Assembly: GCA_045646945.1 (NCBI GenBank)
Contig: JAZRLS010000017.1
Span: 4,201-68,200, forward strand
Source of the DNA: Eubacteriales bacterium
Lineage (GTDB): Bacteria > Bacillota > Clostridia > Oscillospirales > CAG-272
Reading direction: 5' to 3'
Length of the DNA stretch: 64,000 bases
Positions 1 to 64,000 of this stretch are shown piece after piece. A model generated the notes under the pieces. That model worked only from the letters and a program-made list of their open reading frames with translations. It did no database searches and was not told where the DNA came from. The position numbers and the translations under genes were made by a program. Positions within the stretch are counted from its first letter, which is position 1. Each line of letters starts with the position of its first letter.

Positions 1-272
1 GCATCTGTGATCATTTTCACGGGTCTGTCCACCATAATCTTTCGACGGATAAAATCAGCGGTTTTGAAAAGCACGGTGATAATGACAACGTTGAGAAAAG
101 TGATCTTTGCCGCATCCGCGATATTATCGGGGGTGTAAACGAGTCCCATTTCTGTTGATAACACCCTCAAGAAGAGCATCATACAGCAAGACACCACAAA
201 TCCTACCGACAGAAAGAACAAAAGAAAGCTGCTAAACTCCCGAAGCATTCTTTGAAAGGTCGGCTTTTTCAT
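1..272 (-). CDS. Sensor histidine kinase, N-terminal fragment (gene runs off the left edge)
   Basis: Not in the ORF track because there is no stop in the window. The minus-strand ATG at 272..270 gives MKKPTFQRMLREFSSFLLFFLSVGFVVSCCMMLFL..., a hydrophobic TM start. The ATG overlaps the TGA of the upstream response regulator (ATGA). Kinase identity is inferred from position only. Confidence 0.45.
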   Translation of the reverse strand, partial: MKKPTFQRMLREFSSFLLFFLSVGFVVSCCMMLFLRVLSTEMGLVYTPDNIADAAKITFLNVVIITVLFKTADFIRRKIMVDRPVKMITD

Positions 273-940
273 TGGATCACCGCCTTGTATCCAAGACCGT
301 GTACGGTCTGAATTTCAAAGGAGTCGCAATCCGAAAGCTTCGCGCGGAGCTTGGTCATATATACGTCCACCGTTCGCGTGCTCGTCTGCGTATCCACGTC
401 CCAAAACTCGTCCATCAGCTGTGTGCGCGTGAAGGTCTTTTTCGGATAGGACAAGAGCTTGTAAAGAAGGTCGAATTCTCTTGCCGTAAGAGAGATTTCC
501 TCCCCGTCGAGGGTTGCGCTTCTCTCATCCGCATCCATCACGAAATTGCCAACCTCAAGGCGACGGCTCGAGGCAATCTTCGAACGGCGAAGAAGCGCGC
601 CGATTCTCAAAAAAAGCTCGTCAAGGTCAATGGGCTTGGTCATATAATCGTCGATCCCAATGCGAAAACCTCTCTGCTTGGACGCGAAATCGTCACGGGC
701 GGTCATAAACAGGATCGGAATATCGTTGTTGAGCGAGCGCACAGTCTTGGCAAACTCAAAGCCATCGATATTCGGCATCATAATATCCGATACGATACAG
801 TCGAAGGTGGTCTTGTACATCTCGTCGTAAGCACTTTCGGCATCAAGGCAGCCAATCGCTTCATATCCCGAATTATTCAGAAAAGAACATACGGAACGGT
901 TCAGATCTCTGTCGTCCTCCACAATTAAAATTTTGAACAT
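269..940 (-). CDS. OmpR/PhoB-family response regulator
   Basis: ORF 269..952. Receiver motifs (MFKILIVEDD, SDIMMP) and a C-terminal winged helix (RTVDVYMTKLRAKL, GLGYK). Start moved to ATG 940, with GGAGGG 4 nt upstream. The track start is a TTG inside that RBS. Confidence 0.9.
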   Translation of the reverse strand: MFKILIVEDDRDLNRSVCSFLNNSGYEAIGCLDAESAYDEMYKTTFDCIVSDIMMPNIDGFEFAKTVRSLNNDIPILFMTARDDFASKQRGFRIGIDDYMTKPIDLDELFLRIGALLRRSKIASSRRLEVGNFVMDADERSATLDGEEISLTAREFDLLYKLLSYPKKTFTRTQLMDEFWDVDTQTSTRTVDVYMTKLRAKLSDCDSFEIQTVHGLGYKAVIQ

Positions 941-1029
941 AGTACCCTCCAAAAGAAAATTTTGGGATTTTACAGCTTCATTATATCACGAAATTGTTAA
1001 AGTTTTGTTTGCGTTTTTCATTTTTTCAA

Positions 1030-1080
1030 AAAAATCTCAGGCAAAGCCAAAATTTTGGCGTTGCCTGAGGTGTTTTTTAT
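1030..1080 (-). terminator. Rho-independent terminator after the ABC genes
   Basis: Stem CTCAGGCAA (1036..1044) pairs with TTGCCTGAG (1061..1069). T-runs lie on both strands. Confidence 0.65.
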
Positions 1081-1889
1081 ACAAGGCTCGTCTTTTTGAG
1101 AACGACCTTGCTAATCGCTCCAAGCCCGAATGCAAACAATGCACCGCCTGCCGCACAGAGAGCAACGTTCACAAAGGTAGAGGAAAGAGGCGTGATCATC
1201 GAAACCATCATAAAGAGGAGCATACCGCCGCCGAGCGAGCCGCAGATCGAAAGCCATGCCTTCTGCTTTGCCGCCACGCTGATGAGCGTAAAGATCGAAA
1301 CGAAAACAAGCATTAGGAATACTTTTGCAAGCATACACATAACGAGATTTCCTGCGCCGAGTCCGTGAAGATCAAAGGAAAGCCCCGAGATCGCACCGCC
1401 GAGGATGGAACCGACAAAGTATGCGATCAGCATAAGTGCTCCGCAAACAAAGCCTGCGCTCGTTTTGGAAATCACATATTCGCTCCGTTTTGCACGAACG
1501 GTAAAGAGATTTTTGGCATATCCGCTTCGGAAATCGTCGGATATAAAGAGACATACGAAAACGGCAACCGCCATAAACATCATGTTGATATTGCACATCA
1601 TAAAGATCTCGTCGCCGCCCAGAGGCTCACCGGAAAGCGTTCCGATATTCTGCCAAGCGTTTTCAGGGCCTTGCATAATGGTTTCCTCTCCTGTTTGCGG
1701 ATTCACCGAAACAGAGCCATCCATCATCGACATCATAACGGTCATGAGGATCGGCATGACAAGTGCGCAGGCAATCAGGATGTAAAACAATTTGGACTTA
1801 AACATTCTGCGAAAATCAACCTTTAGCATACTTTTCACCCGCTTAACAAAGCTGACTTTTTCAAATTTCATTGTCTTATCCATTCTCAT
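1077..1889 (-). CDS. ABC-2 type transporter permease (copy 2)
   Basis: 270-aa ORF with about 6 hydrophobic segments. Its start overlaps the upstream ATPase stop by 4 nt. Paralogous in layout to 2800..3639. Confidence 0.8.
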   Translation of the reverse strand: MRMDKTMKFEKVSFVKRVKSMLKVDFRRMFKSKLFYILIACALVMPILMTVMMSMMDGSVSVNPQTGEETIMQGPENAWQNIGTLSGEPLGGDEIFMMCNINMMFMAVAVFVCLFISDDFRSGYAKNLFTVRAKRSEYVISKTSAGFVCGALMLIAYFVGSILGGAISGLSFDLHGLGAGNLVMCMLAKVFLMLVFVSIFTLISVAAKQKAWLSICGSLGGGMLLFMMVSMITPLSSTFVNVALCAAGGALFAFGLGAISKVVLKKTSLV

Positions 1890-2785
1890 TTGCCTCCCTT
1901 CATCAAGTCAATGTAGTATTCCTCAAGTCCGATCTTGTCGGTCTTGATTTCGGTGACGCAAATTCCGTTTTCATAGAGATACGTCACGATTTCTTCGGGA
2001 GTTGTCAGATCGTACACACGAAGATATCCTTCCTCGTCCTCTTCCACGCGGGAATACTTACAGCCAAGGAGCATCTTGGTTCTGTTCATTTCAGCCGATT
2101 GCAATGCCACGTAGGTGCGACAGCTTGCGTCAAGCTCGTCCGCCGTCATTTCCACGATCATTTTTCCGTGACGGATAATGCCGTAGTGCGTTGCTACCTT
2201 CTGAAGCTCTCCGAGTAGGTGTGAGGACACGATGATACTGCGCGTTCCGTCCTTAATGATATCAAGGAACACCTCACGCATAATTCTCATACCGTCTGCA
2301 TCAAGACCGTTCAGCGGCTCGTCGAGAACCAAAAGCGTGGGATCGCCGAGAAGCGCCATAGCAATACCGACTCTCTGCTTCATACCGAGTGAGCAGTTCT
2401 TGTATTTATTGCCTGCCGCACCCTCCATTCTGACCATTTTGAGAACCTTGATTACTTCCTGCTCAGCATTCGGAATGCTGAGATTAGACGCCTGAAGCAT
2501 CATATTATCAAACACGGTGAGCCCGGGAAAGCATCCGGGGGATTCGATCAAAACACCCATTGTTGCTCTTACGCTCTCGTCGGTATAGTCCTTGCCGTAA
2601 AGCTTGATCGAGCCGCCGCTTGTGGGAATCAGTCCGCAGATCATCTTTTCGGTAGTAGATTTACCACTTCCGTTTTCTCCGATAAAGCCGTAGATCGCGC
2701 CCATCGGAACGGTCATATTAAGACCGCAAACAGCTTGCTTGGGGCCGAAGTTTTTAGATAAACTTTTAATTTCGACTGCGTTCAT
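1886..2785 (-). CDS. ABC transporter ATP-binding protein, LanF/BcrA-like (copy 2)
   Basis: Walker A GENGSGKST, signature CSLGMKQR, Walker B LLVLDEP. Start set to ATG 2785 (MNAVEIK), preceded by GGGGG. This avoids overlap with the upstream permease. Confidence 0.9.
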   Translation of the reverse strand: MNAVEIKSLSKNFGPKQAVCGLNMTVPMGAIYGFIGENGSGKSTTEKMICGLIPTSGGSIKLYGKDYTDESVRATMGVLIESPGCFPGLTVFDNMMLQASNLSIPNAEQEVIKVLKMVRMEGAAGNKYKNCSLGMKQRVGIAMALLGDPTLLVLDEPLNGLDADGMRIMREVFLDIIKDGTRSIIVSSHLLGELQKVATHYGIIRHGKMIVEMTADELDASCRTYVALQSAEMNRTKMLLGCKYSRVEEDEEGYLRVYDLTTPEEIVTYLYENGICVTEIKTDKIGLEEYYIDLMKGGK

Positions 2786-2799
2786 TTTTCTGCCCCCTT

Positions 2800-3639
2800 T
2801 TAATATACGTCGCACTGATTCAGAAGTCTTGTGCCTGCCACGTTATAGATCACCGCCCAAGCAACCGATACTACAATGCAGATCAGCAAAGAAACGATTC
2901 CGCTGGAAAGGTTGGCATTGACCGACGCACCGTAAAGGAAGATGTTGAGAAAGCTCGTAGGAAGCTTGAGACTCTCCACGATTGCCGCCGCACCGATAAT
3001 CAGAATTCCCGTACCGAAGAAGAAGGACGATGCCACGGAAATACCGAAATATCTTCGGAAGATCACGTTTAAGAAGGTGTAAAGGCTTGCCCAACCGAGG
3101 GACATAACCACTTTGCCGAGGATAGCGATCACAAGCGAGCCGACGTTCACGTCGGTTTCATATCCGACGAGCAAGCCTGCGACCGTGCCGCCGATGAGAT
3201 ACGTGATACACATACAAGCCATCGCAAAGGCACAAACAAGGCTCTTCGAGATCATATAGTCCTGCTTCTTTGCGTGCGTGGTAAAGAGCTGCTTGACGTA
3301 GCCGCTCTTATAGTCGTGACCAATGAAGATCGACACCATAATACCGCCGAAAATGAACACCATATTCATGTTGGCATAATCAGCGATTCCTTCGATCACG
3401 TAAAGCGATTTGCTTGCGGCAATGATCTGCCAAACGTTTGAATAAAGCGAGATCTGATTTCCGTTTTGATCGGGCATCATGGTCATCGCGGATACCATCG
3501 CAGGGATGATCGCGGCAATGGCAAGGAAGATGTAAAAGAGAGGAGTGTGGAACAGACGATAAAAATCCACTCCGAGCATACCCTTAATTCTGCGAGTAAA
3601 GGTAGGCGATTCAAATTTGATTTCACGTATTGTATTCAT
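2800..3639 (-). CDS. ABC-2 type transporter permease (copy 1)
   Basis: 279-aa multi-TM ORF. TAATG overlap with the upstream ATPase stop. Confidence 0.8.
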   Translation of the reverse strand: MNTIREIKFESPTFTRRIKGMLGVDFYRLFHTPLFYIFLAIAAIIPAMVSAMTMMPDQNGNQISLYSNVWQIIAASKSLYVIEGIADYANMNMVFIFGGIMVSIFIGHDYKSGYVKQLFTTHAKKQDYMISKSLVCAFAMACMCITYLIGGTVAGLLVGYETDVNVGSLVIAILGKVVMSLGWASLYTFLNVIFRRYFGISVASSFFFGTGILIIGAAAIVESLKLPTSFLNIFLYGASVNANLSSGIVSLLICIVVSVAWAVIYNVAGTRLLNQCDVY

Positions 3640-4553
3640 TATTCTGCCTCCTTTTGGTCCGTAGGACGTGACATAAGCTCGATGTAATATTCTTCAAGTC
3701 CGATCTTGTTTCTTGAAATTTCGCTGACAACGTGACCGTTTTTCATTAAAAAGTCAACGATAGCGGCGGTATCGTCAATATCGTAAACGCGGATATATCC
3801 ATCTTCTTCACGAACGTCCCCGTATTGCTTTTTGAGAACGGCTTTCGCGCTCTGCATATCGGCGCATTTCAGTGAGGTAAATACCTGTGCACGACTGTCC
3901 ATCTCCTCGGCGGAAAGCTCCATGATCATCTTGCCTTGACGGATAATTCCGTAGTGTGTAGCAATCTTTTCAAGCTCACCGAGGATATGGGAGGAAATGA
4001 GGACGGTACAACCGTATTTCTTCGTGATATCCACAAGTATTTCTCTCATAATTCGCATACCGTCGGTGTCAAGACCGTTGATGGGCTCGTCGAGAATGAG
4101 AAGCGCGGGATTGCCGAGAAGTGCCATGGCAATTCCGATACGCTGCTTCATACCTAGAGAGCAGCTCTTGAATTTGAGGTTGGCGTTCTCCTCCATACGC
4201 ACGATCTCCAGCACGCGGTGAATTTCCTCGTCTGCGTTCTCGATGCCGAGATTGATGCACTGCATCATCAGGTTCTGATACACCGACGAGCCGGGAAAAC
4301 AGCCTGCATTCTCAATGAGTGCGCCGACTCTCACGCGCACGCCGGGATCGGTAAAGTCTCTGCCGAACAGCTTGATCTCACCGCTGTCGGGAACGAGATG
4401 ACCGCAGATCAGCTTCTCAGTGGTAGATTTACCCGAGCCGTTCTCGCCGATGAAGCCGTAGATCGCGCCCTGAGGAACGGTCATGTTGAGGTGGTCGACC
4501 GCAAACATTGAGCGAAAGCTCTTTGAAAGATTTCTGATTTCAATCGCGTTCAT
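3639..4553 (-). CDS. ABC transporter ATP-binding protein, LanF/BcrA-like (copy 1)
   Basis: Walker A GENGSGKST, CSLGMKQR, Walker B LLILDEP. Aligns along its whole length with the 1886..2785 product. RBS AAAGGAG lies 6 nt upstream. Confidence 0.9.
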   Translation of the reverse strand: MNAIEIRNLSKSFRSMFAVDHLNMTVPQGAIYGFIGENGSGKSTTEKLICGHLVPDSGEIKLFGRDFTDPGVRVRVGALIENAGCFPGSSVYQNLMMQCINLGIENADEEIHRVLEIVRMEENANLKFKSCSLGMKQRIGIAMALLGNPALLILDEPINGLDTDGMRIMREILVDITKKYGCTVLISSHILGELEKIATHYGIIRQGKMIMELSAEEMDSRAQVFTSLKCADMQSAKAVLKKQYGDVREEDGYIRVYDIDDTAAIVDFLMKNGHVVSEISRNKIGLEEYYIELMSRPTDQKEAE

Positions 4554-4577
4554 TTTTAACTCCTTTGTTTTTCTATG

Positions 4578-4646
4578 TCAACGCAACACCGCACCGATTC
4601 CCGCTATGATCAGGGGCTTCTTGTTCTGCGATACTGCCTTTTTCAT
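4578..4646 (-). CDS. Candidate 22-aa small ORF (MKKAVSQNKKPLIIAGIGAVLR)
   Basis: Translated by hand and below the ORF-track cutoff. AAGGAG lies 10 nt upstream of the ATG. It sits 20 nt after the 121-aa gene and 24 nt before the ABC ATPase. Basic N-terminus, hydrophobic C-terminus. Confidence 0.3.
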   Translation of the reverse strand: MKKAVSQNKKPLIIAGIGAVLR

Positions 4647-4666
4647 TTTTCAAGTTCTCCTTGCTT

Positions 4667-5032
4667 TTATTTATTCATAATTTTATCGCTGAGCTTCAGA
4701 ATTTCAGCACCGTACTTCTTCTTGCGCGAATTGAGAATGCCCTGATACATCGGATAAGTGAGAAGTGCCATACCAAGCCCCAGAACACCGATTGCGATTC
4801 CGGGAACAAATGAACTCGTGATACCGATGGCAGCACCGATATCGGTCATCACAAGGCTCATTCCCGCGCCCATAATAACCGCGGAAATGCTTCCAAATAC
4901 GTATGCAAATACGTTTGCGGGACGCTTTACCTTGGCATCAAGCTCGCGGAGCGCGTCAAGCTCGGAGGGAGTCTTTTCCATGTACTGTGTGCGAATTTTC
5001 TGTGCTATAAACTGCTGATCGTTCTGATTCAT
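4667..5032 (-). CDS. Small membrane protein, function unknown
   Basis: 121-aa ORF with a soluble N-terminal half and two C-terminal hydrophobic segments (FAYVFGSISAVIMGAGMSLV, VPGIAIGVLGLGMALL). No family recognised. Confidence 0.6.
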   Translation of the reverse strand: MNQNDQQFIAQKIRTQYMEKTPSELDALRELDAKVKRPANVFAYVFGSISAVIMGAGMSLVMTDIGAAIGITSSFVPGIAIGVLGLGMALLTYPMYQGILNSRKKKYGAEILKLSDKIMNK

Positions 5033-5153
5033 AATCCATTACCTCTCTGTGTCTGTGTTTTGATTTTGTGATTATATGATAACAATCGTTTGTTTTTGAT
5101 TTTTTTGCGAAATGTTTCCAAAATGTTATAAAATCAAATCTGCAACAAAAAAC

Positions 5154-5190
5154 AAAAAAGGATAGGTTTTTGCGCCTATCCTTTTTTGTT
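5154..5190 (-). terminator. Rho-independent terminator
   Basis: AAGGATAGG (5158..5166) pairs with CCTATCCTT (5175..5183), followed by a T-run on the minus strand. Lies directly after the oxidoreductase stop. Confidence 0.75.
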
Positions 5191-5194
5191 TTTT

Positions 5195-6499
5195 TCATTG
5201 AATGGATTGATGATCCTCCGTGGCGGGATTATCGATCAACTCACCGTGTTCGGTGAATCGAGAACCGTGGCAGGGACAATCCCACGTGTGCTCGGCACGG
5301 TTGTATTTGAGAGCGCAGCCGAGGTGTGGGCATCGGGGTGCGGTGGGTGTCAGAAGTCCGAGGGTAGACTCAAAAGCGTTTACCGCAAGCTGTGGATAAA
5401 GAACCGTGCGCGAAGGATCGAAAACGTCGGCATAGGAATTGGATTTTCCTCTGATAAGATCGCAGAGAATGTCGGCGGCAACCATTGCATTTGTTATGCC
5501 CCATTTGTTAAAGCCCGTTGCCACAAACACGTCGGGCGTGGATTTAGAATATTGACCGATATAAGGAATATCGTCCAGCGTCATACAGTCCTGCGTAGCC
5601 CATTTGGCGACGACCTCGGCATTTTTGTAGTGCTTGTTGGCGAAGTCCTCCAGCTCCTGCCAACAACCGCCTTGCTTGCCCGTGCGGTGTCCGCCGCCGC
5701 CGAGGAGCAAAAGATCGCCGTAACTGCGAAAGGACAGACCCGTGTCCGATTCGTCCACGTACATTCCGCTGACGTTCTGCGCGCCACGCAAAGCAATCAC
5801 ATAGGAACGGTGCTGATAGAGCTTCAAGGGAAAAAGTCCGTGCTTATTGAGCATCGGAAAATGCGTTGCGATGATCAGCTTTTTATAGGTGATCTCACCG
5901 TGATTGGTTTTCGCCTTGTGCGGCATCAGCTCCACGACCTTTGTATGCTCGTAGATCGGCAGATCTTTTGCGATATTATATAGAAATTTCAAGGGGTGAA
6001 ACTGCGCTTGATCTTTGACACACACAGCGCCCACAACCTTGAAAGGAAGCTCTTTTGCCTCCGAAAGCTCTGCTTTCACACCGATACGGTTCAGGGCGGT
6101 GACCTCCTTTTCAATTTTCTTGCGGTCATGGAAGGAATAGACGTAGGAATCCCTTGTTTCATAGTCGCAATCGATTTTCTCACAAAGCCGTGCATACTCC
6201 TCTCTCGCTTTTGTCTGTGCCTCAACGTACCTCCGTGATTTCTCGATGCCAAAGCGTTTGATCATCGTATCGTAAATCAATCCATGCTGCAAAGTAATCT
6301 TTGCGGTGGTGTTTTTGGTGATACCGCCGCAGATCTCGGTCGCCTCCACCAACAGACAATCCACGCCCGCGTTTTTCAGCTGATCAGCGCACAAAATCCC
6401 CGCAATTCCGCCGCCAATAATCAAAACGTCGGTACCTTTGTTTTCTTTCAATGTGTCAAATCGCACTCTCTGTGCATCTTTTTTCCAAATTGATTCCAT
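5195..6499 (-). CDS. FAD-dependent oxidoreductase fused to a C-terminal Rieske [2Fe-2S] domain (YhfW-like)
   Basis: N-terminal dinucleotide fold DVLIIGGGIAGI. C-terminal Rieske motif CPHLGC...CPCHGS. Start moved to ATG 6499 (MESIWKK), with GGAGGA 5 nt upstream. Confidence 0.85.
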   Translation of the reverse strand: MESIWKKDAQRVRFDTLKENKGTDVLIIGGGIAGILCADQLKNAGVDCLLVEATEICGGITKNTTAKITLQHGLIYDTMIKRFGIEKSRRYVEAQTKAREEYARLCEKIDCDYETRDSYVYSFHDRKKIEKEVTALNRIGVKAELSEAKELPFKVVGAVCVKDQAQFHPLKFLYNIAKDLPIYEHTKVVELMPHKAKTNHGEITYKKLIIATHFPMLNKHGLFPLKLYQHRSYVIALRGAQNVSGMYVDESDTGLSFRSYGDLLLLGGGGHRTGKQGGCWQELEDFANKHYKNAEVVAKWATQDCMTLDDIPYIGQYSKSTPDVFVATGFNKWGITNAMVAADILCDLIRGKSNSYADVFDPSRTVLYPQLAVNAFESTLGLLTPTAPRCPHLGCALKYNRAEHTWDCPCHGSRFTEHGELIDNPATEDHQSIQ

Positions 6500-6607
6500 A
6501 GTTATCCTCCGTGCTTTCCTATGATTAGCTTTTGTCGTTTTCATAGCGGCTATACGTATATTGACGCGCATTTTACCAAACACTAAAAAGAAACGGTTGG
6601 AGTTAAT

Positions 6608-7303
6608 ATGGAAATAATCAAGGTCATACTAACGGCTCTGCTTTCGGTAGCGTCGTTGTTTATCATTACAAAAATCATGGGACACAAGCAGGTGGCACAG
6701 CTCGACTTTTTCGACTATGTCAGCGGCATCACCATCGGCTCGATCGGCGCGGAGCTTGCCACTGAGATTGAGAAGCCGTACAAGCCGTTGATCGCCCTTG
6801 CCATTTACGGTCTTGCTTCGCTTCTTTTGAATTTGCTTGCCCATAAAATTCCGCGCACACGCAAGTATATCAACGGAACGCCGACGATACTCATGAATGA
6901 CGGAAAGCTCTATCGAAAGAATCTCAAGCAGGCGAAGCTTGACTTGTCCGAGTTTATGCTTCTTTGTCGGGAGCAGGGGTATTTTGACCTTGACGAGATT
7001 CAGACTGCGATCTTCGAGCACAACGGAAAGCTATCGATTCTGCCCAAGGCGGCAAACCGTCCCGCAACACCCGAGGACCTAAAGATTACGGCAAAAGCGA
7101 CGCATATTGGCGTGGAGGTCATTATGGACGGACGCATAATGGGCGAGAATCTTTCTCGCATAGGGCGAGACGTGAATTGGCTGACAAAGCAGTTAAAAAT
7201 CCAGGGATGCAAGGATGCGAAAGAGATCTTTCTCGGCATCTATCGTCCCGAGGAAGATCAACTAACACTATACCGAAACGGGGAGTATGTCAGTTTTGTG
7301 TGA
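6608..7303 (+). CDS. DUF421/YetF-family membrane protein
   Basis: N-terminal TM helices plus the LDFFDYVSGITIGSI motif typical of YetF-like proteins. 231 aa. Confidence 0.75.
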   Translation: MEIIKVILTALLSVASLFIITKIMGHKQVAQLDFFDYVSGITIGSIGAELATEIEKPYKPLIALAIYGLASLLLNLLAHKIPRTRKYINGTPTILMNDGKLYRKNLKQAKLDLSEFMLLCREQGYFDLDEIQTAIFEHNGKLSILPKAANRPATPEDLKITAKATHIGVEVIMDGRIMGENLSRIGRDVNWLTKQLKIQGCKDAKEIFLGIYRPEEDQLTLYRNGEYVSFV

Positions 7304-7308
7304 GACTG

Positions 7309-7345
7309 AAAAACAGCGGTGAACAGAAATGCTCACCGCTGTTTT
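7309..7345. terminator. Bidirectional terminator between convergent genes
   Basis: AAAACAGCGGTGA pairs with TCACCGCTGTTTT, with A/T runs on both sides. Confidence 0.8.
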
Positions 7346-7350
7346 GGAAT

Positions 7351-8073
7351 TTATTCCGCTAATTCATAGTTCACAAACAACCGTCGCTGACAGTATTCGG
7401 TCGCATTCGGATCTTTTCCAAAATTTTGATACACGTCTTGCGAAACGTTTTCATTCACAAAGCGCAATCGAACTGTCAGCTGTATACTCTCCGAGGACTG
7501 CAAGGTTACCCCCTGCCCTTCCTCCTCATAAATGATCAGTTCCACACGGTTGGGGGTGCCCTCGTTCAAGGTCAACAAACGTTGCTCTGTCGGCGTCGCT
7601 TGCGGCGTTTGATTGATTGCCAGCACCGCCGCACTCAACTGTGTACCAAGATAATAGGAGGTTTGGTCCACGACGCGCGCACTTTCTTCGTCCTCTGTCG
7701 GCGCGCAAAAACCAACCGAATTGATGAAAATCGTATCGCTTCCTTCATTGGTAATCTTCAACTCAAAAAACGCCGAATATCCCGGATACCAGACGTCCGA
7801 TTCCAAAAAATTCAACGTCTCGTCCCGTCGGATCTCCGAAAATTCACCGACCTCCAGCGTTTGCGTATCACACCGTGCATACTCCACCTTCAGCGGATAT
7901 TTTTTTGCGCCAACCCCCATGCCCGAGCCTTGTACCTGATCATTCTTGGAAAACCAAGAAAAAGAAAAGTGCGGTAGTAAAACAATACAAAAGCAAATCA
8001 AGCAAAGAAGACTGCTCATAGAAATCACACTGTATATCATTTTCTTTTTCGGCGATGACATTTTTTCTCCCAT
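7351..8073 (-). CDS. Secreted protein with TasA/camelysin-like N-terminal motif (third gene of operon)
   Basis: TM/signal segment followed by FSFSWFSKNDQVQGSGMGVGA. A later stretch, WYPGYSAFFELKITNEGS, resembles the TasA LKPGD...NNGS strand. Start set to ATG 8073, with AAGGAG 7 nt upstream. Confidence 0.7.
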   Translation of the reverse strand: MGEKMSSPKKKMIYSVISMSSLLCLICFCIVLLPHFSFSWFSKNDQVQGSGMGVGAKKYPLKVEYARCDTQTLEVGEFSEIRRDETLNFLESDVWYPGYSAFFELKITNEGSDTIFINSVGFCAPTEDEESARVVDQTSYYLGTQLSAAVLAINQTPQATPTEQRLLTLNEGTPNRVELIIYEEEGQGVTLQSSESIQLTVRLRFVNENVSQDVYQNFGKDPNATEYCQRRLFVNYELAE

Positions 8074-8110
8074 CAGCAATCTCCTTTCGTTGATATTGTT
8101 CGGTTAGCGT

Positions 8111-11100
8111 CTATTGCCGTAAGACGTCATTACGATGGACCGTATCCGCCTGGAAGGAATAGCTTACACATTTGATATACGGTGTCTGCGTGCTATCCCC
8201 CGACGCCACGGTCAAATGGAACATCGAGCCTTGGGTTTGCTTCTCTTGGTCGACAATGCCCACCGATCGTCGTATCGTAATTTGTTGGTCGTTAATTTTG
8301 TAGAATTGCCACACGTCTCCGGTAGCATCCTTTACGTTGGTGATGTCGGTATACAGCAAGCACATCGACGCGTAATACTGATTGTAATCCTCGGTCTCGG
8401 AGTTGCTTGACTCCTTTACCGTAACGATTTTTCCGGCATAATCGTATACAAAATCAATGCTGCCCAGCTTCGATCCGCTCGTACCGTCACGACCTGCCGA
8501 GGCAGTTCCGTCCGCGGAAAAGTGCACGATTTCCATCGGACCGCTGGTCGTTCCGATGATATATACGCCCTCTCCCGAAACGGTAAATTCGTAACCCACC
8601 AAAACACGCAAACCGTTGAGATAGCAACGATACGTAGTGCCGTTGTCCTCGACCAGAATATAATTGGCAGAAGCATCTGCGGTTGTCGTACCCGGCTGAT
8701 ACGGATTGGAGCGCGGAAGCTCAAACTGCTGAATCGCGTCATTCACGTTGAACGACTGTATCATACTGCCGCCCGCTTCCTCCACCTGCCACAAACCAAA
8801 GCGATAGGTGGTATCGAAGAAAGCGTCATTTTGCCCGCCTCCGTCATAATACTCGGATACGGGAATTGCCACAATCACACGAATCGTACTTGTTTTATTG
8901 GTATTAATTCGGAATGCCACACATCCCATAGGAATATTTGCTTGAACCCCGTTGGTACCTACCGGTGCCACGACCTGCTTACTGTTACCGATATCCAAAC
9001 TACCGCCCAACAGATTCACCATCGCACCGAAGCCAGGAGTCTCGGTCATATTGAATTTTTTATGCAAGTCGGCGGGAGAGGAAATAATCGTCTCGCCTTC
9101 CGCGTTCTTCCAACCAAGCTCATTTAAGGTTTTTAAGGTGTAGGAAGTGGAGGTATCCGCCACTCCGCCCGCAAAGGTATTGTTCGGCCACAAAATTGCC
9201 TCGTCGGCAATAAAGCTGAGCGAGGTCGTATTTTCTGCGGGCTCAAAGGTAATATAACCGTGGTCAATGTTATGCATTCCTTCTACCGTATAGAAATACA
9301 TGCGTCCGTTGTCAGTCTCATTGGAAGAACCGTTGAAATATCCTTCTCCATTGTACTGCACGTACCGCATTTCACCGTTGGTAAAGGAAATACGGAAATA
9401 GGGATTGCTGTTGTCATTGCTATAAGAAAGCGTAGCATCGGTAACGTTCGATACGTATCCGCGCTTCGATGCGGCTTCGGCCTGCGTTCCGCAGAAAATA
9501 TTATAATAGTTTCCCAAACTGATGCCGATAACTCTGGGATTTCGGTAAAGCAACGAAAGATATTTATTGGTTTCATCGCTCAAATTATATCCGAAAAAGC
9601 GATATGCGTTACCGTTTTTGGCTACCGTGATCTGGTATTCATTTCTCAATTCATTGAGATATTCGGCAGAACCAAGGTCAATGATATAAATCTCGTTGTT
9701 TCGAATCGCTTCGCAAAGCGTTTGGTTATGAGTTCCGTCCAGATCCTCCAAGTTGTTTTCTTCACTGTTCTCCAAGGTCTCCAAAATCGAAGCCTTTCGT
9801 GCTTCGTCAACAATACTCTGCGTCGTGGAGGTCATACGGTAAGCGTTGTCTGCCAGACCGCTATCGGTCGATCCGTTCGCAAGCGACATCATCGTCATCG
9901 AAATTCCCGCCGCAGCAGCACCGGATTGATTGGCAATAAAAATCTTCTTTCCCGCCGAAATTGCCGCATCGAGCTCACTCATTCCGAGAATCGGCTTGAC
10001 GTAAGTGACAACCGCCTTGTTTCCGCGAGAGGTATCCGCTTTCCAAGACGCATTGTTATTCTCGCCAAGGAAAATCTCGGGAGCTTGATTGTTTTTCCAA
10101 GTATCACGGAAGACGTCGGTTTGCGAGGAAAGGCAGAAAGTAAAGACACCATCGTAAAAATAATAGCGTCCCGTTGCCTCGGTTCCTCCAAAAATTCTGT
10201 TTCGGATCCACTCGGTACACAAAGGATTTCCGTCCTTGTCGGCACCGTCAATAATCATCAGATTCTGCTGATGGAAATCTTCGGGCTGAATCCGAGTCGC
10301 TGTTCCGGGCTTATAGGTGTAATATTCGTAAGGAGAGCCGTCGGTTCCCTCTCCCGTTCGGAAGAGGAAATTGGTCCAGGAATTGTTCTCCACCGTAGCG
10401 GTCATCGTACCGTCCACCTGACTGACCTGAACCAGCGTTTGGTCATCATCCAGCGTATAATACGTATTTCCGTTGCCATCCTTTTTTTCATAGATCATAA
10501 TTCCGTGATTGGTGACCTGATGCTCTCCGTCAAAATACGTATAGTGCCAAACGATCTGACCTTGGTTTCGGTTTTCAGTCGTATAGCTGTATTTCGAGAA
10601 AATCTCCGATGCCGTAACGTATCCGCGTCCGGTACCCGAAGCTAATCCACCGCCGGTTCCTGTCCCATTGACAGCAAGCAAAATATCCGCGCTGGAGGTT
10701 CCCGAACCGGTTCCTACCGTTCCGTCCTCGTTGATCACGGGATTCATATTATAGACAAATCCCATAATTCCCGTAGAAGAATAATAATTGGCATCCGTGT
10801 GAAGCAAATCAATGGCTTTCTTCTCGTCCGAGCTGTAATGAACACTGATAAATTCGATGGTAGCATACTCTACGTGCCCCGCAAGAATTCCAATGTGGTG
10901 ATCCTCGTGCGCAACCTTTTTTTGATCCTCTTCCGACAATCTTGAGTAGGTAAAGAGGTGCTCTGCCAGATTTTCAATAAAGCTGTTTTGCTTCACCGTG
11001 ACCTGCACGTCTGCCAAAAGCAGATCTCTCACCGTCGATACCGCGCCGTAAAAGCTTGTATCATAAGTAATGTTTCCGTCTGCGTCAACACTGTATTCCG

Positions 11101-11824
11101 GCTCGTTGCCAAGATACGAAATATTTCCGAAGATGCCGACGTCAAGCATATCCTCGTCCGATTGAATCAAAAGGTTATAGATGGCAGAGGTATCCGACAC
11201 CAGCGTTCCAACCGCTGTGGTTTCCTCCTGCACAAAAGCGCCACCCACGTAGCCGATAAAGGGATAGTCATCGTTTCCGATGGGTTGGATCACAATGCCC
11301 TCTCCGTCAATCGTCGTAACGGTTCCGTCGGGCGCACAAACCAAGAAATACGGCATGATCGGATTGCCGGGAGCGGCAACCGTACCGTCACCTTTATATT
11401 CCTCTCCATCATAGTTTTGAGAAATATACAACTGATAAAAATATCCGATATCCTGCAAAACCGAGAGATTTTGCAGATGTCGCAGTTCGGAAATCAAATA
11501 CGGATTTTGCGGAGACCCCCAATCCTTGGTGGGATCGTATTGATAATAGGTGACTGTCTCATTTCCCTGCGCATCGGTAGTTTTCGATTGTAAAATTCCA
11601 AGATCGGTATTGGCGGGAACCGCTTCCGCATCAATTTTATCAAACAGAAGAGAAAGATTCATTCCCAAACGTGCAATCTGCGATCCGTCTTCGGTATATA
11701 CCCTAGGTGCCGTCGAAAAATAAGCATAACTAATGAGTCCCGCAACGCTGAGCAAAACGATCATCAGCAGAATCATAACAACCGTCAGAATTCTTTTTGA
11801 GAGACTTTTTTCTCGAAATTTCAT
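8111..11824 (-). CDS. Giant (1237 aa) secreted or surface protein, function unknown
   Basis: N-terminal TM/signal segment followed by ISYAYFSTAP...ARLGMNLSL. The rest is N/T/Y/G-rich with no LPXTG and no domain I can name. RBS AGGAGG lies 6 nt upstream. Confidence 0.85.
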   Translation of the reverse strand: MKFREKSLSKRILTVVMILLMIVLLSVAGLISYAYFSTAPRVYTEDGSQIARLGMNLSLLFDKIDAEAVPANTDLGILQSKTTDAQGNETVTYYQYDPTKDWGSPQNPYLISELRHLQNLSVLQDIGYFYQLYISQNYDGEEYKGDGTVAAPGNPIMPYFLVCAPDGTVTTIDGEGIVIQPIGNDDYPFIGYVGGAFVQEETTAVGTLVSDTSAIYNLLIQSDEDMLDVGIFGNISYLGNEPEYSVDADGNITYDTSFYGAVSTVRDLLLADVQVTVKQNSFIENLAEHLFTYSRLSEEDQKKVAHEDHHIGILAGHVEYATIEFISVHYSSDEKKAIDLLHTDANYYSSTGIMGFVYNMNPVINEDGTVGTGSGTSSADILLAVNGTGTGGGLASGTGRGYVTASEIFSKYSYTTENRNQGQIVWHYTYFDGEHQVTNHGIMIYEKKDGNGNTYYTLDDDQTLVQVSQVDGTMTATVENNSWTNFLFRTGEGTDGSPYEYYTYKPGTATRIQPEDFHQQNLMIIDGADKDGNPLCTEWIRNRIFGGTEATGRYYFYDGVFTFCLSSQTDVFRDTWKNNQAPEIFLGENNNASWKADTSRGNKAVVTYVKPILGMSELDAAISAGKKIFIANQSGAAAAGISMTMMSLANGSTDSGLADNAYRMTSTTQSIVDEARKASILETLENSEENNLEDLDGTHNQTLCEAIRNNEIYIIDLGSAEYLNELRNEYQITVAKNGNAYRFFGYNLSDETNKYLSLLYRNPRVIGISLGNYYNIFCGTQAEAASKRGYVSNVTDATLSYSNDNSNPYFRISFTNGEMRYVQYNGEGYFNGSSNETDNGRMYFYTVEGMHNIDHGYITFEPAENTTSLSFIADEAILWPNNTFAGGVADTSTSYTLKTLNELGWKNAEGETIISSPADLHKKFNMTETPGFGAMVNLLGGSLDIGNSKQVVAPVGTNGVQANIPMGCVAFRINTNKTSTIRVIVAIPVSEYYDGGGQNDAFFDTTYRFGLWQVEEAGGSMIQSFNVNDAIQQFELPRSNPYQPGTTTADASANYILVEDNGTTYRCYLNGLRVLVGYEFTVSGEGVYIIGTTSGPMEIVHFSADGTASAGRDGTSGSKLGSIDFVYDYAGKIVTVKESSNSETEDYNQYYASMCLLYTDITNVKDATGDVWQFYKINDQQITIRRSVGIVDQEKQTQGSMFHLTVASGDSTQTPYIKCVSYSFQADTVHRNDVLRQ

Positions 11825-11863
11825 CCTTCTCCTCCTTTCGATATTTTTTGTTTTTTCGGCATC

Positions 11864-12670
11864 TTAATGCACCGTCAATTGAATTTCGGTATCAAACAGA
11901 ATCACACACGGCATATATGCGTTCAAAAGCTCCGATGCGGGAGCAAAAGAACTCAAATTCGGCATGATTTTGATGTAAACGTAATATTCTCCCTCGATCG
12001 GCTGATTTCCGCCGTCGTACAAATCCAACGGCGTTCCGAACATCGTCACCTCGGAAAACGGCAGTTCTTCAAACGCGGCATCGCTCGGAGAAAGGTTTTG
12101 CGCCGAGATACAGGCTTGATATTGCAAAAATGTCATTTGCTCTTGAATCGTTAGCAATTCGCGATTCAGTGAGTCATCGGTCACCTTGTATCCGTGAGAA
12201 TCGTAAAGCTGAAACGATTGTCCCAAGGTGTCACTCAGGTCTGCCGTCAAGGTGGCTGCGGAATTTCCATGCACCGCGGAATCAAAGGTAAATCGCAAGC
12301 AAACTATATTGTCCTGATTCATAATCACCAGGTTATCCACCGTACCCAACTGAAGAGATTTGATTTCAAAGATATACGCGCCCTCTTGCTCCAGCGACTC
12401 CGCCCCCGGCATTCGGAAGGCGTGAGAGTCCTGCGCATCTCCCGTCAGAGAATGCTCCACCCAACCAAGCGCTTCGGAATTGCTTTCCTCCAGCTCGGTG
12501 GAATACAACCACATCGTCGCAGTGGGGGGAGGAAGCGTTCCCACAGAAAAATCCCAAACAGAATGTCCGCTGTTCCATCCCGACAATAGCCACGCATAGG
12601 AAACAAAGATTCCGCTGATCAATAACATCAGCAAAAGGGACAAAAAAAAGCGGATACGAATTCGTTTCAT
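11864..12670 (-). CDS. Secreted protein with TasA/TapA-like N-terminal motif (first gene of operon)
   Basis: MKRIRIRFFLSLLLMLLISGIFVSYAWLLSG...DFSVGTL. RBS GGAGGG lies 8 nt upstream. 268 aa. Confidence 0.7.
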   Translation of the reverse strand: MKRIRIRFFLSLLLMLLISGIFVSYAWLLSGWNSGHSVWDFSVGTLPPPTATMWLYSTELEESNSEALGWVEHSLTGDAQDSHAFRMPGAESLEQEGAYIFEIKSLQLGTVDNLVIMNQDNIVCLRFTFDSAVHGNSAATLTADLSDTLGQSFQLYDSHGYKVTDDSLNRELLTIQEQMTFLQYQACISAQNLSPSDAAFEELPFSEVTMFGTPLDLYDGGNQPIEGEYYVYIKIMPNLSSFAPASELLNAYMPCVILFDTEIQLTVH

Positions 12671-12725
12671 TTTTTATCCCTCCTATCTGAAAATTTTATG
12701 CTCGTATGGATTCTTTTGCAGTTCG

Positions 12726-12754
12726 ATTATATCACATATTTATGAATTTTTCAA
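12726..12754 (-). promoter_or_regulatory. Sigma-A type promoter of the three-gene secreted operon
   Basis: Minus strand reads TTGAAA, a 17-nt spacer, then TGaTATAAT (extended -10). It lies about 50 nt upstream of the ATG at 12670. Confidence 0.65.
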
Positions 12755-12818
12755 TAGCTTTTAAAAATTTTCAGTCTGAGAGTTTTTCTCTCATATCGTT
12801 TGATTTTCCGTGTCTTTC

Positions 12819-12847
12819 TTGACAAATCCCGCTCGGCGTGCTATACT
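12819..12847 (+). promoter_or_regulatory. Sigma-A type promoter of the CDF transporter gene
   Basis: TTGACA (12819..12824), a 17-nt spacer, then TATACT (12842..12847). Confidence 0.6.
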
Positions 12848-12880
12848 TTTATTGAAAACAAACAAGTAAGGGGGATCCCG

Positions 12881-13786
12881 ATGAAAACTGAAAAAAATAT
12901 TCTCATCGCCTTTCTGTTAAACCTTTTCTTTTCGATCTTTGAATTCTTTGGCGGACTCTTTACGGGAAGCGTAGCGATTCTGTCCGATGCCCTGCACGAC
13001 CTCGGGGACGCGACAAGCATCGGAATTTCTTTCTTTCTGGAAAAAAAGAGCAAAAAACAGCCCGACGAGAAATACACCTACGGCTACGCGAGATACTCGG
13101 TCATCGGAAGCGTCATCACTACGCTGATTCTGCTCGTTGGCTCGGTGGCAGTCACCATCGGCGCGGTGGGACGAATTCTCTCCCCTGCCGAGATCAATTA
13201 CGACGGAATGATCCTTTTTGCCATCGTCGGCGTCGCTGTCAATCTTCTTGCGGCATTTGTAACCCGTGAAAAGGGTTCGCTCAATCAGAGAGCGGTCAAT
13301 TTGCATATGCTCGAGGATGTGCTCGGCTGGGCAGTCGTTCTTGTGGGCGCGATCGTAATGAGATTTACCGATGTTGCGATTATCGACCCGCTGATGTCGA
13401 TCGGCGTGGCAATCTTCATTTTCATTGCCGCCATCCAAAACCTCTCCGAGGTTCTTTCCCTCTTCCTTGAAAAAACGCCGCACGGTGTCGAGATTTCGGA
13501 GCTCCGTGAGCATCTTCTTGCAATTGACGGAGTCATCGACGTGCATCATATTCACGTCTGGAGTATGGACGGTGAGAGCAATTACGCCACGATGCATATC
13601 GTCACGAACGCCGAAGCGCACGAAGTCAAGCACAAGCTCCGAGAGGAGCTCTCGGAGCACGGCATCGGACACGTCACGCTCGAGCTCGAACGTGAAGGTG
13701 AGCACTGCCACGAGGAGCATTGCCACGTCGAGCACCACGACCACGGCGGACATCATCACCACCATCACCACCATCACCATCATTGA
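12881..13786 (+). CDS. czcD: Cation diffusion facilitator (CzcD/ZitB-like Zn/Co/Cd exporter) with His-rich tail
   Basis: FEFFGGLFTGSVAILSDALHDLGD and HMLEDVLGW CDF motifs. C-terminus HCHEEHCHVEHHDHGGHHHHHHHHHHH. Start set to ATG 12881, after AAGGGGG. Confidence 0.9.
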   Translation: MKTEKNILIAFLLNLFFSIFEFFGGLFTGSVAILSDALHDLGDATSIGISFFLEKKSKKQPDEKYTYGYARYSVIGSVITTLILLVGSVAVTIGAVGRILSPAEINYDGMILFAIVGVAVNLLAAFVTREKGSLNQRAVNLHMLEDVLGWAVVLVGAIVMRFTDVAIIDPLMSIGVAIFIFIAAIQNLSEVLSLFLEKTPHGVEISELREHLLAIDGVIDVHHIHVWSMDGESNYATMHIVTNAEAHEVKHKLREELSEHGIGHVTLELEREGEHCHEEHCHVEHHDHGGHHHHHHHHHHH

Positions 13787-13792
13787 ATCAAA

Positions 13793-13822
13793 AAAGGCTC
13801 CCCCTCTGGGGGAGCTTTTGCG
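13793..13822 (+). terminator. Rho-independent terminator of czcD
   Basis: AAAGGCTCCCC, loop CTCT, then GGGGAGCTTTT. Confidence 0.8.
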
Positions 13823-13828
13823 ATAGCG

Positions 13829-13905
13829 ACGGAGAGGGCATTTTCCAAAGAACCCTCTCCGTCAGGCTTCGCCTGCCACCTCTCCCAAAAGGAGAGGCTT
13901 TTTTA
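13829..13905 (+). repeat. Compact three-hairpin intergenic element
   Basis: ACGGAGAGGG...CCCTCTCCGT (13829..13862), CAGGCTTCGCCTG, and CCTCTCC-CAAAA-GGAGAGG followed by CTTTTTT. This would be a second terminator-like structure after czcD. Confidence 0.4.
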
Positions 13906-13917
13906 TGGATCAAATTC

Positions 13918-14247
13918 TCACCAAATCCCACCGTTATATTTGATCATAGCGCGGAACGTCAGGACAAGACCGACTCCGAGACCCGTAATGAGCAAAAGCG
14001 TTCCGATCAGCGAAAAAACCGCAAGTTGTGTTTTTTCATAGATAAGCATCATCGTGCCGAAGATCGTCACAGCAAGACCACAGAGAATGGTACCAAGTCC
14101 AACCATTCTGCCAAAAGGCAAGCGATCCTCTTCACGCACGCGGTGACGGTGATAGGAATGGAGAGAGGAGATATTCCCTTTCATATTCAAAAATCCCATC
14201 ACAATAAGGATAACGCCAACAAACAAGCAAGTTAAAAACGCAACCAT
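13918..14247 (-). CDS. Small multi-TM membrane protein (DUF3784-like architecture)
   Basis: 109 aa with 3-4 hydrophobic segments and a charged loop HSYHRHRVREEDRLPFGR. The family call is from memory only. Confidence 0.5.
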   Translation of the reverse strand: MVAFLTCLFVGVILIVMGFLNMKGNISSLHSYHRHRVREEDRLPFGRMVGLGTILCGLAVTIFGTMMLIYEKTQLAVFSLIGTLLLITGLGVGLVLTFRAMIKYNGGIW

Positions 14248-14259
14248 TACAATCCCCTT

Positions 14260-15207
14260 TTATACGGCATAAAGAATATGCAAATTCCGCACCGATTCGT
14301 CGGCAATACAATCGTTGACAGCGTAAGCGTGCGCCTCAAGCTCGGCACCCGAACGATCGGAAATTCCCTGCGAGCGAAGTTCGTTTGCCATCTTTTTCGC
14401 AATCTCTTCGATGATTGCCTTTTTTTTCTTGACCTCGTCGGACGTATTTCCACTCGAAATCAAGAATTCCAAATCCGTAGCACAGTCCGATAACAGCGAT
14501 AACTCCCGCAGAGCACGAAAGCTCCATTTGTAATACGGTAAATATCTGCGATTTAGTAGGAAAATCACGTGTTGAATACATTGTACAAACTCAAAAAGTG
14601 CCAACTGCGCGGCACCGCTCTCCCCACGGGAAACCGAGCGCGCATAGTTGTACTGCCCCGCCTGCGCCGCAAGCAAGAGCTTGCCCGCGAGCTTTTTTCG
14701 ACGAACGTCCTCGGGGAAATACGCAAGCCGCGCACGCGCCTCGGTCAGCGCACCAAGATCATCTCGGAAGATCCTTCCGTTCGTCAACTCGAGGAGCGAC
14801 TGTTCGGGAACAAAAAACCAATCGCGCAGAGAGAGCATGCCGTCCTCCCTGCCCGTCTTTTGCTTCAAAATCTCCGAGAGTCGCATCACTCCGTGACGGT
14901 TGCCGCCCACGGGATTCATCAAAGACCGAGACACACCCTCAAATTCCCGCGGAAGCTTGGCGTACGCCCGCTCCAATAAAAATTCCTGCTTTCGGTCCAC
15001 GAGAGATTCGTCGGGAAGAATCAGACAAAAGCCTGCTTCAAAATCGTGATCGCGCGAGATCTCGTCGTCGTAGCCAAAGCACTCCGAACCACTGCCAAAG
15101 AGCCCAACGGCAATCAAATCGCAGAGCTCGGGAAACTGCTCATAGAGCATCGGCTCGCCGTACGCAAGATAAAAGTGCTCTGAAAGTTCAAGACCGTTCT
15201 TGCTCAT
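14260..15207 (-). CDS. DUF4037 domain protein (nucleotidyltransferase-fold N-terminus)
   Basis: MSKNGLELSEHFYLAYGEPML...GLFGSGSECFGYDDEISRDHDF. Start set to ATG 15207, with GGAGG upstream. It overlaps the upstream TPR gene by 20 nt. Confidence 0.7.
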   Translation of the reverse strand: MSKNGLELSEHFYLAYGEPMLYEQFPELCDLIAVGLFGSGSECFGYDDEISRDHDFEAGFCLILPDESLVDRKQEFLLERAYAKLPREFEGVSRSLMNPVGGNRHGVMRLSEILKQKTGREDGMLSLRDWFFVPEQSLLELTNGRIFRDDLGALTEARARLAYFPEDVRRKKLAGKLLLAAQAGQYNYARSVSRGESGAAQLALFEFVQCIQHVIFLLNRRYLPYYKWSFRALRELSLLSDCATDLEFLISSGNTSDEVKKKKAIIEEIAKKMANELRSQGISDRSGAELEAHAYAVNDCIADESVRNLHILYAV

Positions 15208-15937
15208 AAATCCTCCTTGCCCGCTCCGCGAGCTCGTTTCCGTAGAAAAAGCGACCGTAATAATGAAAGACCGTCGCGCATTTTTCACACGCAAAGGCGT
15301 AATTTCCGTCACGCACCAAAACACTCTCCAAAAGAGACTCAGCACACGTAAGATGCTCCGAAATTTGCTCGTCGGCGTCGAGAAGTCCAAGCTCTTTTTC
15401 GGCAGCGGTCGCAAGATTGAGATGCGTGATCGCTGCCTCGGCTTCGCCGCCCTCGCACGCCATCATCACCGAAAGAGCACGCGAGTAAAGCTCCCGCGCC
15501 TCGGAAAAGCGACCAAGCTCCACGAGAGTCAACCCCATATTGTTGTAAAGCCCGCCAAGACGGCGATCCTGTCCGTTTAGCTCTGCTTCGTAGATCCCTC
15601 TTGCCTTCTCAAAGAGAGAGAGCCCCTGCTCTGCCATGCCAAACGCACAGTACACGGTGGCGGCGTTGAGATAGGTCGTCGCCGCACCGACCTGATGCGA
15701 GATCCCCATCTCATCGATCTTCGAAAGAACCTCGTTTACCACACGAAGTGCCTCGTCCCGACGACCGAGCTTTCGGTAAATGCCCATCCGCTCGTTCTGC
15801 ACGAGAATCTCGGTACGCCCGTCATGCTCAGCCCTCGCCTCGGAAAGCCAAAAGGTGAGATGCCGCTCCGCCGACATATAGTCGTTCCGATGCAAATATT
15901 CATCTAATTTTCCAAGAATCCGATCGATAGAAATCAT
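15188..15937 (-). CDS. Tetratricopeptide-repeat protein
   Basis: 249 aa of repeated A/L/Y-rich helical pairs (LGRRDEALRVVNEVL, YNNMGLTLVELGRFSEARELYSRAL). RBS GGGAGG. Confidence 0.7.
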   Translation of the reverse strand: MISIDRILGKLDEYLHRNDYMSAERHLTFWLSEARAEHDGRTEILVQNERMGIYRKLGRRDEALRVVNEVLSKIDEMGISHQVGAATTYLNAATVYCAFGMAEQGLSLFEKARGIYEAELNGQDRRLGGLYNNMGLTLVELGRFSEARELYSRALSVMMACEGGEAEAAITHLNLATAAEKELGLLDADEQISEHLTCAESLLESVLVRDGNYAFACEKCATVFHYYGRFFYGNELAERARRIYEQERS

Positions 15938-15963
15938 CCCACACCTCCCTACCTTTTTATTTT

Positions 15964-15992
15964 ATTATATCATAAAAAAAACGAATTGTCTA
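15964..15992 (-). promoter_or_regulatory. Promoter of the TPR-DUF4037 operon
   Basis: Minus strand reads TAGACA, a 17-nt spacer, then TGaTATAAT. Confidence 0.5.
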
Positions 15993-16013
15993 TTCCTATA
16001 ATGAAACAAAAAG

Positions 16014-16045
16014 CTGAGTCAAAGCTAAAAAATGCTTTGACTCAG
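16014..16045 (-). terminator. Terminator ending the polysaccharide operon
   Basis: CTGAGTCAAAGC pairs with GCTTTGACTCAG, followed by TTTTTGTTT on the minus strand. It lies 35 nt after the stop at 16080. Confidence 0.75.
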
Positions 16046-16079
16046 TGCTTTCATATATGTATATTATCCACCTTAGGGA

Positions 16080-17243
16080 TTATAATCCTATCTTGTCAAA
16101 AAAAGTTTTCATCTCTTCAGTTTGTTCTTTGCTTACATTGCTAGTTGCTTTTAACTCCTTAACGCTATGACGAAACCTATCATAAACTATGAGTCTTCCC
16201 CATCTGCGAATCTGCATCAATGGCAACAGCCACCTATGCTGTTGCAATATGGGATAATAAAGTTTTAAAGTGTCATAGGAAACAAACATTCTCGAAAACA
16301 CATAGCCAAACTTACCACCATGCTTTAATTGCTGTGCCGAAACTTTATTTAAAAGAGTTCCATAAACACCGCCGTTTAACACATAGCGTTGCAGCTCAAG
16401 GGTCAACGGTGTATGCGCTTCATCACCAAACCAAACATTCGAAAGCCGTCTTACATATTTTGCAAAAGTAAGCAATTCACATTTTTCCAAAAGCTCGTCA
16501 AGATTTTGGTCGTTGTAATTCAAATTATGTTCCAAAATATAAATATCCAAAAACGGTTTTATGCCGCATCCACCACTAAGCAAATGATATGCCATATGTG
16601 CAATATGATAAAACATAAAATATTCATTCATTTGCTTATAATGATACTTCATATTTTCAACAAGAGTCGAATGCTCCCAGACTCTAGATAAGAGCAGGTC
16701 CATTGACGGCATATTTTCTTGAATATTAAAGTGAAGTTCAAGATGTACTCCACTAGGAGAATACATAGAAATATCGTGGTAATTACGGTGATCTTCGGCT
16801 CTATAGTTTAAAACACTCTCTAAAGTCACAACAGCCTTTTTTAAGTCGCTTTCATGCACCAACAAATCTATGTCACAACTTGTACGCATCCAAGGCTCAG
16901 GATACAATGGACGAATCACCGCTCCTTTTAAAGGCATAAACGGGATTCCCTCATTTTCCAAAGTTTGAATGATGTTCGTTAGCTCATACTGTAGCGTTTC
17001 AGTACGATAAAGGGCTATCATCTGATGTTTTTTGAACTTTTGTGACAATTCATCTTTATCAAGTAAATTGAGTTTTTCCAAAGCACTCGCCACCAAATGT
17101 ACCATATCATGCGCCTTGGAAAGCTTATATAGTTCTTCCAAATGCGCCTTAATAAATGCTCTCTTTTCTTCCGAAAATTGTATTGAATCGCATACTTCAC
17201 TCTTTAAAAGAGCAACCAGTATTTCAATAAGCTGCTGATTCAC
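16080..17243 (-). CDS. Uncharacterised nucleotidyltransferase family protein (NTP_transf_5-like)
   Basis: PFMPLKGAVIRPLYPEPWMRTSCDIDLLVHESDL matches my recollection of that family. It is the last gene of the glycan operon. Confidence 0.6.
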   Translation of the reverse strand: MNQQLIEILVALLKSEVCDSIQFSEEKRAFIKAHLEELYKLSKAHDMVHLVASALEKLNLLDKDELSQKFKKHQMIALYRTETLQYELTNIIQTLENEGIPFMPLKGAVIRPLYPEPWMRTSCDIDLLVHESDLKKAVVTLESVLNYRAEDHRNYHDISMYSPSGVHLELHFNIQENMPSMDLLLSRVWEHSTLVENMKYHYKQMNEYFMFYHIAHMAYHLLSGGCGIKPFLDIYILEHNLNYNDQNLDELLEKCELLTFAKYVRRLSNVWFGDEAHTPLTLELQRYVLNGGVYGTLLNKVSAQQLKHGGKFGYVFSRMFVSYDTLKLYYPILQQHRWLLPLMQIRRWGRLIVYDRFRHSVKELKATSNVSKEQTEEMKTFFDKIGL

Positions 17244-17267
17244 GAGATATTTCTCCTCTTATGCTTA

Positions 17268-18428
17268 CTAAAACTTTCTCCAAACCATCTTGTCAACCAC
17301 ACCCGTATAGGACTGAATGATCTTTACAACTTTGGTAGAAACGTTTTCTTCAATGTAATCGGGAACGGGAATTCCATAATCACCGTTTTGATTCATCATC
17401 ACCGCCGTATCGACCGCCTGCAACAGTCCCTTCTCATCAATACCAGAAAGGATAAAGCAAGCCTTGTCAAGTGCCTCGGGACGCTCGGTTGAAGTACGAA
17501 TACAGATGGCAGGAAACGGTTTTCCGATACTTGTAAAAAAGCTTGACTCTTCGGGAAGCGTTCCGCTGTCCGAAACAACGGCAAACGCGTTCATCTGCAA
17601 ACAGTTGTAATCGTGAAAGCCGAGCGGCTCGTGCTGAATGACACGCTTGTCAAGCGCAAATCCGCTTGCCGCCAAGCGATTACGGCTTCTCGGATGGCAG
17701 GAATACAGAATGGGCATATCGTACTTCTCTGCCATCTTGTTGATCGCACCGAAGAGCGAATTGAAATTCTTCTCGGTGTCAATGTTCTCTTCTCTGTGTG
17801 CCGAAAGAAGGATATATCTTCCCTTCTCAAGTCCCAAACGGGCGTGAATATCGCTTGCCTCAATCTCAGCGAGATTATTGTGAAGCACCTCTGCCATTGG
17901 AGAGCCCGTCACATAGGTTCTTTCCTTGGGTAGACCGCAATCGGCAAGATAACGGCGCGCGTGCTCGGAGTACGCCATATTAACATCCGAAATAATATCC
18001 ACAATGCGACGGTTGGTCTCTTCGGGAAGACATTCGTCCTTGCAACGGTTACCCGCTTCCATATGAAAAATCGGAATGTGCAAGCGCTTCGCGCCGATGA
18101 CCGACAGACACGAATTGGTGTCACCAAGAACGAGCACCGCATCGGGTTTGATCTCGACCATCAGCTTATAGGACTTTGCAATGATGTTTCCGCAGGTTTC
18201 TCCAAGATCCGAGCCCACAGCATCAAGATACACGTCGGGGTCGGCAAGCTTTAGATCGCGGAAGAAAATGCCGTTGAGATTGTAGTCATAATTCTGTCCC
18301 GTATGCGCAAGGACCGTGTCGAAATACTGACGGCACTTATTAATGACCGCCGCCAGACGAATGATCTCGGGGCGCGTTCCCACGATGATCAGAAGCTTTA
18401 ATTTTCCGTTGTTTTGAAATTGTGCCAT
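17268..18428 (-). CDS. fnlC: UDP-2-acetamido-2,6-dideoxy-L-talose 2-epimerase (FnlC/CapG type, non-hydrolysing)
   Basis: KLLIIVGTRPEIIRLAAVI...HTGQNYD. Follows fnlA and fnlB. Start set to ATG 18428, 1 nt after the fnlB stop. Confidence 0.85.
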   Translation of the reverse strand: MAQFQNNGKLKLLIIVGTRPEIIRLAAVINKCRQYFDTVLAHTGQNYDYNLNGIFFRDLKLADPDVYLDAVGSDLGETCGNIIAKSYKLMVEIKPDAVLVLGDTNSCLSVIGAKRLHIPIFHMEAGNRCKDECLPEETNRRIVDIISDVNMAYSEHARRYLADCGLPKERTYVTGSPMAEVLHNNLAEIEASDIHARLGLEKGRYILLSAHREENIDTEKNFNSLFGAINKMAEKYDMPILYSCHPRSRNRLAASGFALDKRVIQHEPLGFHDYNCLQMNAFAVVSDSGTLPEESSFFTSIGKPFPAICIRTSTERPEALDKACFILSGIDEKGLLQAVDTAVMMNQNGDYGIPVPDYIEENVSTKVVKIIQSYTGVVDKMVWRKF

Positions 18429-18429
18429 A

Positions 18430-19626
18430 TCAAACCACCTCAAAGAATGTGTCGGGATGAGATGGGTCAAACGATTCGTTCGACCACATCACCGTCACAA
18501 GATTTTCCGTATCACTTAAATTGATGATATTGTGCGTATATCCGGGAAGCATATGGATCGCCTCAATCTTTTCGCCCGTTACCTCGAAGCGAAGCACCTC
18601 GTCCGAACCAATCTTACGCTCCTCAATGAGCCCGTGACCGCTTACGACGATAAAGAATTCCCACTTGGTGTGGTGCCAATGCTGTCCCTTCGTAATTCCT
18701 GGTTTCGAAATATTCACCGAGAACTGCCCACAATTCGTCGTTTTTAAAAGCTCAGTAAAGCTGCCACGATCATCGACGTTCATCTTCAGGGGAAACGAAA
18801 CCTTCTCTTTCGGAAGATAGGAAAGATAGGTACTATAAAGCTTCTTCGCAAAACTGCCCGAAGGAATTTCAGGCATCAAGAGTGTCGCAGGCTGATCGCG
18901 GAAACTCTCCAAGAGGGAAACGATCTCGCCAAGAGTCACCTTGTGTGACACAGGCGCGGCACAGTATTTTCCACCCATGCAAAGAATCGTATCAATACCG
19001 TCAAATTCACAGCGATGCTCCCTGCCCTCAAGCGCATCAAGCATCTCCGTCACAAGATCGTCAATGTATAGAAGCTCCAAGCCAATTGCGGGATCGCTGA
19101 CTGTAATGGGCAAATCATTGGCCATATTATTACAGAATGTCGCGACCGCAGAATTATAGTTTGGGCGGCACCACTTTCCGAAAAGATTCGGAAAACGGTA
19201 GACAAGCACCTTTGCTCCCGTTTCCTCGGCATAAGCAAAGAGCAATTCCTCGCCCGCTTTCTTCGAGCGTCCATAATCGCTATCATAACGACCAATACAG
19301 GTCGCCTGAATCGACGACGAAATCATCACAGGACAAGTATTTTTGTATTTTTTCAGCGTATCGAGCAGAGTCGAGGTAAAGCCGAAGTTGCCCTGCATAA
19401 ATTCTTCAGGGTTCTGCGGACGGTTTACACCCGCAAGATGAAATACAAATTCCGCTTTTTCACAATAGCTGTCAAGCAATGCGGGATCAGTGTCAAGATC
19501 GTATTCAAAAAGCTCCCCAATCGCAAGGTCAGGACGAGTGCGATCCTTAGCGTCACGAATATTTTTTAAGGCGACGCAAAGATTTTTTCCGACAAAGCCC
19601 TTTGCACCAGTCACAAGAATATTCAT
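18430..19626 (-). CDS. fnlB: CapF/FnlB-type reductase (SDR domain plus C-terminal cupin)
   Basis: MNILVTGAKGFVGKNL, with a C-terminal cupin-like KGQHWHHTKWEFFIVVSG. Start set to ATG 19626. Confidence 0.85.
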   Translation of the reverse strand: MNILVTGAKGFVGKNLCVALKNIRDAKDRTRPDLAIGELFEYDLDTDPALLDSYCEKAEFVFHLAGVNRPQNPEEFMQGNFGFTSTLLDTLKKYKNTCPVMISSSIQATCIGRYDSDYGRSKKAGEELLFAYAEETGAKVLVYRFPNLFGKWCRPNYNSAVATFCNNMANDLPITVSDPAIGLELLYIDDLVTEMLDALEGREHRCEFDGIDTILCMGGKYCAAPVSHKVTLGEIVSLLESFRDQPATLLMPEIPSGSFAKKLYSTYLSYLPKEKVSFPLKMNVDDRGSFTELLKTTNCGQFSVNISKPGITKGQHWHHTKWEFFIVVSGHGLIEERKIGSDEVLRFEVTGEKIEAIHMLPGYTHNIINLSDTENLVTVMWSNESFDPSHPDTFFEVV

Positions 19627-19627
19627 A

Positions 19628-20674
19628 TTACTTTGCTTCCTTTGCAAGCTCGTCTTGAATATATTTCAAACTTGCGATCTTCGCCTTCGTAGCCTCAACC
19701 GAAAGCAACTCCGTATTATTCGAGTTAAATTCGGTCAAAGTGTTGCGCTCGGAATCACCCTGATTAAAATACTTGTCATAGTTAAGACCGCGCTTATCGC
19801 ATGGAACACGATAGAAATTACCCATATCGATAGCATTTGCACATTCCTCATTGGTCAGAAGTGTTTCATACATCTTCTCACCGTGACGAATACCGATCAC
19901 CTTGATGTTGGATTTATCACCACCGAAGAGCTCGCAAACAGCTTCCGCTTGCGTCTGAATCGTACAAGCAGGTGCCTTTTGAACGAGAATATCACCGCTC
20001 TCACCATGCTCAAAAGCAAAGAGAACCAAATCAACCGCTTCATCGAGCGACATAATGAAACGAGTCATAGAGCCGTCGGTAATGGTGATGGGATTCCCTG
20101 CCCTGATCTGCTCAATCCAAAGCGGAATGACAGAACCGCGAGAACACATTACGTTACCGTAACGAGTGCAGCAGATCTTCGTCTTTTCGGGAGAAACGGT
20201 ACGAGATTTCGCAACGATAACCTTCTCCATCATCGCCTTCGAGGTGCCCATCGCGTTGACGGGGTAGGCGGCCTTGTCTGTCGAAAGACAAACGACGTTC
20301 TTGACTCCTGCCTCAATCGCGGCAGTCAAAACGTTTTCCGTACCAAGCACGTTGGTCTTGACAGCCTCAATCGGGAAAAATTCGCAGGACGGAACCTGCT
20401 TGAGAGCCGCCGCATGGAAAATATAGTCCACACCGTGCATTGCATTTTTCACAGAGGCAAGATCACGTACGTCTCCAATGTAAAATTTAATTTTCTCCGC
20501 CACCTCGGGCATCTTTGCCTGAAATTCGTGACGCATGTCGTCCTGCTTCTTCTCGTCACGCGAAAAAATACGGATCTCGCCAATATCGGTCGCAAGAAAA
20601 CGATTCAAAACAGCGTTACCAAAGGATCCGGTACCACCTGTGATTAAAAGAGTTTTTCCTTGAAAAAGTGACAT
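19628..20674 (-). CDS. fnlA: UDP-GlcNAc 4,6-dehydratase/5-epimerase (FnlA/CapE)
   Basis: KTLLITGGTGSFGNAVLNRF...IFSRDEKKQ, the hallmark of CapE/FnlA/WbjB. Confidence 0.9.
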   Translation of the reverse strand: MSLFQGKTLLITGGTGSFGNAVLNRFLATDIGEIRIFSRDEKKQDDMRHEFQAKMPEVAEKIKFYIGDVRDLASVKNAMHGVDYIFHAAALKQVPSCEFFPIEAVKTNVLGTENVLTAAIEAGVKNVVCLSTDKAAYPVNAMGTSKAMMEKVIVAKSRTVSPEKTKICCTRYGNVMCSRGSVIPLWIEQIRAGNPITITDGSMTRFIMSLDEAVDLVLFAFEHGESGDILVQKAPACTIQTQAEAVCELFGGDKSNIKVIGIRHGEKMYETLLTNEECANAIDMGNFYRVPCDKRGLNYDKYFNQGDSERNTLTEFNSNNTELLSVEATKAKIASLKYIQDELAKEAK

Positions 20675-20676
20675 GC

Positions 20677-21771
20677 TTATTTTCCCTCCAAAATATCCGC
20701 AATTCTCTTACAAGCAAAACCGTCACCATAAGGATTACTTGCCTTCGACATTGCCTGATACGCAGACGGATCCTCTAACAACAGCTTGAAATTCTCATAA
20801 ATGACCTGCTCGTCGGTGCCAACCAACTTCAGCGTACCTGCCTTGATTCCTTCAGGACGCTCGGTGGTATCACGCATCACCAAAACAGGCTTGCCGAGAG
20901 ACGGTGCTTCTTCCTGAATTCCACCGCTATCGGTCAAAATCATAAAGCTGCGAGCAAGGAAATTGTGGAAATCCAACACTTCCAGCGGCTCAATGATGTG
21001 AATACGATCACAATCACCAAGTTCTTCCTCTGCTGCCTGACGCACCACAGGATTCATATGAATCGGATAAATTGCCTTCACGTCGGGATGCTCATTCATC
21101 ACGCGACGAATCGCACGGAACATATTGTGCATCGGTTCGCCGAGATTTTCGCGGCGGTGAGCCGTAATCATAATCAGACGGCTATCCTTTGCCCATTCCA
21201 GTTCAGGATGCGTATAGTCTTCACGAACAGTGGTCTTTAATGCATCAATCGCAGTATTTCCCGTCACGTAGATGCTTGCAGGATCCTTGCCCTCTCTCAA
21301 AAGATTTTGCTGAGAAAGCTCGGTCGGAGAGAAGTTGTACTTTGCAACAATACCTACAGCTTGTCTGTTAAATTCTTCCGGATACGGACTATAAATATCA
21401 TACGTGCGAAGTCCTGCCTCTACGTGACCGACAGCAATCTGCTTGTAAAAACAAGCAAGAGCCGCAACAAAGGTCGTGGACGTATCACCGTGAACAAGAA
21501 CCACGTCAGGCTTTACCTCGTCAAGCACCTCGCCGAGCTTGTTCAAAATGTTTGTGGTAATGTCAAATAAGGTCTGTCCTGCCTTCATAATCGAAAGGTC
21601 ATAGTCCGGAACGACATGGAAGGTGTCAAGAACCATATCCAGCATTTGACGATGCTGTCCGGTAACGCAAACGACCGTTTTAATATTTTCTCTTGTCTTG
21701 AGTTCATTGACAAGAGGACACATTTTGATTGCTTCGGGACGTGTTCCGAAGACAAGCATTACTGTTTTCAT
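20677..21771 (-). CDS. wecB: UDP-N-acetylglucosamine 2-epimerase (non-hydrolysing)
   Basis: MLVFGTRPEAIKMCPLV...VTGQHRQMLD...HVEAGLRT. Confidence 0.9.
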   Translation of the reverse strand: MKTVMLVFGTRPEAIKMCPLVNELKTRENIKTVVCVTGQHRQMLDMVLDTFHVVPDYDLSIMKAGQTLFDITTNILNKLGEVLDEVKPDVVLVHGDTSTTFVAALACFYKQIAVGHVEAGLRTYDIYSPYPEEFNRQAVGIVAKYNFSPTELSQQNLLREGKDPASIYVTGNTAIDALKTTVREDYTHPELEWAKDSRLIMITAHRRENLGEPMHNMFRAIRRVMNEHPDVKAIYPIHMNPVVRQAAEEELGDCDRIHIIEPLEVLDFHNFLARSFMILTDSGGIQEEAPSLGKPVLVMRDTTERPEGIKAGTLKLVGTDEQVIYENFKLLLEDPSAYQAMSKASNPYGDGFACKRIADILEGK

Positions 21772-23204
21772 TTTTTACATCTCCTCTTTTTCAAAAAATT
21801 ACAAAGTGTAGCCATTATATCCATAATGATTTTTTTTAAGTCTTTGAAGTTGATTAGCGTGATCGCAAGGAAAATTACTGCAGTAAAAATTAAGCTATAT
21901 TTGATTTCAAGCGAATATATCGCCGCCGCGGCAAACAACAAAACCTGGGACAGAACGGTTATCGAAACATTGATTCGTATAGGTGTCACCTTTTGAACTA
22001 AAACGATTCTCATCAACCATACAATTCCAAAACTTACTGCCGTGGCGATTGCCGCACCCAAGGTTGAAAGCCAATTCAACAAAACAATATTCAACAAAAT
22101 GTTGATGATCGCTCCCAACATCACGGAAACAAACAGCAATTTGGTTTTTTTTGCCGCTCGGAAGGAGGATGCCAGAAAGCCAGATGCGGTGGAGTAGAAA
22201 GCAGAAACGGTTAAAAACGGCACAAACTTCCATGCCGCATAGAAGTCATTGGAAAAAAGAAATCTTGCCATAAACTTAGCCAATATGATCACCGCCATAG
22301 TGGCAAAAAGATTCACCGTGTTGAGCCACCTATAAATTTCCGTGTAGTCCTTATTGTCTTTTTCATAGCTTACAACAGCGGAAATCTGCCATGCCTGCAA
22401 GAAGATCGTTGTTATGGTTGTCAAGAGCGTGGGTATCTTATGCGCAACACTATATAACCCGTTATCCTCAACGCCGCAAAAAGCAATAATCATATATTTA
22501 TCAATGCTGGTATTGATGGACCATGCGAGCAAGGTGGGGATCATCGGAATGCTGTACTTAAGCATCTCCTTGACAATATCGGAGGACATCCTAAACGGGA
22601 AGAGATATTTGTAGATCCCCCCACAAAAGAAAGCAACAGTTGCAGGAATTGCATATCCAATCACGATGCTCATCAGGTATCCGACCACTCCTGCCTCGCA
22701 GAACACCAATAACACGACGTTGCTGACAATGATCGCGACTGTTTGCAGGATACCTGTTATGGCAAACAGCTTGGTTTTCCCGATACCCTTTATGAAGTTT
22801 GAAAACGTATTGTTGATATTAAAGAAAGCAAAAATCAGGATGAAATAAATTCCATAGTCCTTGACGTTCAACATCCCGAATCTGCTGATAAAAGGATAAG
22901 CACATAACAACAAAATAATCGACAGGACGGTAAATAAGAGCGAGCAAGAAAGAACCTCTTGCTTGGATTTTTCCTTGTCAAGGGCAAATCTGAGCGTGGC
23001 TTCGGCGATGGAAAGTGTCAGCAACGGATAAACAAAGTTTACGGTTGTTACTATGATGTCCACAATACCGTATTCCGCCGTGGTTAATATAGCGGTATAT
23101 AGCGGCGTAAGTAAGAAAACCAGTATCTTTGATCCAAAATTGCTGATAGCAAACAAAGCCGTGTCCCTGGCCAAGTTTCTATACGTTTCGTTTTTACTGT
23201 TCAT
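21768..23204 (-). CDS. wzx: Wzx-type oligosaccharide flippase (MOP superfamily)
   Basis: 478 aa with about 12-14 TM segments. Sits in the glycan locus. ATGA overlap with wecB. Confidence 0.8.
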   Translation of the reverse strand: MNSKNETYRNLARDTALFAISNFGSKILVFLLTPLYTAILTTAEYGIVDIIVTTVNFVYPLLTLSIAEATLRFALDKEKSKQEVLSCSLLFTVLSIILLLCAYPFISRFGMLNVKDYGIYFILIFAFFNINNTFSNFIKGIGKTKLFAITGILQTVAIIVSNVVLLVFCEAGVVGYLMSIVIGYAIPATVAFFCGGIYKYLFPFRMSSDIVKEMLKYSIPMIPTLLAWSINTSIDKYMIIAFCGVEDNGLYSVAHKIPTLLTTITTIFLQAWQISAVVSYEKDNKDYTEIYRWLNTVNLFATMAVIILAKFMARFLFSNDFYAAWKFVPFLTVSAFYSTASGFLASSFRAAKKTKLLFVSVMLGAIINILLNIVLLNWLSTLGAAIATAVSFGIVWLMRIVLVQKVTPIRINVSITVLSQVLLFAAAAIYSLEIKYSLIFTAVIFLAITLINFKDLKKIIMDIMATLCNFLKKRRCKK

Positions 23205-23228
23205 CTAATCTCCAAACAGCACACAGGC

Positions 23229-24386
23229 TTAATTTTCATTGTGTAAGTGCGCTAATTCAAGTTTGAAGTCCTCATAAGATCGTGCCTCAGACTCGAGTGC
23301 CTTTGCCACCGCATCGGCCTTATGATTTTCTATAATATCAGTCAGTTTGTCTGCAAAACGCCCGTAGCCGTCCTCTCCGAAAAACTCACTTGCATGCGCA
23401 TAATACATCGGGATATTCAATCTCTTGTGAAGCAAATCGTGCGCTTTGCTTTCATATTCCTCACTACAATATCCAGATGTGTCAATCGACAGGACGGGCA
23501 ATCCGTTTTTCAGTCCAAAGATGGTGCCATGGAAGTAATCAGTTACCAGACAGTGGCCGTACTGAAATACCTTTGCCCATTCAAAGGGATTCAGATTGTG
23601 CAGATAGAGATCTGCATATTTATTTCCGTCCATGAGCGCCACAATCTGATACTCTTCTCCGAAATACCTTTTAACGAAATCTCCGTATTCGGGATGCATC
23701 AACATAACAAACACTGTTTTTTTGTTGAAATCAAATTTCAGCTTCTTCATTTTTCGCTTCAATTTCATTTCATCAAAATTCAGATCGAGGAAAATAGACG
23801 GGTCACAGTTGTGCTGAGCCACATCGACATCCAACACAGAAGCAACAAAGTGCGCTGTATTATCGTCGCGCACCCCAATATAGGAAAAGTCCTTCAGTGC
23901 GTTTTTTAAATATTCCTGCTGATTCTTGTCAACGGAATAATATCTTTGCAGATGGGCGCTTGCAGCATACGACATTTTCTTGACGCCATGCACGTTTCCC
24001 AAAAAATACGGGCTCGGCAAGCCAATATCGTTCCAGTTAAACACCGCATCGCTTCCAACAATAATCACGTCATAATGCGCGGACATATATGCCTCAATTT
24101 TCTCAGTTGAGCAACCGAGAAAGGTTTTGCTTCTTTTCAACAAAGGCATGCAGCAGCGGAATTCTTTGGTTTGAACAAATTTTTTAATGCCTTCGGCGAT
24201 GCTTCTGCGATACAGGAAAACAAGCGGGCACTTATACACGAAAATTTCTCTCTTAATATGGTTATAATCAATAATGTCAACCGTATCTTTAGAGAAATCC
24301 TCCTGTACTCTTTTTTGCAAGGAATATGCCTGCATGACAGCCCCGTAGTTGATCGCTCTATGATATGTCAGTATTCCAATTCTCAT
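23229..24386 (-). CDS. Polysaccharide pyruvyl transferase family protein
   Basis: N-terminus MRIGILTYHRAINYGAVMQAYSLQ is typical of the family. Confidence 0.75.
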   Translation of the reverse strand: MRIGILTYHRAINYGAVMQAYSLQKRVQEDFSKDTVDIIDYNHIKREIFVYKCPLVFLYRRSIAEGIKKFVQTKEFRCCMPLLKRSKTFLGCSTEKIEAYMSAHYDVIIVGSDAVFNWNDIGLPSPYFLGNVHGVKKMSYAASAHLQRYYSVDKNQQEYLKNALKDFSYIGVRDDNTAHFVASVLDVDVAQHNCDPSIFLDLNFDEMKLKRKMKKLKFDFNKKTVFVMLMHPEYGDFVKRYFGEEYQIVALMDGNKYADLYLHNLNPFEWAKVFQYGHCLVTDYFHGTIFGLKNGLPVLSIDTSGYCSEEYESKAHDLLHKRLNIPMYYAHASEFFGEDGYGRFADKLTDIIENHKADAVAKALESEARSYEDFKLELAHLHNEN

Positions 24387-24390
24387 ATCG

Positions 24391-25581
24391 TTACCCCTTT
24401 TCTCTTAATAGGCTTTGTTCAATGATAAACACTCCGGCAAGCATAAAATAGCCGCCGCTTACGACAAATCCTGCGTTTGTAAAATTCAGAATGAACAAGG
24501 AAAGTTGCAAAAGTAACGATACCTGTACATATGCCGAAGTGGCCTTGAGTTTTTTATAATGAAACACGAGCCAGAGCGGTGAAAAATACCAAGCAAGATA
24601 ACACAGCGCAAACAATCCGCTCTGCGCCAAGAGTCCGGGATACACCGCATGGACATATATGCCGTTGGCGGTAAGCTTTCCCCATCCAACACCGAACACT
24701 GGGTTAGTAAGGAATAAGTCAAACTGTCTGCCGACCTCCTCTCCACGATAGAGGATGGAATCGTCGCTGGAAAAAATGTTGGCGAATCGCGCCCGCATTT
24801 GTTCAAATAGCTTGCCAAAGAACTCCGGTGCGAAAAATGCTATGACAAACAAAGCGACGATAACAAAGCAAATCATGCGCAATGCTCCAAAACTGTTTTG
24901 TTTTGCCTTTTTTCCAAAGGATGACAGGAAGATAAAGAAAAAGATAGCCGCGCACAGAACCCATCTCGTTCTGGAAAACGACAGAAATACAATGATGAAT
25001 CCGCAAACCAGTGTAACATAAAGCAGCAGTGAGCTGATTCCGTGTTCGGTTTTGTTACTGTTAAAAATTAAAACACTCGCAACAATCAAGCCACATACGC
25101 CAAAGGTACTGTTGACAGCACCTGCGGCTCGGACAAAATTACCGTCCGCTGCCCAGATTCCCACATCCAACACGCCGATGGAAACCAGAATTGATACAAT
25201 GGCCGCACCAACAGATGCCACTGCCAGTATTTTTACATATGTGGATGGTTTAATATTTGTTGTCCGCACCCACACATAAACAGCCATAGGCATTAGAAAG
25301 AAAGATGCATCCGTGAGAAAAGCACTTGTGTTTGTCCAATTCGCTATGGTCACCAAAACGGAGAACAACACATACACCAAAAGACCGATATCCCTCGGGC
25401 GAACCTTACGGCGCATTAAACAATCAAACACAAATATAAACAAAGAAATTCCAATGAATGAGAAAAACAGAAGAACGTCTAAATTGTACCCGCCAATTGA
25501 GGCACTGAAAATAGGCATTTTAAAAGTAAAAATCTGTTTGATAACAACAATTGTACCAAAGATAAAATATAGCTTTCTCAT
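24391..25581 (-). CDS. wzy: Wzy-type polymerase / O-antigen ligase-like membrane protein
   Basis: 396 aa with about 10 TM segments and one larger loop. Glycan-locus context. Confidence 0.6.
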   Translation of the reverse strand: MRKLYFIFGTIVVIKQIFTFKMPIFSASIGGYNLDVLLFFSFIGISLFIFVFDCLMRRKVRPRDIGLLVYVLFSVLVTIANWTNTSAFLTDASFFLMPMAVYVWVRTTNIKPSTYVKILAVASVGAAIVSILVSIGVLDVGIWAADGNFVRAAGAVNSTFGVCGLIVASVLIFNSNKTEHGISSLLLYVTLVCGFIIVFLSFSRTRWVLCAAIFFFIFLSSFGKKAKQNSFGALRMICFVIVALFVIAFFAPEFFGKLFEQMRARFANIFSSDDSILYRGEEVGRQFDLFLTNPVFGVGWGKLTANGIYVHAVYPGLLAQSGLFALCYLAWYFSPLWLVFHYKKLKATSAYVQVSLLLQLSLFILNFTNAGFVVSGGYFMLAGVFIIEQSLLREKG

Positions 25582-26711
25582 AATATTCCTCGTCTTATCG
25601 CATCAGCCAAAGCGGTTACTCTTTCTTCATACTTCAAATCGCGAGAATATTGCTTTACATTATCTCTGTATGTCTGATAATCCATCTTCATCTTCAACGC
25701 CGACTTATCAAAGTGGTCCGAAGAAACTCCAATTCCATAAGATTCACACAGTCTCTTGAGCGGAGGATTTTCAGAGCACAAAATAGGACAGCCTTCAAAC
25801 AAGCTCTCGTACAACTTTCCGGAAGCACAATACAAAGTATTGTAGCTGTCCTTATCAAAGACAACCACGCTTGCCTGAACGTTTTTCATACAATACCGCA
25901 GTTCCGCTCTTGAGATAAAGCCGATATAAAAGATGTTTTGCGCCCCCGTGGTTTTGAGCAACTCCTCATATTTTTTGTAGGCCACCGCAGATGCCGTGCC
26001 TGCGATCACCAGATTATACTCAGGTCCCAGCTTCAGAAAATCATTGATATAGTCAAAGGTCTGTCTTTCCTCGCTGATGCCCCCACCAAACAGAATGTTG
26101 AATTTTCCGTCAATGATCTTCCCGTCAAATTTTTGTTTGCAGGCTATCTCGTCATAATCATCGTCAATTCTGTGCATATTGTCAAATACCAAGGGAACGG
26201 ATTTCAATCCAAAATAGTCTTTCATGATATTTGCTCTCTCAATATTTGCAGCAAATACCAAATCCACGTCTTTCAGATATTTTTTCTCGCAGATCGGTCT
26301 GAATTTACTCAAAGCAGACTTCAACCAAAGAACAATTCCATCGGAGCCGAAAAAGTTCTTCTTCTTGAAATCCCCGGCCTTAATATAAAGTTCACTAGAA
26401 TCATACACGATTTTGGCGTTCGGATGCTTTTTTCTGATTTTCGGAATGAGTGCGGAACAATCGTTGTCATGCAAAACCACAATGTCAGGCTTAACCTCAT
26501 CAATTGTTTTCATCGAGGTTCGCAAAAAGTTAAACAACGCAAACGGGGATTTCTTATCAATAATATGGGAACGAACATTCTCAAAGCCGACTGGTAGCGC
26601 ATAAGATACGAAATCCACTTCGCCAAGCATCGTGCAGCATTCCAAAAACTCCTTGCTTCGCGCTTCTGAATTTACGTTATGATAAACAGCAAATACAATT
26701 TTCTTTTTCAT
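25578..26711 (-). CDS. Glycosyltransferase, GT4-like
   Basis: GT-B layout with a C-terminal YESLFEGCPIL (EX7E-type) motif. Confidence 0.7.
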   Translation of the reverse strand: MKKKIVFAVYHNVNSEARSKEFLECCTMLGEVDFVSYALPVGFENVRSHIIDKKSPFALFNFLRTSMKTIDEVKPDIVVLHDNDCSALIPKIRKKHPNAKIVYDSSELYIKAGDFKKKNFFGSDGIVLWLKSALSKFRPICEKKYLKDVDLVFAANIERANIMKDYFGLKSVPLVFDNMHRIDDDYDEIACKQKFDGKIIDGKFNILFGGGISEERQTFDYINDFLKLGPEYNLVIAGTASAVAYKKYEELLKTTGAQNIFYIGFISRAELRYCMKNVQASVVVFDKDSYNTLYCASGKLYESLFEGCPILCSENPPLKRLCESYGIGVSSDHFDKSALKMKMDYQTYRDNVKQYSRDLKYEERVTALADAIRRGIL

Positions 26712-26722
26712 TTTCTAATTTT

Positions 26723-27841
26723 TTATTTCGCGTCAGGGGCATCCATAATCGCCCGCAAAATAGCCTCCTCCGTTTGTTTGTTTTCTTGCATAGACCGTTG
26801 AACAACATCTGATGCAAATGCATCATACTTGCCTGCATCTAAAGAACGGTACCAGTCGAACAGAGTGTTTAAATTGGTCGTCTTTTCAAGGTCCAAAGCA
26901 TACGCATAATCCCCACTGACTTCTTGCATGATTGTATTGGGGCTCACCAATAACGGGCGACGGTACAGCGCGCCGTCATAGTATTTATTGGAAATGGCGT
27001 ACTTCACCAGCGGTCTATCGTTGCCATAACAATTAAACACCAGATTGGATTGCTCATAAATACGAGGCTTGTCGCTGGGTACGAACGGACCTTTCATTAG
27101 CACTCTGTTGCAATAAAGCTCATTGACATAATCCGTTATAATGCCAGATTCATCGTTGCCGTAAAAATGAAATTCAAACCGAGGATCGGAACGGACAAGA
27201 TCAATCAATCGTTTGCATTGCTCCGGATATCCGATACTTCCAATATAAGAGATTACAATCGGCTGGGTTTCATTGTTTACAGATACGGGGGCGTCATATC
27301 CGCCCGCGATATTGTGACACAAATGATACTCCGCTTCAGGCAAAAACGTTCTGAAGCCTGGGGAAGAAATTACTCTTACCGCCGCATTCTTTAGGACTTT
27401 TGTTTCGATCTTAAAGAAGGACTTCACATGCTCGTAGGTATAATCTCTGACATCGGAGATATAGCGTCCCGCATATTTTGAGGAAAGAAAATTCGCAAGC
27501 AGAATACCCGGCATTGTTGGTACAACAATCAGAAAATCAAATTTCTCCCGCTTGATGATAGCGATCGCCCGCCTTTTGAAACGTTGGAAATTGACAAATT
27601 TCAACACCTTGGAAGAATCGTTCCCCCTGGTTCCAATCCAAGAGACCGAAAGAAACTGTTCGTCTTTTACTTCGTTCAAATCCTTATATCGGTCAAAATA
27701 AATAACTTTATATTCCGCGTCTTTCAACCTGGAAATCGCATCTGTGTAGAATTTCAGATACGGTGAATATCTCAAATTGGAAAAAAGAACAATTCCTATT
27801 TTCTTCTTGTTCTTTTTTGGGATCATATCACTGTTATTCAT
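26723..27841 (-). CDS. Putative glycosyltransferase (GT-B-like), family uncertain
   Basis: 372 aa in the glycan locus with an alternating beta/alpha-like pattern. No diagnostic motif recognised. Confidence 0.45.
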   Translation of the reverse strand: MNNSDMIPKKNKKKIGIVLFSNLRYSPYLKFYTDAISRLKDAEYKVIYFDRYKDLNEVKDEQFLSVSWIGTRGNDSSKVLKFVNFQRFKRRAIAIIKREKFDFLIVVPTMPGILLANFLSSKYAGRYISDVRDYTYEHVKSFFKIETKVLKNAAVRVISSPGFRTFLPEAEYHLCHNIAGGYDAPVSVNNETQPIVISYIGSIGYPEQCKRLIDLVRSDPRFEFHFYGNDESGIITDYVNELYCNRVLMKGPFVPSDKPRIYEQSNLVFNCYGNDRPLVKYAISNKYYDGALYRRPLLVSPNTIMQEVSGDYAYALDLEKTTNLNTLFDWYRSLDAGKYDAFASDVVQRSMQENKQTEEAILRAIMDAPDAK

Positions 27842-27874
27842 TCGCTTCTTTCCTTTCCTTTGCTTTAGCCTTGA

Positions 27875-29062
27875 TTATTTACTTGCTGTGTTTTCCAATG
27901 TGTAGATATATTTCTCCGCATTGGCTTTTGAAAACATCTTTCGCAATTTCTCTCGCTTTTCGGAGCAATCCTGTGCGCTTGAATCCTTCATCAATGCAAT
28001 TGTGTTTGCCAACTGAAGATCATCATCGCAGTCAACCGCATAAATATCATCCTGCTCGGAAATCAAATCAAAAAATTTTGAATTTCTGTCAATGCAGAAC
28101 AAAATGGGGGGCTTTGTCCGAAGGCATGTTGCGGTTTTGCTGGGAAGAGCAGTGAAAATTCCACCCCTTGACAAAGGAATGATATTCACATTTGCTTGCG
28201 CATATAAGCTTTCTGCATAGCAAGCGGGCTGCAACGGTAAAAACGTAATGTTATTCAGGTTCTTTGTCATTTCCACGATGTTGCTTTTGTTCGCTCCTTC
28301 GCCAATGATGAAAAAGTGAACCGATCTGTCTTCTGCCAATCTTTGTGCTGCTCTTGCTACAATTTCCACATTCTGCATTTTTCCGATATTGCCCGCATAC
28401 AAGACATTATACTGTCCATTGTCCATCATAATGTTTTTCACTGCGGTGGAATCCATGTCCTCCAAACTAATGGGCTCGTCGGAATAACTCCAGTTATAAA
28501 CAACATCAACTTTATTTTCATCAACGCCTTGCTCTAGAAGTGTGCACTTCATATCATCCGATATCGTTATGATTTTGGTTGCCTTACGATACGCATATTT
28601 TTGCAATTTACTTAGTATCGGATACGAAAATTTGGCAACCGGCAATTGATTGGAAAACATCAAATTTTGAGGGAAAATATCCTGAACGTTAAAAACAATC
28701 GGACACTTTAAACACTGCAACGCCCTCATGTAAAAAGCTGCTGCGTTACACGATTGCAAAAACACAACGTCGTATTTTTTTTTGCGAAATGTCTTTTTGC
28801 ACTTCCAAGCATAAGACATTTCACTCATATATCTATTCAAAAAACTCGTTTTTTTGTTATCGGCATCAGAAATCAACGTATATCCAAACGCTTCGTAATC
28901 AAGAAAGTCCAACGGAACCTTGTCCAATGTTCCCCCGGTATCTTTTAAAATCACGTCTACCGTATGCCCTTGATTCAACGCTTGACGAATTACGTCTTGC
29001 AGGAGATGAACAGACGGACCTCCTCTGTCAAATCCAATATTTAACCAGAACAAAAATTTCAT
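27875..29062 (-). CDS. Glycosyltransferase family 4 (WbuB-like)
   Basis: FLFWLNIGFDRGGPSVHLLQDV and C-terminal ...PSKTATCL... resemble WbuB-type L-FucNAc transferases. Start is ATG 29062 or TTG 29077. Confidence 0.7.
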   Translation of the reverse strand: MKFLFWLNIGFDRGGPSVHLLQDVIRQALNQGHTVDVILKDTGGTLDKVPLDFLDYEAFGYTLISDADNKKTSFLNRYMSEMSYAWKCKKTFRKKKYDVVFLQSCNAAAFYMRALQCLKCPIVFNVQDIFPQNLMFSNQLPVAKFSYPILSKLQKYAYRKATKIITISDDMKCTLLEQGVDENKVDVVYNWSYSDEPISLEDMDSTAVKNIMMDNGQYNVLYAGNIGKMQNVEIVARAAQRLAEDRSVHFFIIGEGANKSNIVEMTKNLNNITFLPLQPACYAESLYAQANVNIIPLSRGGIFTALPSKTATCLRTKPPILFCIDRNSKFFDLISEQDDIYAVDCDDDLQLANTIALMKDSSAQDCSEKREKLRKMFSKANAEKYIYTLENTASK

Positions 29063-29105
29063 TGTTTTTTCACCCAATTATTCATTCTAAAATGGTTCTC
29101 GATCA

Positions 29106-30278
29106 TTAATAATTTGTGCCAAAAACCTTGTTGATACATGTAATGGTAGCACTTCCGCCGTATTCCATATGGCCATCCTTCAACTCTTTGGTTTTTTGAC
29201 ATTCCTTCTCATAATCCATCGAACGTATATGATTAATCACTGCCTCTTCGGTACGAATAACACCATTGGGAATCACCTTTTCCATATCAAAATAGAAATC
29301 CCGAACGGCTTTGTATTCTTCGTAATCATATCCAAAGCAGATCAACGGTTTTTCCAAAATAGAATAATCAAGCAAAATACAGGAATAATCGGAAATCAAA
29401 ACATCCGCAGCAATCATAAGCTCATTTACACTCGGATAGTCGATACAGTTTCGAACAAAATCGTCAAACTCAACATTCATCAGTTTGGTTGTATACGGAT
29501 GTGTTCTAAGCAACACAACATAATTGTCTCCAAGTTGCTCTCTCCATTTATCCCAAGTAATAGGAGGAGCCAACTTAAAGCTTGCACCACCATCGTTGCT
29601 TTCTCTCCACGTAGGTGCATACAGTATAACCTTTTTGTCTTTAGGAATATTTAATTTTTCTCTTATGGCTTGCTGTTTTTCTTTCGTTACACCATACAGA
29701 TCGTCATTTCTCGGGTAACCGGTTTCAATAATTGCTTGAGGAAGAACATTGAAATCACGAATAATAAAACCCCTCTCATATTCTCCATTAATACAAAAAT
29801 AATTTATATGTTCAAAATGAAAATCGTTTCTTCCACTTACTGCATTTCCAACGTAATTTAAACTAGCGCCGTGCCAAGTATTCAAATATACAGTCTTTTT
29901 CTTTTTGAAATGAAGTGCTCGTTCAATATTTACACAAGAAATCCAATATTTAGCCTTCAATGCCGTAATGAAATACTCCAATGTATCCATTTTAATTTTT
30001 TTCGCATTTGGGATATCATATTTTTCGGGTTCTTTTAATGCCCAAACAACACGATACTGTTCAAGCATACCAAGCTCGCTCATTTTATCAAAAATAGCTT
30101 TTGGACTATCATTAAAACGAAAACCATGTCCGTTCATCAAAACCAAATTTTCATCGATTTTCACAAACAAGCCCAAAAATCTAAATACCGCACTCATAGT
30201 ATAGCGATAGGTTGTTTGAATTACTCTATTATGTTTCAACAAATGCTCTAATCTTTTTTTCACATTCATCTTGATCAC
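29106..30278 (-). CDS. CDP-glycerol glycerophosphotransferase family (TagB/TagF-like)
   Basis: NTWHGASLNYVG and VILYAPTWRE motifs. Confidence 0.8.
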   Translation of the reverse strand: MIKMNVKKRLEHLLKHNRVIQTTYRYTMSAVFRFLGLFVKIDENLVLMNGHGFRFNDSPKAIFDKMSELGMLEQYRVVWALKEPEKYDIPNAKKIKMDTLEYFITALKAKYWISCVNIERALHFKKKKTVYLNTWHGASLNYVGNAVSGRNDFHFEHINYFCINGEYERGFIIRDFNVLPQAIIETGYPRNDDLYGVTKEKQQAIREKLNIPKDKKVILYAPTWRESNDGGASFKLAPPITWDKWREQLGDNYVVLLRTHPYTTKLMNVEFDDFVRNCIDYPSVNELMIAADVLISDYSCILLDYSILEKPLICFGYDYEEYKAVRDFYFDMEKVIPNGVIRTEEAVINHIRSMDYEKECQKTKELKDGHMEYGGSATITCINKVFGTNY

Positions 30279-30287
30279 CTCATCAGT

Positions 30288-31151
30288 TTATGTAAACTCT
30301 ATATCACATACAGATTTATCAAAGCTATCGTTATTTTGAAATACACAGTATTCAAAATTGTGAAGCTCAGTATTTTTATAAATTAAAGTGCCAAACCCCT
30401 TTTTTGCTATAGAAAAGAAAGGACGAAGCAAAAACACCCCGCAGCCAAGCAAAACGCTGAGGTACAATTTCTTGTTCAATTTGACCGCAATGCTCTTTGC
30501 CATATCGATTGTTTGTACATATTCCTTGTTTTGAGGATAGAACCGACCACAAAGTTCTCTATCGATACAAAGTTTAACAAAAGAAGATAAATTATCGATA
30601 TAAATCATACTTCTCTCATTCTTGATTTTTGGAAAAACAGGGAATTTTTTCACAAGCTTTACCACCGTTTGATAATTCCCTTTACATCCATTACCGTACA
30701 CCATTGGAGGGCGAAGAATACATACCTTAAAGTTGTTGTCCGAAAGATTCTCAATCCCCCATTCAGCTTGAAGTTTGGATTTTCCGTAATTGCTCTTTGG
30801 GGCAGGAACAGTGTCCGCTGTAATAACACCCATATCTATGCCATAAACACTCATAGAACTCAAAAAGACAAATTGCTTTACGCCATCATTTTTAGCCTTA
30901 GTTGCAGTCTCTATTGCCAAATCACGATTGATTTTATAATAAAGCTTTGCATTTTGAGAAGTTTCTTTTTGATGCGCAATCCCAGCTACGTGAAAGATGG
31001 TATCATATTCCGAGAAGCTCTTGGTTCTCCAACTCCCATCGATCATATCAACGGTATCTACTACATAGTCGTTGGAATAATTCTCTTTGATGTATCTTTC
31101 AAATGAAGTTCCAATGTAGCTATTTGCGCCAGTAATCAATATTTTTTTCAT
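30288..31151 (-). CDS. NAD-dependent epimerase/dehydratase (short SDR)
   Basis: ILITGANSYIG Rossmann motif and YGKSK catalytic motif. 4-nt overlap with the upstream sugar transferase. Confidence 0.8.
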   Translation of the reverse strand: MKKILITGANSYIGTSFERYIKENYSNDYVVDTVDMIDGSWRTKSFSEYDTIFHVAGIAHQKETSQNAKLYYKINRDLAIETATKAKNDGVKQFVFLSSMSVYGIDMGVITADTVPAPKSNYGKSKLQAEWGIENLSDNNFKVCILRPPMVYGNGCKGNYQTVVKLVKKFPVFPKIKNERSMIYIDNLSSFVKLCIDRELCGRFYPQNKEYVQTIDMAKSIAVKLNKKLYLSVLLGCGVFLLRPFFSIAKKGFGTLIYKNTELHNFEYCVFQNNDSFDKSVCDIEFT

Positions 31152-31792
31152 TTTGTAACCGTTTCTTCTTCCGTTTCTTCTTCCTTTTTTCCCTGCTTCT
31201 TCATTTCACCCGTACCGCCTTCCACTACACCGTCGGATTTAAGTACGGATTTGATGGTTCCAAAGAAGCATTTACAGTCGAACGCAAAGCTCATCTTTTC
31301 TACGTATTCGCCGTCAAGCTTCGCCTTCACGGGAATTTCAAGTTCATCGCGACCGTTAATTTGCGCCCAACCGGTCAATCCGGGCTTAACGTCATTGGCA
31401 CCGTATTTGTCACGCTCAGCAATCAAATCATCCTGATTCCAAAGAGCCGGTCGAGGTCCGATAATGCTCATTTTGTTGAACAAAATATCATACACCTGCG
31501 GAAGCTCATCCAAACTTGTTTTACGAAGGAATTTTCCGACACGCGTAATATATTGTTCCGGATTTTCAAGCAAATGCGTAGGAATATCCGGCGTTTTCAC
31601 TTTCATACTACGGAATTTATGTAACCAAAACAGTTTCTTGTTTTTTCCCACTCTTTTTTGTTTAAAAATGATGGGACCCGGATCATCGATGACAATTGCA
31701 ATAGAAACAATGAGAAAGATCGGTAATAGGAAAACACCGCCCAAAAAAGACAGCACAACATCAATAAGTCTTTTCAAAAAATGTCTATACAT
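31148..31792 (-). CDS. Small monotopic phosphoglycosyl transferase (PglC/WbaP C-terminal type); initiating enzyme
   Basis: LKRLIDVVLSF...DDPGPIIFKQKRVGKN...FRSM...LDELPQ...GPRP. Acidic and basic C-terminal tail KKQGKKEEETEEETVTK. Confidence 0.85.
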   Translation of the reverse strand: MYRHFLKRLIDVVLSFLGGVFLLPIFLIVSIAIVIDDPGPIIFKQKRVGKNKKLFWLHKFRSMKVKTPDIPTHLLENPEQYITRVGKFLRKTSLDELPQVYDILFNKMSIIGPRPALWNQDDLIAERDKYGANDVKPGLTGWAQINGRDELEIPVKAKLDGEYVEKMSFAFDCKCFFGTIKSVLKSDGVVEGGTGEMKKQGKKEEETEEETVTK

Positions 31793-31833
31793 CTCTAAAC
31801 TCCATCCTCAAAACAATATTTAAAAAACAAGCC

Positions 31834-32361
31834 TCACAATTTTTCGGTGGCAAACACCGTTCCACACATAACCTTGGTTTTTGAAGGAACATTCATATAT
31901 CCCGCAACCGTTGCATTACAATCAATATGGGTTCCGTCGCCAAGCGTACTGACATGATTTACCACAGCTCCTGCGGAAATCAAGCATCCTTTTCCCAACA
32001 CACACCCGGTGTGTACAACAGCCATCGGCTCAATGATACAGCCTTTACCGATCTCTGCCGAGGAAGAAACGTAAGCCAAAGGCGATACCAAGGTTGCAAT
32101 CTGCATTGTGGCTTCAGACTCAAGCTTTTGTAATAACCGTAAGCGAATCTCAGGATTCCCAATAGCGACAACGACGTTCGGAAAATCAGAACTTAAATGC
32201 TTCATATCCGCTATTTTTCCCACAACGGCACTACCGTCAGGAGCCACTTTCGCTTGATCATCCACAAATTTAATTTTATCGAAACAACGCATACTCTCGG
32301 CAATTTCCTTTGCAACAAGAGAATACGTTCCCGCACCAACAATCAGCAAATTCTTGTTCAT
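31834..32361 (-). CDS. NeuD/PglD-family sugar acetyltransferase (hexapeptide repeat)
   Basis: N-terminal LLIVGAGTYS Rossmann-like motif plus C-terminal left-handed beta-helix repeats. Start set to ATG 32361, with AAGGAG upstream. The track start is a TTG. Confidence 0.75.
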   Translation of the reverse strand: MNKNLLIVGAGTYSLVAKEIAESMRCFDKIKFVDDQAKVAPDGSAVVGKIADMKHLSSDFPNVVVAIGNPEIRLRLLQKLESEATMQIATLVSPLAYVSSSAEIGKGCIIEPMAVVHTGCVLGKGCLISAGAVVNHVSTLGDGTHIDCNATVAGYMNVPSKTKVMCGTVFATEKL

Positions 32362-32416
32362 AGGTTCTCCTTTTGCCAATTTCTATGCCTTATCACAATA
32401 TATATTTATTATGTAT

Positions 32417-32445
32417 ATAATATCACAAAACAGTTATAAAGTCAA
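32417..32445 (-). promoter_or_regulatory. Promoter of the polysaccharide operon
   Basis: Minus strand reads TTGACT, a 17-nt spacer, then TGaTATTAT. It lies about 55 nt upstream of ATG 32361. Confidence 0.6.
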
Positions 32446-32500
32446 TAGCTTTAGGGAATAAAAAGACAAGAAGCGACAAATACCTACAAAACATTCGACA

Positions 32501-32537
32501 AAAAAGAACCGGCTTTTTGAAAAAGCCGGTTCTTTTT
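32501..32537. terminator. Bidirectional terminator after the GNAT gene
   Basis: AAAAAGAACCGGCTTTTT pairs with AAAAAGCCGGTTCTTTTT, a perfect 18-bp palindrome. Confidence 0.85.
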
Positions 32538-32590
32538 ACGGTTAGTGGAAACTAATTTTTGGAAACACACAATGGTTAGCGTTTTCTAAT

Positions 32591-33358
32591 TTAATCAAAA
32601 GGAATTCCAAAATAGGTGATATTCGTTACTTTTTGGGTACTCAGGGGATATATCATTGAGATGGTTCGGTCTTCTCCGACGGTACGGAAGCTTCCTTTTT
32701 GAGTTCCAAGGGTTTTGAGAATCTTAGGCGCGACCGTTCGATTGCCCAAAATCTCGATTCCAACGAGATATTCCCTTTCTTTTCGTGCCGCCAAAAGAAA
32801 TTCTTCTCCACGGTAAAATAATGCTTGCGCCGCGAGATACCGAAGGTTTTCATTTTCTTGGACGACTCCTGCGCGAGGAAGCATTTGGCGTCGGAGCGTT
32901 GCGTATTCTTCTTCCTTGATCCGCTTCAGTTCAATCGATTCCTCTGCCGCGTCACAAGTAAATTCCGACACTGCGGTAGCATTCCGATAGCCAAGCTTTT
33001 CGTAAAATCCGAAGAGCGACGGCTCGGACGGCACGAGAAGCGATGCCGCATAGCCTAGTGAGCGCAGGTGCTCGTGCGTATCCTCCATCAGTGCTCTGCA
33101 AAGTCCCTGACCGCGTCGTTCACTTTCGGTTGCGATGGCATAAAGATAAGCAATTTTCTGCCCCTCGCATTCACAGTCGAACCAATACAGTGCCGCCGCG
33201 CACTCCCCGTCGACCGTCAAACGGCGCGCTCGGTCGGGCGAATATGCCGTCCTCTCAAAGAGGTCTAGGAATTCCTCCGTATCACCGAACGCCTCTTTCC
33301 AAAGGCTTCGGAGTGCTTCACGATCACTTTCGTACGGTGCGCCGATCTCAATATTCAT
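32591..33358 (-). CDS. GNAT-family N-acetyltransferase with C-terminal extension
   Basis: YAIATESERRGQGLCRALMEDTHEHLRSLGY is an acetyl-CoA-binding Q/RxxGxG-type motif. Confidence 0.7.
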   Translation of the reverse strand: MNIEIGAPYESDREALRSLWKEAFGDTEEFLDLFERTAYSPDRARRLTVDGECAAALYWFDCECEGQKIAYLYAIATESERRGQGLCRALMEDTHEHLRSLGYAASLLVPSEPSLFGFYEKLGYRNATAVSEFTCDAAEESIELKRIKEEEYATLRRQMLPRAGVVQENENLRYLAAQALFYRGEEFLLAARKEREYLVGIEILGNRTVAPKILKTLGTQKGSFRTVGEDRTISMIYPLSTQKVTNITYFGIPFD

Positions 33359-34295
33359 ACCCTTCCTCCCGAAGATGCGCCCAACATTTTTCGATCAAAT
33401 GGTGCGGATAATAGCTCTTCTTGGCTCTTCGCAAGCCCTCAATCCCCATATCCTCTTCTCTGTCCAGATACTTAAGGTCGGGATATTTTTCGCGCAAATA
33501 CCGTGCGAACTCGCAATTGATGGCTGCGTATGCCCCCTGCACGTCGGAACGCGCCTTTTCAAAGTGCACGTCAAAGGTATCGGGCGAGAGTCGGCTGCCA
33601 AGCGTGACAGCGAGAATGCATTCTCCGTCCATAATAGTTAGTCCTTCCAAACCGAGTATTTCCCGATCGCGCAATGCACGCTCGATGGCAATCTCTTCCA
33701 TGCGAAAATCTCCGTTGGGATTTTCAGAAAGCCTGGTTTCGTACCATTCCTTGACGAAATTCCGTACGGCAGGCGTGAGCTCTTCGGTCAGCGGACGTGC
33801 GACGGCATTGGGAAAAGCTTCGCGAAAGCGATTGAGGTGATTTCTCTTTGCGTGATATTTCTTTCCCGCGAGGTCGGCAAGATCGTCGATCGCATACACG
33901 TAATCGAACGAGCCCTCGTCGCAGTGAAAGAGAAATTTTTCGGGATAAAGCTCTTCAAGAAGTGCTCTTGCATCCGAAGAAAGTCCCGTAATTCGGCAGG
34001 AAATGCCGCGCGCACGGGCGTCGTCGATGATAGCATCAAGTGCCGCTTTTTTCTTTTCGGGCGCGTTTTCTCCGACGGGATAGGGATAGACACTGCGTCG
34101 GTCAAACTGCGAGAAAAACAAAATCTGTCCGTCAAGCTCGGCAAAGCTCTGCCGCCCCCAAAGATAGAGATTGGCAAAGGAAAACTCACATCCGCGATTC
34201 GTTTCGGCAAAGAGAAGTTTCTCATAGGCTTCCTTGTCAGCAAGAGAAAGACGGCGAAATTCAATTTTTTGAAGTGTTTTCGTATCCATATTCAA
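33348..34295 (-). CDS. DUF2156 domain protein (homologous to the MprF C-terminal aminoacyl-transferase domain)
   Basis: IEFRRLSLADKEAYEKLL...EFSFANLYLWG matches my recollection of standalone DUF2156 proteins. 11-nt overlap with the GNAT gene. Confidence 0.65.
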   Translation of the reverse strand: MNMDTKTLQKIEFRRLSLADKEAYEKLLFAETNRGCEFSFANLYLWGRQSFAELDGQILFFSQFDRRSVYPYPVGENAPEKKKAALDAIIDDARARGISCRITGLSSDARALLEELYPEKFLFHCDEGSFDYVYAIDDLADLAGKKYHAKRNHLNRFREAFPNAVARPLTEELTPAVRNFVKEWYETRLSENPNGDFRMEEIAIERALRDREILGLEGLTIMDGECILAVTLGSRLSPDTFDVHFEKARSDVQGAYAAINCEFARYLREKYPDLKYLDREEDMGIEGLRRAKKSYYPHHLIEKCWAHLREEGYEY

Positions 34296-35248
34296 AATCC
34301 ATTCTTCTGATTCGATTCTTTCAAAGTCAGTGCTGCCTTGAGTCCGAGGTAAGACACGTCGATGCGGCGCGGAATAATTTTGAGGCGAAACTGTCCTTCG
34401 CTGTAATTCGTTTCAAACAGCATTAGTCTCTCTTCGGTCATCGATTCCAGCGTTCCAAGCTCCCACGACAGTGCTTCGGAGATCTCTTCGCACTGAGCAC
34501 GAACGGTGAGAAAAGCATCCTCCTCGTCCGTTCCGTCCGCTATGCCAATCTCGGCGCAACGGGAATGCGCGACCGTACGGCAAAACAAGAGCGAAAGGAG
34601 GAGAAAGGCGGTAAACACGCCAAAATCAAAGCTCTCGGAATTGCAAATTTTTCGCCACTCGCCCAGCGTCACCTCGCATCCCGCAAGCTCGGATATCCCT
34701 TGGATTCTCTTCTTTAAAAATCCGTCGATCCGACAAGATTCTCCTCTTCGCAAGGGAGACAGTGCCGAAAAGGAAAGCATTTCGATCTCCCAAAGCAAGC
34801 GTCGAAGCTCCTCTTCATAGTTTACCACGTTTCCCGGCATTCGTCCCTCCGCCTCAGAGGTGAGGGAATCATCCCAAGCAAAGTCAATTCCGCTTCGTTT
34901 GGCAAGAAAGCGCAAAAGAATTTTTCGGTCGATCTGCGGCAAAAGAACAACGGCAAGCGTACTTGAGGGCATGAGCGACGGAATGACAATTACAATCTTG
35001 CCCTCAAGCGTCTCGGTCACCATCGGCTCCATCTCATAGGAGAAGAGATATTCCGAGATCTTTGCAAAGCTCTCTTCGGAGAAACGCTCCGAAAAATTCT
35101 CTCCCACCGTATTTCTCTCCCACGGAGCACGGCACGCGACGATTCTCGCACCTTCCCGCAGATTCACGACCCAAAGGTCGGAAGGAAACATCCGAATGAT
35201 TTGATTCACAATCATATGATCTCCCATCTGGATCCATTCATCCATCAA
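34292..35248 (-). CDS. Hypothetical protein; start uncertain
   Basis: 318-aa ORF whose stop overlaps the DUF2156 start (ATGA). No motif recognised. There is no RBS at the first ATG, and GGGAGA precedes an internal ATG at 35215. Confidence 0.55.
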   Translation of the reverse strand: MMDEWIQMGDHMIVNQIIRMFPSDLWVVNLREGARIVACRAPWERNTVGENFSERFSEESFAKISEYLFSYEMEPMVTETLEGKIVIVIPSLMPSSTLAVVLLPQIDRKILLRFLAKRSGIDFAWDDSLTSEAEGRMPGNVVNYEEELRRLLWEIEMLSFSALSPLRRGESCRIDGFLKKRIQGISELAGCEVTLGEWRKICNSESFDFGVFTAFLLLSLLFCRTVAHSRCAEIGIADGTDEEDAFLTVRAQCEEISEALSWELGTLESMTEERLMLFETNYSEGQFRLKIIPRRIDVSYLGLKAALTLKESNQKNGF

Positions 35249-35260
35249 AACAAGAAAAAC

Positions 35261-35292
35261 AGTTCCGTTGCCTCCGCAACGGAGCTGTTTTT
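35261..35292 (-). terminator. Hairpin plus T-run after the carD-like gene
   Basis: Minus strand reads CAGCTCCGTTGC-GGAG-GCAACGGAACTG followed by TTTTTCTTGTTTT. Confidence 0.6.
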
Positions 35293-35304
35293 CGATCTAA
35301 TATG

Positions 35305-35841
35305 TCAAATATTCGCACAAAGCTTCTTTTCGCGCAGTTTTCTTTCCCCACGAAGAAGCGGAATGACTTCATCCAAGCCGCCAAGATCGGTCGTCATCGA
35401 AAATTCCTCAAAGAGCATCGTTTTGGCGCGATACATTGCATTTTCGTCGGTCGAGCCCACCTTTTTTCCGAGATTTCGAATCATTTCGCTGTGCTCTACC
35501 ACGGTATTGAGAAGTACAATCAACTGCTTCCGATCACCTTCCGCAAAGATCTCGCGGAAGCGAGCATTGCGCGCTCGGCTTTCCTCAATCCATTCCATTC
35601 GTTCGTCGCGAAGCTCCTCGACCATCCGAAGAATTTCGTCCGCCGAAAGCAGGGGACGCATCATCGAAACAAGACCCTCGTTATCCATCGGAACAAACAA
35701 GGTAGATTTTTCATCGCCGACAGGAGATAGAATATAGTATTTTCCCATCGCACCGAGCGCACCGAAACGCTCCTCGCGAATATCGGAGATCACACAAACA
35801 CCCTCTGCCCGATAACTCACATAGCTTCCGATCTCAAACAT
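35305..35841 (-). CDS. CarD/CdnL-family transcription regulator-like protein
   Basis: MFEIGSYVSYRAEGVCVISDI...YYILSPV...TLFVPMD resembles the CarD_TRCF N-terminal domain. Start set to ATG 35841, with GGAGGA upstream. Confidence 0.6.
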   Translation of the reverse strand: MFEIGSYVSYRAEGVCVISDIREERFGALGAMGKYYILSPVGDEKSTLFVPMDNEGLVSMMRPLLSADEILRMVEELRDERMEWIEESRARNARFREIFAEGDRKQLIVLLNTVVEHSEMIRNLGKKVGSTDENAMYRAKTMLFEEFSMTTDLGGLDEVIPLLRGERKLREKKLCANI

Positions 35842-35975
35842 ATCCGTCCTCCTATTTCGTTTTTGCGTATTGTCCATGGATTTTCTTTGCTACTACTTAT
35901 ATTTTACCATATTTTTTCATTTTTTTCTTGGGGCAAATTCACCAAAATTCAAGTTTTTTCTTGGGGCATTTTTAC

Positions 35976-38207
35976 CTACAGCGTATGTTTTCGATACGAC
36001 AACGCTTCTCGCGCGCAAACAAGTGCTTCTCTTTGGTGACAGGTAAAGAGAAGACATTGCAGCTCCTGCTCGCCGAGCTTTGAAAGCAAGGTCAGAATCC
36101 GCACGATTCGCTTGTCGTCGATCTGACAGAGTGCGTCGTCCAGCATCAGCGGTGCCAACTCTTCGGAAAAGAGCTGCATCACAAGAGCGATCCGCAAACT
36201 CAGATATGCCGCGTCGCGCGTGCCTGCACTAAGAAGATCTGCCGTCACGGTCAGCTGACTTTCGTCGAGCAGAGACGGTGTATAGTCCGCGCCCGCCGTC
36301 AGCGTTTCGTAGCGTCCCGCACTGACGTACGCCATCATCTCGCCCGCTCTTCGGCTAAGTGCCGGCGTAATATTTCCGCTCATAGTTTCCGCGGCGGCGG
36401 AAAGCGACGCAAGCGTCAGCTCCAGCGTTTGATAATACTCGTCCGCGCGCTCGTATTCAGCATCGAGCTTCTGTACGCGATCGGCAAGTGCCATCGGATT
36501 CTCCGCGTTCGCCTTGGCAGAAATCAACTCGATTTGTGCAGTACGGAAGCTATCCGTCAGTGTTTGCGCCTGCGTTTTGAGGAATCTTCGTTCGGTTTCC
36601 AGACGCACGGGGTCAAGTCCTGCCAGTTCCGAGGGATCGATCGTCAAGCTTGCCTTCAGAGCCGCTTCGTCATACTGCGAAAGCCCCTCGCGTTCGTGGA
36701 GAATCGACTGCTCCAATGCCGCTTTTCTTCCCCGAAGTGCACCAAACTCCCGCAAAAATGCGGAAATTCGCGTCATTTCTTTCTCCGCCGCGGCGACGGT
36801 AGGCACAGTGTCGCTCTCGGGAAGCGTCCGCAAAAGTGCCGCGCGAAGCCGTTCGGTGATCTCTCGCACCATCGTTTCGCTGGCACCGATTGCCGCCTCG
36901 ATCTCGGTTTTTTCCTGCAAACCTTCCCGCTTGGCATCAAGTGCCGCAGTACAGCGTGTCAGGTAGGCTTCCAGCGTGTCGGGCGTTTGTCCGAAGCTGT
37001 TCGCGATCTTTTTTCGTTCCCCACCGGAAAGCACGCCCACGACACAAAGTGCCACACCGACGAGTGCGGCAACCGACGTCACAAGCGGATGCAACAAAAG
37101 TCCGATCGTACCAAGTGCGACAATCGCGCCGCCCATACAAAAGCAGATCCCCGTTCTGCGGGAAAGCTGCTTCATTTTCTTCAAAACGGATGGCGCGCCG
37201 CCCTCACGCTCGAGCTGCTCTGCGGTCTCGGCATCGGCTTCGTCGTAGGTTCTGCGAGCATCAAAATAGAGTTTCTGCTCGTTTTGCGCGTCGAGACGCG
37301 CAATAGACGCGCGAAGATGGTCGGCAAGACTGCGAAGATTCGCAACGTCCGCCTCGCAAAGCGCAACGTCGGTCTTCTGCTCGCGATTCCGCAGAGCGGC
37401 AATTTCTTCGTCGAGTAGGTGCTCCTGCTCCTCCATCGCGCGAAGTCGTTCAAAGCGACGCAACAGCTCCAGCGTCCCGAGCTGTGTCAGCCGATCACTG
37501 ACGAGGGCAAGCCGTTCCTCGGTTTGTGCCGTCTTTATCTGATTCTTTTTCATTTTTTCTTCGAGCAAAGTTACCTGCTTTTCGGTATCCTGCGCCCGTT
37601 CCCATCGTTTTTTCGCCTCGTTAAGCTCTCCGCCAAGCTCGCCCAAGCGTCCGCCCTTGCCGTTCTTATGGCGGTACTGCACGCGGAGCTTGTCGAGTTT
37701 CGACTCAATATGAGAAATATCGACCGTCTCATCCGCGCCTGAGAGAAGATTTCGGATCGCGTCCGCGCCTTTCTTTCCCCCAAGATTCGAGAGTTGCATC
37801 TGTCCGATGCCGCACGTGCTCTCAAAAACCTCGCGCGGGATTCCGAGAAACACCTCGCCCGCTTCTTTCCCCGCAAATACAACCTCGCCCGTCGAATGAC
37901 GGTAGATTGACAGCTTGTCGTTGCCGACTCTGCCGCTTTCGGTAAAGCTTCGCTCAATGCGGTATTCCTCTCCGCGATATAAAAGCCGCATACTTCCGCT
38001 CGCACGGTGCGACCGCCAGTTGACCGACCGATCGCGTTCCTCGTGTCCTTTGCGAGGCATTCCGTAAAGCATAAATTTGATAAAGAGCCATACCGTGCTC
38101 TTGCCCGCCTCGTTTTCTCCCTCAAAAATATTCAATCCGTCAGAGAGCGAGAAATGACGATCCGAGAGTCCGCCAAATTCGAGAATATGGAGTTCTAAAA
38201 TCTTCAT
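35976..38207 (-). CDS. SbcC/Rad50-like AAA ATPase of the YhaN type, with an internal membrane hairpin
   Basis: Walker A GENEAGKST, long coiled-coil-like E/R/L-rich middle, Walker B LMLDDA. Two hydrophobic helices lie mid-protein. Start ATG 38207 overlaps the upstream stop (ATGA). Confidence 0.8.
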   Translation of the reverse strand: MKILELHILEFGGLSDRHFSLSDGLNIFEGENEAGKSTVWLFIKFMLYGMPRKGHEERDRSVNWRSHRASGSMRLLYRGEEYRIERSFTESGRVGNDKLSIYRHSTGEVVFAGKEAGEVFLGIPREVFESTCGIGQMQLSNLGGKKGADAIRNLLSGADETVDISHIESKLDKLRVQYRHKNGKGGRLGELGGELNEAKKRWERAQDTEKQVTLLEEKMKKNQIKTAQTEERLALVSDRLTQLGTLELLRRFERLRAMEEQEHLLDEEIAALRNREQKTDVALCEADVANLRSLADHLRASIARLDAQNEQKLYFDARRTYDEADAETAEQLEREGGAPSVLKKMKQLSRRTGICFCMGGAIVALGTIGLLLHPLVTSVAALVGVALCVVGVLSGGERKKIANSFGQTPDTLEAYLTRCTAALDAKREGLQEKTEIEAAIGASETMVREITERLRAALLRTLPESDTVPTVAAAEKEMTRISAFLREFGALRGRKAALEQSILHEREGLSQYDEAALKASLTIDPSELAGLDPVRLETERRFLKTQAQTLTDSFRTAQIELISAKANAENPMALADRVQKLDAEYERADEYYQTLELTLASLSAAAETMSGNITPALSRRAGEMMAYVSAGRYETLTAGADYTPSLLDESQLTVTADLLSAGTRDAAYLSLRIALVMQLFSEELAPLMLDDALCQIDDKRIVRILTLLSKLGEQELQCLLFTCHQREALVCAREALSYRKHTL

Positions 38208-39337
38208 TCGATGTCCTCCTCGGTAGGAATGGTGCGTCCGTCGATCGCGCAAAGCCCGATGCGAAGTGCTCTTGCCGCCCGTCGGCGTACCACGGAATCT
38301 TCATCGATCAGCTTGGGATAGAGCTCCCGATAGAGCGCGCCTCGGATGGTCATATCTTTTTTCAGAAATTCTCCGTCCGCGACGGGAATTGTCAGGTTAA
38401 TCAGATCCAACGAACGTAACGATTTTTTCTTTCGGTTAGCCTCATCTAACACAAAAGAGAGAATATCGGGATCAACGTCTCCCACAAGGTAAAGTCGCAG
38501 ATCGGTAATCCCCTTGGAAACGGCATTTTGAAGCGTTTTTTGGATTGCCTCGTCGATCGATTGCTCGTCAGAGCAATTACTCAGATCCAGCTCCTCCACA
38601 CCATAGCAAACCTTCGACAGAATTTTCCGTTCAATGCAAGGCGATTTTCCCTCTTCCAAGGTCACGATCAACACACCGCCTTCGCCAAGCTCATCAAAGC
38701 TTCGCCCCTCGGCAAAGCCACAGTATCGGATCTTCTCTGACGAGAAGGCGGGGGGATTGTGAATATGTCCGAGCGCCGCGTAATCAAAATCGGCTCGGAG
38801 AATATCTCCCTCGGTCACAGGGGCGGAACGCGAAATCGGAGAGGTCAGATCAGCGTGCGCGCAAAGCAAATGCCACCATCCGTCCTTTTTGGGCATTGTC
38901 GCGCCACTGAGCGGGGATTCGGTCAAGGATGGCGAGGAAAAGGCGTAGCCGAACACACGCGCGCGAATCTCCTCAATTTCAAAGCATTGCAACTCGCTTG
39001 AGGTAAAGAGATAGACCTGCTCGGGCAGCTTCGTTGTTTGATACGTATGGTAAAAGCTCCCCTCGGCATAAGGGTCGTGGTTTCCGGGAGCGATAACCAC
39101 GGGGCAGTTGCTCTGACGCAACAGCTGATCGAGCAGCGTTGCCGTTTCAGGAGTCACCGTACGGCTGTCAAAGAGGTCCCCCGCCATCAAAATGAGATCG
39201 CACTGCTCTTCTTTCGCGCAGGCAAACACACGGCGCAACAGGTCTCTCTGCACCTCGCGTCGCTCGTCGGAAATTTGTGCGGTTTCGGCGCAAAACGCGC
39301 TGTCAAGATGCAAATCTCCCGTATGTAAAATTTTCAT
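38204..39337 (-). CDS. SbcD/Mre11-like metallophosphoesterase (YhaO type)
   Basis: MKILHTGDLHLD...GDLFD...GNHD...GHIH calcineurin-like motifs. Confidence 0.85.
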   Translation of the reverse strand: MKILHTGDLHLDSAFCAETAQISDERREVQRDLLRRVFACAKEEQCDLILMAGDLFDSRTVTPETATLLDQLLRQSNCPVVIAPGNHDPYAEGSFYHTYQTTKLPEQVYLFTSSELQCFEIEEIRARVFGYAFSSPSLTESPLSGATMPKKDGWWHLLCAHADLTSPISRSAPVTEGDILRADFDYAALGHIHNPPAFSSEKIRYCGFAEGRSFDELGEGGVLIVTLEEGKSPCIERKILSKVCYGVEELDLSNCSDEQSIDEAIQKTLQNAVSKGITDLRLYLVGDVDPDILSFVLDEANRKKKSLRSLDLINLTIPVADGEFLKKDMTIRGALYRELYPKLIDEDSVVRRRAARALRIGLCAIDGRTIPTEEDIE

Positions 39338-39511
39338 CAAAGCATTCTCCTTTCAAAAAAGGATTTTTTGGTTAGTTATATCTAACATCAATTCTGTTTC
39401 TTCCTGTCTTCAGTATACCATATTTCCGCAAAAAACGCAAGAAATACTTTCACTTTTTTCGATTTTTTGCATACAATGAGAAGACTGAAAACCAAAAGGA
39501 GGAAAGATTTT

Positions 39512-40084
39512 GTGTTAGTGAACGTTCCATACGACCGCGCACGCGCCGTCGAATATGCCAAGCGATGGGCACTTTCGCGCAATCCGCTCTTTATCGACTT
39601 TACGGGTCAAGGAGGAAATTGCACCAACTTTGTTTCCCAATGTTTGTTTGCAGGGTGCGGCGTGATGAATTTTACCCCGACCTTTGGGTGGTATTACCGC
39701 TCTCCCGACGATCGTGCGCCCGCTTGGTCGGGGGTTAACGAGCTTTACCGCTTCTTAATCGGCATCCCGGAGTTTGTTGAGGCTAACGGCGGAGTCGGTC
39801 CGTACGCAACCGACGCGCGGGAAAGCCGAAAAGTCGAGTTGGGTGACGTCATTCAGCTTGCCAACGAGCAAGGAAATTTCTATCACACGCTGATCATCTC
39901 TGGATTTACCGACAATGACGTCCTCGTTTGCGCACAATCCGACGATGCGCTCGACCGTCCGCTCTCGACCTACAATTATGCCTCCCTCCGCGTCCTGCAT
40001 ATCGAAGGCGCACGGATTGAATTTAACAACAATGAGAGTTTTAGGAAGTTAGTTGAGGGAGAGGAATTGGTACTTTTCTTTTGA
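39512..40084 (+). CDS. Putative amidase-domain protein (Amidase_6-like)
   Basis: YDRARAVEYAKRWALSRNPLFIDFTGQGGNCTNFVSQCLFAG. Start set to GTG 39512, 9 nt after AGGAGG. Confidence 0.7.
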   Translation: MLVNVPYDRARAVEYAKRWALSRNPLFIDFTGQGGNCTNFVSQCLFAGCGVMNFTPTFGWYYRSPDDRAPAWSGVNELYRFLIGIPEFVEANGGVGPYATDARESRKVELGDVIQLANEQGNFYHTLIISGFTDNDVLVCAQSDDALDRPLSTYNYASLRVLHIEGARIEFNNNESFRKLVEGEELVLFF

Positions 40085-40128
40085 AAAAGAAAAGTACCCA
40101 AAAGAAAACAGCACGAATTATTTATTGT

Positions 40129-40308
40129 GTCGCCGTATTTCTCTGTGCAGACTTCGGCTTTCTGAGGAACAAAACCGTTGGACCCTACGTCCCAACGGTT
40201 TTGGGATGCGATTTTATTAAAACTATCTTTGCAAAAAATTGAAAGTTTTTGAGTTTCTTAAGAACTTTTTTCAAAAAGTTCTTACGTGGGGTGTGGGGCA
40301 AAGCCCCG
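40129..40308 (+). repeat. Multi-hairpin intergenic repeat, copy A
   Basis: About 180 nt that aligns with 55156..55325 in the same orientation. Hairpins at 40171..40202, about 40257..40285 and about 40288..40318. Confidence 0.8.
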
Positions 40309-40410
40309 CAATACACCCAATAGCACCCGAAAGGGTGAATTTCTGTTTGCAACGCAAACAGAAAGAGGGAAAACCACAAGTGGGGTTTTCCCTTTCCTTT
40401 TCCTAATTTT

Positions 40411-40758
40411 TTAAGCTTTTTCCGTGGGAGATACCACAAGAAGTGTCAGCGGTTTGTTTTTCTTTTTGGCGTATTCAATCGTAGCACGTGTTCCCTTGGA
40501 GATTCCGTCCCATACGACCAAAACCTGATCGGCAATCTCCACCATTTCTTCATTACGCTTGATAGGTGCCGCTTTTCCATAGAGTTCATATTTGGGAAGA
40601 AGGATCAACTTGGAAATCCGATGATTATCCGCATACTCTTCAGCGATATGATCCATTCCCTTAGCTCCGCCACTGATAATAAGCTCCGTTTCGGAAGGAA
40701 TATACTTCGACAAATCAAAATTTCCAATGCTTCTGGATCCTACAATAAGCAGTTTCAT
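40411..40758 (-). CDS. DUF2493 / SLOG-family protein
   Basis: IISGGAKGMDHIAEEYA...KAAPIKRNEEMVEIADQVLVVWDGISKGT matches my recollection of the DUF2493 pattern. Confidence 0.6.
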   Translation of the reverse strand: MKLLIVGSRSIGNFDLSKYIPSETELIISGGAKGMDHIAEEYADNHRISKLILLPKYELYGKAAPIKRNEEMVEIADQVLVVWDGISKGTRATIEYAKKKNKPLTLLVVSPTEKA

Positions 40759-40885
40759 TTTGTTTCTCCTATCTATTTCTTATAAAACCTTATATTACGC
40801 CTAATATTTCCTATATTATATCATATAATCTTTTTTGTGTAAATAGGGTATAATATTTTTGTAAGAATTTTTTGAGAGGTACAAA

Positions 40886-41122
40886 ATGCTGGATAGTCAA
40901 TATAAAATGAATTTAATCAAAATCGGATTGAATATCGCCTACTATCGAAAGCTTCAAGGAATGACACAAGAGGAGCTTGCCGAGGCGTGTGATCTTTCCG
41001 CGGGATATATCTCTCAATTAGAAGGACCCGGCAGCTATTTTTGCCCGTCCTTAAAAACGCTCTTTAAGATCGCGGAAGCTTTAGGCACAACAGTTTCCAA
41101 GCTAACCGATATTGACGATTAA
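40886..41122 (+). CDS. XRE-family helix-turn-helix transcriptional regulator
   Basis: IAYYRKLQGMTQEELAEACDLSAGYISQLE. 78 aa. Confidence 0.85.
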   Translation: MLDSQYKMNLIKIGLNIAYYRKLQGMTQEELAEACDLSAGYISQLEGPGSYFCPSLKTLFKIAEALGTTVSKLTDIDD

Positions 41123-41153
41123 GAAAACGCCACCGAGCTCGGTGGCGTTTTCT
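41123..41153. terminator. Bidirectional terminator
   Basis: AAAACGCCACCGAG pairs with CTCGGTGGCGTTTT, a perfect palindrome between convergent genes. Confidence 0.85.
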
Positions 41154-41161
41154 TGTTTATA

Positions 41162-41956
41162 TTACATTTCCACCACCGCGTACACCGCGAAGTGGTCGGA
41201 TGAATAAATTCCGTCGTCGGGAGTTTCGGTAACAACCTTGGCATCAAGCACTTCGACCGCTCCGCCTGCAAAGACGTAATCGATCTTCGTGCCGGGAAGA
41301 AGCACTCCGTTCTCGTCGCGCAGTGTTGCCTTACCAAAACCGTGAAGCGTTCCGCCAAGTCCCGCGGTCGCATCTTTGATCTCACGGTTACACGCCGACG
41401 AAAGCAGCTTGATCTCGGTAGCATCGGGGGCGGCATTGAGATCTCCCGTCAGGAAGAAATTCTTCGTATGCGAGTTGATATCCTGCATCATCTGCATTGA
41501 GGCAAGAATCCGTCCGTTCGCACCGAAATGATCAGTATGTGCGTTATACATATAGAACGGCTCGTCGATCTCATCGTGCTTCAAAAGAGCCCTCACGTAC
41601 GCGCGAGGACACTTGCTGTGGTCCTCCAATCCGTACATCGAACCGGGCACGGTGGGGCACGCGGAGAGCATCACCGTATCCGCCGAGATCAACTGAAAGC
41701 AATCCTTGCGAAACATCACAAGGGGCGCTTCTCCCGAATATCCCTTGCCGCGTCCGCCGCCAACCGCGTAATATGCGTCCATCGTTTCTACCAGCCAGCG
41801 ACGCATCTCGGGCGTAATTTCCTGAAAACCGATGACGTCGGGCACTTCTCGCAAAAGAAGCTCGCGAATTTTCGGTTTGCGGTTTTCAAAGCAATTGATT
41901 TCGTCCTTCGCTCCGCTCCAACGCAGATTAAAGGACATTACCTTCAAGCGTGTCAT
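41162..41956 (-). CDS. Endonuclease/exonuclease/phosphatase (EEP) family protein
   Basis: LKVMSFNLRW...IGFQE...TGDLNA...SDHF motifs. The start overlaps the rnfB stop (ATGA). Confidence 0.8.
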   Translation of the reverse strand: MTRLKVMSFNLRWSGAKDEINCFENRKPKIRELLLREVPDVIGFQEITPEMRRWLVETMDAYYAVGGGRGKGYSGEAPLVMFRKDCFQLISADTVMLSACPTVPGSMYGLEDHSKCPRAYVRALLKHDEIDEPFYMYNAHTDHFGANGRILASMQMMQDINSHTKNFFLTGDLNAAPDATEIKLLSSACNREIKDATAGLGGTLHGFGKATLRDENGVLLPGTKIDYVFAGGAVEVLDAKVVTETPDDGIYSSDHFAVYAVVEM

Positions 41957-42807
41957 CTTTCGTTCTCCTTTTCTATCAGTTCGTTTTCTTCCGCATAGCG
42001 GTGGATACCAGAAAAATCGGACACGAGAATACAGCCGACGGGACAGACCGTCGCGCAGGTGCCGCAGTTGTTACAAAGCTCGTAATCAATCACCGCGAGA
42101 TTGTCCACAACCTTCATCGCTCCCACGGGACAGCTCTTTTCACATTTCTTACAGCCCATACAAGCATTCGAGCACTCCTTGCGCGCGACTGCGCCCTTTT
42201 CGTGATTGTTGCAGGTAACGAGCACACGCTCGACGTCTGCCATCAGCTCGATAATTCCGCGCGGACAAGTTTTGGCACAAAGTCCGCATCCGATACAAAG
42301 ACGCGTATCGATATGCGCCATTCCGTTTTCAATACAAATCGCTTCGTTGGGGCAAACGTGCACACAGTCGCCAAGACCGATACAGCCGTAGGTGCAAAGT
42401 CCCGCGCCGCCGTACATCGTTTTTGCCGCCGCACAGCTCTCGATTCCCGCGTATTCCATCTTTTGGGCAGTATGGTTGCAGTCGCCGTAGCAGTGAATGA
42501 CCGCCACCTGCTCTACGACGTCCTCGGCTTCCACACCGAGAATTTCGGCAATCTGCTTTGCCGCAGCGTCAGCACCCGGCGTGCAGAGGTTGGTTTTGAT
42601 ACCCTCTTCCTCGGCAAGTGCCTTCGCGTAACCGTCACAGCCCGCAAATCCGCACGCACCGCAGTTCGCACCGGGCAAGCACTCACGAATCTTTCCCACC
42701 GTTTCATTTTCTTCCACGGCAAAGAATTTGGATGCCAGAACCAGCATCACCGCGCAAAGCGCACCGATACCTCCGACCACGAGTGCCGCAATCAAAATTC
42801 CATTCAT
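41953..42807 (-). CDS. rnfB: Rnf complex subunit B (polyferredoxin)
   Basis: N-terminal TM segment, CGACGFAGCDGYA, then several CxxCxxCxxxCP ferredoxin motifs. Start set to ATG 42807, after GGAGGGGG. Confidence 0.9.
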   Translation of the reverse strand: MNGILIAALVVGGIGALCAVMLVLASKFFAVEENETVGKIRECLPGANCGACGFAGCDGYAKALAEEEGIKTNLCTPGADAAAKQIAEILGVEAEDVVEQVAVIHCYGDCNHTAQKMEYAGIESCAAAKTMYGGAGLCTYGCIGLGDCVHVCPNEAICIENGMAHIDTRLCIGCGLCAKTCPRGIIELMADVERVLVTCNNHEKGAVARKECSNACMGCKKCEKSCPVGAMKVVDNLAVIDYELCNNCGTCATVCPVGCILVSDFSGIHRYAEENELIEKENER

Positions 42808-42820
42808 ACGAGCCCCCTCC

Positions 42821-43423
42821 TTATGCAAAGATGCCTTCCACGAGTCCCGCAAAACCAAAGAAGGAGAGCGCGACAATCGCGGCGGACACGAGGGTGATGG
42901 GAAGTCCCTCGAAGGATTTCGGGGGATTTGCCGTTTCCAGACGGGAACGAACGCCCGCAAAGAGCACCATTGCCAACAAAAATCCAAGTCCGACACCAAA
43001 GGAATTGACCATAGATTCGGCAAAATTATAGCCGTCGTTGATGTTGTTGATGGTCACGCCGAGCACCGCACAGTTGGTGGTAATCAGCGGCAAATAAATA
43101 CCGAGCGACGCGTGAAGCGCGGGGAGATATTTTTTGAGGATAATCTCCACGAGCTGAACAAGTGCCGCAATCACGAGAATAAAGACGATGGTTCTCAGGT
43201 ATCCGAGTCCGAAGCGGTCGAGAAGATAGATCTGAATCGGCCAGGTTGCAGCGGTAGACATCAGCATAACGAAGATGACCGCAAGTCCCATCCCCGTTGC
43301 TTGATTGACCTTTTTCGAGACACCGAGGAAAGGACAGATTCCGAGGAAGCGAGAGAGCACGTAGTTATTGACGAGCACCGAGGTCATCAAAATGATAATA
43401 AATCCCTTCAAGGTTTCCATCAT
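42821..43423 (-). CDS. rnfA: Rnf complex subunit A
   Basis: VLVNNYVLSRFLGICPFLGVS. 200 aa, polytopic. The start is one of two adjacent ATGs. Confidence 0.9.
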   Translation of the reverse strand: MMETLKGFIIILMTSVLVNNYVLSRFLGICPFLGVSKKVNQATGMGLAVIFVMLMSTAATWPIQIYLLDRFGLGYLRTIVFILVIAALVQLVEIILKKYLPALHASLGIYLPLITTNCAVLGVTINNINDGYNFAESMVNSFGVGLGFLLAMVLFAGVRSRLETANPPKSFEGLPITLVSAAIVALSFFGFAGLVEGIFA

Positions 43424-44139
43424 TTGTCTCCTTCCTTCGTTTCACTTTGAGTGTCAGAGGTGCATTCGCCCTGCTTTCCACAAAGATAAGCGGACGGGCA
43501 TCCCGCGCATCCGAAATTCTTGCCCCCTCTTGCCTTGCCCTTTGTGAGCTTATTAACGAGTGCAATCAGGCATCCGAAGACGAAAAATCCGCCGGGTGCC
43601 AAGGTGAGAATCGAAATGGGATTTTCGGAGAGGAACGGAATTTCCAGTCCAAAGAAGGTACCGTTTCCGAAAATCTCACGGATGGTTGCCATCGCAAAAA
43701 GTGCGAGCGTAAATCCAAAGCCCATACCGACAGCGTCAATTGCCGAATCGAGCACGGTATTTTTACTTGCATACATTTCGGCTCTGCCGAGAATGATACA
43801 GTTTACCACGATTAGAGAGAGGAAGATACCCAGCGACTCGTAGAGTGCGGGAGTAAATGCGTGCATCAGCATTTCCACCATGGTTACAAACCCCGCGATC
43901 AGAACGATGTAGCAAGGAATTCGCACCTTGTCTGGAATCACCTTGCGAAGTGCCGAAATTGCCATATTCGAGCAAAGAAGCACGACGGTTGCCGCCACCC
44001 CCATACCGAGTGCGTTGAGCACCGACGAGGTGACCGCGAGCGTCGGACACGTGCCGAGCACCAACACAAGTACGGGATTCTCACGAATGAGTCCCTTGAT
44101 AAAGTTTTGCCATTTCCTTTGATTACTCACAGTTCTCAC
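43420..44139 (-). CDS. rnfE: Rnf complex subunit E, with Cys-rich C-terminal tail
   Basis: KGLIRENPVLVLVLGTCPTLAVT. GTG start. The tail carries GCAGCPSAYLCGKQGEC. Confidence 0.85.
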   Translation of the reverse strand: MRTVSNQRKWQNFIKGLIRENPVLVLVLGTCPTLAVTSSVLNALGMGVAATVVLLCSNMAISALRKVIPDKVRIPCYIVLIAGFVTMVEMLMHAFTPALYESLGIFLSLIVVNCIILGRAEMYASKNTVLDSAIDAVGMGFGFTLALFAMATIREIFGNGTFFGLEIPFLSENPISILTLAPGGFFVFGCLIALVNKLTKGKARGGKNFGCAGCPSAYLCGKQGECTSDTQSETKEGDK

Positions 44140-44686
44140 CGTCCTTTATCATCACGGTTCGATGCAAGGTCTCGCTTGCATCGCGCACAGCGTTAATCAG
44201 TGCCGAAGAAGAGATCGTCGCGCCGCTGATGGTATCCACGCCGTCAAGGCTCTCGTCCTTGCCGACAAACTGCGAAAGGAATCCCTCTCCCGTCACTTTC
44301 GTACCGATGCCCGAGGTTTCTCCGTTGGCGGAGATGACTTTCACGGCAAGAATGTTTCCGTCCGCATCAAAGCCGACGGCAATTTTCATCGGATTCGAGC
44401 TGTCGTAGCCCTTGGCTTCGAGAATCGCAACGTAGCCACTGCCACCCATGTCCATATACAGTGCCGTGACCGTTTCGGGATAATCCCCTTCGATCTTCTC
44501 AAACAGGGTTGCCGTTTCAAGCACCGAGCGGAGTGCCTCACGCTCGGCAGCCATATTCGCTTCCTCGATCTTCGGTGCGGTCAGCGAATGGATCGCCGCC
44601 ATCAGAACGGCAACGACGAGACAAATGGAAAGCAATACAATCAGACTTTTGAGCGAAGAATTCATCGATTTCTTTGTTTTCATCAT
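44123..44686 (-). CDS. rnfG: Rnf complex subunit G (FMN-binding)
   Basis: N-terminal TM segment. SGATISS flavin-attachment motif. Start set to ATG 44686, overlapping the rnfD stop, with GGAGG 9 nt upstream. Confidence 0.85.
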   Translation of the reverse strand: MMKTKKSMNSSLKSLIVLLSICLVVAVLMAAIHSLTAPKIEEANMAAEREALRSVLETATLFEKIEGDYPETVTALYMDMGGSGYVAILEAKGYDSSNPMKIAVGFDADGNILAVKVISANGETSGIGTKVTGEGFLSQFVGKDESLDGVDTISGATISSSALINAVRDASETLHRTVMIKDGENCE

Positions 44687-45606
44687 TTCTTCGCACCTCC
44701 GAGCGGACGCTTTCTCGTCCATTGTTCAAGATACGGCGTCAGAATATTCATAAAGAGAATCGCAAACGATACTCCTTCAGGATAGCTTCCGAACACACGG
44801 ATCAATACGGTGATCGCGCCGCATCCGAAGCCAAAAAGAATCTTTCCCCACTTGGTCGAGGGCGTGGTAGTATAGTCGGTTGCCATAAAGAACGCACCGA
44901 GCAGAAGTCCACCCGTAAGCAGATGCTCTACGGGGCTCTGCCCGAACGCAAAGGTCATCAGTGCCACCGTCGCGAGCATCACAACAGGGGTGTGCCACGA
45001 AATCACGCGGCGAACCAGCAGATACGCACCACCGATCAGGATCGCAAGCGCGCAGGTCTCGCCAAGGCTTCCCCCGTGTTTTCCGAGGAAGAGCTCCAGC
45101 GTTGTGGGCATGGATGCCCCCGACGCACCAATCATCGAAAGCGGTGTTGCAGAGCTGATCGCGTCGTTCTTCGTCGCAAAATTCGACATCGAACCTGCAA
45201 AGGAGAGCAGAAGCACGATTCGTCCAACGATCGCGGGGTTGGCAAAGTTTTTACCAATACCTCCGAAAAGCTGTTTGACGACGACAATAGCAACCAGCGA
45301 ACCGAATGCCGCTTGCCACAAAGGAATTCCGACGGGCAAATTGAACGCAAGCAACATTCCCGTCACAATCGCCGAAAGATCAGCCACCGTGTTTGGTCTT
45401 TTGCAAATTTTTTCAAAGCCCCATTCAAAGAAGACACAGCTCACGACGCAAACCGCAACCACCGCCAGTGCGCGGAAACCGAAAATCACCACCGACGCGA
45501 CCAGAATGGGAAGCATCGCAAGAATGACGTCGAGCATAATTCTCTGCGTCGTCAGCTTCGATCGAATATGGGGAGAGGGAGACACCACAAGCAAGCCATT
45601 ATCCAC
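44683..45606 (-). CDS. rnfD: Rnf complex subunit D
   Basis: VVSPSPHIRS near the N-terminus. Polytopic. Start taken as GTG 45606, 9 nt after AGGAGG. The track start at 45615 abuts the RBS. Confidence 0.85.
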   Translation of the reverse strand: MDNGLLVVSPSPHIRSKLTTQRIMLDVILAMLPILVASVVIFGFRALAVVAVCVVSCVFFEWGFEKICKRPNTVADLSAIVTGMLLAFNLPVGIPLWQAAFGSLVAIVVVKQLFGGIGKNFANPAIVGRIVLLLSFAGSMSNFATKNDAISSATPLSMIGASGASMPTTLELFLGKHGGSLGETCALAILIGGAYLLVRRVISWHTPVVMLATVALMTFAFGQSPVEHLLTGGLLLGAFFMATDYTTTPSTKWGKILFGFGCGAITVLIRVFGSYPEGVSFAILFMNILTPYLEQWTRKRPLGGAKK

Positions 45607-46939
45607 GAGACGCACCCTCCTTTTCTTTTTGTTCTTTTTGTTTTTGCTGATATGCGCGAAGCTTTCCCTTGGCTAAGCGGTTCATCTGCACGAGATTTCG
45701 CTTGGCGGGACAGATATACGAGCAACAGCCGCACTCCATACAGAGATTGACCTTGAGCTTTTCGAGCGATGCGTCGTCGCCCTGCTCGAACGCCTTTGCC
45801 ATCTCGACGGGAGAGAGTCCAAAAGGACAGGTGTCAAGACATTTGCCGCAACGGATACACGCCGTTTCTCTGGGCGGTGTTGCCTCCTTCTCGCCAAGAG
45901 CAAGCACCGCATTGGTCTGCTTTAAGATCGGAGCGTCCAGATCAACGAGTGCCACCCCCATCATCGGTCCGCCACTGAGAATTTTCTTGGGTGGTTCGGC
46001 AAATCCGCCGCAAGCGTCAAGCACGTCACGCACCGACGTTCCGATCGGAACGATTAAATTTTTCGGGAACTTGACCGCCGAACCGTCGACCGTCACGCAT
46101 TTTTCGACAAGCGGCATGCCCGTGCGGAGATATTTGGCGATCGAAGCGAGCGTGGTGCAATTGACGACGATCACGCCTGCATCGAGCGGGAGCTTGCCCT
46201 CACCGATCACGCGTCCCGTCGTGTGATAAACGAGCACCTTTTCACCGCCCTGCGGATAGAGCGACGGAAGCGCACGGACGAGAACACCCGACATCGATGC
46301 GGTTGCTCGCTTCATTTCCGCGATACATTCGGGCTTGTTTTTTTCAATTCCGAAAATCGCGTTCGGAATCGATAAGTATTTCATTACCTGAGAAAGTCCC
46401 TCACAAACCAGCTCGCTTTCATCGAGCATCGTGCGCGTATCCGAAGTAATGTAGGGCTCGCACTCGGCACCGTTGACCACGACGGTATCGACGCGCCCCT
46501 CGGGCACGTTCAGCTTGACTACAGTGGGAAATCCCGCGCCGCCAAGACCGACGATACCGCTCTCGCGCACTGCCGCAAGAAAGCTCTCTTTGTCGTGCAC
46601 CTCGGGGGGGATAAGTCCCTCTGCGGGTGTCTGCTCCCCGTCACATTCAATGACCACGGCACGCATTTTCGCGCCCGTAGATGCGGTGATCTCATCGATT
46701 TTTTTCACCTTTCCCGAAACGCCCGAATAGATGGGCGAAGAAAGTCCCGCGCCAGCCTCGGCGATCTTCTGACCGACGCGCACCTCGTCTCCGACCGCTA
46801 CGCACGGCACGGCAGGCGCGCCGATGTGCATCGACATCGGAAGCGTAATGCTCTTTGGTACGGGCATCGGCTCAGGCTTCATTTTTGCCGTATTTTTATG
46901 GTGCTTCAAGTGCACTCCGTGAAGTCCAAATAGTGGCAC
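45599..46939 (-). CDS. rnfC: Rnf complex subunit C (NADH-binding, 2x[4Fe-4S])
   Basis: GLGGAGFPT plus CIRCGKCLDTCP and CMECGCCSYICP. GTG start, 6 nt after GGAGG. Confidence 0.9.
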   Translation of the reverse strand: MPLFGLHGVHLKHHKNTAKMKPEPMPVPKSITLPMSMHIGAPAVPCVAVGDEVRVGQKIAEAGAGLSSPIYSGVSGKVKKIDEITASTGAKMRAVVIECDGEQTPAEGLIPPEVHDKESFLAAVRESGIVGLGGAGFPTVVKLNVPEGRVDTVVVNGAECEPYITSDTRTMLDESELVCEGLSQVMKYLSIPNAIFGIEKNKPECIAEMKRATASMSGVLVRALPSLYPQGGEKVLVYHTTGRVIGEGKLPLDAGVIVVNCTTLASIAKYLRTGMPLVEKCVTVDGSAVKFPKNLIVPIGTSVRDVLDACGGFAEPPKKILSGGPMMGVALVDLDAPILKQTNAVLALGEKEATPPRETACIRCGKCLDTCPFGLSPVEMAKAFEQGDDASLEKLKVNLCMECGCCSYICPAKRNLVQMNRLAKGKLRAYQQKQKEQKEKEGASRG

Positions 46940-47043
46940 GTTCCACCTCCAAAAACAATTTTAAATAAAGTAAAAATTAATATATATTTATTATAACATA
47001 TATATATTTTTCTTGTCAACTTTTGTTTATTTCTTCACAAAGT

Positions 47044-47072
47044 CGGCTTTCCCTTGACAAAAGACCCGTCCT
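47044..47072 (+). promoter_or_regulatory. Consensus sigma-A promoter upstream of ribF
   Basis: TTGACA (47044..47049), a 17-nt spacer, then TATAAT (47067..47072). Confidence 0.7.
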
Positions 47073-47185
47073 CGTGTATAATAGTGTATAAGCAATTCTG
47101 CCAAAGAATCGCTTGTATGATGTATGATTATCTGCTTAAGAAAAGCAATTTTATATTGATTTACTGAAAAACCGAAAGGAGCTCT

Positions 47186-48124
47186 ATGATCCTTTATCCC
47201 TCTCTTCCCGCTACACCTCTCGCACCCTCTGCGGTGGCACTCGGTTGCTTTGACGGAGTGCATCTCGGACACCGTGCCGTGATCGATACCGCGGTAAAAA
47301 AGGCACACGACGCAGGACGTCTTGCGGTGGTGTTTACCTTTGATTCCTCGCCGAGGAATTATTTCGCGCCAAATTCGGTCCCTCAGCTGACCGACCGCGC
47401 AACAAAAATTTCTCTGATCGAAACGATGGGCGTGGACGTTCTCGTCTGCCACCCCTTTGACGAAACGATTGCCACCACCTCTGCCGAGGATTTCTTTGAG
47501 AAAATTCTCGTCGGTGCCCTCGGTGCCAAGGAAATCGTTTGCGGCTATAATTACTCCTTCGGCGCGAAAGGTCGCGGCAACGCGGAGCTGCTCCGACAGT
47601 GGTGCGACTCCGCAGGAATCGGTCTTACGGCACTCGAACCGATCACCGCAAACGGCACGCCCGTCAGCTCGTCTGCCATTCGTTCGGCACTCGAGAACGG
47701 AAACATCGAAGAAGCAAACGCGGCTCTCGGACGAGCTTATTCGATTCGCTCTACCGTGCTGGACGGACAGCATCTCGGCAGACGGCTCGGTTTTCCCACC
47801 CTCAATCAGAAGCTGAGTGCCGCGCTCGCAACGCCGAAGCACGGCGTCTATCTTTCGCGTACCACCGTCGGGGAAACTTCCGACTCCGCACATTTTGGCA
47901 TCACCAACGTCGGCACGCGACCGACCGTCGGCTCGGACTTCATCAGTGCGGAGACGCATCTCTTTGATTTTTCGGGCGACCTCTACGGCAAGCAGATCAC
48001 GGTAGAGCTCTTGGCGTTTCTCCGTGCCGAGCACAAATTTAGCTCAGTGGACGAGCTCTCCGCACAGGTGCACAGCGATATCGAAATCGCTAAAAATATG
48101 GCAAATAATTTCAATGATTGCTAA
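47186..48124 (+). CDS. ribF: Bifunctional riboflavin kinase / FMN adenylyltransferase
   Basis: ALGCFDGVHLGHRAVI and C-terminal riboflavin-kinase motifs (GFPTLN, GVY...GITNVGTRPT). Confidence 0.9.
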   Translation: MILYPSLPATPLAPSAVALGCFDGVHLGHRAVIDTAVKKAHDAGRLAVVFTFDSSPRNYFAPNSVPQLTDRATKISLIETMGVDVLVCHPFDETIATTSAEDFFEKILVGALGAKEIVCGYNYSFGAKGRGNAELLRQWCDSAGIGLTALEPITANGTPVSSSAIRSALENGNIEEANAALGRAYSIRSTVLDGQHLGRRLGFPTLNQKLSAALATPKHGVYLSRTTVGETSDSAHFGITNVGTRPTVGSDFISAETHLFDFSGDLYGKQITVELLAFLRAEHKFSSVDELSAQVHSDIEIAKNMANNFNDC

Positions 48125-48172
48125 AAATATCTCACAAAAGGCGCAAATGCGTCTTTTGTTTTTTGTATTGTT

Positions 48173-48199
48173 TTAGCACTCTGTCAATAAGAGTGCTAA
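48173..48199 (+). promoter_or_regulatory. CIRCE operator (HrcA binding site)
   Basis: TTAGCACTC-N9-GAGTGCTAA, an exact match to the CIRCE consensus. It lies 150 nt upstream of the hsp20 ATG. Confidence 0.85.
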
Positions 48200-48348
48200 G
48201 ATTTACAAAAACGACATAATTTCGAAAATATATATTCATATTTTTGGTGTATCATAAAGACACGAAGGAAAAGGAACCGTCCTTCGGAAAAAGTATCACA
48301 AAAAATCAAAAAACAAATTACAAAAAACACATAGAAGGAGGATTTACG

Positions 48349-48780
48349 ATGTTTGATCTGATACCCTTTGGCAACCGATTTTTTGCTACCTACGACCCGT
48401 TCAAGGAATTCGAAGAAATGGAGCGCCGTTTGTTTGCGCCCGTCACGCCCGCGATGAAGACCGATATTCGCGAAACCGATGACGCATATATTCTTGAAAC
48501 CGATCTGCCCGGATTCTCCAAGGAGGAAATCCACGCAGAAATCCGCGACGGTGTGCTGACGCTCCGCGCAGAACACAAAAAGGAATCCGACGACAAGGAC
48601 GAAAACGGAAAATATCTCCGCCGGGAGCGCTCCTACGCATCCTACGCGCGCCGTTTCTCTCTTGACGGAATCCAAGCCGATGCCATCTCCGCCGCATTCC
48701 GCGACGGTGTGCTGACGCTGACGCTTCCCAAGGAAGCACCGAAGCAGGCAGACGAAGGTCGCAAGCTCGAAATTCAATAA
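48349..48780 (+). CDS. Hsp20/alpha-crystallin small heat-shock protein
   Basis: DIRETDDAYILETDLPGFSKEEI...GVLTL...LPK. Start set to ATG 48349, after GAAGGAGG. Confidence 0.9.
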   Translation: MFDLIPFGNRFFATYDPFKEFEEMERRLFAPVTPAMKTDIRETDDAYILETDLPGFSKEEIHAEIRDGVLTLRAEHKKESDDKDENGKYLRRERSYASYARRFSLDGIQADAISAAFRDGVLTLTLPKEAPKQADEGRKLEIQ

Positions 48781-48791
48781 GTTCGCACAAA

Positions 48792-48819
48792 AAGCGGCGG
48801 CTCGTCTGAGCCGCCGCTT
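48792..48819. terminator. Bidirectional terminator shared by hsp20 and the LRR gene
   Basis: AAGCGGCGGCTC, loop GTCT, then GAGCCGCCGCTT. Confidence 0.85.
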
Positions 48820-48829
48820 GTGTTTTCCC

Positions 48830-50449
48830 TTAAGAATTGCTCGGAACGTAGTTAAAATGTACCGTTGCGCCACTCGGCAGATATGCTTCCGCCGCGTCAA
48901 TCTCCGCCCATTCTTCTTCCGTGCCCATAAAATAAATATCCGTCAGCGCGCTACATCCGTAAAAGCTAAACGCACCGATACTTGTCATACTTTTCGGGAT
49001 CACGATGCTCGCAAGAGAGACGTTTTCTGCCCACGTCCACGATCCGATCTGCTCAACACCGTCACCAAGAACGATCTCACGAAGTGATCCGCAAAGGAAA
49101 AAGACCTCGTTTTCAACAACGGAAAGGTTCTTGGAAAGCACAGCGCGCGTCAGAGCATCACAGGAGCTGAATGCCGCCACACCAACGCTCGTCACAGTGT
49201 CCGGCAGTTCGACCTCAGCGAGACGGGCGCAACCCAAAAAGGCTCTGAGACCAATGCTTTCAAGGCTCTCTCCCAAGGAGAGTGTTTCTAATTTCTTACA
49301 TTCGCGGAACGCATAATTACCGATGCTCTTTCCCCCCCTGCCGAGCGTCACGCTCGTCAGCGAAGCGCATTTTTCAAACGCACTATCCCCGATGGTAAGA
49401 ACGCTGTCCGAAAGCACGACACTCGTCAGCGCGTCATAGCCAAGAAACAACGTCGCACCGATCGCCGTAACACCGTCCGGAACGGTCAACTCGGTCACAA
49501 GCTCGCCATTCAAGCAAAAATTCTCGGCATAACGCAAGGGATTGGACTCCGAATTGCCGAATTCAATCGAAAACCACGCAGCAAGATCGGTCACGTTGAC
49601 CGTCTCCAAACGATTGCAGTAAGAAAACGCAGACAAGCCGATTTTTTTGAGTCCCTTGGGAAGTGTGATCTCTGTCAGCTTTTGGCAATCCAAAAAAGCA
49701 GAGCCCCCTATTTCTTCAATGCTGTCGGGAAGTTTGATCTTCGTCAATTGATTACAGCCGTAAAAAGCAGAGTCTCCAATCACCGTACCGCCCGTCACTT
49801 CGATCTCGGTCAGTGCCGTGGGCAAGGAAGAGGAATTTTTGGAAGCAGAGATCGCACCGAAAATATAGCCGAGATGCATATTTTTCGTTCCATCCTTCGT
49901 TTCCCCGATAAAGGGAAGCTTAAGGCTCGTCAATTTATCACAGCCCGCAAACGTGCTCTTTCCGATGCTCGTCACTCCGGCGGGAATTTCAATGCTCTCT
50001 AAGGCAGAGCAATGATAAAATGAATACATTCCAATGCTTCTCACACTGTCAGGCAGCGTGACCGATTTCAGTTTTGCACACTCCTGAAATCCCATATTTG
50101 CGACCGCCGTGACCGCCTTTCCCTCGTAGGTTGCGGGAATCACGATGGTTTCCGCGTTCTTCATCGTACCGACCGCCACCGCATAAGTATCGTCGTTCTG
50201 TAAGCGGAATTCAAGCTCTCCCGCAGGCTCCGGCTCACTCGGTGTCTCCCCCGGATTCTCTTCCTCGGGAGACGGTACTTCCGGCGTGTTATCGTTTTTA
50301 TCGTCGGGAGGGACAATGCTTTCGCTTGTTTTCTCCGTATCGGACGTTGTTTCGATTTCCGCAGACTCTTCGCTGTTACACGACATCAGTAAAACAGACA
50401 GCATAGCAAAACAAAGGAAAAGCGAAAAATATTTTTTCCATACTTTCAT
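48830..50449 (-). CDS. BspA-type leucine-rich-repeat surface lipoprotein
   Basis: Lipobox LLMSC, a P/E/T-rich linker, then about 14 repeats of the IPxxVTSIGxxAFxxCxxLxxI type. Confidence 0.85.
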   Translation of the reverse strand: MKVWKKYFSLFLCFAMLSVLLMSCNSEESAEIETTSDTEKTSESIVPPDDKNDNTPEVPSPEEENPGETPSEPEPAGELEFRLQNDDTYAVAVGTMKNAETIVIPATYEGKAVTAVANMGFQECAKLKSVTLPDSVRSIGMYSFYHCSALESIEIPAGVTSIGKSTFAGCDKLTSLKLPFIGETKDGTKNMHLGYIFGAISASKNSSSLPTALTEIEVTGGTVIGDSAFYGCNQLTKIKLPDSIEEIGGSAFLDCQKLTEITLPKGLKKIGLSAFSYCNRLETVNVTDLAAWFSIEFGNSESNPLRYAENFCLNGELVTELTVPDGVTAIGATLFLGYDALTSVVLSDSVLTIGDSAFEKCASLTSVTLGRGGKSIGNYAFRECKKLETLSLGESLESIGLRAFLGCARLAEVELPDTVTSVGVAAFSSCDALTRAVLSKNLSVVENEVFFLCGSLREIVLGDGVEQIGSWTWAENVSLASIVIPKSMTSIGAFSFYGCSALTDIYFMGTEEEWAEIDAAEAYLPSGATVHFNYVPSNS

Positions 50450-50476
50450 GTCGTTCGTTCTCCTGACAAGTATCGC

Positions 50477-51763
50477 TTAGTTTTTCGAAAGATAGGTTTC
50501 GGTGATCAACGCTTCCAGTGCAATCGTATATTTCATATTATCTTCTTTCGAGGGATGGCCCCACGAGGGTGCTCCGCCGGGCACCGACGAGCCCGCTAAC
50601 TGAAGCGTATAGATCTTCGCGTTCGGATTTGATTGCTTGTAGGTCGAGATAGCGGTATTGACGTGATAGCTGAATCCGTCACCCATCGCACCCCACAGAC
50701 AGTACACGACGCAGTCCTCGCCGTGCTTCTCGAAGATCTGTCCGAGCAGTGCCGCATATGCCTCACGGTAGGTTGCCATATTCGCGTGCTGACCAACGTC
50801 GTTCGTGCCGAGATTGATCACCACGATATCCGCCTGTCTTGCAAAATCATATTCCGCTTCGGTCGTGCGCATCGGACTTGCGTGCAGATAGTTGTCCTTG
50901 AAATTGGGATTTCCAACCACCATTCCCTTTCCCGAGAGTGCCGTGATCGAATAATCGGCACCGAGGCGCTGAGAAACAAGATACGGATACGCAAGCGTTC
51001 CGTCCTGATCCGCCCAGTTACCCGTATGGTTTCCGATCACGCCCCATCCACAGCTAATGCTGTCGCCGAGGTATTCGATGTAAAGCTCATTCTTTGCGGG
51101 AGCTGTTTCGCTGATCGTACCGTCGAGCGTTACCGACGACACACTCGCCTGCGCGATGGTATATCCCGTCACCTTGATCAGACGGATGGTATGCGTTCCT
51201 GCGGGAACGTCCTTCAGCTCAACGACCGTATCATTCGTTCCCACCGTAAAATAGCTCGACGTTCCGTTCTTCCAAAGAAGTCCGTTGACGTATGCCTTGA
51301 AATAGCAAAGCGCATTCGATTTTGCAACGAAGGAAACGTTCGATTTGGTGTTCAGATCGGCATTAAACTCAATGCCCGCGCCCGTCCAGTCCATCGTGAT
51401 ACAGCCGTCCACCTTCAAGTGACGCTCTCCAAGCACCTTAATGCCCGCCGTTTCTTCGTTCAGTTCATAGGTACGAAGCTCCGAGGGGCGCGGATACGAG
51501 GGTTCGGCAGGCTCGTTGGGCTGCTCGGGGGTATTCGGCGCGTTCGGAGTATTCGGCTCATTTGGTTCCTCCGGGCTCGGCTGATTCTGCTCGTCGGGCG
51601 TGTTCGGAGTATCATCGTTTTTCTCTGCCGTCGTGGTACTCGACGTCTCATCCGATACCGCTTCGGTCACTGCCTCAGGCTCGGTTGCCCCTTGACAAGC
51701 AGTCAATATGCTCAAAAAAAGCATACAAAGCACCATAAAAAGTGAAAGTGTCATTTTTTTCAT
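50477..51763 (-). CDS. SGNH/GDSL hydrolase lipoprotein, carbohydrate esterase family 2-like
   Basis: Lipobox ILTAC and a P/N/E/T-rich linker. Jelly-roll-like N-domain (MDWTGAGIEFNA), then YLGDSISCGWG and VINLGTNDV blocks. Start set to ATG 51763, after AGGAG. Confidence 0.75.
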   Translation of the reverse strand: MKKMTLSLFMVLCMLFLSILTACQGATEPEAVTEAVSDETSSTTTAEKNDDTPNTPDEQNQPSPEEPNEPNTPNAPNTPEQPNEPAEPSYPRPSELRTYELNEETAGIKVLGERHLKVDGCITMDWTGAGIEFNADLNTKSNVSFVAKSNALCYFKAYVNGLLWKNGTSSYFTVGTNDTVVELKDVPAGTHTIRLIKVTGYTIAQASVSSVTLDGTISETAPAKNELYIEYLGDSISCGWGVIGNHTGNWADQDGTLAYPYLVSQRLGADYSITALSGKGMVVGNPNFKDNYLHASPMRTTEAEYDFARQADIVVINLGTNDVGQHANMATYREAYAALLGQIFEKHGEDCVVYCLWGAMGDGFSYHVNTAISTYKQSNPNAKIYTLQLAGSSVPGGAPSWGHPSKEDNMKYTIALEALITETYLSKN

Positions 51764-51811
51764 TGAAAACTCCTTTTTAGAAAAGATTTTTTGGGCATAA
51801 TATCCTAAAAT

Positions 51812-51842
51812 ATTATACCCCCCCCCCCGCATTTTTTGTCAA
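51812..51842 (-). promoter_or_regulatory. Consensus promoter with a G11 homopolymer in the spacer
   Basis: Minus strand reads TTGACA (51842..51837), AAAAATGC plus G11 (19-nt spacer; C11 at 51818..51828 on the plus strand), then TATAAT (51817..51812). Confidence 0.7.
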
Positions 51843-51875
51843 TACTTTTTATCAATATTTTTTATTTTTTTACAA

Positions 51876-51905
51876 AAACAGCCAAGCGAAAACGCTTGGC
51901 TGTTT
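51876..51905 (-). terminator. Terminator of the G1P-dehydrogenase-like gene
   Basis: AAACAGCCAAGCG, loop AAAA, then CGCTTGGCTGTTT, followed by a T-run on the minus strand. Confidence 0.85.
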
Positions 51906-51910
51906 GATTT

Positions 51911-53209
51911 TTAATCAGCAAGAATCTCTGCCGCTTCCTTTTCACCGCAGAAGATGGCATCGTAGAGCCAGAGCACCGAGTAACGGTCCTTGAGGTCCTT
52001 CGCGAACCATACGCCGTTCTGGATCTTCTTTCTTCCGTACTGCTGCTCGAAGAGAGAAAGATCGAAGTCGCAGTCGGTCAGCATCGTGGCGATCTCATCG
52101 GCGGTCGGGCATTCGTTGAGAATTGCGCGAACCTCTGCCCACTTTGCCTTGTAAATGTCGTTGACGGGGTGATCGTATCTGCCCGCCTCGTTCTGCAGGT
52201 CGCGGATCTCAGTCCACAGATGGCTGTAGATCTTCTGATAGCACTTTTCTCTCGTTTCCTTCGAAAGCTCAGAGAAGGTCGGCTCCTCGAGTGCGCGAAC
52301 TTCCTCACGAAGCTTTGCCGTAACGATGGTTGCGTATCCGACGTCGGTTCCGTGGAAGAAGAAGGGCTCGCCGTAAATCAGACCCGTGATCTCGAAATAG
52401 TGCGACAGGTGGTGCTCACTGCCCGAGCCGGGACGCGTCGAATTGACGAGAGTCAGGCACGCACCGATGAGTACGAGGTCGAGCATCAGCTCTTCAATTG
52501 CTTCGGGCTTGCGGTCGCGAATGTCGGTTGCGAGCGAACGAATGAGGTTGGTGCGATCCATCACGAGATCGTAGATCTCCTGACAGAAATATTCGTTATT
52601 GATCAGCGCGCTGAGCTTCCAGTCGCAGAGTGCGCTGTACTTACCGATGATATCGGCATATCCCGAACGGATCATTCCGATCGGAGCGGCACAAAGAATG
52701 TCGGTATCACCCATAATCAGGGTCGGTGCGTGCGTGGTTGCCGTCACCTTCATTCCCTTCAGAATCATTGCCGCACCCGACGATGCGTAGCCGTCCATCG
52801 AGGGAGCTGTACCGATGATACCGCTCTCGATATGATGATAGAAGGAAACGTACTTACAAAGGTCGTTGATAACACCCGATCCAATACCGAGAATCAGGTC
52901 GGTTGCGTCAGTCAGACTCTGCTCGATCGCACCGATCGCCTGCTCGTTGGGAACGACGTGCGGCTCACCGGGCTCGGTGGTCAAGAGACAGAACTGCTCG
53001 ATCTTGTCACCGAGAAGCTCACGGACTCTCTCACCGCAAAGGGGATATGTATTTTCGTCGGCAACGAGTAAAATGTGGTTGTACTCTGCCAAGCATTCGG
53101 GAAGCTTAGCAAGCGCGTTCTTTTCCACCACAACGTGTGCGATGTCGCAACGGTGCGTTCTGCCGCAGCTGCAAACAATATCTTTATTCAACCAATCGTG
53201 AAGACTCAT
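51911..53209 (-). CDS. sn-Glycerol-1-phosphate dehydrogenase family protein (AraM/EgsA-like)
   Basis: GIGSGVINDL, TAPSMDGYASSGA and RPGSGSEHHLSHY align with my recollection of B. subtilis AraM. Start set to ATG 53209. Confidence 0.7.
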   Translation of the reverse strand: MSLHDWLNKDIVCSCGRTHRCDIAHVVVEKNALAKLPECLAEYNHILLVADENTYPLCGERVRELLGDKIEQFCLLTTEPGEPHVVPNEQAIGAIEQSLTDATDLILGIGSGVINDLCKYVSFYHHIESGIIGTAPSMDGYASSGAAMILKGMKVTATTHAPTLIMGDTDILCAAPIGMIRSGYADIIGKYSALCDWKLSALINNEYFCQEIYDLVMDRTNLIRSLATDIRDRKPEAIEELMLDLVLIGACLTLVNSTRPGSGSEHHLSHYFEITGLIYGEPFFFHGTDVGYATIVTAKLREEVRALEEPTFSELSKETREKCYQKIYSHLWTEIRDLQNEAGRYDHPVNDIYKAKWAEVRAILNECPTADEIATMLTDCDFDLSLFEQQYGRKKIQNGVWFAKDLKDRYSVLWLYDAIFCGEKEAAEILAD

Positions 53210-53301
53210 AATAGTTTCCTCTCTTTTTGTTTTATTAAATTGATCAAAGGGTATTATACCATACGAAGTGGGAAAAATCAAGGCTTTTTGTCAAAAATTT
53301 G

Positions 53302-55062
53302 TCATTTTCCCTGCCGCATCTCGGCAATCTTTTCCCCATTCGGTGTAACGTATGCCGTCCAGTTGGTATGATAAATCACAAAGCCGGGTTTTGCGCCCGC
53401 AGGCTTTTTGACGTGCTTGGCAAGAAGGTAGTCGACCGCGATCTTCTCGCCCTCTGCCTTTGAGTAATATGCCGCAATCTCGGCGGCGGTGGTATAGTCA
53501 AGGTCGGTCGGCTCGCGTCCCTCGGTCACAAGCAGCACGTGCGAGCCGGGCACGCCCTTGGCGTGAAACCACAGGTCGTGCTTTTCTGCCAAACGGTGCG
53601 TGATATACTCGTTTTGCACGTTGTTCTTTCCGCAGAGCACGCGCATTCCGTCGGGCGTTTTGAACTGCATCACGACAGGCTTATGCGCCTTGGGAACGGC
53701 GTAGGATTTCATTCTCGACGCATAGCCCGAACGGTAGAGCTCGTCACGAATTTCCGCAAGGTCGCTCGGACTCTCGGCGCGGCTGAGTGCTTCAAACACG
53801 GTATAGAGATAGGAAAGCTCCTCCTCCCCGAGTGAGATCTGCTTGGCAAGCTCGATCTTTGCGGTTTTTGCCTTGTTGTACTTTTTATAGTATCGCTGTG
53901 CGTTCTGCGAGGGCGAAAGACGGGTGTCCATCTCGACCTCAACCTTGCCAAAGCTTCCGTCCTCTCGGTAGTCCTCGTAATCCTCAAACACCGCGCGGGC
54001 ATCTCCGCGTGACAGTCGGTAGAGATTCGCTGTGATGAGATCCCCGTACTTTTTATAGACGGTTCCCTGCTCGCAATCGAGAAGCTCGGCGCGTTGCAGC
54101 TCCAGCTTTCGGTGGATTCTCGCCTCGGCGTTCGTGAGAAGCTTGAGAATATCCGACGCTCTCTGACGAACGCGCACCTCGCGGTCACGAGTCTCAAAAT
54201 AGAGGTCAAAGAGCTTTCCGACGCTCTCAAACGAACGGCTCTCCATCGTTCCGTACTGCGTCAGCGGCAGAAAGGAATATTCGACAGGTGCTTCTCCGTC
54301 GAGCACCAGACACGGCTCGAACGCTTCGTTTCGTACGCGATCGTACACGACGGAAAATTCCCGCCAGATCTCGTCGGCAAAGCAGTATTTCAGAGGAGTA
54401 TCGGTATGTCCCGTTGCACGGTAGACGATCTCACGCGCCACCACGGGAGCAACGCCCGAAAACGCCGACACGAGCCAACGGTCGCACCCTCTCTCCGCAG
54501 GAGCGGACGAAAGAAGCTCCGAAAAGCGTTCTCCGTCCACCGTCAGCGGATTTTCCTTGTCCTGCGCGGGCGGGAGCTCGTAGGTCATTCCCGGGAGCAG
54601 TTGACGCATACTGTCCATCGAAAAATCGGTAGTGCGAAGTGCCGTAATGATCTTCTTGTCTCCGTCGGCAAAAATCAGATTGGAATACTTGCCCATCAGC
54701 TCGGCAATCAGATAACGGCGGCACTCAAAGCCCATTTCGTCTCTCGTATCAAAGCCGAGAAATGCCACACGGTCAAAGGAGGCTTGCGAGACTTCGGACA
54801 GCTTTGCACCCTGCAAATATTTGCGCAGAAGCATACAAAACATCGGCGGATTTTGCGGATTTTCTTTTGAGATCTCGGTAAAGCCTATGCGGGGATTTCC
54901 GCTACCCGCGTTGATCAGCAGGCGGCGTCCTCCCTCAAAGCTTCGCATCTGAAGAACGATCTCGTCCCGCTCGGGCTGATATACCTTTTCAATTCTTGCA
55001 CCAAGCGCCGCGCGACGAATCTCGCTCAGCGTACAGGCTAACATTCCTGCATCAAATGCCAT
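53302..55062 (-). CDS. rqcH: RqcH / FbpA (NFACT-family ribosome quality-control protein)
   Basis: MAFDAGMLACTLSEI...IEKVYQPERDEIVLQMR, with a C-terminal WFHAKGVPGSHV motif. Confidence 0.85.
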   Translation of the reverse strand: MAFDAGMLACTLSEIRRAALGARIEKVYQPERDEIVLQMRSFEGGRRLLINAGSGNPRIGFTEISKENPQNPPMFCMLLRKYLQGAKLSEVSQASFDRVAFLGFDTRDEMGFECRRYLIAELMGKYSNLIFADGDKKIITALRTTDFSMDSMRQLLPGMTYELPPAQDKENPLTVDGERFSELLSSAPAERGCDRWLVSAFSGVAPVVAREIVYRATGHTDTPLKYCFADEIWREFSVVYDRVRNEAFEPCLVLDGEAPVEYSFLPLTQYGTMESRSFESVGKLFDLYFETRDREVRVRQRASDILKLLTNAEARIHRKLELQRAELLDCEQGTVYKKYGDLITANLYRLSRGDARAVFEDYEDYREDGSFGKVEVEMDTRLSPSQNAQRYYKKYNKAKTAKIELAKQISLGEEELSYLYTVFEALSRAESPSDLAEIRDELYRSGYASRMKSYAVPKAHKPVVMQFKTPDGMRVLCGKNNVQNEYITHRLAEKHDLWFHAKGVPGSHVLLVTEGREPTDLDYTTAAEIAAYYSKAEGEKIAVDYLLAKHVKKPAGAKPGFVIYHTNWTAYVTPNGEKIAEMRQGK

Positions 55063-55155
55063 AATTACTCCTAATAGTTAGTTAAGGGTTGGATTTCTCT
55101 TCTTTCTTTCGGGAAAGAAAGAAGCAAAGAAAGCTTTCTCGAAGGAATGGATAAG

Positions 55156-55325
55156 GTCGCCGTATTGTCTGCACAGACTTCGGCTTTCTAAGGTACAAAT
55201 CCATCGGACACTACGTACCGATGGATTTGGGATGCGATTTTATTCAAAAATTCTTGTGTGAAGTTTTTGAGATTCGTAAGAACTTTTTCCAAAAAGTTCT
55301 TACGTGGGGTGCGGGGCAAGCCCCG
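55156..55325 (+). repeat. Multi-hairpin intergenic repeat, copy B
   Basis: Aligns with 40129..40308. First hairpin is at 55197..55228. Confidence 0.8.
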
Positions 55326-55331
55326 TAAACA

Positions 55332-56150
55332 TTAAAACATAATACGGTCGACGTCGTCGAGCGAGCCAAACGCAAAATCGGGCTTATCGGCATCTGCGGC
55401 GGCATCCACGTCCTCGGGTTGTGTTTCACCCGACAGAACGAGCACCGAGGTCACACCGAACTTCTTGCCGAGCGCAATGTCGGTATAAAGGCGGTCACCG
55501 AAAATGCACATTTCGTCATTCTTGAAGCCGGTCGCCTCTCCGATCATCTCAATGGTTTCCTTGTAGGGCTTGCCGAAATAGGTCGGCACCTTGCCCGTCG
55601 AAGCGGTCACGAGTGCGGCAATCGCGCCACTGTCGGGAATAAATCCGTTCTCGGTGGGGCAGTTGAAATCGGGGTGGGTGGAGAGATACTCCGCACCGCC
55701 GCGAATAAAGCGGCATGCCTGATTGAGCTTGTCGTAGGTCAGTGAGGTGTCGAAGCTGGTAATGACGATGTCCGCCTTCTCCTCGTCTCCCTTCAAAAGG
55801 TTGATGCCCTTGGCACGATACTCCTCGCAGAGCTCGTCGGTTGCCACAAGGTACACCGACTTTCCTGCGCGAAAACGCTTGAGGAATTCGAGCGTCACGT
55901 CACCCGAGGTCATAATCTCATCTGCGGCAGGCTCAAAGCCAAGGCGTGCGAGCTTTGCCTGATAGAAGGGCGTGGTGTGCGAGGCATTGTTGGTAAAGAA
56001 AAGCACCTTTTTACCGTTGGCACGAAGATTTTTGATAAAGCGGATGGCAAACGGAAAAGGATTCCCGCCAAGATAGATCGTACCGTCCATATCAAAGATA
56101 AACAGCTTTTTGTCCTTCAAAACATCGGTATTGGGATTCTGAAATTTCAT
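55332..56150 (-). CDS. HAD-IIA family hydrolase (NagD/YutF-like sugar phosphatase)
   Basis: LFIFDMDGTIYLG...FFTNNAS...GDRLYTDI. Confidence 0.85.
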   Translation of the reverse strand: MKFQNPNTDVLKDKKLFIFDMDGTIYLGGNPFPFAIRFIKNLRANGKKVLFFTNNASHTTPFYQAKLARLGFEPAADEIMTSGDVTLEFLKRFRAGKSVYLVATDELCEEYRAKGINLLKGDEEKADIVITSFDTSLTYDKLNQACRFIRGGAEYLSTHPDFNCPTENGFIPDSGAIAALVTASTGKVPTYFGKPYKETIEMIGEATGFKNDEMCIFGDRLYTDIALGKKFGVTSVLVLSGETQPEDVDAAADADKPDFAFGSLDDVDRIMF

Positions 56151-56206
56151 AATCGTCCGTCCTTTTTTGCTTTTTATAAAATTAACGTCACTATTATAAC
56201 ATATCC

Positions 56207-56235
56207 TTGCATTTTTTGCAAGAGTATGCTATAAT
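56207..56235 (+). promoter_or_regulatory. Promoter of coaW
   Basis: TTGCAT, a 17-nt spacer, then TATAAT. Confidence 0.55.
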
Positions 56236-56283
56236 ATAATTAACATTTTGACTTTTGTTTCTCTCAAAGGAGGACTCACCCTG

Positions 56284-57129
56284 ATGAAAACCGTTATTGG
56301 TATCGATATTGGCGGAAGTACGACCAAGATCGTCGGCTTTCGTTCCGACGGACAAACGCAAGAGCTGATCGAGCCGCTGTTCGTCCGCGCCACCGACGCC
56401 GTAACCTCGGTCTACGGCGCATTCGGAAAATTCACCGTACAAAATCATCTGGCTCTTTCGGACATTGACCGTGTCTGGATGACGGGCGTCGGCTCGTCTT
56501 TTATCTCCGAGCCGCTTTACTCGCTCGACTGCCGTAAGGCATCGGAATTTCAATGCGTCGGTCAGGGAGGACTTTATCTTTCGGGCCTTGACGAGGCAAT
56601 TGTCGTCAGTATGGGAACAGGTACGGCGCTGATTCACGCAACCAAACAAGGAAATACGATCCACACCGAATATCTCGGCGGTACGGGCGTGGGTGGCGGC
56701 ACGCTGCTCGGACTTTCGCGTCAGATGCTTGGCGTTGACACCATCGAGCACCTCGAGCAGCTCGCTTCCGAGGGCAATCTTTCCAACATCGATCTTCGCA
56801 TCGGTGACATTTCGGGTGACCACAAATTCCAGCTTGGTGACGAGATCACGGCATCCAATTTCGGAAAGCTCTCGGATATCGCAAACAAAAACGATATCGC
56901 GCTCGGCATTGCCAATATGGTTGCCGAAACAATCGCGATGCTTGCCGTCTTTGCGGCAAGAAACTTCGCTTTGAAGAAGGTCGTGCTGACGGGCAACCTC
57001 ACGGCACTCCCCTCGATCACGAGAGTGTTTGAAGGCTTGGAAACCACCTTCGGCGTCAAATTTCTGATTCCCGACGGTGCACAGTTTGCCACCGTCATTG
57101 GCGCGGCACTTTGCGAACAAACGCTATAA
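56284..57129 (+). CDS. coaW: Type II pantothenate kinase
   Basis: IGIDIGGSTTKIVG, GGTGVGGGTLLGL and DLRIGDI...ITASNFG parallel the S. aureus CoaW sequence as I recall it. Start set to ATG 56284, after GGAGG. Confidence 0.75.
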   Translation: MKTVIGIDIGGSTTKIVGFRSDGQTQELIEPLFVRATDAVTSVYGAFGKFTVQNHLALSDIDRVWMTGVGSSFISEPLYSLDCRKASEFQCVGQGGLYLSGLDEAIVVSMGTGTALIHATKQGNTIHTEYLGGTGVGGGTLLGLSRQMLGVDTIEHLEQLASEGNLSNIDLRIGDISGDHKFQLGDEITASNFGKLSDIANKNDIALGIANMVAETIAMLAVFAARNFALKKVVLTGNLTALPSITRVFEGLETTFGVKFLIPDGAQFATVIGAALCEQTL

Positions 57130-57145
57130 TCTCACACAAAAACAC

Positions 57146-57180
57146 AACTCGGCGGTGATGAAACCCGCCGAGTTTTTTAT
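57146..57180. terminator. Bidirectional terminator (coaW / comEC)
   Basis: AACTCGGCGG pairs with CCGCCGAGTT, followed by TTTT. Confidence 0.8.
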
Positions 57181-57185
57181 GAAAT

Positions 57186-59483
57186 TTACGGAAGCTCGGT
57201 GCGCCACGACCACGCATACGACGTTGGGCTGTAATGGTCTGCCCCCTCCACCCAAAGGAGAGGTGCGCGCCGCTTCGAGCAATCAATCACCCGTGCAATG
57301 CTTCCTCGCTCCGACAATGTCATCGACCGTTCCCCGTCCTTCGAAGCACCGTGCGCGCCGATCAATACCGTTGTACTTCTTGTCAGTTGTTCCGAAAGTG
57401 CCGTCTCTCCCATCTCCGAGAGAAACGCGGAGGTGACGTAGGTCAACCTTTCCCTCGTTCCCACCAGGCTGAGTGCCACCGACAAGTGTTCGTGCGAGCC
57501 AAACGAAATCCCTACCGAGGTGTTCTCGGTCAGCGGCAAGCACCCATTCTCATAAAATACGACCTCACTTCCCGCCGCTCGGGCAGAGTACCAAAGCTCG
57601 CTTGCCACAGCACGTTCTTCATCACCGTGTGGCATCGGAAGATAGAGCGTTCGTACCATTTCTCTCTGCAACAGCAAGTCGAGCGAGGCAAGATGCCTCC
57701 GATGATAATGCGTCAGAAGAACACTCGAGATCTCGGTTGCCGTCGAGGACGAAATTTCGTCAATCAACGTCTGATACAGCCAAGGAGCACCGCCCGAAAG
57801 GTCGCAAATTGCCACCTCATCTCCGTCCGAAACCCAAAGTGCCTCATGATTTCCTTGCGAAGAAACGTATGACACACTCGGCACTCTCTCGCTCACTTGA
57901 ACGGCAAGAAAGCAAACAATAAAGGAAAGAATCAGCGCAAGAGGCGGTAACAGAACAAGCCACTTTCGCCGCAAACGAAGAACGAGCACCGCGATCATCG
58001 CTACCGAAAAGAGCGGGATGAGAAGCAGACAAAATCGGTAGTTCAAGGAAAGCGTTGCCGACGGAATGTTAGAAAAGAAAGAAACCAAGCCGAGAAGAAT
58101 CTCGCTCAGCCAAGACAAAACGATGCCGAACACCGTGCCAATCCACGGAATGGCGGCAACGAGAAGCCAGATCGGAATTCCCACCAAAAAGACGTAGGCA
58201 ATCGGAGAGAGTATCGGATTGGCAAACAGCGATACGGTAGAAATTTCGCCAAAAAATATCCAAAGAATCGGTAACAGAAAGAGGGTTGCGACCGTGGTCA
58301 TCAGAACGAGCATTAAAACGGCGCGCAAGATCCGCAACGCCTGTCGCCAAAGCCACCGTTTGCTCTTCGGCCTTGGAATTTTTTCGGCAATCCACGGGTA
58401 GAGGGTCAAGAGTCCCAACGTAGCAAGGAAGGACATCCAAAGTCCCAGATCCACAATAGCGTAAGGCGAAATCAGGACGATGAGAGCAAAGGAGCAGAAG
58501 AGCGAAGTTATCGAATCTGCCTCCTCCTGAAATAAGAACGTCACGTAAAGCGCGTACAACATCAGTGCCGAACGGCAGGCGGACATCGAAAATCCCGTCA
58601 GAAACAGGAAGAAAAGGCTGACAATGCTCACAAGCACAAGTCTTCCCTTTTTCGGGCAAAGGAGTTTTCTAAGAAGAAAATCAAGCGCGCCGAGCAACAC
58701 CGAAAAATGAAGTCCGCTGACCGCCATCAGATGCGAAGTACCCGAGCGTCCGAAGTCTCGCACGACCGATGCATCAAGTTCCGAACGGTCGCCCACAAAG
58801 AACGCCGCCGCAAGCGAACCGCTCCGTTCACCCAGCGATGCGATCATCCCGTCTCGGAGTGCCGCCCCGCAACGCTCCGAGAGAATCACAATGCCCGAGG
58901 GGGAAGTGATAAGCTCCCAAAAAGAAAGGCTCTCCGAGGTGCGTTGCCGATAGATTGTTTCCTCTTCATCCAACCGAACCGAAAGAAGATATCCCTCGCG
59001 GTCGTTTCCCTCGGGAGAGAGAATTTCTCCTCTTGCCGAGATGCGATCCTTAGGAGGAAGCTCGACGGTAGAATAGCAGGAAAGCGTCGCATCAACCGAG
59101 GTTTCCTCGTCATCGATTTGCAATAGATTGACCGAATATCGGACGTAATCGTCGGCGCGGTATTCCTCCCGCACGATTTCGGCAACAAAAGCGTGCTCCC
59201 CGACAAAGCGTTCCGCACTGCGGTGCGGAAGAAAGACGGTCAGAAGAGACAGTCCGACCGAACACAGTGCCACGGCAATTGAGATCACTGCCCCAAGACA
59301 AAAAATTCGTTGTTTCTTGTGGTTTTTAAAAAAGAAAACACTCCCCACACCAAGCAAGAAAAGAACCGCAAGAATCAAAAAGAAAAGACAAACAAATTCC
59401 ATTGGCATACCGAACACCAAAAGAGAAAGCGCTATGAAAAGAAAGGCAAAAAAGCAAAGCGGCCGTCGATAAAACAATCCCAT
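57186..59483 (-). CDS. comEC: DNA internalisation competence protein ComEC/Rec2 (with C-terminal MBL domain)
   Basis: HLMAVSGLHFSVLLG competence motif, many TM segments, C-terminal LLTHYHRRH. Start set to ATG 59483, after AGGAG. Confidence 0.85.
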   Translation of the reverse strand: MGLFYRRPLCFFAFLFIALSLLVFGMPMEFVCLFFLILAVLFLLGVGSVFFFKNHKKQRIFCLGAVISIAVALCSVGLSLLTVFLPHRSAERFVGEHAFVAEIVREEYRADDYVRYSVNLLQIDDEETSVDATLSCYSTVELPPKDRISARGEILSPEGNDREGYLLSVRLDEEETIYRQRTSESLSFWELITSPSGIVILSERCGAALRDGMIASLGERSGSLAAAFFVGDRSELDASVVRDFGRSGTSHLMAVSGLHFSVLLGALDFLLRKLLCPKKGRLVLVSIVSLFFLFLTGFSMSACRSALMLYALYVTFLFQEEADSITSLFCSFALIVLISPYAIVDLGLWMSFLATLGLLTLYPWIAEKIPRPKSKRWLWRQALRILRAVLMLVLMTTVATLFLLPILWIFFGEISTVSLFANPILSPIAYVFLVGIPIWLLVAAIPWIGTVFGIVLSWLSEILLGLVSFFSNIPSATLSLNYRFCLLLIPLFSVAMIAVLVLRLRRKWLVLLPPLALILSFIVCFLAVQVSERVPSVSYVSSQGNHEALWVSDGDEVAICDLSGGAPWLYQTLIDEISSSTATEISSVLLTHYHRRHLASLDLLLQREMVRTLYLPMPHGDEERAVASELWYSARAAGSEVVFYENGCLPLTENTSVGISFGSHEHLSVALSLVGTRERLTYVTSAFLSEMGETALSEQLTRSTTVLIGAHGASKDGERSMTLSERGSIARVIDCSKRRAPLLWVEGADHYSPTSYAWSWRTELP

Positions 59484-59543
59484 CGTCTGCTCCTTTCTCT
59501 CATAGCGTCTTGTATTTTTCAATTCAATGAAAAAATAATAGAT

Positions 59544-60587
59544 TTAAGAATTAAAAATATTATTCAGAATTTCTTGTCGTTTTTCGTCACATATTCCCTC
59601 TATCAAAAGAAATGCGTCGATCTTTTCGTATGCTTCTTCTGTAGCAACCAGGGAGAGCGACGGAGAGTCGCTCAGAATCCGACCGAAGCGAAGTCCTCCG
59701 ATGGGATAGACCGTAGCAATCTCACGGAGTGCGGGCGCGAGCGGTGCGCCGAGATCCGACGGACGGAGCACGAGCTCGGGAAGAACGCGAATCTGTCCCT
59801 CACTCTGTCGACAAAGCGACAAATAGACACTTGGCGGTGTGTCAAGAAAAAGAGAACATCGGATCTCCCCCTCCATCAGACAATTTCCTTTCAAATATAA
59901 AATCGTTTGCTCACACAGCGAAGCATCGTGCGAAAACAGACGTACCGTGGTAGAAATCTTTTTTTGCTTGAAGAAAAGCAGTGCCTCGATCAAAAGCTGA
60001 AATCCCAACACAAAGCGTTCTTCTTCTTTGATCTTTTCACCACAGAGAATTTTTTGCCAAGCAAGCGATGCGTGATAGCGATCGGGACGCACATAGCGCA
60101 TCTTCGAAAGATCAAGGAAAAGATGAGAGCAAACTCCCAGTGCCGAAAAAAGTCTTTTCGAAAGCCAATCCCAAGAACTTATATCTTTGGCAGAAGCCGT
60201 CGCAGTTTCATTAGCAATATTCGTTATATATTCAAATATATCAAATCCTTGTTTTTCCATCATTTTTTGATATTTCCTTGTAAAATAACACTTTGTTTCT
60301 TCGGTTAGTTTTTCATTTCCCATCTGCCAGAGCTCTTTGGAAGAAGCGCGGAATCCGTCGTTTTTTTTCGCGCAGATTCCCAAAAGTGAGAGCTGCTTTT
60401 CATACAAATATGCACTTTCGCTGCCTGCACAAAGCGGCAAAATCCGTTCCCATTCGGCAAAAAACTCAAAATCCGAGCATTTTTCTTTATTGTATTTTTC
60501 GTCACATCCAAGAAAATGCATCATTTCTTTTTTATCGTCGCTTTTGCAAAAAATTCCGATATTTTCGGTCGTTTTGATCGCCCTCAC
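59544..60587 (-). CDS. Hypothetical protein (weak resemblance to the glucuronate isomerase/UxaC family)
   Basis: 347-aa ORF. Only the C-terminal stretch GGLRFGRILSDSPSLS...EAYEKI resembles the UxaC ...MLTDSRSFLS...HEYFRR segment. The call is tentative. Confidence 0.5.
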   Translation of the reverse strand: MRAIKTTENIGIFCKSDDKKEMMHFLGCDEKYNKEKCSDFEFFAEWERILPLCAGSESAYLYEKQLSLLGICAKKNDGFRASSKELWQMGNEKLTEETKCYFTRKYQKMMEKQGFDIFEYITNIANETATASAKDISSWDWLSKRLFSALGVCSHLFLDLSKMRYVRPDRYHASLAWQKILCGEKIKEEERFVLGFQLLIEALLFFKQKKISTTVRLFSHDASLCEQTILYLKGNCLMEGEIRCSLFLDTPPSVYLSLCRQSEGQIRVLPELVLRPSDLGAPLAPALREIATVYPIGGLRFGRILSDSPSLSLVATEEAYEKIDAFLLIEGICDEKRQEILNNIFNS

Positions 60588-60696
60588 CCTCCCATTCTTC
60601 TGTAATTTTCTTCATTATAGCAGATTTTACCGTCTTTTGCAAGTCCTTTTCTATCTCTCTTTTTTTAGAAAAATCAGAAAAATATTTAATATGATG

Positions 60697-60725
60697 TAGA
60701 CAACCGAGAAAAAATATGGTATAAT
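60697..60725 (+). promoter_or_regulatory. Promoter of the MBL-gltX-glnS cluster
   Basis: TAGACA, a 17-nt spacer, then TGgTATAAT (extended -10). Confidence 0.55.
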
Positions 60726-60758
60726 AAACTGTTGAATTATTGTCTCGGGGAGGCTTTT

Positions 60759-61373
60759 ATGAAAATCATTCCCATTTGCCCCAACGCCTTTGCTTCCAAT
60801 TGCTATCTTCTGGTATCGGATGGCGAAGCACTTGTGGTCGATCCTTCGGTTTCGGTCGACGCAATTCTGCGCGCCGCCAAAGAAGAAGGCGCAACCCTTG
60901 TGGGCATTTTACTGACGCACGGACATTTCGATCACATCCTCTCGCTCGACTTACTCCGAGCCGCTGAGAAAATCCCCGCCGCCATTCACGAGCACGATGC
61001 CGTGATGCTGACCGACGGTAAAAAGAACGCTTTTTACGATTTCTTCGGGCAAGAACGCACCTACAAGGCGGCAGAAAAAACACTTTCCGACGGAGATCTC
61101 ATTCCACTGGGAACGGAACTCATCACCGTGCTCCACACCCCAGGTCACACGGGCGGTTCGGTCTGCTACCTTTGCGACGGCGCGATCATCACGGGAGATA
61201 CCCTCTTTTCGGGCACCTTCGGGCGGTGTGATTTATGGAGCGGCGACGCAGATAAAATGCGAAGCTCCCTCTCCCGTCTACGTTCTCTTGATTCATCTCT
61301 TTTCATTTACCCCGGACACGGCGAATCGGCACGTCTTGGCGACGCGCTCGACGAAGTCGCCTATCTGATCTAA
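60759..61373 (+). CDS. MBL-fold metallo-hydrolase (glyoxalase II-like)
   Basis: LLTHGHFDHI, HTPGHTGGS and GDTLF motifs. Start set to ATG 60759, after GGGGAGG. Confidence 0.85.
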   Translation: MKIIPICPNAFASNCYLLVSDGEALVVDPSVSVDAILRAAKEEGATLVGILLTHGHFDHILSLDLLRAAEKIPAAIHEHDAVMLTDGKKNAFYDFFGQERTYKAAEKTLSDGDLIPLGTELITVLHTPGHTGGSVCYLCDGAIITGDTLFSGTFGRCDLWSGDADKMRSSLSRLRSLDSSLFIYPGHGESARLGDALDEVAYLI

Positions 61374-61397
61374 CACATACCGAAAGGAATTTTAACG

Positions 61398-63086
61398 ATG
61401 GACTATCAAAGACTTGCAGAACTTCTCTTCCCCCACATTACAAAAACTCCCGCCGATATCGAGACAGAGTTTCCGCCCCGCGCACTCCCCGAAGGCGCAA
61501 AGGTAACGCGATTTGCACCGAGCCCCACGGGCTTTGTTCACTTCGGCGGGCTCTTCCCCACGACGGTTGCAGAGCGTCTGGCGCACCAAAGCGGCGGCGT
61601 GCTCTATCTGCGAATCGAGGATACCGACGCAAAGCGCGAGGTCCCCGGTGCGGCAGAGGCACTGATTCGCACGCTGTCGGTCTACGGCGTCAATTTTGAT
61701 GAGGGCGCGATCCTCGGAGAAGACGGCAAAATCTGCGACCGCGGCATTTACGGTCCGTACAAGCAGAGTCTGCGCGGTCCGATCTATCAGACCTTTGCCA
61801 AGCAGCTCGTTCGCGAAGGAAAAGCTTACCCCTGCTTTACGACCGAAGAGGAGCTAGAGGAATTGCATCAGGTCAATAAAAAAGAAGAACTGAAAAACAC
61901 CGACTGGGAGGCACAAGCCGAAGCACGACGTGCCGAGATGCTTCGCCGCCGCGCCATCACGATGGAAGAAGTTGAGGCGCACCTTGCGGCAGGCGATCCT
62001 TTCGTGCTCCGTATTCTTGCAGACGGCACCCCCGATAAGAAGATCCGCTTTACCGACCTTGTCAAGGGCAATATGGAAATTCCCGAAAACGACGAGGATT
62101 TCGTACTTCTCAAATCCGACGGAATTCCCACCTACCACTTTGCGCACGCCGTCGACGATCACCTGATGGGAACCACCCACGTCATCCGCGGAGAGGAATG
62201 GCTCCCGAGCCTTGCGAAGCATCTGCAGCTCTTCCGCTATCTTGGCTTCAAAACACCGAAATATATGCACATCGCGCAGATTATGCGTTTGGACGAGGAA
62301 GGCAACAAAAAGAAGCTCTCCAAGCGCGATATGGGCGCGAATATGGACGACTACACCCGTCTCGGCTACTGTCCAGAGGCTGTGTGCGAATACGTGATGA
62401 CGCTTCTCAATTCGAACTACGAGGAGTGGAGAATGCAGAATCCCGACAAGAGCTACCGCGAATTCCCCTTCAACATCAAGAAAATGTCGGTTTCGGGATG
62501 TCTCTTCGACTTCCAGAAGCTGAATGACGTTTCGAAAAACGTCATCTCCAAGATGGATGCAAAAACCGTCACCGCGCGTGTCACAGCTTGGGCACTTGAA
62601 TTCGACTCTGACTTTGGCAAGTGTCTTGCCAAGGATCCCACCTTTGCCGAGAAAATCTTCTCGATCGGTCGCGGCGGCAAAAAGCCGAGAAAGGATCTTG
62701 CGACCTGGGCGGATGCTAAGCCTTATATGGGATTCTTCTACGATGAATTCTTCGCACCCGAATGCGACTACGCCGAGCAGTACGACCGCGCCGACATCCG
62801 CGCGATCCTCACTGCTTTCTGCGAACAGTACGACGAAAGCGACGATATGAACACCTGGTTTGAAAAGATCAAGGCAATCGGTCAGAATCTCGGCTACACC
62901 CCCGATATGAAGGCATACAAGGCAAATCCCTCGGAATTCCGCGGCAACGTTGCCGACGTCAGTATGTTCCTCCGTCTTGCCGTGACGGGCAAGCTCAACG
63001 CTCCCGATCTGTATAGCGTAATGCAAATTCTCGGAAAACAGAAGGTGCTCGAGCGCATCGAAGCAAAGCTTTCCGAAATGAACTAA
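61398..63086 (+). CDS. gltX: Glutamate--tRNA ligase (long form)
   Basis: RFAPSPTGFVHFGG (HIGH-type), LRIEDTD and KLSKRD (KMSKS-type). Confidence 0.85.
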   Translation: MDYQRLAELLFPHITKTPADIETEFPPRALPEGAKVTRFAPSPTGFVHFGGLFPTTVAERLAHQSGGVLYLRIEDTDAKREVPGAAEALIRTLSVYGVNFDEGAILGEDGKICDRGIYGPYKQSLRGPIYQTFAKQLVREGKAYPCFTTEEELEELHQVNKKEELKNTDWEAQAEARRAEMLRRRAITMEEVEAHLAAGDPFVLRILADGTPDKKIRFTDLVKGNMEIPENDEDFVLLKSDGIPTYHFAHAVDDHLMGTTHVIRGEEWLPSLAKHLQLFRYLGFKTPKYMHIAQIMRLDEEGNKKKLSKRDMGANMDDYTRLGYCPEAVCEYVMTLLNSNYEEWRMQNPDKSYREFPFNIKKMSVSGCLFDFQKLNDVSKNVISKMDAKTVTARVTAWALEFDSDFGKCLAKDPTFAEKIFSIGRGGKKPRKDLATWADAKPYMGFFYDEFFAPECDYAEQYDRADIRAILTAFCEQYDESDDMNTWFEKIKAIGQNLGYTPDMKAYKANPSEFRGNVADVSMFLRLAVTGKLNAPDLYSVMQILGKQKVLERIEAKLSEMN

Positions 63087-63100
63087 AAGAGGTATGAACC

Positions 63101-64000
63101 ATGGCAGAAATTGCAAGCAATTTTATTCACGAAATCATCGACGGCGACCTTGCCGTAACCCCCGATCTGAAAATTCACACGCGTTTTCCTCCCGAACCGA
63201 ACGGCTACTTGCACATCGGCTCGGTCAAGGCAATCTGCATCAACACCGACGTTGCCAATAAGTACACGGGACTTTTCAATCTCCGCTACGACGACACCAA
63301 CCCCGCCAAGGAGAGCGACGAGTTCGTCCGCTCTATCCGTGAGGACCTCGAATGGCTGGGTGCGACCCCCACGGGCGGCGTGTTCTACGGCTCGGATTAT
63401 TTCGGCAAGTGCTATGAGTTTGCCGTTCAGCTGATCAAGCAGGGTGACGCGTACGTCTGCGATCTTTCCAAGGACGACCTTGCCGACTACAAGGGAACCG
63501 ACCGTTCGATCGCATCCAAGGAATCCCCCTACCGCAACCGCTCGGTCGAGGAAAACCTCGATCTCTTTGAGAGAATGAAGAACGGCGAGTTCGAGGACGG
63601 CGCAAGAACGCTCCGTGCCAAAATCGATCCGTCAAGCGACAACCCCTATCTTCGTGACCCTGTCATTTACCGAATCAAGCATATTCACCACCACCGTCAG
63701 GGCGACGAATGGTGCGTTTACCCGATGTACGACTTCGCGCACCCCATTCAGGACGCACTCGAGGGCATCACGCACTCGCTGTGCTCCAGCGAATTCCGTA
63801 ACCACCGTCCGCTCTACGACTGGGTCGTGGACAAGATCGGATTTGCTCAGAAGCCCCATCAGTGGGAATTCGGACGTATGAACATCACCTACACGGTTAT
63901 GTCCAAGCGTTACCTCCGTCAGCTGGTCGAGGAAAACTACGTGGACGGCTGGGACGACCCCCGTCTGCCCACGCTGTGCGGTCTGCGCCGCCGCGGCTAT
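63101..64000 (+). CDS. glnS: Glutamine--tRNA ligase, N-terminal 300 aa (runs off the right edge)
   Basis: Hand translation from ATG 63101 gives [13 protein letters not shown]...[15 protein letters not shown]...LRYDDTNP...YPMYDFAHP...TVMSKR. Not in the ORF track because no stop lies within the window. Confidence 0.9.

Follow-up and report, generated by a model that had tools for sequence, protein, structure and literature searches.

Within the window (i.e., the whole 64 kb stretch of DNA that was analysed), two lipoprotein genes lie on the minus strand, between the gene for an sn-glycerol-1-phosphate (G1P) dehydrogenase and a convergent HSP20 gene (Table 1). The upstream member of the pair encodes a CE2-like esterase, characterized by a lipoprotein signal peptide (...LSILTAC, with the lipobox LTAC), a Pro/Glu/Thr-rich linker and a GDSL/CE2 body. 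It matched the Pfam families PF13472, PF00657 and, more weakly, CE2_N, and among proteins of solved structure it is closest to CE2 esterases such as CelE of C. thermocellum (2wao). The second gene encodes a BspA-type leucine-rich-repeat (LRR) protein, whose lipoprotein signal peptide ends in the lipobox ...LLMSC. Both products contain long low-complexity linkers and are predicted to be surface-exposed lipoproteins, in keeping with what an earlier note on this DNA had supposed of the two downstream genes. The LRR gene starts 27 nt past the esterase stop codon with no terminator in between, which argues that the two genes are co-transcribed.

Table 1. Features at the lipoprotein operon and its promoter (window coordinates)
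Feature	Position	Strand	Remarks
sn-Glycerol-1-phosphate dehydrogenase gene, 432 aa	51911..53209	-	Conserved anchor of the site
Intrinsic terminator hairpin (13-bp stem, 4-nt loop, T-run)	51876..51905	-	Ends the G1P dehydrogenase gene
A/T-rich upstream region with 13-nt tandem duplication ATATTGATAAAAA / GTATTGACAAAAA	51833..51865	-	
-35 hexamer TTGACA (predicted)	51837..51842	-	Read from sequence
Proximal spacer AAAAATGC, conserved	51829..51836	-	Sequence and lineage alignment
G11 homopolymer (C11 on the plus strand)	51818..51828	-	Fills 11/19 spacer positions
-10 hexamer TATAAT (predicted)	51812..51817	-	Read from sequence; 19 nt from the -35 box
Overlapping TAATAT, -10 candidate at 17 nt in the G8 allele	51810..51815	-	Promoter scan
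Ribosome-binding site AGGAG	51770..51774	-	6 nt ahead of the ATG at 51763
CE2-like GDSL carbohydrate esterase lipoprotein gene, 428 aa	50477..51763	-	Pfam, signal peptide
BspA-type leucine-rich-repeat lipoprotein gene, 539 aa	48830..50449	-	Own AGGAG
Bidirectional terminator hairpin	48792..48819		Ends the operon; common to the convergent HSP20 gene
HSP20 gene, convergent	48349-48780	+	

The deposited annotation contains a longer esterase CDS (P0001, 451 aa, 50477-51832, minus strand), which starts at an ATG at 51832, within the promoter spacer, and whose extension renders the G tract as Gly-Gly-Gly. The closest homologues that were read, as well as the alignment consensus, start with the MKK signal peptide; the upstream ATG is out of frame in the orthologous locus of the sister lineage (L001), due to a 4-nt difference; and AGGAG precedes 51763. 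On these grounds the 451-aa ORF was rejected as a gene-calling artefact. The model is very probably mis-started, the true esterase start being the MKK at 51763. A gene model that starts in the promoter and translates the tract is an annotation error typical of such loci.

Read on the minus strand, positions 51842..51812 correspond to TTGACA-AAAAATGC-G11-TATAAT. The earlier note had described this segment as two hexamers exactly matching the consensus, separated by a 19-nt spacer of which 11 nt are G, with AGGAG and the esterase ATG about 45-50 nt further downstream, and our own reading agreed on every count (the ATG lies 48 nt downstream of the -10 box). The second copy of the 13-nt duplication contains the -35 box, and the A/T-rich region to which it belongs may play a role similar to that of an UP element. 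Around the -35 box, the block AAAGTATTGACAAA[A/G]AATGC is unchanged across three lineages. Further upstream, the terminator hairpin of the G1P dehydrogenase gene (AAACAGCCAAGCG-TTTT-CGCTTGGCTGTTT, then a T-run) is conserved in L001, L047 and L059; judging from its sequence, it insulates the lipoprotein promoter from read-through. No other minus-strand promoter was found across 48500-52300 by a promoter scanner that accepted spacers of 16-18 nt.

Some additional elements were apparent. A perfect 7-nt inverted repeat, ATAATAT-N6-ATATTAT (51797..51816, minus strand), overlaps both the -10 box and the transcription start site (TSS), which is predicted near 51806-51804, and recurs unchanged in the sister lineage; this repeat may represent a candidate repressor operator, or it may have arisen by chance in A/T-rich DNA. 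Elsewhere in the window, perfect TTGACA/TATAAT promoters occur at 47019 (minus strand, 18-nt spacer) and 47054 (plus strand, 17-nt spacer), divergent within ~35 nt and adjoined by a TAACATATATATATTA tandem repeat (46978-47008).

The G11 tract is the sole G/C run longer than 7 nt in the window, the next longest runs (including those at 46604-46610 and 49332-49338) being of 7 nt. When 46 related loci (336 kb) were searched for G/C runs of at least 8 nt, none was found except at the orthologous site. At least four overlapping G8 matches, as contained in G11, arose in just one of 100 dinucleotide-preserving shuffles. Since the window contains no second long G/C tract, nothing in it hints at a genome-wide contingency-locus strategy.

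The spacing of the two hexamers is also rare. A perfect TTGACA-N19-TATAAT arrangement has an expectation of 0.01 per window. Sites with at least 10 of 12 hexamer matches were enriched in the window only at the 17-nt spacer (16 observed vs 2.75 in shuffled sequence). In a 501-kb set composed of the window and related Clostridia DNA, with some loci redundant, perfect hexamer pairs numbered 26 at 17 nt and 4 at 18 nt; the lone pair at 19 nt is the tract promoter of the window. The assumption of a 17-nt optimum, made in the earlier note, agrees with the promoters of this organism, which are strongly concentrated at that spacing.

The nearest genome to the window is the MAG RGIG9409 ("Clostridia bacterium", from yak caecum), with ~89% nucleotide identity and a syntenic locus; further relatives, retrieved by a genome scan, are MAGs recovered from gut samples, ruminant and other, under the name "Eubacteriales/Clostridia bacterium". 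In the RGIG9409 ortholog the tract flanks are identical and the promoter reads TTGACA-AAAAATGC-G8-ATAATAT, which the scanner called as TTGACA-17-TAATAT. The tract is carried by these two lineages only, as G11 in the window and as G8 in RGIG9409, at a divergence of ~11%. Their alleles are set apart by GGG plus a T, implying at least two mutational events rather than one slippage step. The G8 version was present in four RGIG9409 assemblies (NCBI, two from ENA, and Logan), which are 100% identical over 5-8 kb and therefore represent one strain. The Logan contig crosses the G8 tract unbroken, so that gross length heterogeneity is not visible there. The earlier note had proposed that related genomes be examined for heterogeneity in tract length; we could observe it between the two lineages, but not among the four assemblies of the sister strain.

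Three other lineages have a promoter at the site but no tract. L059, a third lineage, shares the -35 block AAAGTATTGACAAAGAATGC, with the tract replaced by TTTAAGCTG, and its TTGACA-17-TATAAT promoter precedes a different lipoprotein gene. At the same position, after the G1P dehydrogenase terminator, L062 has TTGACA-17-TATAAT and another lipoprotein; L055-58 have TTGACG-17-TATAAT followed by a 918-aa lectin/lipase protein and then by an LRR protein; and L047-51 and L063-64 have no cassette. Tract-free 17-nt promoters thus drive other surface-protein genes in three other lineages, two of these genes being for lipoproteins. Because the spacer is of 17 nt in all four related promoters at the site (RGIG9409, L059, L062 and L055-58), the 19 nt of the window must be due solely to the length of the tract. 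Loci reached through further members of the G1P dehydrogenase cluster (P0120, P0246, P0248, P0249, P0251 and P0253) had no tract and served for the 17-nt baseline.

These comparisons (window 48830-53209 vs L047-L064) identify the stretch that follows the G1P dehydrogenase terminator as a variable slot, next to a dehydrogenase that is itself 91-98% identical. The contents seen in the slot were the CE2 esterase plus LRR pair, a Cys-rich lipoprotein, the lectin/lipase 918-aa protein plus LRR, a Ser/Asn/Asp-rich lipoprotein, an AraC regulator plus an APH kinase, or nothing. Every filled slot has a near-consensus 17-nt promoter ahead of its cassette. By analogy with known systems, the surface-protein cassettes of the slot are of the gene class typical of contingency loci.

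Outside the tract, the promoter and 5'UTR (~80 nt) of the window and of RGIG9409 are distinguished by one substitution and one 1-nt indel, against dS values of 0.31-0.84 in four genes around the site. Such near-invariance of the flanks is indicative of a constrained, functional regulatory sequence, in which tract length is the only conspicuous change. The esterase and LRR genes are intact in both lineages, with dN/dS ratios of 0.155 and 0.233, respectively; these values point to an operon that is under purifying selection and has been abandoned in neither lineage, making its long-term silencing unlikely. The LRR protein, compared with its counterpart in the sister lineage (L052:6258-7871), shows 74.6% amino acid identity and a dS of 0.84, while neighbouring genes have dS values of 0.31-0.46, which suggests some recombination or diversifying pressure on this gene.

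The strain of the window is known from one assembly only (in the cluster look-up, one NCBI contig with a length of 72,895 nt), and the value of 11 for the tract length comes from that assembly. Exact-protein look-ups of five window proteins (the esterase in its 428-aa and 451-aa forms, the LRR protein, G1P dehydrogenase and HSP20) returned no second assembly of the strain, and two DNA-pattern scans of JGI metagenomes, using the promoter flanks with a variable gap, gave 0 matches. A protein search found no close relatives of the esterase besides the product of the window itself; its 92%-identical ortholog surfaced only through the genome scan, and neither the esterase nor the LRR protein of the sister lineage had an exact match in the protein collection searched. 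On the other hand, collinearity between the window contig and an independent assembly from a related strain extends right across the tract, which thus cannot be a chimeric join. Furthermore, RqcH and G1P dehydrogenase (the two flanking genes compared) are intact and have lengths within one residue of those in independent assemblies of relatives, an observation that disfavours a window assembly prone to homopolymer errors. Of the assembly artefact contemplated in the earlier note, therefore, a false join can be dismissed and the presence of a tract is backed by an independent lineage, whereas the exact count of 11 is the reading of one assembly.

Two further features of the window deserve mention. 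A structured intergenic element of ~180-280 nt is found upstream of the RqcH (NFACT) gene (window 55150-55335, minus strand), with a second copy, 81.5% identical, at 40120-40315 (minus strand) and orthologs at L001:416-700, L047:863-1141, L055:1460-1647 and L062:1453-1641. RNAalifold predicted several hairpins in this element, with pairing preserved despite two-sided changes in 12 of 48 pairs; Rfam gave no match to it, even at E<=1. A REP/MITE-like repeat is one possible identity, an undescribed RNA or leader another. A low-GC block at ~24000-32000 (0.37-0.42, compared with a window mean of 0.48) may have been horizontally acquired.

Promoter anatomy, the rarity of the tract, its differing length in the two lineages, the baseline of 17 nt, the conserved flanks and the intact genes are all matters of observation, and in our judgement, by a modest preponderance, they point to a slippage-prone expression dial acting on the lipoprotein operon, of the type of porA and tp0126. 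The sigma-A-type promoter would serve the CE2 esterase and BspA-like LRR operon of an uncultured ruminant-gut Clostridia lineage. The poly-G fills the distal spacer, such that tract length would set how far apart the -35 and -10 boxes lie: starting from the window allele, the spacer would be 17 nt with G9, 18 nt with G10 and 19 nt with G11. A weak or OFF state is predicted for the G11 allele, because its spacing is 2 nt beyond that of the organism's 17-nt promoters, while the perfect hexamers and the A/T-rich upstream region may still allow it to fire appreciably at 19 nt. Loss of one or two G would shorten the spacer to 18 or 17 nt and generate a strong promoter; the sister G8 allele, with TAATAT at 17 nt, is predicted to be ON. 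Slipped-strand mispairing at the tract would then provide a heritable but unstable dial on surface-protein expression. In this scheme, the position of the TSS, the influence of spacing on promoter activity, and how fast and how reversibly the length changes are inferred. A more demanding version, whereby the site is a true SSR contingency locus, with a hypermutable poly-G that stochastically dials the esterase/LRR operon in a cassette-swapping slot, seems to us possible and is put forward only tentatively.

The tract might instead be a fixed, lineage-specific indel, namely a mutational accident that left the window strain with a constitutive promoter, weakened or still adequate, and entails no change on an ecological time scale. 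Variation was indeed observed between lineages only, all four sister-strain assemblies have G8, the window has a single such tract, and intergenic indels are frequent at this divergence, the window and RGIG9409 being separated by 44 gap openings over 5.4 kb. However, G/C runs of 8-11 nt are intrinsically slippage-prone in all bacteria studied, as also seen for porA and in the T. pallidum data; furthermore, tract length is the only notable change in a promoter region that hardly varies otherwise, and purifying selection on the operon speaks against long-term silencing. We consider a fixed indel rather unlikely, though worth keeping in mind. Long homopolymers are a classic weak point of sequencing and polishing, and given that a single assembly represents the window strain, the tract could have been mis-called, the true sequence being ~G9-G10 in an ordinary 17-18-nt promoter with a G-rich spacer. 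This appears improbable: G8 occupies the same position in an independent lineage, so the tract itself is real; the lengths of RqcH and G1P dehydrogenase speak for a sound assembly; and reads of mixed length, if they existed, would themselves support phase variation.

Readings in which the 19-nt spacing or the surrounding DNA serves some other form of control fared worse. A 19-nt spacer between good hexamers is a hallmark of MerR-type promoters, and the perfect dyad over the -10 box and TSS is kept in L001, raising the prospect of a regulator-dependent promoter, either through MerR-like realignment of the spacer or with a repressor at ATAATAT-N6-ATATTAT as the main control. Yet the spacer AAAAATGC-G11 is devoid of dyad symmetry and no regulator gene is adjacent, and since the orthologous and homologous promoters are at 17 nt, the 19-nt spacing does not represent a conserved design. 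Chance could account for the A/T-rich 7-mer dyad, which in any case leaves the tract unexplained; altogether, we deem regulator-dependent control very improbable. Hardly credible, finally, is that the promoter belongs to an inverton, or that the tract lies within an RNA element or codes for part of the 451-aa ORF product. Inversion is a known mode of phase variation in Clostridia, but no inverted repeats flank the promoter (we found just the terminator hairpin and an 11-nt pair inside coding sequences) and no recombinase gene lies beside the locus. The inverton and MerR-type readings were accordingly rejected, the repeats that they require being absent. As for an RNA element, Rfam searches of the whole window at the gathering score, and of the promoter at E<=1, produced only chance, terminator-driven matches far below threshold. 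The coding alternative draws on the deposited model, which reads the tract as Gly codons, and is opposed by the homologue starts, the L001 frame and the position of AGGAG discussed above.

The mechanism proposed here is a textbook one and would only mildly surprise a specialist; what would be new, if switching were confirmed, is the host group. Work on phase variation in gut commensals has dealt almost exclusively with invertible promoters. In the literature that we searched, no slippage-type phase variation was described in Clostridia, but only DNA inversion; this agrees with the remark in the earlier note that such a promoter had not been described for this type of organism, although absence from that literature is not proof. 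If our preferred reading of a slippage-prone dial is correct, slipped-strand contingency loci would also exist in ruminant-gut Firmicutes, acting on glycan-esterase and adhesin-like surface proteins. On the more demanding version, that of a true SSR contingency locus, slipped-strand promoter switching, so far known from pathogens and Mollicutes, would extend to commensal fibre-degrading Firmicutes and would be tied to a hotspot of surface-protein diversification, possibly under pressure from, e.g., phages or host IgA. Once confirmed, the arrangement would offer a signature for screening MAGs, namely a G/C run of at least 8 nt between consensus hexamers.

Several known systems offer terms of comparison. 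The vlp genes of Mycoplasma hyorhinis, encoding lipoproteins of a wall-less relative of the Firmicutes, have a poly-A in the promoter spacer, while the fimbrial genes hifA/hifB of Haemophilus influenzae have TA repeats there. As we propose for the window, a simple spacer repeat controls surface lipoprotein or fimbrial genes through spacing; in those cases, however, the repeat is a poly-A or a dinucleotide and the genes form multi-gene families, as opposed to a single operon here. MerR-family promoters (19-20-bp spacers) resemble the window promoter in having good hexamers 19 nt apart, but their spacer contains a dyad operator and a regulator gene lies next to them, whereas the window has neither and its relatives are at 17 nt. 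The invertible promoters of Clostridioides difficile (flgB, cwpV, cmrRST and pdcB) generate ON/OFF heterogeneity of surface and signalling genes (PMC11868660; PMC8890394). Unlike what we envisage for the window, they depend on recombinase-driven, site-specific inversion between inverted repeats, and no such repeats occur at the window locus.

Parallels are also provided by the poly-G promoters of Treponema pallidum (tp0126, tprL and tprE/G/J), for which control through the tract is established in the cases of tp0126 and tprL (PMC7864442). In tp0126 the poly-G lies between the -35 and -10 boxes and expression is optimal with a 17-nt spacer, and T. pallidum tracts of 7-11 G vary within isolates (PMC7864442). 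As with the esterase gene of the window, the original annotation of the tp0126 ORF spanned the poly-G and hid the signal peptide (PMC7864442). T. pallidum is nonetheless a spirochaete pathogen with many tracts, for which there are measurements of both variability and reporter effect, whereas the window locus has been read as sequence.

The mechanism that the earlier note invoked for homopolymer spacers is well established in Neisseria: in the porA gene of N. meningitidis, 11G gives high expression, 10G a ~2-fold lower and 9G a ~13-fold lower expression (PMC3639595). The window promoter is similar to that of porA in that a G tract (9-11 nt in porA) lies within the spacer of a sigma-70-type promoter ahead of a surface-protein gene. 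It differs in its host, a monoderm, uncultured commensal of the gut belonging to the Clostridia, where the locus is known from its sequence, and in that this genome fragment contains no family of such tracts. As regards the predicted direction of switching, 11G corresponds to the optimal 17 nt in porA but to 19 nt in the window, where it is shortening of the tract, not lengthening, that is predicted to raise promoter strength.
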